A stretch of 64,000 nt of DNA from the human T2T-CHM13v2.0 reference genome, Homo sapiens (GCF_009914755.1 NC_060933.1); one strand, 5' to 3'; numbered from the stretch's first letter, positions 1 through 64,000 are shown. Program-made: numbers and translations. The notes: generated from the letters alone by a model not told the origin.

Positions 1-1169
1 TTATATCTCTGCTCATACGAATTGTCTGCCTTCTGAGATCTTGGTGCTTTAAAAAATTAATTATATATTTTAAATAGAAACACTTTTTCATTCTGTTACA
101 AGAATTAAAATGCAGGTCCATATACACTTTAATTCCTTGGGTAGAATTGATTGACTTTTAAAATCATTATTTTTTTGGTAGCAAACAATAGCTGGCTTGT
201 AGTTAATATTACCAGTTTCTTTTACTTTTTATCCTCTCTTGAGGTCCCGGAAGTGCTGTTTCTTCCCTTCAATAACTCCCACTGAGATGTACCAACCAAT
301 AACTTCATTGTATACCCATTTTGGCTCCCCACTAGCTCCAATGCAACAGAGACCAGCAGGTGCCAAATGCACAGTTTACAAATACAAATGACTGTCAGGT
401 AGCTGTATTGACAGAATGCCTCTGAAAGGTTCTCTGGTGCTGAAGTAATTGCACATGCACCAGAGATAAACATTGAGAGGAGATCAATTTAAATTTAATC
501 TGACATCATCTACTGTCACCCACAGCAAGTGCTAAAATATATCCATTCAATCCATAGCATTGCAAATGGGGTCTATAATGTTTAAGATAAAGCCTCTGCT
601 AGTTTGTTTTATGAGGGCCAAAGATTATCACAACTAATACAGTATGAACTGCTTCTGCTAGTCAAGAAATAATTTATGATTAAATCTTAAATGTGAGAAA
701 TTCATGAAAACACTCAAAACACATTTTTCCAAGCTGATTTTTTTCCACTGTCAACAGATGAAAGAATGTGTGCAAAAGGAAAAGACGAGAGATAGGATGA
801 ATCTGAACTGATGCAGTAGAAAAATAGATTATAAAAGAGCTCTTATCTAGCTTGTGGCCAGAAACTATCCATCATTATTAAGAAGTAACATTCAGTGAAT
901 CAACACTAAATTGTCAAGAAAATAGACTACGTGGTAATCTCCTAAACAGGAAAATAAATGGGCCCTTGCCATAATAAATAAAATTATATATATCACGCTT
1001 TAGGGCAAAATTGTTCTAATTAGAACACCTAAGTGTTTCCCATCCTCCAGTTACTTTTTTGTTTATTTACAATTCTTTATTTTTAGGTGACACAAAATTT
1101 TGACATAGTGAAATGCACAAATGTTAAGTGTATGAACAAACTTTGACAAATGAATACAAGGTAATACGT

Positions 1170-2180
1170 ATTTTTATTTCTTAAAATTTACATACAGCAG
1201 AATTCACTTTTTTAGGCTTAAGTTTTATGAGTTTTAACATGTGCATAGCATTTTGCTACCAGCTTCTCAAATCAGGTACAGAACAATTCCAACACCCTTT
1301 TTAAGTCAGACTCTTCCATTTCCCATAACCCCTGGCAACTGTTGACCTTCTATGTTGTCATTTCTAGAAAATCATACAACATGTAATTATAAGAATGGCT
1401 TTTTTTTTTCACTTGGCATTATTGCATTTGGGATTCAGCCATTTTTGTATGTATAAAAAGATCTGTTCCTGTATCCATTGCTGAACAGTATTTCCCATTG
1501 AGTAGATACACAATTAGTTTATCCATTCAAGGACATTCAAGTTCTTTCCAGATTTTGGTGATTATGAACAATACTGCTACAAACATTTGTGCACAAGTTT
1601 TTGTGAACTTTGTCTAGAATAAATGCCAGGTTATATGGTAGGTATATGTCTTACTTTTGAAGAAACTGCCAAACTGTTTTCTAGAGTGACTGTATCATGT
1701 TGTAATCCACCAGCAATGTATGAAACTTCCAGTTGTTCCACATCCTCATGAATACCTTGTATTATCAGTATTTTAATTTAGGCATTCTAAAAAATATATA
1801 CTAATGATGTTGAGCACCCTTCACATGTGTTTATCTGCCATCCCTATATCTTCTTTACATTCTATCAGTATCTTTCACAGAACAAAAGTTTTTAATTTGA
1901 TGAAGACCAATTTATAAATGATTTCCTTTTATGGATAGTGCTTTTGATACTCTAAGAACTCTCTGTGAAACCCCAGGTCATAAAGAGTTTCTCCTATGTT
2001 CGCTTCTAAGAGTTTTCTAGTTTTATCTTACATATAGGTACATGATAAATTCTAAGTTAATTTTTCATAGAAGGAAATTCTTTTTTGGTATGAGGACATT
2101 CAGTTAGTCTAGCACCATCTCTTGAAAAGACTATTCTTTCTCCACTGAATTGCCTTAGCACCTTTAAAAAAATCTATTAC
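1170..2180 (-). mobile_element. Old L1M 3' portion, host of the full-length L1; continues at 8304-9135
   Basis: Degenerate antisense L1 3'UTR/ORF2 motifs that resume after the right TSD. Confidence 0.75.
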
Positions 2181-8288
<6,108 letters not shown>

Positions 8289-8303
8289 AAAAAAATCTAT
8301 TAC

Positions 8304-9135
8304 CATACTTGTATGTCTATTTCTAGACTCTCTCTCTTCCATGGCTCTATGTACCTACTCTTTCACCTATACTACACTGTATTAATTACCTTAGATTTAT
8401 ATTGTGTCTTAAAACTAGGTAATGTGAGTCCTCCAACTTTGTTTCTTTTTCAAAACAGTTTTAGCTATTCTGGTTTAACCTTTCCATATAAATTTTAGAA
8501 TCTGGTTGTCTATATCTACAATGAATCTAGCTGAGATTTTGACTGGGATCACATTAAATTTATAGGTCAATTTGACTGTATCGAGTGTTGTAATCCATCA
8601 ACACAGTATACTTCCTCGTTTATTTTGGTTGTCTTGGATTTCCTTCAGCAGCATTTTGTAACTTTCAACATACAGATTCTGCACATGTTTTGTTTGATTT
8701 ATACCTAGGTAGTTTTTTTTTCCCCCTCCTTTTGGAGCTACTATAAATGGAACTTAAAAAAAAAAATCCTGGTTTCCAATTGTTCATTGTCTTTGTATAG
8801 AAATAAAAGTGATGTTTTAAAAAGTTAACCTGTATACTGCTCAAATCACTTAGTAGTTCTAGGAGCTTTTTAATAATTTGTTGGTAATTTCTATACAGAT
8901 AATCATGTTATATACAAAGAAAGTTAGTTTTATTTATTCCTTTCAGGTCTGAATGCCTTTCATTTATTTTCTTGTTCTGCTAGGATTTCCAGTAAAATAC
9001 TAAAAGAAGTGGTGAGATTGAACATCTTTGCCTAGTTCTCTATCATACAGGAAAAGCATTTGATCCTTTATCATTAGATATGACATTAGCTGTAGGTCCT
9101 TTATAGATGCCCTTTGAAAGACTGAAGTTTCCTTT
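8304..9135 (-). mobile_element. Continuation of the old L1M ORF2 fragment
   Basis: Antisense L1 ORF2 motifs (ccatataaattttagaat, gaatgcctttcatttatttt). Confidence 0.72.
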
Positions 9136-9698
9136 TTTAAAAATCTCCCCAATCCCCATAACCCCCAGCCTCTGGTAACAACCATTCTACTCTCCACCTC
9201 TATGAGTTCAACTTTTAATATTCTGCATATGAGTGAGATCATGCAGTATTTGTCTTTCTGTGCTTGGCTTCTTATTCCACTTAACATACTGTTCACTCCT
9301 AGTTCATTCATGTTGTTACAAATGACAGGATCTCATTCTTTTTTAAGGCTAAATAGTATCCCATTGTGTATATATAGCACATTTTCTTTATCCATTCATC
9401 TGTAGACAGACACTTGGATTGATTCCGTATCTTGCCTATTGTGAATAATGCTGCAATGAACATAGGAGTGCAGATATTTCTTCAACAGATTGATTTCCTA
9501 TCTTTTGGATAGATACCCAGTAGTGGGATTGCTGGATCATAGGGTAGTTCTTTTTTTTTTTTTTTTTTTTATTTTGAGTAAACTCCATACTGTTTTCCAT
9601 AATGACTATACTAATCTACATTTCCACCAACAGTGTGCAAGGGTTCCCTTTTTTCACACATCCTCACCACCGCTTTTGTCTCTTTTATAATAGTCATC

Positions 9699-10153
9699 TT
9701 CTATGGTTTGCATATGGTTGGTTTGTCTCCACCAAACCTCATTTTGAAATTTTATCCCCAACATGGAGGTGCTGGTAGGTGGTGCCTAATGAGAGGTATT
9801 TGGGTCACGGAGGCAGATCCCTCATGAATGGCTTGGTGCCACCCTCATGGTAGTTGAGTTCTAGCTCTAGTGAGATAGGATTAGTTTTGCTGGGATTGAA
9901 TTAGATCCTGTGAGAGTGAGTTGTTACAAAGCCAGGACGCCCCTCAGCTTTGGTCCCTCTTTGCATGTGCCCACTTCCACTTTTACTTTCTCTGCCACGT
10001 TTTAAGGCAGCATAAAAGCCCTCACCAGAAGCTACACAGATGCAGGTGTCATGCTTCTTGTACAGCCTGTAGAACCATAAGCTAAATAAACCTCTTTTCT
10101 TTATAAATTACCCAGCCTCAGGTATTCCTTTATAGCAAGACAAAACAAAGACA
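9699..10153 (+). mobile_element. MaLR solo LTR (MSTA/MSTB-like)
   Basis: Start t(t)ctatggtttg. Diagnostic ttgtacagcctgtagaaccataagctaaataaacctcttttctt...cccagcctcaggtattcctttatagcaa, ending in aca. Confidence 0.88.
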
Positions 10154-10517
10154 CCATTATTCTTTTTTTTCCCCCATTGGTTATTGGGGTACAGGTGGTA
10201 TTTGGTTACATTAGTAAGTTCTTTAGTGGTGACTTGTGAGATTTTGGTGCACCCATCACCAGAGCAGTATACACTACACCCTATTTGTAGTCTTTTATCC
10301 CTCACCCACCTCCCACCCTTCCTCACAAGTCCCCAAAGTCCATTGTTTTATTCTTAAGCCTTTGTGTCCTCATAGCTTAGCTCCCACATATCAGTAAGAA
10401 CATACAATGTTTGGTTTTCCATTCCTGAGTTGCTTCACTTAGAATAATAGTCTCCAATCTCATCCAGATCACTGTAAATGCTGTTCATTCCTTTTTATGG
10501 CTGAGCAGTATTCCATC

Positions 10518-10655
10518 GTGTATGTGTATATATATACATATATATATATATGTATATATATACACATACATATACACACACACATGTATATGTACACATA
10601 CACACGTATGTATATGTGTGTGTATATATATATATATATGCACATATACACACAC
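10518..10655. repeat. Compound (TA)n/(CA)n/(TG)n microsatellite inside L1PB
   Basis: Directly visible alternating purine-pyrimidine tract. Confidence 0.95.
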
Positions 10656-11039
10656 CACAGTTTATCGACTTGTTGACTGATGGGCATTTGGGTTGGTTCC
10701 ATGATCTTGCAATTGTGAATTGTGCTGCTATAAACATGCGTGCGAAGTATCTTTTTCATATAATGACTTCCTTTCCTCTGGGTAGATACCCAGTAGCGGG
10801 ATTGCTGTATCAAATGGTAGTTCTACTTTCAGTTCTTAAAGGAATCTCCACACTGTTTTCCACAGCGGCTGTACTAGTCTACATTCCCACCAGCAGTGTT
10901 GCCTGATCACCACATCCACGCCAACATCTACTTTTTAAAATTTTTTTATTATGGCCATTCTTGCAGAAATAAGGTGGTATTGCATTGTAGTTTTTATTTG
11001 CATTTCCCTGATGATCATTAGTGATGTTTAGCATTTTTT

Positions 11040-12839
11040 TAACAAAATTTTTATTTAATAAATGGTTAAAATCGCAGTGCCAAAAATACATTAACATTTA
11101 ACAATTTCACTGAAAGGAAAAAACTGTAGAATGCACAGTTTCAGAAAGCTATTTTAAGTTATTTACAAATAAAGTGTCTAAAACGCAAAGGCAGGCTCTA
11201 TATGCTTTACCAAATTTATCCCTTCCCGAACAAAATTTCTGTTATTTGGGCAAATCCTTAAACCATGGTTTAAACCGTAATGGTTACAAACCACAAATGC
11301 ATCCATCCAAAGACTGTGAAACCATTTTCATCCGGTCAGTGGCAAAACTGTTGAAAGGGCAATAGTTGAAGCTATTGGGTTTTATACAGTGTGAACTGTT
11401 GATATATATTCCTACCAGGACTAAAACACAGCACACTTTGCAGGCATGGCTGACTCACAAAGGTTGTAACAAACAAGAACTGCTCTTTACTCGACACCAC
11501 AGCTCAGAGGCCACCGAGAAGCACAAGCGACTGACAGCTCCTCTGCTTACAAAAGAATGAAACCCAAAGTGGGTGTCGTTCTCACAGCACTGAAAGTGCT
11601 TCAGGACTTGCACTGATCCAATACTAACTTTCTTCCCTATTTTACACACATTTTTCTACTGTCCAATGGAAGTCATTTTCTGTTTTGGCTAAACAACAAA
11701 TACTAGTGTATAACAGGAATGGTTAAAATCCGTGAGAATTCTGCTTAATTTAAGACATGATCACTACTTCCTTTAGAATGGTTTCTGTGTGTTTCTATGT
11801 CACCCTCTGTATTTTTAGCTTCCAGTTTCCTGGTAAGGAGTAAGTTCTCCTTCCCAGTCACACTCGGGGTCATTTACACATTTCTGGGATACCCTCGCTC
11901 GTCCACGGAGGGCTGGTGCACGCAGTGACTCATTCTGCCTCTTCCCTGTTCTCAGGATCTGTCCCCGAACCTTTTGCCTTGCAGTTCCTCCCGCTTCCGC
12001 CACACGCGAGCTCCCGGATCATACAGCTGCAAGGCCGGCCGGTCCTCGTTTGCCAGTCACTCCTTTCTGGGTGCCGGACCGTCATCACACCTCTGCACTC
12101 TTCCTGGTCTCTCCACGGCCTCCCTCGGAGCCCCGCTGTCCCGGCTCCCCCATCTCTGCTAATCTTCACGCCTTCTGGAAAGCCAGTCAGGCTCGTGGTG
12201 AGCTCTGTGCCTCCTGCCGTCATCCACATGCTGTCTTTGTGCTTCAGATTCTTTTTCTTGAGATCTCTCCACATCCCTGTGCTCTTTGTCACTGCTGCTG
12301 TGTGACCTTAATCCTTACTTCTCTGCAATTTTCTTCGGTTTATCTCATTTTTTGCATCTCTTTTCTTTTTTCCTCTTCCCGCAAACGTTTCTTTTCTCTC
12401 TCCTCCTCCGTTCTTCTCGCTTCTCTTCTCGAATTCTCTGCTTTTCTAATTTTCTATTTTTAATATATTCCAAAATAGGTGTAGTTCTTCTAGCAATGAG
12501 CTCTCTTGTCTTCGCCTCCATCTCCCCCAGCAGTCTCAGGGTTGGCACTGGTCTTCTCTTCCTCCACACAGTAGGTTTCTAAAAAGTTTTTATATTCTGG
12601 ATCTCAGGTCGGCGGCAAAGAACTGGAAGTAGTCGTGCGTGGGCAGCGGGCGCAGCTGCTCCTTGGTGAGGCCCGGGGCAGGAGGCGGATGACCGCCTGC
12701 AGGGAGCGCACGGCCGTTCCCACAGCGGCGGGGCGTGGACACGGCGCACCTGAGGCACAGTGTACCGCGCTGGGAGGCCAGGGCTCCGCCCCCCGACCCT
12801 GTCCCCCGCCCCTCCCCCTCCGCTCAAGGCCGTCCTCTC
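11040..12839 (-). pseudogene. UPF3AP3: UPF3A processed pseudogene (probably UPF3AP3), 5'-truncated and frameshifted, with 3'UTR
   Basis: Translated pieces match recalled UPF3A (LLGEMEAKTRELIARRTTPILEYIKNRKLEKQRIREEKREERRRR; CKAKGSGTDPENREEAE*, stop at 11930). Exon-exon junctions are fused. AATAAA at 11050-11055(-), short A tail, decayed TSD gatgtt(ta/ga)(g/t)catttttt at 11023-11039 and 12840-12856. The pseudogene number is from memory. Confidence 0.92.
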
Positions 12840-13778
12840 GATGTTGATCATTTTTTCATATGTTTGTTGGCCATTTGTGTATCTTTTGAGAACTGTCTAT
12901 TCATGTCCTTAGCCCACTTTTTGATGAGATTATTTGTTTTTTTCTTACTGATTTAAGTTCATTGTCGATTCTGGATGTTAGTCCTTTGTCAGACGTATAG
13001 ATTGTGAAGATTTTCTCCCACTCCATGGGTTGTCAAAGACACCATTCTAATATCTTTGATGATTAGTGATGTTGAGCACTTTTTCATATACCTATTGGCC
13101 GCTTGTGTGTCTTATTTTGAGAAATGTTTATTCAGATGCCTTACCCATTTTCAATCAGGTTGTTTTCTTACTATTGATTTGTTTGGATTCTTTATATATT
13201 TTAAGTATTAACCCCTCATCAGATGTATGGTTTGCAAATCCTTTTTCCCATTCTGTAGGTTGTTTTTTTCACTTTGTAGATTTCCTTCACTGTGCAGAAA
13301 CTTTTTAGTTTGACGTAATCCAATTTTTCTATTTTTGCTTTTATTGCCTGTGCTTTTGGGGTCATATCCAAAAATTTGTGGCCCACACTAATGTCATGAA
13401 GCTTTCCCTGTTTTCTTCAGTACTCTTAAAATTTCAGATCTTATGTTAATGTCTTTAATCTATTTTGAGATGATATTTGTATACGGGGCGAGATGAGGGT
13501 CTAATTTCATTCTTCTGCATGTAGATATCCAGTTTCCCCCCGCTTTTTCCAGCACCATTTATTGAAGAGACTCTCTTTTCTCTCTCTTTTTGGTGCTGGG
13601 AAAAGTGCACCTTTTTTGCACCATCGTCAAAAATCAATTGACCATAACCAGGGTCTCTAGTTTGCTAGGATTTTGTTGAGGACTTTTGCATCTATGTTTA
13701 TCAAGGATATTACCCTGTAATTTTCTTTTCTTGTAGTGTCCTAGTCTGACTTTGAATGTGTTTAAGAGTGTTCTCCCA

Positions 13779-14082
13779 GGCCGGTGCAGTGGCTCATGTC
13801 TCTAATCCCAGTGCTTTGGAAGGCCGTAAGTGGGAGGATCACTTCAGGCCAGGCCAGGAGCTTGAAACCAGCCTGGAAAACAGCAAGAATCCATCTCTAT
13901 AAAAAGTAAAAAAAAAATTAGGTGGGCATGGTGGCACATGCCTGTAGTCCCACCTACTCGGGAGGCTTGAGGTGGGATTACTTGAGCCCAGGAATTTGAG
14001 GCTGCAGTGAGTTATGATTGCTCCACTGCACGCCAGCCTGAGTGATAAAGCAAGATCCTGTATCAAAAAAAAAAAAAAAAAA
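13779..14082 (+). mobile_element. AluJ
   Basis: Dimeric Alu with J-type motifs (gagcccaggaatttgaggctgcagtgag) and A tail. Confidence 0.9.
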
Positions 14083-16294
14083 ACTTTCTCCCTTCTTCAA
14101 TTTTTTGGTAGTTTTAGAAAGAATGGTCATCAGGTCCTGGGCTTTTCTTTGATGGTAGACTTTTCATTACTGATTCAATCTCTTATTTGTTATTGGTTGC
14201 TATTGGTCTGTTTAGATTTTCTGTTTCATGATTCCACCTTGGTAGATTGTATGTGCCTAGTATTTTCTTCTACATTATTAATTTGTTGACATAATTATTC
14301 ATAGTAGCCTCTTATTCTTTTGTATTTCTGTAGTATCAGTTGTAATGTCTCCTCTTTCATTTCTTATTTTTTGAGACTTCTCTCTTTAATTCTAGCTAAA
14401 AGTTTTAAAATTTTATCTTTTTAAAAAACCAGCTATAGTTTTGTTGCTCTTTTCTATTGTTTTTCTAATCTCAATTTCATTTATTTCTTCTGATCTTTAT
14501 TATTTTCTTCCTTCTACTAAATTTGGGCTTGGTTTGTTCTTTTTCTAGTTCCTTGAGATGTAATGTTAGGTTGAGATCTTTCTTGTTTTCTGATGTAGGT
14601 GTTTCTTGCTATAAAACTTCCTTCCTAAAACTATTTTTGCTGCTTCCCATAAGTTTTGTTTGGTATGTTGTATTTCCATTTCCATTTTTTAAAAGATAAT
14701 TTAAAATTTCCCTTTTAAATTCTTCTTTGCTCCACTGGTTGTTCAGTAACATGTTTGATTTCTAGGTATTTGTGAATTTTCCAATTTACTCCCAGTTATT
14801 GATTTCTAGCTTCATACCATTGTGGTCAGAAAAGATATTTGATACAATTTTAATCTTCTTAAATTTGGTAAGACTTGTTTGTGGCCTAACATATGATCTA
14901 TCCTGAAGAATGTTCCATGGGCACTTGAGAAGAATGTGTATCTTGCTTCAGTTGAATAGAATGTTCTATATAAGTATGTTAGGTCCCTTTGAGCTAAAAC
15001 TATTTAAGTCCAAAATTTCCCTATTTTTCTGTCTGGATGATGTGGCCCTTGCTGAAAAAGTAGGGTATTGAAGTCCCCTACTATTACTGTATTATAGTCT
15101 CCTTTCAGATCTATTAATATTTTCTTTATATATTTTGGTGTTCCAATGTTGCATGCAGATATATTTGTAATTATTATATCCTCTTGCTGAATTGATCTCT
15201 TTATATTTACATAATGACCTTGCTTTACAGTTTTTGACTTAAATGTTATATAATTATAGCTACCCTGCCCTCTTTTGGTTTCCATATGTCCCGAATATCT
15301 GTTTACCTCCCTTCACTTTTAGTCTACCTGTGTCCCTTATAGGTGAAGCGAATCTCTTGTAGGCAGTTTATAGTTGGGTATTGGCTTTTTATCCATTCAG
15401 CCAGTCTCTGTCTTTTGACTGGAGAATTTAAGACATTTACATTCAAATTAATTATTGATGGGTAAAGACTACTGCCATTTTGTTAATTGTTCACTGGTTG
15501 TTTTGTAGATCCTTTGTTGCTTTCTTCCTCTCTTCTTGTCTTCCTTTGTGATTAGGTGATTTTCTCTAGTGGTAGGCTTTATTCCTTAATTTTTATCTTT
15601 CGTGTATTTACTAAAGTTTTTTGCTTTGTGGTTACCATGAGATTTACGTAAAATATAATTATAATAGGGTTTTTAAAATTTTTATTTTATTTTGTACATT
15701 TCTTCACTATGTCCTATGCTCATAACAGGCTATTTTAAGCTGATAAAAACTTTATTCACATAAAAAAAAAAAACTACACTTTTACTCTACCCTCCTCACA
15801 TTTTAAATTTCTGGTGTCATAATTTACATCTTTTTATATTGTGTATCCCTAAAATTATTGTAGCTATTATTATTTTAATAGTTCTGTCTTTTATCCTTCA
15901 TACCAAAGCTATAAGTGATTTATATACCACCATTACAGAATTAGAGTATTCTGAATTTGACTGTATACTTACTTTCACCAGTGAGTTTTATACTTTCACG
16001 TTTTCATGTTAGTACTTACTGTCCTTTTCTTTCAGCCTGAAGAACTCCCTTTTAGCATTCTTTTTAAGACAGGTCTGATGGTAATGAACTCCCTCAGCTT
16101 TTGTTCATCTGGGAAAGTCTTTAGCTCTCATTTCTGAAGGACAGCTTTGCCAGGTATTAATATAATATTGCTGGTTGGCAGTTTTCTTCCTTAAAGACTT
16201 TGAACATATCATCCCACTCTCTCCTGGTCTATAAGGATTCTGATGAGAAAACTGCTGCTAGCTGTACTGGAACTCCCCTTTATATGTTATTTGC

Positions 16295-16386
16295 TCTTCT
16301 CTTGCTGCTTTCAGAATCTTCTCTTGCTGCTTTCATAATCTTCTCTTGCTGCTTTCATAATCTTCTCTTGCTGCTTTCAGAATCTT
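16295..16386. repeat. 22-bp minisatellite x4, tcttctcttgctgctttca(g/t)aa
   Basis: Four direct copies, with the variable base in the order g,t,t,g. Confidence 0.95.
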
Positions 16387-18519
16387 CCCTGTGTCCCTGA
16401 TTTTCAACAGTTTATGTGTTGGCGTAGTCTTTGGACTAAATCTGATTGGAGTTCTTTGACTTTCCTGTACCTAGATACTTATACCTTTCCTCAGATTTGC
16501 AAAGCTTTTTTTATTTTAAATAAGCTTTCTACCCCTTTATTTCTCCTTTCTCCTTCATTTACTCCTATAACTTGAATATTTACTCTTTTGGTGCTGTCCC
16601 ATTAATTCCATAAACTTTCTTCATTCTTTTTTTCTTCTGTATGTTTTCAAATAACCTGTATGTTCAGGTTTAAATTCTTTCTTCTAATTGTTCAATTCTG
16701 TTGGTGATGCTATTACATTTTCTTTTCATTCATTGTGTTCTTCAGCTCTAGAATTTGTTTAATTTTTAAGAAATATATAATTTCAATCTCTCTGGTAAAC
16801 TTCTCATTTTGGTAACTTGCTTTCCTGATTTCATTGAATTGTTTCTCAGTATTTTCTTGAAGTTCATGGATGTTACTTTTTAAAACAATTATTCTGAATT
16901 CTTTGTCAGGCAGTTCATACATCTCCATTTCTTTGGGTCAGCTTCTGGGAGATTATTGTGCTCTTTTGGTGATGTTACGTTTATGTCTCCTTGGTTTTTC
17001 ATTTCTTGTTGCCTTACATTGATGTCTGGGCATTTGAAGATGTAGAGACTTATTCTAGTCTTTGACTGGCTTTGTCTGGGAAAGCCCTTCACTAGTCAGT
17101 CAATTCAGGGATTCTAGTCCAGCTGCCTGCTATGGTCCATAGGTTGGCTTGCTCTTAAGAGTCTTCACACTGGCTGGCCTGGTGCCTGGGTCAGCAGGTG
17201 GGTGAGCTTGGTGCCTGGGTCCATGGAGTTAAGCCTGAAACTTGGGTCCACAGGAGTGGACCTGTTGTCTGGTTCTGTGGAATGGGCCTGCATCTAAGAG
17301 GGTGGGTCTGAAGCCTGGGTCCACTAGAGCTGACCTGGCACTGGGGTAGGCCTTGAGCCTGAGTCTGCAGGGGCCAGCCAGGCACTGGGATGAGCCTGGT
17401 GCCTGGGTCCACTGGGATAGGCTGAGTCTGTGGGAGTGGGCCTGGGTCAAGAGTCCACAGGGGCTGGCCTGGAGCCTGGGTCTGCAGAGATAGTCCTGGA
17501 GCTTCCGTCCATGGAGACTGGCCTAGAACCAGGGCCTACTAGGGTGAACTTGGACTCTCTGTCTACTGGAGCAAACCTAGATCTTGGGTCCTTGGAACCT
17601 GCAGCTGACCTAGTGCTGGGGCAGGTGTGGAATCACGATCTATGGCAGCTTGTCTGGAGTGTAGGATCATGGTTGCTGGCCTGGTATCTGAAGCCACTGA
17701 GGCTGGCTGAAAGCCTAGAGCTTAGGAGTCTGGCTAGAGCCTGGGTCCACTTGTGTTGGCCTGGAGGCTGAGTGTGCAGGTGCTGGCCTGGGGGTCAGGT
17801 CTGCAAAGTCTAGCCTGGGTCCTGGGGCTTTAGGGGCCAGTCTGAAACCTGGATCCACAAGTGTAGTCCTAGAACTTGGGTCCATGGAGGCTGGTCCATC
17901 ACTGGAGTCTACTAGGATAAGCCTGAACCCTGGGTCTGTGAGTGCTAGCCTCATGATCAGGGCTGTGGGCAGCTGGTCTGGAGCCTGAAGCCACTGGGTT
18001 TGGCCTGGTGCTGGAATAGGTCCAGAGACTGAGTCTGCTGGGCAGGCCTCGGGCCTGCAGCTTTGGAATCCAGCCTGGGGCTTGGAGATATTGCCTGGCA
18101 CCAGGATGGGACTAAATGCTCAGTTCATGGGTACCAGCCTGGAGTCTGGGGCCACAGAAGCCTTTCTGGCACTGGGTTTTACCAGGACAAGCCAAGTGTT
18201 TGGGTCTGAGGAAAAGTTCAGTGCTAACTTCCTTCTCCTTTCCCCACATGAAGGGTATCTCTCTCCATACTGTGCTGCCTGGGGTTGGGGGAGGGGTGGT
18301 GCAAGTAGCATAAAACTGTCCTTTTTAGCCTCTTCAATGCATCATTTCTTTACTACTCTCAGGTACTACTATCTCTGACCTGGTTTCCTTAGCTCTTGTG
18401 AAGGTATTTTTCTGCATGGATGTATGTTCAACTTGATGTTTCTGTGTGGAGACGAACATGGAAAGTCCTTTTCTGTCATCTTGCTGATGTCCATTGAGAT
18501 TAACTTTCATAATCAACTC

Positions 18520-19090
18520 TTGACTAGATTACTGAACAGTCTCCTAGATTTTATTTTGACCCCCTCTAATCTATTTTCCAAATTGCAGCCAGAGTAATCT
18601 TTAAAAAACAATCTGATTATGTCATTCCCTGATTAAAACCTTTCATTGGCTCTTCATGGTTTTCAGGATAAAGTCAAAATTCCTTAACACAGCATGTAAG
18701 GACTTTCATGTGTTAGTTCTCTTGACCTCATCCCTCAGCATTCACCTTTCCATTTATATTCACCAACAGCCCTTGAACTTGTTCTTGCCAAGGTCACCTT
18801 TCTCTAAGCCCCATCTCCTTCTCACCTCGGGATAAACTTCTACAAAACTTTATACCTACCTTCGGCATCAATATCGCCAGAAATCCTGGATCAGGTACTA
18901 CTCTGTTGATCTCTGTCAGAGCACTTATCCCTTAGTAAAACACAATTGCCTGTTAACCTGGTTGTCCCTTTCCTCTACTTGGTTATGAATTCTTTGAGGG
19001 CAGGGACCCAGTCTCAGTAAAAACCCTTGGTTCTTAGCACAATGTCTGTCATACAGAAGAGATAGCTAAATATTTAATGAATTGATAGCT
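18520..19090. mobile_element. L2 fragments
   Basis: L2-like motifs (gcagccagagtaatcttt, ctttgagggcaggga, cttagcacaatgtctg). Confidence 0.6.
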
Positions 19091-19149
19091 TGAATGGTAT
19101 CTTTCTGAGCATAGATAAAGTAAGAACAACTAAGATTTCTCACTACTTT

Positions 19150-19300
19150 ATGGTTTATAACATAATCATTATTTCTCATTAGTTTTTATAACAATCCCAT
19201 TAGGTAGGTGGTATCATTAACCATTTTTTATATACGAAGAAACAAGAACAGAGGAGGTAAGTGACTTTCCCAAGGCTGGACTCAAATCTAGGCTTCCTAG
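19150..19300. mobile_element. MIR fragment
   Basis: MIR core-like cagaggaggtaagtgactttcccaagg. Confidence 0.6.
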
Positions 19301-20135
19301 GTAATTTTAGGATTGGGAATCTTCTACCAAACAACCACATCTCCACTGAAATATTTAGAACTCAGTGGGGTAATTCATTCTGCCATAGGACTACAAATCA
19401 TCCTCTGTGTAATTTAATCTTTTGAGATAAAAATGGCATTTAAATGAATTTTCAAAATAAAATGTCTAACTTGAATACCTGTATTGCTTAAACTTTTCGT
19501 ATAAGAAACATCTACATTTTTAACCACTGTATTTAACACCTCACAAAGCTGATAAAAATTCAGTATCTGTAGTAGCTACAAGGCTTGTACATATATTAAT
19601 ACTATAAATATCTGAGAATTGAGTCAGAAAGCTTACCTATTCTTGGAACAGTTCATAGCTATATGCCATTAGAAACGCCTAGTAATAGCAAGATTCATAA
19701 ATACTACTAATGTTCTTGCTATGTGAAGTCACGAATGAACAGCAATATTACCAATTTCCTTTACCCTGGCCTAAGGTTATAAGCTATTTTTCTCAATGTG
19801 CTTGGTAAAGACCAAACTCAATGAAGAGCTAATTTCTCACAAGACAAAAATTTTCTTTGAGAGATTGATTCCCAAGCATTAATCACTAATCATCCAAGCA
19901 TTCATTATCAATTCTAATCACTTAATGTTGGTATTTCTACAAGGCTATATCATAATGTTCATAATTATACCACACTCTATAGTGAAAAAAAGCAGCAGTC
20001 ACCCAAACCTCTCCCATCCAGTTAACAAAGTCTTACTGTTCCAACATAGGATTATTTAAAATATTCAAACAACTATTTTCAGTTCATTTTTGAAAAACAT
20101 ATCAGTAATTTTTAAAAAACAAAATGAATACTCAC

Positions 20136-20277
20136 AATACATCTTTGAAGTCTCCAAACACATACATATGCCTAAAGCTGTCAATAGCGATTACAGGACA
20201 ATCTGCTGGAGTTTTCTGTATGTGCAGAAGAGGATGTCTAAATTTGTCACAATCGGCATGTAAAAAGTTTATTGTAC
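20136..20277 (-). CDS. ERP44: ERP44 coding exon (probably exon 10, 142 nt): (G)TINFLHADCDKFRHPLLHIQKTPADCPVIAIDSFRHMYVFGDFKDV(L)
   Basis: Acceptor ttttcttaaag, donor GTGAGT. In frame, ends in phase 2. The remaining 3' exons (C-tail, RDEL) are not in the window. Confidence 0.97.
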
Positions 20278-21207
20278 CTTTAAGAAAAAAGAATTTTGAG
20301 AGGTAAATTCAAATTTTCTTGAAAATATTTTTGTAAGATTGCAAGCTCACAAAAAGTGACATACTAAAAAAAAAGCACCCAACATTCTTAAGAGTAATAT
20401 AGATCAGAAAAACTAAAACCTAAATATCTAACACTTAAAATAGGTAGGCTTTTAGTTCTTAGGGCACAGAGTATAACTTCTTTAGAAATCATATTGACTT
20501 AGTGCAAATTTGAAGGCTATAATGAATTTTTTACTTTCCTTAAATGGGCAATCATTTACTTTGCAGATTATCAGGTTCTAGGCAGGAAGTTCAAGTTGAT
20601 ATATGAGCCATTCTCATGGGACCATTTTCATTCCAGCCTATTCCAGTCATACTGGTTGATTTTTAGTCGAATTCAACCTGCAAGATAGTATGTGACTAAA
20701 ATGGGCAGCTCTATAGAGTACCTTTAGTTTATTTTGTTTGACTTTCTTCCCTAACTACAGAGGAAAAGCTGGTGACACCTCAAATTCCATTAAATGCTTT
20801 GGAGAAATCCACAGACAACTACTCAACTTTCTTTCATTTAGAAATAAATGTTAATCAGACTGTGTAAGCTCTCTCAGCAACATCTCTGGGAATGTCCATT
20901 GGAAAAGGGGTCACACAAGCAATGAAGGCAAGTGCCCAGAACTAATGCTCATTCATGACCCTGCTTTTCATGCACTTTGATTTTTCTCTCCAAAATAGTA
21001 ATGGTTAGAAAACAAACAAACAAAAAAACACTACCTCATATTATCTCTCTACTAATGCCTCCTTACCATCACATTTGAATGTGTTAAAATAAGTTTTTAA
21101 CCCAAATATGTTTATGTGATTTGACAGAAATGGGAGAGGAGATGATGAAAGGGAAAAAAAGAAAAGAGAGAAAGAAATGATGAAAATAAACACCTTAATC
21201 TGTCTAC

Positions 21208-21319
21208 CTTTTTCACTTATTAATTGCCGAGCTACTTCATTCTGGAATATTTCTAAACTTTCTGTATCTTCTTTCATGTGAAAGAGTATGAGAAAAGGCA
21301 GTCCTTCTTCTGTCAATTC
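21208..21319 (-). CDS. ERP44: ERP44 coding exon (probably exon 9, 112 nt): ELTEEGLPFLILFHMKEDTESLEIFQNEVARQLISEK(G)
   Basis: Peptide in ORF 21041..21316(-). Acceptor ctctctacag, donor GTAGAC. ERp44 b' domain. Confidence 0.97.
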
Positions 21320-22404
21320 CTGTAGAGAGAAGCATTCAATGAGAATTATCAGGCTTCTCCATTCAGTTGTAGCTATTTTCTAGGTAGGAACAATTTTGAA
21401 CCCAACCCATGTAATGCAATAGTTGCAATATCCCGGGGGAAAAAAAAGGCCCAGTGGTGTGAATAAACATTAGCCTGAACAGAAGACTGAATTCACTCCC
21501 CTCCCCACCTCAAGTACCCAGACAGTCAGAGGACCCACATGCCCTGCTTTGCTGCAGAAACTGATCTGCCCCCACTGTCTGTTAGCCAGTATGGGATATG
21601 AGACTTCAGGGTTAGGCTGTTGAATTCATGACATATAGAGGTGAACTATGCTGGTTCTTTACCAAGGTGTTAATTTTAGAGTGGGGTAAACATGACTAGT
21701 ATTTTCAGTCTTCACAAGTAACAGTGAAAAACAGTATATCAGCAATAAATAAATCTGATTTGCAAAATTTTTTGTATTTTTTTATATTCTAAGGTTGCAA
21801 AAACCATTACACTTACATATAAAACTTACCCAAAGCTTGAAGTGTTTTATCCAGGGTAAAAAACAAAACCTCCATTATTTAACTAATTCTCAACCAATAT
21901 ACAATTAACATTATTAATAAATACCTACCCCTATATATTTTTATATACCTCTTTATTTATACACACAGAAAAGCACCTTGAAAATTATAAAGTGCTATTA
22001 AAATTTTTATTGTTGTAATTGGAGAATACTACAATGGGTAGACATGATTAAATAAAATGTGATATGTAGACAGATTTAATCATTTATTCTCCCCAACAAA
22101 TGCTAAGTTCTGACTCATCAGAAAAAGTCCAGAAAGGGTCTCATAACAAAATTATTTTCATCAACTATCCTTTTGAGGATCTCTCCATAAATCTAGGAAC
22201 TACCTCACCAGAAAGTACAAATGTCCTTTATTTTTTAAAAAACAAACTGGGACCTATTTTACAGGATTAAAAGTTTTCTTCTGGCTCTCATCTCCATATT
22301 TAAGCCTATTTCACTTGTATATAAGATCAATTATTAAGCCTCTTGTTACATTTATTTTTTTAAAAAACTGAGATACAATTAGCATACCATAAATTTCACC
22401 ATTG

Positions 22405-22672
22405 TTTTTTTGGAGACAGGGTCTCACTGTGTCGCCCAGGCTGGAGTACAGCCTCGACCTCCCCAGGCTCAGGTGATCCTCTCACCTCAGCCTCCCAAAT
22501 AGTGAGGACTACAAACATGCATGACCATGCCCAGCTCATTTTTGTTATTTTTTGTAGAGATGGGATTTCGCCATGTTGCTCAGGTTGGTCCCAAACTCCT
22601 GGGCTCAAGCAATCTGCCTGCCTCAGCCTCCCAAAGTGCTGGAATTACAGGTATGAGGCAACACACCCAGCC
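22405..22672 (-). mobile_element. AluJ with an internal deletion
   Basis: Antisense Alu motifs with poly-T at the left end. Confidence 0.88.
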
Positions 22673-22750
22673 CATCATTTTTAAGTGTACAATTTTGTGG
22701 TTTTAATTATATTCACAAGGTTGTGCAAACATCACCACTAATTCTAGAGC

Positions 22751-23041
22751 TTTTTTTTTGAGACGGAGTCTCACTCTGTAGCCCAAGCTGGAGTGCACTA
22801 GTGCAATCTTGGCTCACTGGAACCTCTGCCTCCCGTGTTCAAACGATTCTCCTGTCTCAGCCTCCTGAGTAGCTGGGACAACAAGTGCACATCACCATGC
22901 CCAGCTAATTTTTTTGTATATTTAGTGGAGATGGGGTTTCACCATGTTGGCCAGGATGGTCTCAATCTCCTGACCTCATGATCCATCCCCCTCGGCCTCC
23001 CAAAGTGCTGGGATTACAGGCATGAGCCACTGCGCCCAGCC
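22751..23041 (-). mobile_element. AluS (Sc-like)
   Basis: Full antisense dimer. Confidence 0.92.
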
Positions 23042-23562
23042 CCAGAATATTTTTTATCACTTCAAAAAGAAACCACATACCCATTAGTAGTGATTCCCAT
23101 CTCCCCTCTCCCCACCCCCTGGCATCACATTCATCTTTTAGTAAGCTGATTTTTTTCTTCCTCATCTTTTATCTCTTGGACTCACATTTTTTCTTCCCCC
23201 ATCCATTAACTGATGCTGGTCTCAATGACTGTCTTTGGACTTCTCTGCTCTAGCCTGACAAGTTCATGTAGTTCAACAGTTTTGATCACTACTTCTAACT
23301 GATCGCTTATCTGTGTCTACAAGCCCAGCTCCAGTACAAAATCCAAGCCTAGGTTTCCATCTGCCTGCTTAATATCTCCATTTCAAATTCTAAACAAGTA
23401 CCTTAAATACTCAAAACTAATGCCTAGTCCCCTCCTCTCTAACCTCCTTCTCCTGTTTTCCCATTTTCTTTAGTACTTCTGCTTCTCTCTTAGCACTTTT
23501 CTTTTCAGGACGTAATGCCGCTTCTCTAAAGTCATCTCTCATTCCACTCCATCCCTGTCAAA

Positions 23563-23642
23563 GGAAAATTCTTTTTTCTAAACTCCAAGAGCATTTTATC
23601 AATGGAAAATTCTTTTTTCTAAACTCCAAGAGCATTTTATCA
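23563..23642. repeat. Perfect 39-bp direct duplication (period 41)
   Basis: ggaaaattcttttttctaaactccaagagcattttatca at 23563-23601 and 23604-23642. Confidence 0.95.
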
Positions 23643-24249
23643 GTGCCCCTCATGTGGCACGGGGCATGACTTTGTGTTACGTTATCTGTACATATGAAAT
23701 ATTAAACTGAAAACCCCTTGAAGACAATCTTATTTCATTTCTCTTTTCCTCACAATCAACATATATCAATAAATAAACAAATGTTGCTAAATAGGTGGTA
23801 ATTCATGCTGCTTAGGCTTCCAAGTTTACTATGTCCATACAAGCATATTCTTTACCAAACAAATGTTAAAAGATTAAGGAGAAGAATATCAAGACAACCA
23901 GATTTACAGGAAACAGATCCTTCCCCACAGATTACATGATTTAATGGTTGGTTAAATGGTTAAATGGTTGCTTACAACATAATAAATCTCAAGAATTATT
24001 AGATGTGCCAACAACCACGGGGAAGGGAGATGCCGTTTCACTGTTTAAGATTTTCCAGGTCTATACCTTTAAATCTGGTTTTAAAAACTACCCCTGCAAG
24101 AACTACCACAGCAGGCAAATAGTCATGACAAATTCTTAAATTTTCCTGGGCCTCTGAGGACTAAATGAGTGAATGCAAATTTTTTTAAAAATTGTAAGTA
24201 ATCCAACTAAACATACCTGAGGCCTACAGAAGTAAGAAAACCAGGGACA

Positions 24250-24563
<314 letters not shown>

Positions 24564-25481
24564 GAAAGCCAGGACATTCATTTTTATAAACTGTTAGCAG
24601 AAAAAGTCTAATCCACCCTCTCTTTCAAAACCAAGTTTAAGATCAAAATGGAAAAGACTAACAATTCAAATATAAAGAAATATTTTTTAAATGTTTACTT
24701 CCTTAAAGTTTGATATAAAGGACTTCAAACGGTCTGCTTTACAATTGCTTGTACTTAACTATTCTATTAATAAATTCTAAGTTAAAAAAAAACATAAGTA
24801 TGAATGTGCATTAAAAAGCAGAGGGAGCTTAAATCCCAATCTCTTCTAGGCTTCTGGTACTATAAAACTATGACACACCACTGACACCTTGTGGCCAAAC
24901 ACTCAAATTGTAGGAGCAGTATTTTGAATTCTGTGAAATGTCTTATCTACCTTAAAATGCTATTAATGATAGGAAAGAGATGGAGGCAAGACAAGATTAT
25001 GCATGCTATGTCCAATCTATATATCCAGTATTAAAAAGAAAAGAAGAGAATATAAAATTGAGTGCAGTGCACATAGAAGGGTATTATTCAATGAAAAATG
25101 AGAATTATGTATATACTAGTGAAAATGTCTTACTTTGCCTTACAATGAAAAATGGTTTGAAAGCCACTATTTGGTCCAAACATTTGAACTCCTGTACCTG
25201 AGCATCCAGTGTGTCATGGGGGGTAATGACACATAATTAAAGATAGAAAGACACCCAATCTGAGCATATTTATTCAAACCATCTCAAAAAACTACATATA
25301 AAACAACTACAATGACTCAAGATGCATCTTAACAATATGAATTACTCAGAATCCAGGGAAATACTACTTTGAGAAGCAGGTTCAAAAATAACACTGAAAA
25401 AAGCAACAGAACATTACTGAATAAAAAAATACTCTGGTCACTAAGAATGGACTTAAAATGCCAAGCTGTCATATAGAAATA

Positions 25482-25667
25482 AAGGTTGAGTATCTCTTAT
25501 TCAAAATGCTTGGGATCAGAAGTGTTTTGGATTTTGAAATATTTGCATTATTCTTACCGCTGCAGCATCCCTAATCTAAAACTCTGAAATGCTCCAAGAG
25601 TGTCATGTAGGTGCTCAAAAAATTTTGGATTTTGGAGCATTTCAGATTTTCAAATTAGAAATACTCC
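25482..25667. mobile_element. Tigger-derived MITE (MER46-like)
   Basis: aggttgagtatctcttattcaaaatgcttgggatcagaagtg...tttggagcatttcagattt. Confidence 0.75.
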
Positions 25668-27179
25668 CCGAAATTCTAAAAAACTGGGGAAAAGGAAGTA
25701 GAACCAAAGAATCTCAGGAACAAAAGAAACTAGAAAATTTGGTAAAGCAACTTCTTCAAACCAAAAAAAAGAGACTTTCCAAGAAAAGGCTTGTGTTAGA
25801 ATTTTCACTCAAAAGTCTTCTATAATTCAAAATTCCAAAATATTTTAAAATATGGCATTGCATTAAGATATGCAATGAATTTGCATATCTATTGCAATAT
25901 CTATTGCATATCTAGTGCAATAGAGCCTGATAAGTTTATGATATTTAAGCTTGCAGGCTTAAAAATATATTAATCACATTTCATGAGAAGCCATTTTTAG
26001 AACCTTGATTTGAGAAATAGCTATTATAAACAAGTAGGATGTCCCAGTGGGGTATTCTGACATGTTAAACTGGATCCTGGCAGCACTAATCCTCTTTCTA
26101 TGAAACACTCAGCAAAGAGCCAATGTAAGATGATTTAGGTTTGCAATGATCTGTCCAAGCAGACACACCCAGAGAATCTCATACAAACATTCATACATTT
26201 GATTTGAAATTGCTACAAGCTTAATAAGAATTAAATATTATTTTATGGTGGAAAAGGTATACCAAAAATGTACCATGCTGACATAAAAATACTAACTTAT
26301 TTTTATGTACTAAAATGCAAAGGCAACGTTTAAATCAGGTAAAAAAAAGTCTTTTAAAGAGTTTTTAAATGCTGTTGGCATAGACTTCTGCTTCCAGAAA
26401 GATGAAGTAGACACTTTTCTCTATTTCTCCCAGGAAGTTCAGCTAAAAATCCTGGACATTATATAAACAAACATAAGGCCCTGAGAAGCAAATAAAAGAA
26501 AGCAGACTGGCTAAGGACTTAAGGATCCAAGAAATAGTACTCAGTTCCTTGGGTTTTCTTTTTGCCTTATATATCCCAGTCTAAGTGTTGGAAATGGCAA
26601 TGGACGCAGATCAAAAATACCCCAAGAATGCATTCTCAAGACAAAGAGGGGGCAAAGAGCATTCTGGTTTGCTCACAATGGTCAGTCCCAAAAGTTAAGT
26701 GTTGCTCTCTCTTCCCCAAGAAAGGGAGAAAGAGATAGTAAGATCTAAGAGCTGGAAGCCTCTGGAAAGATTCAGGGAATCTTGGAGAATTCACATATAT
26801 TATCTCCAAATCTGAAAGCACTTAACAATATACATACACCTTAGTAACAGAAGACATCAAATCTGAAATTATACTCTTTCTTAAGAACTCCAGGTTTTGT
26901 TGTATTACAATTAGGTTAAGCTATAGTGCTAAAAATTGCATTCTGGAGTAATAATGGATGTAATCTGGACTAATCTTACTACTGGGAAAATTAGAAAAAC
27001 CAGAGTAATAATAATAATAATAATAAAACACTTTTTGAAAGCATCTAAGAGTGAAAAAAAAAAAAAAAGAATTATGGGCCAAGACTGGAATAGAAGGAAA
27101 CCCAGAACATTAAGCATGGCATTTTAAGCTGCTTTTCTTCTACGACCATCTGTCTTTCCGGAAAAGGCAACTGATAGTG

Positions 27180-27815
27180 CTCAATCCCACTGATCATCAG
27201 GGAAATATAAATTAAAACCACAATGAGACTCTACTACACATACACCAAAATAGATTAAAAATGTAAATAGCTGGTATCAAATGTGGGTAAGGACGTGGAG
27301 CAATGTGAACTTTGATATACTACTGGTAGGAATGTAAACTGCTAAAACCACTTTGGAAAAACTGGTATCCACTAAAATTGAATGTATATATGCCCTATGA
27401 CTCAGCAATTCTATTCATAGGTATATATATCCAGTAGAAATCTGTGCATATATTCACCAAAGACATAGATAAAGAATGTTCATAGCAGCATTATTCACGG
27501 TAGTCAAAATCTGGAAGCAGTCTAAATGTCCACCAATAGTAGAATGGATATATTGTGTTATATTTATATAGGGAATTATATTCAGCATGAAAATGAATGA
27601 ACTACAGCTTCATGCAATATGAATGAACTCCATAAATATAAAGTTGAGTGAAAGAAGCCAGACACAAAAGACATGATTCCATTTTAGGTTCAAAAACAGG
27701 AAAAGCTTCCTATAGTCCTATTGAAAATAAGTATGGTGATTATGAAGATGGTAAGTGGGGGTAATAACTGAGAAGGAAGACAAGGGGTTTGGAAATACTT
27801 TATTTCTTGACTTAG
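27180..27815 (+). mobile_element. Old L1M 3' end
   Basis: Degenerate L1 ORF2 end and 3'UTR motifs. Confidence 0.75.
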
Positions 27816-27817
27816 CT

Positions 27818-28455
<638 letters not shown>

Positions 28456-28456
28456 T

Positions 28457-28805
28457 CTCTTAGTTTGGGCTGCTATATTAAAGTACCATAAACTGGGTGG
28501 CTTACAAATTAACAGAAATTCATTTCTCATCATTCTGGAGGCTGGAAATCCAAAATCAGGGTGCCAGCATGGTCAGTTCTAGTGAGAGCTGTCTTCTAGG
28601 CTGCAGACTGCCTACTTCTCATTGTATCCTCACATGGCAGAAAGAGAGCTACATAACTCTCTGAGGTCTCTTTTATGAGTTCACTAATCCCATTCATGAG
28701 GACTCCATCTCATGAATGGAGGATTCATTCCCTAATACTGTCACATTGGGGATTAGGATTTCAACATATGAATATTAGGACACACAAATATTTGGTCCAT
28801 ACCAC
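28457..28805. mobile_element. MLT1A-like MaLR LTR
   Basis: ttctggaggctggaaatccaaaatcagggtgccagcatgg...ggattaggatttcaacatatgaat. Confidence 0.8.
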
Positions 28806-29314
28806 TCTAAGTAGTGATTATATGGGTATGTTTACTCTGTGATAATTTTGGGGGACCAGATATTTAAACTGTGATTTATACACTTACAATTCTTTGAAGT
28901 GTATATGCATACACAAAGTTTTTAAAAACTGTACCTAATACAAAGTTTTTAAAAACTTGCATTCTTAGGCCATTGGTTTTAAAAACAAAAGACCTGGAAT
29001 GAAAGATATGTCTTACATAAAGTAAAGAAAGGAGAGAGGTCCTTACAGACATAACTCTTTGTACTTGTTCCTCCAGCCTCTTAGGTTTTTAAGTTTTATT
29101 TTGGTGGGAGTTGTAAGAATTTCGATGGGCTTGATTTCAGATGCATGGGATGACTGAGGTCGGTTACCTATCACTGCTACCTGCTTTCATTATTTATAAT
29201 GGAAAAGACAACATTAACTGCTTTACAAAAAACAGAAAAATCTTCTAGTGGCAAAGGATTATTCATTGTATAGAAATAATTGTAACTAAAATCTGCAAAG
29301 CATTGCTCCTAAAG

Positions 29315-29638
29315 CAGCAGTCCCCCACCTTTTTGGCACCAGGGACTGGTTTCATGGAAGACAATTTTTCCACTGATCAGGGTGGGGGATATGATTTCGG
29401 GATGAAACTGTTCCACCTCAGATCATCAGGCATTAGTTAGATTCTCATAAGGAGAATGCACCCTAGATCCCTCACATGCACAGTTCACAACAGGGTTCAC
29501 ATTCGTATGACAATCTAATGCTGCCACTGATCTGACAGGAGGCAGAGCTCAGGCCGTAATGCTCTCTCGCTGGGCAGCCCTCTTCCTAGCAGGCCGTGGA
29601 CTGATACAGGTCTGCGGCCCAGGGTATGGGGACCCTTG
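29315..29638. mobile_element. MER1B-like hAT-Charlie MITE
   Basis: Terminal inverted repeats cagcagtccccc...ggggacccttg. 8-bp TSD tcctaaag/ttctaaag. Confidence 0.88.
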
Positions 29639-29951
29639 TTCTAAAGGACATCCACCTAAACAGGGATCCTCAACCAACAGATGGGTATCAGAATCACCTG
29701 AAAGGCATTTTCAAACTCATTTTGAAGGCTGTAGTGAACTACTACTATTACTGGAAATGTAACAGAGGGGTTCTGGGATAGCAAAGGTGAAGAATCACTG
29801 GTGTATATTACAGAAACAGCTATGATATAGTTATGTTCACTATATGATTCTTACAATTCATAACTCTGTTAACATAGTAAGACAGGTGGAGGAAGCTTGT
29901 GGTTTCAGACATTTGAATTTAAAGTAACAATGCACAGTAGAAAGCCCATAC

Positions 29952-30068
29952 CTCTCCATTTTCAAATGTTATTTCTCGGACAAGAGGAACACATTTATCT
30001 TGAATCCAATTGTAAGTCACATCAAAATTTGTCATAGCTCCCAAGTACACCATATCCGGAGCAGAATG
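29952..30068 (-). CDS. ERP44: ERP44 coding exon (probably exon 8, 117 nt): HSAPDMVYLGAMTNFDVTYNWIQDKCVPLVREITFENGE
   Basis: Long U tract plus taatag acceptor, donor GTATGG. In-frame match to recalled ERp44. Confidence 0.97.
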
Positions 30069-30127
30069 CTATTACAAAACAGAAAAAAAAAATTAAATCT
30101 AACCTGTGCTGGCAAAAGTATATTCTT

Positions 30128-30345
30128 ATTTTTTTTCTTTATATTTTTTAAAGCAAGGTCTCACTCTGTCACCCAGGCTGGAGTACAGTGACATGATCAT
30201 GGCTCACTGCAGCCTTGACCTCCTGGGCTCAAGCAATTCTCTTACCTCAGCCTCCAGAGTAGCTGGGACTACAGGTACATGCCACCACGCCAAGCTAATT
30301 ATTTTATTTTATGCAGAGATGGGGTCTTGTTATGTTGCCCAGGCT
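30128..30345 (-). mobile_element. Truncated AluJ about 60 nt upstream of the exon 8 acceptor
   Basis: Antisense Alu right arm and part of the left arm. Confidence 0.85.
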
Positions 30346-30799
30346 AAAAAGTACATTCTTATATCCATCCATGAACCCAGAAAATCTACTGGTAATACAA
30401 AAGAAACATAGATCATGGAACTTCCAAGAAAGAGGGCCATGGGTGGCAAAAAGCAGATAATTCTGTGATTACCAGGGAGCTAATAATCTAACCTGTGACA
30501 CCCAAGCCTATTGCTTTTTCTTGGATTTAGGTCAATTAACTCTTTATCAGTATCTTCACCAAAGGCAGGAAGGCATTGTGAAAAGAATTCTCCAAATGAA
30601 TTAATTTAGCTATTCCTAAGAGCTGAAAATTTTAGAAATTTCTTCTTTTAGAAGAAAATGTGGATAGTGAAAAAGCCTTGAAACATACAAGATGCTATAT
30701 GGATGTAAGGCACGACTATTTCTTTTATTACCTACATATCTGTTTCTACATTAACTCAAAATCAATTATCTATGAAGTGTCTAAAATGATGATAAAAAT

Positions 30800-31055
30800 A
30801 ATAGCTAATATTAATCAGTAAACTTACTGGGTCTAGGCATGGTTGTGAACATTTTATATGTGTTGATTCATTTAATCTTCCCAACATCCCAATAAAGCAA
30901 GTACTGTTTTTATCATCCCGTTTTTACTAATTAAGAAACTGAAGCGCGGGGAAGCGAAGAAACTTTCCCAGAGTAACATACTAAGAAGGTGGCACATTTG
31001 ACATTCAAACCCAGTCTGATACCACCAGAGCCCATGCTCTGAACAACCACACTAC
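30800..31055. mobile_element. MIR
   Basis: ttttactaattaagaaactgaagc...attcaaacccagtctga. Confidence 0.7.
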
Positions 31056-31628
31056 CACTGAGAGATAGGTACTGGATTCTGATAATCTAGAGATGATGAT
31101 ACTAAGTAAGCTACTCAAAGAAATGTACTTGCAAAAAATATAAGCAAACACCTATGTGAATTCAAAATAGAATATGAACTTTCTAAGCAAGAAATTCATT
31201 TATCTGACTGCATAAAAATTAAAAATCTCAGTGTCAAAACACTGTAAACAACATTAAAATGAAAACTATAAATTGAAAAAATATCCATAAATTTCAATTT
31301 TTTTTGGTATGTAAAAAAAATTGCAATGGCAGACGCTTGGTGAATTTGGGATAACATGTGCTACGATTTTTGCCTCTTAGTTATGGCTACCATCACCTGG
31401 TAGGGCCTAAGCAGCTACTTAAAACTTCTTACCCCACAGGTTAAAAACAACCTAGCTGCTCCTTATTATCTGGCAGGTACCAAGTAAATTTATACCCCAG
31501 AAGATTTGGGAGTTTGGCTAGTACAATACGGGTAGAAGTGACAATCACAGACAACTGGAGCATTTTAAAAATCTGGCTCCCAGACTGAATGCCAGAGAGA
31601 TAGAAAAGGCCTGAGAGTCAGGAGATCC

Positions 31629-31696
31629 CTAATGCCAGCTCTGCTACTCTAATGCCAGCTCTGCTACTCTAATGCCAGCTCTGCTACTCTAATGCC
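31629..31696. repeat. Perfect 20-bp tandem repeat x3.4 (ctaatgccagctctgctact)
   Basis: Directly visible; lies within a MIR-like remnant. Confidence 0.95.
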
Positions 31697-31885
31697 TGTG
31701 TGACTTTAGGCTTCTGTGGTCCCACCTTCATTTTGAAGGGTTTAGATCAGCACAAGATGATGCTTCAAACTTCCTTTCAATTCTAAAGTTCTATTAGTCT
31801 ATGAACATTAACACATATAAAACTACATCTTACGCATGTATTTAAATTATATCTTATCATACAACATTAAGAAATAGCAACTTAC

Positions 31886-31943
31886 CCCTGGTGGTTTGTA
31901 GATTATGTTGTCGCCACTATATCTTTCCGGTTTTGAAACATCC
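31886..31943 (-). CDS. ERP44: ERP44 coding exon (probably exon 7, 58 nt): (G)DVSKPERYSGDNIIYKPPG
   Basis: Peptide visible inside ORF 31847..32062(-). Acceptor ttcctatag, donor GTAAGT. Phases match neighbouring exons. Confidence 0.96.
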
Positions 31944-32544
31944 CTATAGGAAGGGAGAAATAGTAATAAACCTGAATGACAGAATTTTGCAATGTAGGAA
32001 TTACAGACTTGAAATATATACTTATCCATCATCTTCCCTATTACAAGACTATGCAATACCAAGAAAAGTATACATTTAAAGAAAACGTTTAATATGAGGC
32101 AGACTTTTTAAAGGAAAATTTTAGTTAGTTGTTTTTGTGTTTTGTGTAAGTTTAGATTGGGAGTTTTAGCACTAAAAGGTTGTTTTTGACCCCAGACTGT
32201 TTTCCGGCAACTAGGGATCAAGGTCATTGGTTTGGTCACATGGACTAATTAAAAAAAAACAAAAACGAAATAACCCACATCACTAAAATATAGTTCCATA
32301 AATAAGTAATTTTTTGTTTATTTGTCCATTGTTGTTTCCTGAACCTAGTACAGTATCTGGCACACAGAAGTTGCTTAATAAACATTTGTAGAGTACTACA
32401 ACAAATTATTTTTGTAATCAATTTTTAGATTAATTGAACACTGATTTATCTCTAGTTTCTAACTAGAGTAGTCCAGGAGATAGAGGCAAGGGGTGCTAAC
32501 CTAGATTGATAACCGTGGGAACAGAAAAAAATGTGTTCCATTAA

Positions 32545-33530
32545 TTAATTAATTCAATAACTATTTACTATGTGCTTCCTTTGTACCAGCTATGGTCTTG
32601 GCATTGGATAAACGGGAGTGAACAAAACTATCAAAACTCTCTCTCTCATGGAGTTTACATTTTGGTGAGTAGAGACAGACTAACAAGTAGATATATTTAT
32701 CTTTGGTGGTTACAAAAAAATGCTATGAAGAAAATAAGTGGAATAAGTAAAGAATGACAAATTAAATAATGGTAGTGCTACTTTAAATAAAGTTATCAGG
32801 CAAGGACTTTCTGATGAGATGACATCTGGGAGAAGCACTTCCAGATTCAGGCTCTGCTGCAGGACTGTGCTTGCAGCATTTAATGAATATGGGTTGGGCA
32901 CTGTGGCTCATGCCTATAATCCCAGCACTTTTGGAGGCAGACGTGGGAGGATCACTTGAGGCCAGGAGTTCAAGACCATCCTGGGCAACATGGTGAGACC
33001 TCAATCGCTTAAAAAACAAAAAACTGATAATGCGCACAATAAAACATACAAACAAAATCTCACAAAAGCATTAAAGCAAGGACAAACAATAAAGGTCAAA
33101 AAATGGAGAGGATATATTGTGCCAGACATCCAGGCTCCATTCAAGATAGCTACTACAGTTAAGCCTAATAGTCATGAGCCAATGAAAAGAGAAATAATAC
33201 TGCATGGAAGTCAAAGGATGGTTGAGATAACCTCCAATGAGGAGAGAGGGTCAAGAACAGAACCACAAAAATGATTCCATCTTGAGAAAAAGAAAAAAAA
33301 AAGGGAGATAAAGTCACAGAATTCAGACAGGTAGGGAGCAAACCAGGGGGATTCAATGTAAGTGTTGACACAGCAAAAAAAGAAAAAGGTAGTTGAACAT
33401 CACACCCTTCAGAGGAATTGAAAAGGAGTAAGATGTTTAAAAGGCCACTCGATTTGGTAATTAAGAAGTCATTTTGTGACTGTGTAGAGACAAGTTTCAT
33501 TAGAGCAATGGAGGTGAAAGTTAGCTTCCA
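32545..33530. mobile_element. L2 fragments containing a FLAM monomer (~32891-33023, +)
   Basis: L2-like ttcaataactatttactatgtg...ctctcatggagtttacatt. Alu left-monomer motifs with A tail. Confidence 0.65.
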
Positions 33531-34245
33531 AAAGGTTAAGTTTTTTACTGGTTAGAATTTAAGAAAATCAAGGTAGCCAGGCATAAACTAATCTTTGAAA
33601 AAAATAAAAAGAAAAAGAAAGGTGAAATTATAGCTTAAGAGAAGAGGCAGGTCAGGAAAGAAAGAAGCGTGTTTTCAGAAAAGGAAAGCAGTTCTTGAAA
33701 AGGGTCAGGTTGAAAACACAAGCAGGAACAACTGATGGATCAAAGCCCCAGAGGAGTTTGAAGGACACCAGTTACAAGGACATCAGTGAAGAGGTTAGCC
33801 TTAGAAAGAATTGTTCCCCTGAGACAGGGAAGATCTATAAAAAAAGGTGGTGGAGAGATGGAGATGAATGAAGACGATAAAACTCATGCTTCTTAACAAG
33901 AAAGACAGTGTGTTGTTTCACTGTGGTTACCCCACAGATTAGCATTTTGTCTGACATAGGGTAAGAGTTAGTAAATGAGTTGAATAAAAGCATGAATTAG
34001 TTAATTGTTAACTTGTCCATTTTTTCCCTCTTGCCCACATTCTGAAATAGATAATACTACAGAAAGAAAAACAGACTTTTAAAACCTTAAAAAGAATTCA
34101 GAGACAGGTATAAAGACTGTTTAGTGATTTTAAAAGGATTGAGATCATTTTTGGAAAGATCATCTTCAGGAAATGACCAAATACAACAGCAATTTAACAT
34201 GGCAGCCAACCAACCCACTAACACACTTTTAAATAAGATACTTAC

Positions 34246-34361
34246 CCAAATGCAGAAAGAAAGGCACAGTCATCATGCAAAATATTCGCTACTCGTTCAA
34301 AAACTCTATAGTTGTCCGAGTCCTTTTGCTCAAAATATCCAATGATATTTCTTTTGCTGCG
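34246..34361 (-). CDS. ERP44: ERP44 coding exon (probably exon 6, 116 nt): RSKRNIIGYFEQKDSDNYRVFERVANILHDDCAFLSAF(G)
   Basis: In frame with the previous exon. Acceptor ttttacag, donor GTAAGT. Matches recalled ERp44 b domain. Confidence 0.97.
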
Positions 34362-34701
34362 CTGTAAAATAAAGTATGCAATTATTTTGCAAACATACAT
34401 AGTTTTATAAACATGTTATTTCATTTACCCGTTATCTTAGTACCTAAACAAGTCCAGTCATTGTTCAAATGAAGTATGACTATAAATGCATATTTAGTTT
34501 TTAACACCTAGTCCAAAACTGTTAAAGATTACATTGGGTTGAAAACAATCTTAACTATAATAAATACAATCATAAACATTTCCTTCCAGCGTTCAAAATT
34601 CTTAAGAAATAGATAACTATTTGATCAGTGACAATCTTTTCCTAAGTAAGGGGACTAATTCTAAAATGTGTTAAAACAATGTATCAATCATAACTTGTGA
34701 C

Positions 34702-35157
34702 TGTTGGAGAGACTCCTCCATGGCTCTCTCACACTCCTACCCATCTTACTGGGTACACCAAAAAATGCAAGACCCTGACTATCCTTTATCCAGGCCATTT
34801 CTCAGAGTTGTGCTTGTAGCGAGCAACACGGAAATACGAGGTAATGCCTCTAGCCAGGACAAATAGCAGGGTTACTGCTTGCTCTGAAATAGTGAGTTCC
34901 CCAAGCCCAGTGTCCCTTTCCTGTGACATAACCCAGTGCATGTGCAGGTATCCATCTGGGGAGCCCTCTGTATTGCCTCCATAGGATTTGGAGGGCAAGG
35001 AAACAAATGCAAACATGCTCACACTACTTGCTGTGATGTGAGCAATAAAGTCCTTTGTCTCTGACCCAGCAGTCTTGTGTCTTCTAAAAGAATCCATGAA
35101 ATGGTAATTGGTTAGCTTAGCTTGCAAGTAGGGTAAAGTCAAATCTCAAACCTGACA
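34702..35157 (+). mobile_element. ERVL-type solo LTR (LTR47B-like) in the intron between exons 5 and 6
   Basis: TG...CA termini, AATAAA at 35044-35049, 5-bp TSD gtgac/gtgat. Subfamily is from memory. Confidence 0.8.
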
Positions 35158-35671
35158 GTGATGATTGGTGATTGTGATAAAGCCCAAACTCAATTGTTTT
35201 TGCTTTTGTTGTTTGTTATCTTTAAAACACTACCTAGTGTACAAAGAAAGGGGTGTGCTAAACTTATTATTAAGAAGAGGCTATTTAAGAGGACATTAAA
35301 ACTCATAAAAAGAGCTCATACAAAAGTAATTAGAGCAGACACCCTGAAGCTCTCCACAAGAAAAATACAGAAGCTCTGGTTGTATATACTTGACTTTTAA
35401 CTTCCATTTCTTTATAATTGAGGCTTTCCTTTGTGCTCAATTAATTCAAATTAGTACAGCTTTACTGCATGCTATATCTTTTATCCAGAAGTTCAGTATA
35501 ACATAAGCATTTGCCTTGAGATTAATTCAAAAAAATTCAACTCATTAAGTATACGTATGTCAAATCCACTGCAATAGACTATAGGAGAATGTCCAGATTT
35601 TTTGTTTGCATTAGAATTTGTTTACATTAATCAGGGAATGTTTGTTTAATCTAGCAAAAGTTACAACTTAC

Positions 35672-35856
35672 ATCAAGAGTGGTGATTTCTGCTAAGTCCC
35701 GAATTTCTTGAATGGGGTCACTTTTTTGTTGCCTGATGTAATCTGCCAATGCTTTCACTGATCGCTGACCCCTGTATTCTCTCTTCATCATCATCCCATT
35801 ACGAAACAATTTGAGGGTTGGGTATTTGCTTATCCTGTATCTCTGGGCTATGTCAG
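35672..35856 (-). CDS. ERP44: ERP44 coding exon (probably exon 5, 185 nt): (S)DIAQRYRISKYPTLKLFRNGMMMKREYRGQRSVKALADYIRQQKSDPIQEIRDLAEITTLD
   Basis: Minus-strand translation matches recalled ERp44 thioredoxin a-domain C-terminal part. Acceptor ttcttttag, donor GTAAGT. Confidence 0.97.
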
Positions 35857-37061
35857 CTAAAAGAATGAAAAAAAATTATTTACCCTCATATGTAGTCAGG
35901 GCAAGCCTGTTTGCCTAATGGTCAAAAATCTTACAATTGCTTAGTGAGAACTTTTTGGTTCAAGTCATTGTTTTTCAGTGAGAGAGAAAAAAATAATAAT
36001 AATCAGGACTTGAGTTTACATTATTTAAGAGACCAGGTTCTGGACTGGGTTTAAATCCTAATTTGCGACTTACTGGCCATGTGAACTGGTAAACTGCATA
36101 AACTCTCCATGCCTTAGTTCTCATCTATTATATAAGGATAATCATTTCTACCACATAAGATTGTCTTAAGTATCAAATTAAATAATACAACAGACGCCAC
36201 AGTAAGCATGGCACATGAATAATGACTACAAAAAACAGCAATAATGCCTTATGGGGTTCGACAGACATTAAAATACCTGACAGCAGCATATAAGCTGGGG
36301 AGGGGAGGTAAGTTATGTTAAATATTCTAAAGTCTTTGCATGGTCCAGGAAGAGGCAAAAGTACTTACAATATTTTGTTTAGTCAAGGTTGTACTTTATT
36401 CTCTCTAGCATAGGCAATCAAAAATACTAAAAATATATTAGAGGTTAAAATGGAATATGAGCTCTCAGAAGGGGGGCTGGAGGAAAAGATTATATAACAC
36501 TTTGGCAAACGAAGTAACTAAGATTATATAGCACTTTGGCAAATTCCATGTGGATTTATAAAGTAGAAATCATGATTACTAAAATTCTTTAAACAGAAGA
36601 CAAATATGAATAAACAACGGGAACAACTGGTCATACTGAGATTGAGAAGAATGCTTTATTCATCAAATCACAGAAATCTGAAGACATTTTAATTTATACA
36701 TAATTAACATAGACAATAATCTGTCTGCTTTAGGAGCTGGTACTTCCTTGAAGCAGATGCATAATAGATACATATCAACTATATGTCCCTTTTCAACCTG
36801 ATAAATTACAAGGAGAGACTATGTCTTTGGGGTGCTATAAAGATGATGGGTCCTATTACCTGAGCAAGGATTTAATGAGATTAAATTGGTACTACAAATT
36901 GAGAAATGAGAGAGTGGTACCATAAACAAGTAGAAGGCTTTTAAATAAAATAGAGACACCTGTAATAAAGCACAAGCCACAAAGACTTGAGCTTATCCTA
37001 CTTACAATGATAAATAACCTGAGAAATCATAAAAAAAAAAAAAATAAGAAACTTTGATTTC

Positions 37062-37374
37062 TTTTTTTTTTTTTTGAAGACAGGGTCTTGCTCTGTCACC
37101 CAGGCTGGAGTACAGTGGCACGATCACAGCTCACCACGGCCTTAACTTCCTAGACGTAAGCAATTCTCCCACTTCAGCCTCCAGAGTAGCTGGGACAACA
37201 GGTGTGTGCCACCATGCCTGGCTAATCTTAAATTTTTTTAATTTTTAATTATTTTTTGTAGAGATGAGGTCTCACTATGTTGCCCAGGTCAGTCTTGAAC
37301 TCCTGAGCTCAAGCAATCCTCCCGCCTCAGCCTCCCAAAGCTGGGATTACAGTTGTGAGCCACTGTGCCTAGCC
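37062..37374 (-). mobile_element. AluJ
   Basis: Full antisense dimer. Confidence 0.92.
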
Positions 37375-37502
37375 ATAAAATGAATTTTTGCATGATGTAT
37401 AAACAAAAAGTTTTAAAAAATTAGATCAAATAGTTCTAATGGCCTACACTACAGTGTTGTAGTCTTGAGAATGGAAAATGCCTTTTTAAAAGTTACTATT
37501 TT

Positions 37503-37783
37503 GGCCAGGCCCAGGGGCTCATGCCTGTAATCCCAGAAGTTTGGGAGAATGAGGCGGGTGGATCACTTGAGGTCAGGAGTTTGAGACCAGCCTGGCCAAC
37601 ATGGCAAGACCTTGTCTCTACTAAAAATACAAAAATTAACCAGGCATGGTGGCACATGCCTGTAATCCCAGCTATCTGGTGGCTGAGGCACGAGAATCTC
37701 TTGAACCTGGGAGGAGGAGGCTGCAGTGAACCAAGATCGTGCCAGTGCACTCCAGACTGGGTGACAGAGTGAAACCCTGACTC

Positions 37784-37823
<40 letters not shown>
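37503..37823 (+). mobile_element. AluS with a (CAA)n microsatellite tail
   Basis: Dimer, about 13 CAA units at 37783-37823, TSD aaagttactattt on both sides. Confidence 0.94.
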
Positions 37824-37824
<1 letters not shown>

Positions 37825-38499
37825 AGTTACTATTTCTCTAAATGTCCATCAATAGGAGACTGGCTGAATAAAGTATGGTACCCATATAATGAAGTACTAG
37901 GCTGTAATATAAAGAAATAAAAAAGATCTCTGTTTGCTGCTAAGGAGCAATCTTCAAGACAAGTTAAAAAAAAAAAAAAGCCAGGTGCAGAAGAGTGTGT
38001 ACAGGTCAAATATTTTGTGTAAGAAATAGGGAGAAGAAACTTGGGGAAGAAATATAAATACATATGTATATACATGCACACATATTTACATGTCTATATA
38101 TGTTTGCTTATATAGTTGTCTCTCCTCTACCCACAAAAAAAAAACACCAATGGGAGAAAATGGAGAGGTCAGGGATGAATTCCCTGACTATACTTTGGTT
38201 TTATAGTTTTGACTTTGGAACCATGGAAATGTTTAACATTAAAACAAAATGAAATTTTAAAACAATTTAATACTGTCATTGTTATTTTGAAATTAAATAC
38301 ATACACATATATTACAGATAAAGCACATGAGTAATCATGCTAATGCCATTAAGAATCAAGATTTTCAGCATAAGGAAAACATATATAAAACTGAGTAATT
38401 AAGTAAAAACCCTATAATTTGAATTGGAAGTACTGGTATGACCTCATGTTGTTCTCTTTCAAAAAATATACTTCTAAGCTCCTTCCACTGATAGCTATT

Positions 38500-39620
38500 A
38501 TCAGTAAGTTAATTCCAATAAGTTTGATGATTCACATAATTCCCATGAAAATATAACTAATCAAAACTGACACTAGAAGAAACAGAAGATATAAATGGTC
38601 CTAAAATTATTGCCAGGTACAGTGACACATGCCCATAGCCCCGGCTATGGTAAGATTGAGGCAGGAGGTTTGCTCGAGCCCAGGAGTTCAAGACTAGACT
38701 GGGAAACATAGAAAGACCCCATCTCAAAAAATAATCCTACAATTATTAAAGAACCCAAATCTAATTCAAAGCCTTTCCACAAAGAAAACTCCATTCCCAC
38801 ACATCTTCACCAGTAAATTCTACCAAACATTTAAGGAGCCAATAATGGCAATTTTACACAAACTATTCCAGAGAATACAAAAACAGGGAACACTTCCCAA
38901 CTAGTTTTTGAGGTCAACGTAATCTTCACGGGAATCCTGACAAGAAAATTATGAGAAAAAAAAAGTATTTGTTAATCTTACTCAAGAATATAGATGCAAA
39001 ACTTGAATAGAAATATTAACAAACTTAGCACTACATACAAAGGATAATACATCACAATAAAGCTGGATTTAGTCTAGCACTTCAGTTTAGATAAATATTT
39101 GAAAACCAATTAATGTACATCACAACACTGACAGAATGAAAGAGACAAATTTTGTTATCTCTCAAAAGCAGAAAAACATTTGATAAAAATCTATATTCAT
39201 TCATGCTTAAACACTCTTAGCAAACTAGGAAGAGAACTTCCTTAATTGAAAAAAAGGATATTTAAATAAACAACTGACTTGTGATATACTAAAAGCTGAT
39301 ATAACAAACAACTGAAATGGTGATATACTAACAGCTTTCATGCTGAGATCAAAAAAGAAAAAAGATGCCTGCTATCACTTCTATATAATACTGATTTGGA
39401 GTTCTTGGTCAAAATAATAATAATAATAAAAGACTGTAAAGGAAGAAATGTCATTACTTGCAGGTGTTTTTATTGAGTTCACAGAAAATCCAAAAGGGAA
39501 TCTACAAATGGATTTCCATTTTCAAGCAGGGTGTAGTGGGAAGCAAAAATGTGTTGGTCCTACTGCAACAACTAGAAAAAACTTTGTATCATATTTTTAA
39601 GATACCAGAAATCATGAAAA
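38500..39620 (+). mobile_element. Old L1M ORF2 fragments with an inserted FLAM (~38612-38733)
   Basis: Degenerate RT-region motifs (ttctaccaaacatttaagga, aatatagatgcaaaa). Confidence 0.7.
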
Positions 39621-42600
39621 CAATGAAGACTAAAGGAACTGACATTCCAGGAAAGGAAGAACCATTCCTAAGGTAAGCAAAGATCACTAGCCATTTTCTT
39701 TCTTATAGGTTTCCTGTGTAATTTGTTTTGGAAATTAAGCCTGCAGTTGCAGATTTAGGGCTGAGAATTATACCTGCATAGGCAAGAGAAATGTCTCCAG
39801 AGGACATCTGCTGAGTGCTGGGGTGATATACAAACCTGGGGAGTTGGGTCACAAAGACGAAAAATCTCCTATGGCCTCCTGGTACTTAGGAGACAACGTC
39901 TACTTTGGAAAGGACCTGCAACCCTGTATCAAGACCACATGCAGCCAAGACATTTGCCAGATTTTGAAGCCACAAAGATTAGGAAGCATCTAGACATTAA
40001 AAGAAAAACACGAATTTTTAAGACAGACAGGAAGAAAGGTACTTGTGACATGTACTAGAGACAACTGATTAATATTCAGAATATAAAAAGAATGAACTAA
40101 AAAAAGACTACCAAAAAGATAAGTGAGTTAAAGCTATCAGTTTATGAAAGAAACACAGATTGCCAATAAACTATTACATATGTTCAGTTGTAATCAGAAA
40201 GTTACAAATTAAAACTCCCAGATAACATTTTGTCTTTCATACTGGCAAAAAATCAGTAATAATAAAAATGTTTTAAACTAAAATTCAATAATATGAAACC
40301 CTGTGAAAGTAAAATATTCCTAGTAGGTTTCATTTAGGTCCAATATTCAATGTTAATAAAGGTAAACTAGCCTAGCTGGTGCCTACTTTGTCAACAAGAA
40401 GTCAAGTAATCTTTTTTAATACCCTAAGACTTTTTAATACCCAAAGGATCTGGCAGAGAGGATATGAGATGGACTCAGAAGCAAAGAAACTAGTCTAATA
40501 CAAAACATATATTTTCCACCTGTGTCCTAAGTATCAGTATGAAAATGGACAGCAAGATGCACTATAGGAGACAATATAATGCTTTCAACTTTCTAAACTT
40601 GATGAATTAGGGGGCGCAATGAGAAAGTAGTGTGCTAACAGCAAGTATGCATAAACCAGGAGTAGAATAAATAAGGTTAGAGACGGACTCTAGAGGGTCT
40701 TAAGCACTAAGCTGATGGAGTTTGAATTTTATCCAGTGTTGTGATAAGCAGCCACTGAGCTGTAGAGCTGGGCTTTCAAAAAATTCACCTGGAAGTAGTA
40801 GAGAACCAGGGAGACTAGTACTGTAATAGTTGTGGCAAAAATCACAAGAGTCTATTAACAAACATTACAATCTTTAGGTTGCTTTAAAATTCTGGTTACA
40901 GAGAGAAAAAGATTTAAAATATTTGAAAACTATTATGGGATTAGATATTCATTTGCTTCATTCTCAAACAACATCCTGGCAGCAGGTATGCTGCATAATG
41001 CAGTGGCGTTTAATTATTAAGAAGCAAAAACCTTAAAATTACATTGATCAGTAATCTCAGACATAATGCTTTTTTTTTTATTTTACAAGCTTTGGCCAAA
41101 AGTGATTTTAAGATAATTAGAATGTGACACTTTGACAATATAACAAAAAATGACTTAAGGGGTATAATAAATGGGTTTTTAAAATTAACTGGATAGATCA
41201 AATGTTAAAATGGATGTCAGAGGAATTATAAATCCCAGAAGGTTAACAGCTCACTGATTGGAAAATTAGCATATATTTTTGCTCCAATGGTCACTTACTT
41301 TTCCTTGATGGGTCCTGCCTGCCTGCCTCACTAATACCCAGCAGGGTTCCAAATGGGGAAATTGCCTCATACTCGTTTCAGCAACGTCTCTCCCTGCAAT
41401 GGTTATCCATGGCAGAAAATACAAAGAGGCAGATCATTTCAACAGGAAAGTCTTATTGTTCTTCTGGTTCCAGGAGAAGGACCACTGCTGCCTATGTACT
41501 TCTTCCCATTCCCAAACTGCACCCCTCAAAACAAACAAAAAAACCCCAAAAAGACAAACATCCCCAAAAAACAAAACAAAATACCTCAACAGAAAACTAA
41601 TAAGCAAAGCCTAGAAGTTCACTCAGAACTCAGGCTTAACTGCTCATCCAAATTCTGTTCTATGCACATAAAGTCTTCACTTCATATTTTCTTGTTCTTA
41701 CTATGATATTTATATATAGTTCCTATAAAAAGCTTCTCAATTTCCAATAAGTAAGGTTCGAGTTGCACTGGAAGACAGGTAAGAGTAACTCAGGTATATG
41801 GGTGCATGTGCTACCTAATCAAGGACAATTACAAAGTACTTTCCTAAAAACACAAGTGTGGGTCTGTTCTGCACTGACCAGCAAGCATATGAATGCCTCT
41901 TGCTTAGTGCCATACAGCCTAAGGCCACTGGAGGTCAGCAGAGAACCTGGTCCCACCAGGGGCTGACTGATGGGACTTTCTAGATTCAAGGCAGCAAGCA
42001 TGACCACCAAGGAGAATAATGAATTACGCTCCTGAATTCCCCAAATGATAAGACTGCAGAAGATAAGATGTGAAGCAAGTTGAAGCAAGGCCATGTTTTA
42101 ATTGTGTGCATATGTACATGCATGTGTACATGTGTGTCTATGTGTGTTTCGAAATTTTGGAAAGCAGACAGTTACAAAGAAGAAAACAAGAACCACTTCC
42201 AACCACCACTGGAGAAAACCACTATTAACATTTTGGCTTATATTTTGGTAACTTTGAAGAAAAGTTGCTTAACTAGCAGAGATATATTTCAATTCAGAAA
42301 AAATAAACTCTGAGGTTAGTCAAATAGTAAAGTGATAGCATCAATACTTGCAGAATGGGTTTTAGCAGCTTGGAAGAAATTCCTAGAGAGAGTAGAGCAT
42401 TACCAATACTCTTAATGGCATGGAGGCCAATACTGTGTAAAAAAACAAAAACAAAAACAAAAAACTCGACTCAGTTGAGAAATGATGCACAAGAGTCAGA
42501 CTCTAGTTTCAGAATAACTTGAACAAATTTATTTTCCTTTTAAGGCACACACAATAATGACAGAATTTTTAAAATCTATTTCTGAGTCTAAAATAGTTTT

Positions 42601-43437
42601 CACAATAGGTATAAAAAAATTCTAAGTGTCCCTATCTCTCACCATAAACAAAAATCAACTCAAGATGGATTAAAGACATAAATCTAAGACCCGAAACTAT
42701 AAAACCAGTAGAAGAAAACATAGGGGAAATGCTTTAGCACATTGGTCTGTGCAAAGATTTTTATGGATACTGCTTTAAATGCACAGGCAAAAAAAAAAGC
42801 AAAAATAGACAAATGGGATTTTATCAAACTAAAAAGCTTCTGTAGGGCAAGGGAAACACTCAACAGAGTGAAGAGGCAACCTGAGAATTAGTGGAAATAT
42901 CTGTAAACTAATCATCTGATAAGGGATTAACATCCAGAATATACAAGCAACAACAACGACAACAAAATCCTATTTTAAAAAGGACATGGCATCTCAACAA
43001 ACATTTCTCAAAAGACATACAAATGGCCAAAAAGCATGTGAAAAAAAATTGTCAGTTTCACTAATCATGTGGTTACATACAAATCGAAACCACAATGAGA
43101 TATCATTTCACCCCAGTTAGAATGGCTATTAACAAAAATGTGAAAATAATTAATACTGCAGAGGATTTGGAGAAAGGGAAACATTCACATGTTGTTGATG
43201 AGACAGTAACGTAGCACAGCCACTATGGAAGACAAAATGGAGGTTCCTCAAAACCTAAAAATAGAACTACCACATGATCTAGCAATTCCATTACTGTGTA
43301 TTTATCCAAAGAAAAGGAAATCAGTATAGCAAGGACATATCTGCACCACCGTGTTTACTGCAGCACTATTTACAATAGTCAAAATATGAAATCAACCTAA
43401 GTGGCCATCAACAGATGAATGGATAAAGAAAATGTGG

Positions 43438-48235
<4,798 letters not shown>

Positions 48236-48265
48236 AAATACAACCCAGCCAGTCAAAAAGAGAAA

Positions 48266-50300
<2,035 letters not shown>

Positions 50301-53300
50301 GAACAAAAAAGGATGAAATCCTGTCATTTGTGGCAACATAAATGGAACTAGAGGACATTATGTTAAGTGAAATAAGCCAGGCACAGAAAAATAAATACTG
50401 CATGTTCTCATTCATATGTCGGAGCTAAGAGAGTTGAGCTCATATAAGTAGAGAGTAGAACTGTGGTTATTAGAGGGTGGGAGGGGTAGTGGGGAGGGGA
50501 GGATAGGGAGAGATTGCTTAACAGATTAAAAAAAATTACCTCTAGAGAGAGGCGGAGCAAGATGGTGAAACAGAAAGCTCCACCAATTGTCCCTCCTGCA
50601 AAGACACCAATTTAACAACTATCTACACAAAACAAGCACCTTCATAAGAACCAAAAATCAGGTGAACACTCACACTACCTAGTTTTAACTTCGTTTCACT
50701 GAAACAGGCAGTGAGAAGGTAGAAAAAACTGTCTTGAATCACCAACACCACCCCTCACTCATCCCCTGGCAGCAGCTGCACAGTACAATAAACAGTGATT
50801 GGGAGAAGGAGAGCACAGCAATTGTGAGACATTGCCTTGAACTCAGGGCTTCCCTGTTATAGCAGAAAGCAAAATTGAACAGAACTCAGCTGACGCCCAC
50901 ACATGGAGGGAGTATTTAAACTAGCCCAAGCCAGAGGAAAATCACCCATCTCAGCAGTCAGAACTTGAGTTCTGGCAAACATTACCACCTTGTGCCACAG
51001 TGCTCTGGGCCCCTAAATAAACTTGAAAGGCAGTGTAGGCCACAAGAACTGCAACTTCTTGGCAAGTCTTAGGGCTGAACTGGACTCAGAGCCAATGGAC
51101 ATGGCGGGCAGATATATGACCTACTGAGACACCAACCAGGATGGCTTAAGGGGCTGCTGGCATCACCCCTCCGTTAACCCCAGACTGCATAGCTCACCAC
51201 TCCAAAAGAGACCCCTTCCTTCTGCTCAAGGAGAGGAGAGGGAAGAATGTTGAGGACTTTGTCTCGCATCTGGGATACCAGCTCAGTCACAGCAAGACAG
51301 GGCACCAGACAGTCGTGAAGCACCCTTTCCAGGCCCTAGCTCCTGGATGACATTTCTAGATACATCCTGGGCTGGAAGGGAACCTGCTGCTTTGAAAAGA
51401 AGGACCCACTCGACAGGATTCATCACCTGCTTACTGAAGAGCACTTTGGCCTGAATAACCAGCAGCAAGAGAAAAGAAAGAAATAACATAAAATGGAACT
51501 CCAATAGGTCTGGCAGCAGACTTTTCAGTGGAAACCTTACGTGCCAGAAGAGGGTAGCATGATATATTCAAACTGCTGAAGGAAAAAGACTTTTATCCCA
51601 GAATAGTGGGATAACATCCCACTATTATTATAGTGGCAAAAACATCCTTCAAATATGAAAGAGAAATAAAGACTTTCCCACACAAACAAAACCTGAGGGA
51701 TTTCATCAACATCAGATGTGTCCTACAAGAAACGTTAACGTGAGTATATTAATGAGAAAGAAAAAGACGTTAATAATAAGAAATCATCTGAACGTACTAA
51801 AGTCACAGAAAATAGAAAGTACACAGACAAACAGAAAATATTATAACACTAATTGCGGTGTGTCAACTACTTTTAAGTAAAAAGACTAAATTAGGGACCA
51901 ATCAAAAAATAATAACCCCAACAACTTTTCAAGACAAAAAGTACACAGAGATATAAACAGAAACAACAAAAAGTTAAAAAGCAGGGAGATGACGTTAAAG
52001 TGTACAGTTTTTATTAGTTCTCTTTTTGCTTGTTCATTTGTTTATGCAGTGTTATCAGCTTAAAATAATGAGTTATACGATAGTATCTGGAAGCCACATG
52101 GTAACCTCAAATCAAACATACAACTGATAAATAAAAAATAAAAAGAAATGAAATCATATCACCAGAGAAAATCACCTTCACTAAAAGGAAGACAGCAAGG
52201 AAGGAAAGAAGGAAGAGAAGACCACAAAACAATGAGAAAAGAAATAACAAAATGGAAGGCGTATGCCTTTACTTATCAATAATAACACTGAATATAAATG
52301 AACTAAACTCTTCAATCAAAAGACACAGACTGGTGTAATGGATTTAAAAAAAAACAAGACCCAAAGATCTGTTGCTTACAAAAAACACACTCTACCTCTA
52401 AAGACATACATAGACTGAAAATAAAGAAATGGAAAAAGATATTCCATGCCAATGGAAACCAAAAAAGAGCAAGATCACTATACTTATATCAGACAAAATA
52501 GATTTCAAGACAAAAACTATAAGAAGAGACAAAGAAGGTCACATATAATGACAAATGGGTCAATTCAGCAAGAGGATATAACAAATGTAAATACAATGCA
52601 TATACATATGTAATGCATGTAATACAATGTAAATATATACGCACCCAACACTGGAACATCCAGATATATAAAGCAAGTATTATTATAGCTAAAGAGAGAC
52701 CCCAACACAATAATAGCTGGAGACTTAAATACCCTACTTTCAGTCTTGGACAGATCTTCCAGACAGAAAATCAACAAGGAAACATCACAGTTAACCTGCA
52801 CTATAAACCAAATGGACCTAACAGATATTTACAGAACATTTCATCCAATGGCTGCCGAATACACATTCTTTTCCTCATCACAAAGCTCATTCTCAAGGAC
52901 AGACCACATGTTAGGTTACAAAACAAGTCTTAAAACGTTCAAAAAAATTGAAATTATCTCAAGCATCTCCTCTGATGACAATGGAATAAAACTAGAAATG
53001 GATAACAAGAGAAATCTTAGAAATTATACAATTACATGGAAATTAATATGCTCCTGAATGACCAGTGGTCAATGAAGAAATTAAGAAGGAAATTGAAAAT
53101 TTTATTGAAACAAATAATAATGGAAATACAACATACCAAAACCTATGGGATTCAGCAAAAGTAGAACTAAGAGAGAAGTTTATGGCTACATCAAAAAATA
53201 AGAAAAAACTTCCAATAAATAACCTAATGATACCTCTTAAAGAATTAGAAAAGCAAGATCAAACCAAACCCAAAATTAGTAGAAGAAAAGAAATAATAAA

Positions 53301-54896
53301 GATCAGGACAGAAATAAATGAAATTGAATTGAAAAAGACAATACAAAAGCACAGGTAACAAAAAGTTGGTTTTTTGGTAAGTTTTACAAAATTGACAAAC
53401 CTTTAGCCAGACTATGAAAAAAAGAGCGAAGACCTAAATAAATAACATCAGAAATGAAAAAGGAGACATCACAACTGATACCACAGAAATTCTAAGGATC
53501 ATTAGCAGCTACTGTGTGCAACTATTTGCCAATAAATTGGAAAATCTAGAAGAAACTGACACATTCCTAGACACATACAACCTACCAAGATTGAGCCATG
53601 AAGAAATCCAAAACCTGAACCGACCAATAACAAATAATGAGATCGAAGCCATAATAAGAAAGCTTCTGGCAAAAAAAAAGCCCAGGACCTGATGGTTTCA
53701 CTGCTGAATCCTCCCAAACATTTAAGGAAGAACTGATACCAATCCTACTCAAACTATTCCAAAAAACAAAGGAGGAGGGAATACTTCCAGACTTATTCTA
53801 TGAGAACAGTATTATCCTGACACTAAAACCGGACAAAGGCACATCCACACAAGGAAAACTACAGGCCAATAAATATTGATGCAAAAATCCTCCACAAAAT
53901 ACCAGCAAACCAAATTCAACAGTACATTAGAAAGATCATTAATCATGACCAAGTGAGATTTATCTCTGGGATGTAAGGATGATGGTTCAACATATGCAGA
54001 TCAATCAATGTGATACATTATATCAAGAAAATGAAGGATAAAAAACATATGATTATTTCAATTGATGCTGAAAAAGCATTTGATAAAATTCAACATTCCT
54101 TCATGATAAACACCCCCAAGGAACTTGCAGAGAAGGAACATATCTCAACTTAATGAAGACCATGTACAATAGACCCACAGCTAGTATCATACTGAATGGG
54201 GAAAAACTGAAAGCCTTTCCTCTAAGATTTGGAATACAAGGATGCCCACTGTCACTATTATTCAACATAGTACTGGAAGTCGTAGCTAGAGCAGTCAGAT
54301 GAGAGAAAGATATAAAGGGAATCCAAATTAGAAAGGAAAAAGTCAAAATATCCTTGTTTGTAAATAATATGATCTTATATTTTGAAAAACCTAAAGACCA
54401 CTAAAAAACTATAAGAACTGATAAACAAATTCAATAAAGTTGCAAGATACAAAATCAACTTACAAAAATCAGTAGCATTTTTATACGCTAACAGTGAACA
54501 ATCTAAAAAAGAAATAAAAATGTAATCCCATTTACAATAGCTACAAATAAAATAAAATACCTAGGAATTAACCAAAGAAATGAAAGATCTCTACAATGAT
54601 AATTATAAAACATCGATGGAAGAAACTGAAAGGGACAAAAAAAGGAAAGAAATTCTATGTTTATGGATTGGAAGAATCAATATTGTGAAAATGTTATTAC
54701 TACCAAAAGCAATCTACCTATTCAATGCAATCCCTATCAAAATACCAATGACATTCTTCACAGAAATAGAAAAACAATCCTAAAGTTTATATGGAACCAC
54801 AAAAGACGCAGAATAGCCAAAGTTATCTTAAGCAAAAAGAACAAAACTGGAGGAATCCCATCACCTGACTTCAAATTATACTACAGAGGTATAGTA

Positions 54897-54977
54897 TTAG
54901 GTTGGCACAAAAGTAATTGCGGTTTTTTGCCATAAAAAAAAAAGGGCAAAAATCGCAATTACTTTTGCACCAACCTA
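54897..54977. mobile_element. MADE1 (Hsmar1-derived palindromic MITE)
   Basis: ttaggttggcacaaaagtaattgcg...cgcaattacttttgcaccaaccta flanked by a TA duplication. Confidence 0.93.
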
Positions 54978-55017
54978 TAACCAAAACAGCATGATACTGG
55001 CATAAAGAACAGACACA

Positions 55018-55497
<480 letters not shown>

Positions 55498-56607
55498 CTA
55501 GACCCCTATCTCTTGCCATACACAAAAAATCAAATCAAAATGGATTAACGACTTAAATCTCAGACTTCAAACTATGAAACTACTACAAGAAAACATTGGG
55601 GAAACTCTCCAGGACACTGGAGTGGGCAAAGACTTCTTGAGCAATCTCCGATAGGCACAGGCAACCAAAGTAAATAAATGGACAAATGGGATCACATCAA
55701 GTTAAAAAGCTTTCGCACAGCAAAGGAAACAATCAACAAAGTGAAAAGACAACCCACATAACTGGAGAAAATATTTGCCAACTATCCATCTGACAAGGGA
55801 TTAATAATGAAAATATATAGGGAACTCAAACAACTCTATACTCAAAAATGTAATAATCTGATTAAATAATAAGCAAAATATTTGAATAGACATTTCTCAA
55901 ATGAAAACATACAAATGGGAAACAGGTATATAAAAACGTGCACAACATCACTGATCGTCAAAGAAATGCAAATCAAAACTACAATGAGATACTATCTCAC
56001 CCCAGTTAATATAGCTTTCATTCAAAAGACAGGCAATCAAATGCTGACGAGTATAAGGTGAAAAGAGAACCCTCTTGCACTGTTGGTAGGAATGTATATT
56101 AGTACAATCGCTATGGAGAACAGTTTGGAGGTGACTCAAAAAAAGTAAAAATAGAACGACCATATGATCCCATGATCCCAATGCTAGGTATACACCCAAA
56201 GGAAAGGAAATCAGTATATGCAAGAGACATTTGCACTCCCATGTTCATTGCAGCACTATTCAGAACAGGCTAGATTTGGAAGCAACCTAAGTGTCCATTG
56301 ACAAACAAATGGATAGAGAAAATGTGGTACATACACATAATGGAGTATTACTAATCCATAAAAAAAAGAATGAGATCCTGTCACTTGCAACAACATGGAT
56401 GGAACTGGAGGTTACTAGGTTAAGTGAAATAAGCCAGGCACAGGAAAACATTGCATGTTCTCACTTAACTGTGGGAGCTAAAACTTAAAACAACTGAACT
56501 CATGGAGATAGAGCATAGAAGGATGGTTACCAAAGGGTGGAAAGGGTAGTCGAGGGTCAGGGAGGGATGGTGAATGGGTACAAAAAAGTAGTTTGAAAGA
56601 ATCAATA

Positions 56608-56941
<334 letters not shown>

Positions 56942-57057
56942 CTAGCACAACAGGGTGACTATAGTAGAAACTAATTTAATTGTACTTTTAAAAATAACTT
57001 AAACCGTATGATTCGATCTCAATCGTTTTAAAGACAAAGGATAAATGCTTGAAGTCA

Positions 57058-57400
<343 letters not shown>

Positions 57401-60400
57401 TTCTTGTAATCCATAAAAATATACACCCTACTATGTATCTACAAAAGTTAGATAAAAATAAATTACCTCTAGACAGGAGAAATAAGTTCTAGTGTTGTTC
57501 TACAGCACTGTAGGGTGACTGTAGTTAATAATAATTTATTGTATATTTTTGAGTACTAGAAGAGAGGATTATCCTGATGTAACCATTAAACATTATATAC
57601 ATGTATTCAAATATTACTCTGTATCTCATAAATGTTTATCACATATGAATTAAAAATATAACTGATAAGAAAGCTTTGTGTTGTAGTTCATTTTTTCTTT
57701 TGTACATAAAATTTTGCCTTACGATCAATGATGAGTTAGACTGGGTATAAACTATGGCAGTATTTATTTCATTTTTGGAAAATAATGATAACTGTAGTGC
57801 CTACAAAACAGTTCATAAGTGCTGGTACTGTTTACTATTCATTTATCTATCCATCTGTTCAACAATTACAACTGAACACCTACTATGTGCTAGATACCAT
57901 TCCAGTGCTAGGAATAGAAAGGTAAAAACATAAGGTCTCTACTCTCATAGAGCCATTTTATCATTATTATTGTCATTATTAACATCACTGCTGCTGCTGC
58001 TACTACTAGTTGTTTCCATAGGCTAGAATATTAAATGAAATTCTTTTTTTTTTTAATGGACAGAACAGTATGAACATATTAAACGAAATTCTTAAATGAA
58101 TGAAAATGAAAAACTCAGGACAACCACACAGAGAACTGTGGGTCAGTTTCTAGAAGCCATCAAGTAGCTCAACTCCAAGCATTCCTCAAAATGCTGGCAA
58201 AAGCCTATTCAAAGAAAGTTTTTAAAAATTCAATAATTGTGTTGAAGGTCATTTATTACAGTGAAAATAAGCAAATTACAATTAACAATATCACAATACT
58301 CTGTATACTGCAGATTTCTAGCTTCTTACACATACTTTTTCAAAAACTCCAAGGAAGTAAGGCGCTCCTAGCTTTTTCCTTAATCAATGACAAACTACAG
58401 GTTCAGGACTTTTAAAATACCAAGTTTCTAAAAATTTGTAAAATTTCAAACTTACCAAAAAATTGCAATTGCATTTTTATTTATATAATGACCCATTATA
58501 GACTATTTAAACAGACTATTTTATAACCTGTAATAGGACATTTTAAGTTGTTTTTATTCAGAAATGGGCGAATTCTCCATTTCTATGGGGAATTCAATTT
58601 AAATTACTTTATTTTGACTTTCAAATAGCATAGTTAACTGATAAAAGCTGTATCGTCCTGGGTTCCAGTCTGGCTCCCTCCATTTACTATGCAACCTTGG
58701 GAAATAACTTAGCCTCTCTGTATCTTTCAGCCTCTTCATCAGTAAAATGGTAACACAGTCCAACTCTCTGAAAGGTCAGTGCTCTCTCCTACCTCAGAAA
58801 CTTCACATCTACTGCTACTTCCATCTAAAACACTCTTCTTCCACTACTTCACTTGAAAATTCCTACTCTTCCTTCACTTTTTTTAATCATTTCCTCGAAA
58901 ACGTCTTCCCTATCCCTGCAGACTAAGTCAGACTCATCATTTTGTAGCATTCAATACCTTCCCGTCAGAATAGATATCACAATTTGCGATTGTGTATTGT
59001 ACTCTCTTGCCTTTCTGGGTGTGTTTGGTTCATTGCTGTAGCTATAGAACCTTCCACATAGCATTACATAAGGTAGGCATAAATTTTTTTGTTGTTAAAT
59101 GAATAATACTACTTAACTAGAGGTGTAATGCGTCGTGGTAAAGATAACTAAAATATCCGAAAGAACATGTCTAAAATCAAGTAAGCACTCAATAAGTAGT
59201 AGGGTTTTTTCCCAGGCAATTTGACTAGAAACTTTTTACAGGAACTTTTCCAAGAAATAATACTGTGACTTTGGATAAAAGGTCTCAGTGAAGCAGTGAG
59301 TTGGAAGCAAGGCAGACAGACTAAAGTACTCAAGGGCAGGACAGAGTAGGCTAACATAATACCAGACAGGTGATTGATACAAACAAGACATACGTGGGCA
59401 TGATGATATCTTGATTCTGAGGCCACCTTCTGTCCTTGCTAGGAAGCTTCTTACAGATCTTCTGCCTAACAAAAACTAATCCTAAAGCAACAAGTAGGTA
59501 CACTTGGTTGGAAAGAATACTGTAAGGAAATACAGACCACAAGAATTAAAGCTTTTAATTTGCAAAAAAAACCTAATTGTCTAAGTAGAAAATCTATGGA
59601 CTGTATTTATAAAACTTATTGGAGCTAATAAGTTTTAGTATATAGGGTCAATATAAAAAATCAATCTTATTTCTATAAACTAGCAACAAAAAAACTAAAA
59701 ATTAAAATTTAACAATCAATGCCATTTATAACAGCACCCCAAAATAAGAAATACTTACTGAGAGATCTCACAAAAGATGACCAAAACATGAGAAAAAAAA
59801 TACCAGGCAAGCCCAAAATGAAGGACATTCTACAAAATTCTTAAAGAATATTACTCAAAACTGTCAAGGTTGTAAAAAATGAAGACTGAGAAACAAATAG
59901 ATCAAAGGTAACCAGGAAGACATTATGCCTAAAAGTGATACTCTAGAACAACAACAACAAAAAGATATTAAGTGGAAGAGGGATAAAATCCAAATAAAAT
60001 CCAAATGTGCCATAGTAATATAAGATGTTGATGTTAGGGCAAAATAGGTAAGGAATATAAGGGAATTCTCTGTATTATTTTTGCAACTATAATCTACATA
60101 TGATCTACAATTATTCCAGAAATAAAGTTTAAAGTATCATTTACAATAGCATCAAAAAAATAAGAAATACTTAGGAATAAATCTGATAAAGCTATCCAAG
60201 ACATGTAGGCTGAAAAACCACAAAGCATTGCTGGAAGAAACTGAAAATGCCTAAATAAATGGAGAGATATACAATCTTCATGGATTCGAAGAATCAGTAT
60301 CATTAAAATAACAATTTCCCACAAATTGCCCTGAGGATTCAAAGTAACCCCAGTTAAAATCCCAGTCGCCTTTTATGTTGTCATTAAAAATTAACAAGCT

Positions 60401-61725
60401 GATTCTAAAAGTTAAATGGAAATCTAAATCAACCAGAACTGCCAAACAACTCTGAAAAAAAAGTACAAAGTTGAAAGCTTTACCTGACCAGACTTCAAAA
60501 CTCTTTATAAGCTATAGTAATCTACGAAGTACTGGTATAAGCACAAACAGATCAACAGTATAGAAGAGACAGAACAAAAATAGACCCACACATACAGTGT
60601 CAGTTTATTTCAGCAAGATGCAATGACAGTGAAGAAAGGATAGTCTTTTCAACAAATAATGCCAGAACCATATGCAAACAATTGAACTCCAATTCATACA
60701 CTATGCCACATGTAAAAATTAATTCCAAATGGATCACAGACATAAGTATAAACCTTCATACTACCACATTTATAAAAGAAAACATAGCAGAAAATCTTTG
60801 TGATCCTGTGTGAGGCAAAGACTTCTTAGATACAACATCAAAACTATAATCCATTTTAAAAACTGACAGTAAGACTGCACCAACATTAAGAACATCTTCT
60901 CTTCAAAAGACACTCAAGTTGGAGGTCTCATACTTCCTGATTTCAAAACATACTGCAAGACTACAGTAATCAAAAAGTGTGGAACTGGCATAAAACAGAC
61001 ATACAGACCATGGTACAGAGTCCAGAAATAACCCCTCAAATATATAGTAAAATGATTTTTGATGAGGATGCCAAGGCCATTCAATGGGGAAAGAACAGGC
61101 TCTTCAATAAATGATGCTGGAAAACCTAGAAGTACACATGCAAAATAATAAAGTTGGGCCCTTACCTTGTTCCATACACAAAAATTAACTCAAAATAAAT
61201 GAAAGACCTGAATATAAGACCTAACACTCTTAAACTCTCTAAACACTCTAAAACTCTTAGAAGAAAACATAGGAGAGTAAAGCTTCATGACATTAGATTG
61301 CAATTATATCTTGGATATAACATCTAAAGCACAGTCAACCAATGTAAAAATACATAAGATAGACCACATTACCATCAAAAATTTCTATGACTCAAAGGAC
61401 ACAATTAACAGAGTGAAAAGGCAACCTATAGAACAGGAGAATTTATTTGCAAATCATATATATGAGGGGTGAATATCTAGAATATACAAAGAACTCCTAC
61501 AACTCAACATCAACAACAAAAACCCAAATAACCTGATTTTAAAATGGGCAAAGGAGTTGAATAAATATTTCTCCAAGGAAGATATACAAATGACCAATAA
61601 GCATGTGAAAAAATACTGAACATCACTAATTATTAGGGAAATGCAAACCAACACAATGAGATACCATCTCACACCCATTAGTATGGCTGCTATAAACAAA
61701 CAAACGAACAAAAACAGAAAATAGA

Positions 61726-61990
61726 GCCCACAGAGTCACACACACCGTAGTCCCAGCTACTCAGGAGGCTGAGTGGGAGGATCCCTTGAGCCCAGGAGTT
61801 GGGTGGGTGGAGGGGGGAGGGATAGCATTAGGAGATATACCTAATGCTAAATGACGAGTTAATGGGTGCAGCACACCAACATGGCACATTTATACATATG
61901 TTAACAAACCTGCACGTTGTGCACATGTACCCTAAAACTTAAAGTATAATAATAATAAAATTTAAAAAAAATAAAAACAACAACAAAGAG
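61726..61990 (+). mobile_element. Alu-monomer/7SL-like 5' fragment (61726-61800) joined directly to a young L1PA 3' end (61801-~61970)
   Basis: gtagtcccagctactcaggaggctgag...gagcccaggagtt is followed at once by gggtgggtggagggggg...ccctaaaacttaaagtataataat. Confidence 0.85.
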
Positions 61991-62754
61991 AAAATAAGAG
62001 TGCAGGTGAGGGTGTGGAGAAACTGCAACCCTTAGGTACTCCTAATGAAAATGTAAAATGATACAGCTGCTGTGAAAGATGGTATGATGTTTCTTCAAAA
62101 AATTAAAAACTACCATATGATCTAGCAATTCCACTCCTGGATATATATTAAAAAAAAACTGGGAACTTTCTTTAAAGGTCTCAAAGAGATATTAGTACAC
62201 TCATGTTCATAGCACCATTATTCACAATAGCCAAGGGGCAGAATCAACCAGTGTTCTTGATGGATGATAAACAAATCGTGGTATATACATACCACGAAAT
62301 ATTATTCAGCCTTAAAAAGTAGGGAAATTCTGACGCATGCTACAACACGAATGAGCCTTGCGGACATTATGCTAAGTGAAATATGCCAGTCACAAAAAGA
62401 CAGATACTGTATGATTCCACTTATGTGGAGTACCCAGAGTAATCGCATTTGTAGAAAAAGAAGGTAGAAAAGTGGTTGCCAGGGGCTGGGGAGAATGGGC
62501 AATGGGAAGCTGTTGTTTAACGGGTGTAGAGCTTCAGTTTTGCAAGATGAAGAACTGGAGACTGGTTGCACAACAATGTGAATACATTTAACAGTATTAA
62601 ATTGTACAATTTAAAATGGTAAGATAGTAATTTTATGTATATGTTACAATTTTTTTAAAAAAATACAAGGGTAGAATGGGCGAAAATATTTGCAAATTAC
62701 ATATGTGAAAAAAGACTTGTATTCACAATATATAAAGAACTCTCAAAACTCAGA

Positions 62755-63043
62755 GGGCAGGGCACAGTGGCTCATGCTTGTAATCCCAGCACTTTCAGAA
62801 GCCGAGGAGGAACAATCACTTTAGCCCAGGAGTTTGAGACCAGCCTGGGCAACATAAGGAGACCTGTCTCTAAAAATATTTTTTTAAATTAGCTGGGTGT
62901 GGTGGCACATGCTACTTGGGGGGCTGTGGTGGAAAGGCCACTGGGGCCTGGAAGGTCCGAGACTGCAGTGAGCCAAGATTGTGCCACTGCACTACAGCCT
63001 GGGCGAGACAGTGAGACCCTGTCGCAAACAAATAAATAAACAA
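62755..63043 (+). mobile_element. AluJ
   Basis: Diverged dimer with a taaa-rich tail. Confidence 0.88.
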
Positions 63044-63416
63044 ATTTCAATAAGAAAATAAACAATCCAATAAAAAATGTGTAATATTTGAACAGACACA
63101 TCATCACAGATACATGAATGTATATAAACATGTAAGAATATTCTCAACGTCATTAATTATTAGAAAAATGCAAATTAAACCACAAGGAGACACCACTTCA
63201 CACATATTGGAATATGTAAAATTAAATAGACTATCCACTCCAAGTTTTGACAAGAATATGGAACAACTGGAACTCTCATGTACTATTAGTGGGTATATAA
63301 AATAGAACAAATACTTTGGAAAATAGTTTGGCAGTTTCTTAAAAAGTTAAACATGGACCTACCATATGACCTAGCATTTCACATCTAGGTATTTGCTCAG
63401 GAAAAATGAAAACATA

Positions 63417-63517
63417 TGTATAAAGATTTATATCTGAATGTTTATAACAGCTTTATTTGTAATCCTTATTTGTATAAAGATTTATATCTGAATGTTCATA
63501 ACAGCTTTACTTGTAAT
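63417..63517. repeat. 47-bp direct duplication (period 54, 2 mismatches) in L1M
   Basis: tgtataaagatttatatctgaatgtt(t/c)ataacagcttta(t/c)ttgtaat at 63417-63463 and 63471-63517. Confidence 0.92.
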
Positions 63518-64000
63518 AGCCAGCAAGTCGAAACAACCCAAATGTCTGTCAGGAAGTGAACAGATAAACAAATTGTGGTATATAGCCACACAATAGAATG
63601 CCACTAAATAATAAGAAATAATATATGCAACATGAAACAATCTCAAAATAAACATACTAAGTCCAGAAAAAAAAAAAAACCCAGACAAAAAAAACCTCAT
63701 ACTGTATGATTCACTTATATAAAATTCTAGAAAATGCAAACCAATCTCCAGTGATGGAAAGTAGATGGTCCTTAAGGATGATGAAGGTGAGGTATAGAAG
63801 GGACAGACAGGGATCACAGAGGGGCACAAGGAAAATTTTGGAGGATGACAGCTATGCTCAATATCTTGATTGTGGTGATGGTTTCATGGATACACACATG
63901 TATCAAAACCTATAAAATTATAAAATTTAAATTTGTGTAACATATGTCAATTATACCTCAATAAATCTCTTTTAAAAACTGCTTTAGGATTGAACAATCT

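What the first reader, a model, noticed from the sequence alone, without database searches (positions are those of the whole stretch)
11930..12839. UPF3A retrocopy preserves an aberrantly spliced isoform: intron 1 retained, exons 3+4 and 8 skipped
Seen on the minus strand: GAGAGGACGGCCTTGAGC (RTALS, end of exon 1), then ~125 nt of GC-rich non-coding sequence ending GCTCCCTGCAG (12821-12697), then exon 2. ...GCCGACCTGAG joins ATCCAGAATAT (ADL/PEYK) at 12603/12602, and GTAAGGATTAAG joins GTCACACAGC (VRIK/SHS) at 12307/12306. Against recalled UPF3A, the blocks LYPHLYSRAY...TGSIED and LLKKPEK...EPQE are missing, both junctions end in AG at what I recall as exon borders, and both shift the frame. 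The exon 1 donor region also appears deleted. Inference: L1 captured an unproductive, likely NMD-type transcript of an NMD factor, a record of ancestral germ-line UPF3A splicing.
Basis: partly seen in the sequence, partly recalled or inferred. Interest (0 to 1): 0.7.

Follow-up and report, generated by a model that had tools for sequence, protein, structure and literature searches.

The report
Old UPF3A retrocopy of odd transcript
This is a dead, roughly 30-40-million-year-old reverse-transcribed copy of the UPF3A gene made from an unusual messenger RNA that began in or kept intron 1 and skipped exons 3, 4 and 8; it is an ordinary kind of genomic fossil with one mildly interesting twist.

Summary
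On the minus strand, window 12839-11041 is an L1-type retrocopy of UPF3A (annotated UPF3AP3), nested in an older repeat and flanked by a 17-nt target-site duplication.

Aligned to the parent gene on chr13, it has:
- 143 nt collinear with the 3' 139 nt of the 174-nt intron 1;
- exon 2 joined to exon 5 at 12603|12602;
- exon 7 joined to exon 9 at 12307|12306.

Both skips fall exactly on exon borders. Exons 3+4 are 206 nt and exon 8 is 161 nt, so both shift the frame.

One correction: the 18-mer read as "RTALS, end of exon 1" also occurs 36 nt into intron 1, as a near-duplicate of the exon-1 end. The retrocopy is collinear with that intronic copy. It therefore holds no certain exon-1 sequence, and no donor deletion is needed.

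New here: the independent, young chr17 retrocopies (UPF3AP1/2, which lack exon 4) also begin in intron 1, only 14 nt further downstream. Both starts lie just after a CGCG/BANP promoter-motif core. I slightly favour a start site inside intron 1 (about 0.5) over intron retention with 5' truncation (about 0.4).

This is a known kind of genomic fossil; interest is low to moderate.

The parts
12840..12856 (-). 5' copy of the target-site duplication (AAAAAATGATCAACATC), part of the host repeat
   Evidence: It matches 11023-11039 at 15 of 17 positions. The host sequence continues on both sides of the insert.
12697..12839 (-). Intron-1-derived 5' end of the retrocopy, corresponding to parent intron 1 positions 36-174. 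Its first 18 nt equal the intronic near-duplicate of the exon-1 end.
   Evidence: It is collinear with gene 2942-3080 and ends in the acceptor CAG. 116 of 137 aligned positions are identical.
12603..12696 (-). Exon 2 (parent 107 nt), carrying a 12-nt deletion between direct repeats and a 1-nt deletion
   Evidence: The 12-nt repeat unit in the parent is shown (3115-3137, period 12).
12494..12602 (-). Exon 5, joined directly to exon 2. Exons 3 and 4 (206 nt in the parent) are absent.
   Evidence: The junction at 12603|12602 falls exactly on exon borders.
12438..12493 (-). Exon 6
   Evidence: An uninterrupted alignment block runs across the exon 5/6 and 6/7 junctions.
12307..12437 (-). Exon 7 (parent 159 nt), with several small deletions in its AG-rich low-complexity part
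12045..12306 (-). Exon 9 (parent 295 nt), joined directly to exon 7. Exon 8 (161 nt) is absent. Carries an internal 33-nt deletion.
   Evidence: The junction at 12307|12306 falls exactly on exon borders.
11041..12044 (-). Exon 10: the end of the coding-homologous region (stop at 11932-11930) and the 3' UTR up to the parent's polyadenylation site. AATAAA lies at 11055-11050.
   Evidence: 93.2% identity over 996 aligned positions. It ends where the chr17 and chr13:34.5M retrocopies also end.
11023..11040 (-). An A-run (7 A, 11040-11034) in which the remnant poly(A) tail and the start of the 3' target-site duplication (AAAAAATGCTAAACATC) cannot be separated

Best explanation
UPF3AP3 is a processed pseudogene made by L1 target-primed reverse transcription of a non-canonical UPF3A transcript. 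It inserted into an older L1-like repeat in an ERP44 intron, roughly 30-40 million years ago, and was non-functional from the start.

Shown: the template RNA had
- the last 139 nt of intron 1 continuous with exon 2;
- exon 2 spliced to exon 5;
- exon 7 spliced to exon 9;
- normal 5-6, 6-7 and 9-10 junctions;
- the normal poly(A) site.

My preferred reading of the 5' end is inferred, not shown. The RNA did not retain intron 1 downstream of exon 1. Instead it was initiated inside annotated intron 1, just downstream of the third, gene-proximal copy of the CGCG/BANP promoter-motif core in the UPF3A CpG island. With no exon-1 donor upstream, the intron-1 remainder plus exon 2 simply formed the first exon.

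Such an RNA lacks the canonical AUG. Its first AUG is the codon for Met202 in exon 5. Because exon 8 is skipped, the frame opened there closes after 86 codons, 277 nt upstream of the last junction. The RNA is therefore predicted to be non-productive.
For: Retrocopy hallmarks:
- A 17-nt target-site duplication, 15 of 17 positions identical.
- Five intron positions cleanly removed.
- The 3' end is at the parent's poly(A) site, as in two other UPF3A retrocopies.
- The parent is on another chromosome.
- The flanks resemble the repeat that hosts the chr17 copy, at 65-81% identity in the same orientation.

Splicing origin of the gaps:
- All 4 endpoints of the two large gaps lie on exon borders.

Internal start:
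- The copy begins at gene position 2942, the 36th base of intron 1.
- The chr17 retrocopy has a different target-site duplication (GAAAAATTGGGACCTAG), different exon content (lacks only exon 4) and a different age (K2P 0.014 versus 0.066-0.073). It begins at 2956.
- Exon 1 has no second copy anywhere in the assembly: 4 matches, namely the parent itself plus three that all start at query 303 or 317.
- CTCGCGAG occurs 3 times in the 10-kb locus, against 0.03 expected: at 2648-2655 ahead of the AUG, at 2875-2882 and at 2934-2941. The two retrocopy starts lie 1 and 15 nt after the third copy.
- Published work (passages read) shows the TCTCGCGAGA element suffices to drive initiation in CpG-island promoters (PMC6192621). 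It also shows that inserting BANP motifs closer to a gene moves the dominant start site downstream (bioRxiv 10.64898/2026.05.04.722487).

Age:
- K2P 0.066 over exons 5-10 (1554 sites) and 0.0725 over exon 10. The conversion to years uses recalled primate neutral rates.
Against: - No transcript-level data (CAGE, RACE, long reads) could be consulted, so no start site in intron 1 has been observed.
- The motif was noticed after the fact.
- Copies 2 and 3 of the motif have CCT/AGG flanks, which lowered reporter activity in PMC6192621.
- Two 5' ends are a small sample. Both lie in a 77%-GC region where reverse transcriptase may tend to stop.
- The third UPF3A retrocopy (chr13:34.5M) is plainly 5'-truncated, to 431 nt, so truncation does happen with this mRNA.
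- The chr17 5' junction shows a possible 2-nt microhomology (AG), a feature recalled as typical of truncated insertions.
- The first 18 nt of the chr9 copy could be exon 1 if the intronic near-duplicate arose after the insertion. This cannot be dated without outgroups.
Confidence: 0.5

Rival explanations
1. The template started at the canonical promoter and retained the short GC-rich intron 1, besides skipping exons 3+4 and 8. L1 reverse transcription then stopped inside intron 1, so exon 1 was never copied. In a sub-variant, the last 18 nt of exon 1 were copied and the ancestral intron lacked today's near-duplicate.
For: - Intron 1 is 174 nt and 77% GC. By recalled general knowledge, this is the type most often retained.
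- 5' truncation is common in retrocopies: 22-32% in bioRxiv 10.1101/2020.06.07.139212 (passages read).
- 5' truncation is seen in the chr13:34.5M UPF3A copy.
- The first 36 nt also align to the true exon-1 end, with score 39.
- Retention would give a stop after 85 codons, fitting an unproductive transcript.
Against: - It needs intron 1 retention in two independent templates, millions of years apart, plus truncation within 14 nt of each other. On a transcript of about 2.4 kb, a uniform chance of that closeness is about 1%. Within the roughly 490-nt GC-rich 5' part it is about 6%. These are my own rough arithmetic, not a tool result.
- Both cDNAs copied the whole G-rich run (gene 2956-2995). The likeliest block to the enzyme was therefore passed.
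- No copy in the genome holds unambiguous exon 1.
Confidence: 0.4
2. The copy was made from a normal or exon-4-lacking mRNA, and exons 3, 4 and 8 were lost later through genomic deletions in the pseudogene.
For: The copy does carry later deletions of 12, about 12-13, 14 and 33 nt within exons.
Against: - Those small deletions lie inside exons, mostly in repeats.
- The two large gaps have all 4 endpoints on exon borders, to within the 1-nt alignment ambiguity. Random deletions would hit this with negligible probability.
Confidence: 0.02
3. The 143-nt GC-rich 5' stretch is not UPF3A intron 1 but unrelated GC-rich DNA, or filler acquired at integration, that resembles it by composition.
For: Its first roughly 60 nt are G-rich low complexity, and their alignment is uncertain: four blocks with gaps.
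Against: - The 3' 86 intronic nt run in one ungapped block of 106 nt (90 of 106 identical) straight through the acceptor into exon 2.
- The whole block has E = 7e-63.
- The chr17 copies carry the same stretch at 97-98% identity to the parent.
Confidence: 0.01

Closest known systems
L1-mediated processed pseudogenes (retrocopies); this locus is annotated as UPF3AP3 in RefSeq
   Same: It has a target-site duplication, loss of introns, a 3' end at the mRNA poly(A) site, a location away from the parent, and decay of the reading frame.
   Different: The annotated span (11633-12816) is shorter than the insert bounded by the duplication (11041-12839). Part of intron 1 is present, so it is 'semi-processed' at its 5' end.
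Retrocopies as fossils of alternative or aberrant splice forms. Sources: Shemesh et al. 2006 PNAS (seen only as a reference-list entry in PMC5470649; content recalled) and bioRxiv 10.1101/2020.06.07.139212 (passages read), where retrocopies of 6 genes skip middle exons.
   Same: Exon-exact gaps in a retrocopy are read as the splice pattern of the template RNA.
   Different: Three departures from the reference mRNA are combined in one copy. The parent is itself an NMD factor. Each departure predicts a premature stop.
UPF3AP1/UPF3AP2 on chr17 (L016, L017)
   Same: Same parent gene and same 5' region: they start in intron 1 at gene position 2956, against 2942 here. They have the same poly(A) site and are also nested in an L1-like repeat.
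   Different: - They are much younger (K2P 0.014-0.015 to the parent).
- They were duplicated after insertion: both share one target-site duplication.
- They contain exons 3 and 8 and lack only exon 4. That is the known natural isoform, about one third of transcripts in HEK293 (PMC9108619, passages read).
CGCG element / BANP motif promoters (PMC6192621; bioRxiv 10.64898/2026.05.04.722487)
   Same: The 8-nt core occurs three times within 300 bp of the UPF3A CpG island. Multi-copy arrangements such as DENR and ZZZ3 are described in that paper.
   Different: Only the core was matched. Two of the three copies have CCT/AGG flanks, which were weaker in reporter assays. No binding or initiation data for UPF3A were seen.

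Membership tests
L1-mediated processed pseudogene | Parent introns are absent, with exon-exon joins exact | tested here: met
   Five joins (2|5, 5|6, 6|7, 7|9, 9|10) are exact. The exception is that 139 nt of intron 1 are present at the 5' end.
L1-mediated processed pseudogene | Flanking target-site duplication | tested here: met
   12856-12840 versus 11039-11023: 17 nt with 2 mismatches. The duplication starts with an A-run, as expected for the L1 endonuclease site (recalled).
L1-mediated processed pseudogene | Poly(A) tail at the mRNA's polyadenylation site | tested here: inconclusive
   The copy ends at the same site as the chr17 and chr13:34.5M copies. Only 7 A remain, and they merge with the A-run of the duplication.
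Retrocopy of an alternatively spliced isoform | Missing segments correspond to whole exons bounded by real splice sites in the parent | tested here: met
   Exons 3, 4 and 8 each have AG...GT borders in the parent. The gaps match them exactly.
Retrocopy of an alternatively spliced isoform | The same junctions (2-5, 7-9) are seen in transcript data | not testable with these tools
   No transcript database was available. The papers found and opened gave nothing on these junctions. Only exon-4 skipping is described (PMC9108619).
Intron-retention transcript | The upstream exon is contiguous with the retained intron | tested here: inconclusive
   The copy starts 36 nt into intron 1. Its first 18 nt match both the exon-1 end and its intronic near-duplicate, and the collinear fit favours the intronic one (score 74 versus 39).
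NMD-target isoform (50-55-nt rule) | The stop codon lies more than 50-55 nt upstream of the last exon-exon junction | tested here: met
   Computed on the parent sequence. From the canonical AUG the distances are 769 nt (exon 3+4 skip), 277 nt (exon 8 skip) and 1218 nt (intron 1 retained). For the intron-1-start model, the first AUG frame ends at nt 590, with the last junction at 867. Actual decay was not tested.
Transcript from an internal (intron 1) start site | Capped 5' ends mapped at that position | not testable with these tools
   The support is indirect only: two independent retrocopy 5' ends at 2942 and 2956, directly after a CGCG motif core.

The most novel reading that the evidence does not exclude
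UPF3A has a long-lived, unappreciated second start site inside annotated intron 1, in use from at least about 30 million years ago until about 7 million years ago. It is set by the gene-proximal copy of a triplicated CGCG/BANP motif.

Its transcripts lack the canonical AUG. When otherwise normally spliced, they would open at Met202 and encode a 275-residue UPF3A without the N-terminal UPF2-binding RRM-like domain but with the C-terminal EJC-binding part. Such a protein could act as a natural antagonist of NMD.

On this reading, the chr9 and chr17 retrocopies are two fossils of that promoter's germ-line output.
Probability: 0.25. Interest if true: 0.5.

Novelty: new member of a known kind. Interest (0 to 1): 0.25.

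Why it matters
By itself the locus is an annotated, dead pseudogene of a familiar type, and it changes nothing about ERP44 or UPF3A function.

Its modest value is as a dated record. About 30-40 million years ago the germ line made a UPF3A RNA that combined three unproductive features. Two independent retrocopies from different eras start within 14 nt of each other inside intron 1.

That gives a concrete, cheap prediction for existing CAGE and long-read data: either a start site in intron 1 next to a CGCG motif, or frequent intron-1 retention. If confirmed, it would add an N-terminally truncated or non-coding output to a gene whose role in NMD (activator or repressor) has been disputed.

Tried and rejected
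- Pfam scan of 7 translated pieces (5 from the flanks, 2 from the retrocopy): 0 families for all 7. The L1 identity of the host repeat therefore rests on my recall of L1 ORF2, plus the DNA similarity between the chr9 and chr17 flanks.
- Rfam on window 9500-14500: 0 matches.
- Literature:
  - UPF3AP1/2/3 occur in 4 papers, each apparently only as names (listing seen only).
  - The UPF3A searches and the passages read gave nothing on intron-1 retention, an internal start site, or 2-5 and 7-9 junctions.
  - Shemesh et al. 2006 is not held.
  - Supplements were not consulted. Table S5 of the 2020 preprint may say which UPF3A retrocopies are polymorphic.
- Later deletion as the cause of the missing exons: rejected because the endpoints are exon-exact.
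- Block of reverse transcription by the G-rich run as the cause of the shared 5' end: rejected because both copies include the whole run.
- First pass at exon 9: I set it 1 nt short, which gave a false 514-aa frame. This was corrected.
- The plus-strand 208-aa open frame at 11837-12463: this is the antisense of the AG-rich exon 7-9 region. I treat it as compositional.

Full report
**What is there**

Read on the minus strand, window 12839-11041 is a UPF3A-derived insert. It sits between two copies of a 17-nt sequence: 12856-12840 (AAAAAATGATCAACATC) and 11039-11023 (AAAAAATGCTAAACATC), identical at 15 of 17 positions. The sequence outside the insert continues across it. It also resembles, at 65-81% identity and in the same orientation, the repeat that hosts the chr17 UPF3A copies. 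From recall I identify it as the 3' part of L1 ORF2. Pfam found nothing in 7 short translated pieces.

The insert ends at the parent's polyadenylation site, 10 nt after an AATAAA (11055-11050). Only seven A follow, and they merge with the A-run of the duplication. RefSeq's UPF3AP3 span (11633-12816) is shorter than the insert.

**The parent gene and its exon model**

The assembly holds the parent at G000:C13:113490942-113514876. I fetched 29 kb. Exons were defined from three sources: the retrocopies, the splice sites and the reading frame.

| Feature | Gene coordinates | Length |
|---|---|---|
| Exon 1 (AUG at 2700) | to 2906 | |
| Intron 1 | 2907-3080 | 174 nt, 77% GC |
| Exon 2 | 3081-3187 | 107 nt |
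| Exon 3 | 3897-4003 | 107 nt |
| Exon 4 | 7362-7460 | 99 nt |
| Exon 5 | 7579-7689 | 111 nt |
| Exon 6 | 12548-12603 | 56 nt |
| Exon 7 | 12693-12851 | 159 nt |
| Exon 8 | 19899-20059 | 161 nt |
| Exon 9 | 22791-23085 | 295 nt |
| Exon 10 | from 25849 | |

Gene coordinate plus 113,488,000 gives the chr13 position. Joined, the exons give a 476-codon frame. My first setting of exon 9 was 1 nt short and gave a false 514-codon frame.

**Spliced alignment**

BLAST gives six collinear blocks, and a global alignment gives 20 blocks.
- The copy begins at gene 2942, the 36th base of intron 1.
- It runs through the acceptor into exon 2.
- It joins exon 2 to exon 5 at 12603|12602.
- It carries normal 5|6 and 6|7 joins.
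- It joins exon 7 (159/159) to exon 9 (1/295) at 12307|12306.
- It carries a normal 9|10 join.

All four endpoints of the two large gaps lie on exon borders. The smaller gaps are different. They are 12 nt between direct repeats in exon 2, several in the AG-rich part of exon 7, 33 nt in exon 9 and 14 nt in exon 10. They lie inside exons and look like later decay.

Exons 3+4 (206 nt) and exon 8 (161 nt) both shift the frame.

**The correction**

The parent shows a near-duplicate of the exon-1 end inside intron 1. GCAAACCTCGCGAGGAGAAGAGGACGGCCCTGAGCAAG|gt sits at the exon-1 end. GCAAACCTCGCGAGGAGAGGACGGCCCTGAGTGG follows 21 nt after the exon 1 donor.

That fit scores 74 over all 75 nt. The fit to the true exon end scores 39 over 36 nt and would also need a large deletion.

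The copy therefore holds no certain exon-1 base, and no 'deleted donor region' has to be assumed. I cannot exclude that the duplicate arose after the insertion. No outgroup sequence was available.

**Other copies**

Genome-wide searches were run with the chr9 copy, the chr17 copy and the parent's 5' region. Apart from two weak hits of about 60 nt to AG-rich sequence on chr7 and chr4, they find only the following:
- the parent gene;
- chr9;
- two chr17 copies;
- a 431-nt fragment at chr13:34.5M.

The chr17 copies share one target-site duplication (GAAAAATTGGGACCTAG), so they stem from one insertion that was later duplicated. They are 98.5-98.6% identical to the parent in exon 10. They contain exons 2, 3 and 5-10. 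They lack exon 4, the known natural isoform (PMC9108619, passages read). They begin at gene 2956, again inside intron 1 and 14 nt from the chr9 start.

The chr13:34.5M fragment has its own duplication (TAATAGAATATACAA) and an A-tail. It is a third, 5'-truncated event.

Exon 1 occurs nowhere but in the parent.

**How the 5' end arose**

Two readings remain.

(a) Internal start. The 8-mer CTCGCGAG is the core of the CGCG element / BANP motif. It occurs three times in the 10-kb locus, against 0.03 expected: 45 nt ahead of the AUG, in exon 1, and at 2934-2941 in intron 1. The two retrocopy starts lie 1 and 15 nt after the third copy. Published experiments show this element can drive initiation, and that a gene-proximal BANP site pulls the start site downstream (passages read). 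In the same work, CCT/AGG-flanked variants like copies 2 and 3 were weaker.

(b) Retention of the short GC-rich intron 1 in both templates, with reverse transcription failing at nearly the same place.

The closeness of two independent ends, the complete copying of the G-rich run, and the absence of exon 1 from all copies tilt me to (a), about 0.5 against 0.4. The sample is two, and the motif was noticed after the fact.

**Coding consequences**

These were computed on the parent sequence. From the canonical AUG:

| Event | Codons before the stop | Stop to last junction |
|---|---|---|
| Intron 1 retained | 85 | 1218 nt |
| Exons 3+4 skipped | 108 | 769 nt |
| Exon 8 skipped | 287 | 277 nt |

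For the intron-1-start model of the chr9 template, the first AUG is Met202 in exon 5. Its frame ends after 86 codons, 277 nt before the last junction.

Either way the template fits the 50-55-nt rule for NMD targets. Actual decay is not shown.

The pseudogene itself is broken in every frame. Its longest minus-strand open stretch is 125 codons, at 11930-12307.

**Age**

K2P to the parent is 0.066 over exons 5-10 (1554 sites) and 0.0725 over exon 10. Using recalled primate neutral rates of about 1.1e-9 per site per year, and some constraint on the parent, this suggests roughly 30-40 million years. The copy should therefore be shared by apes and Old World monkeys. That is a prediction, not a test.

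The chr17 insertion (K2P 0.014-0.015) would be under about 10 million years old.

**Comparison with what is known**

Retrocopies that preserve skipped exons or retained introns are a described class. Sources are Shemesh et al. 2006, seen only as a reference entry with its content recalled, and bioRxiv 10.1101/2020.06.07.139212 (passages read).

UPF3A is listed in that preprint among genes with polymorphic retrocopies. Nothing on the structure of UPF3AP3 was found: the name appears in 1 of the 4 papers, and I saw only the listing.

The finding is a new, well-resolved member of a known kind. Its one new element is the shared intron-1 5' end of two independent retrocopies.

Noticed in passing
L013:2648-2655, 2875-2882, 2934-2941 (T2T chr13:113,490,648-113,490,941): There are three copies of the CGCG/BANP motif core CTCGCGAG within 300 bp of the UPF3A CpG island, against 0.03 expected in 10 kb. 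The second and third lie in a 38-nt near-duplication that repeats the end of exon 1 inside intron 1.
   Followed up: partly
L018:3404-3834 (G000:C13:34528404-34528834, minus): This is a third, independent UPF3A retrocopy: only the last 431 nt of the 3' UTR, 99.3% identical to the parent. It has an A-tail and its own 15-nt target-site duplication (TAATAGAATATACAA). It is very young and may be one of the polymorphic UPF3A retrocopies mentioned in bioRxiv 10.1101/2020.06.07.139212.
   Followed up: partly
L016:4560-4620 and L017:4700-4790: The G-rich (GGGAG)n run of intron 1 at the 5' end of the two chr17 copies differs in length between them; it is expanded in L017. The tract has therefore been unstable since the segmental duplication.
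   Followed up: no
window 11041-12839 within the ERP44 intron below exon 20136-20277: The retrocopy lies in the same (minus) orientation as its host gene ERP44 and brings an intact AATAAA (11055-11050) into the intron. Whether it is ever used as an ERP44 poly(A) site was not examined.
   Followed up: no
window 10505-10700: A TA/CA-rich microsatellite-like stretch (it translates as runs of YIYIYI / VYVYV in several frames) lies within the host repeat, about 350 nt beyond the retrocopy.
   Followed up: no
window 11633-12816 versus 11041-12839: The curated RefSeq span of UPF3AP3 omits about 590 nt of 3' UTR-derived sequence and 23 nt at the 5' end of the insert as bounded by the target-site duplication.
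   Followed up: yes
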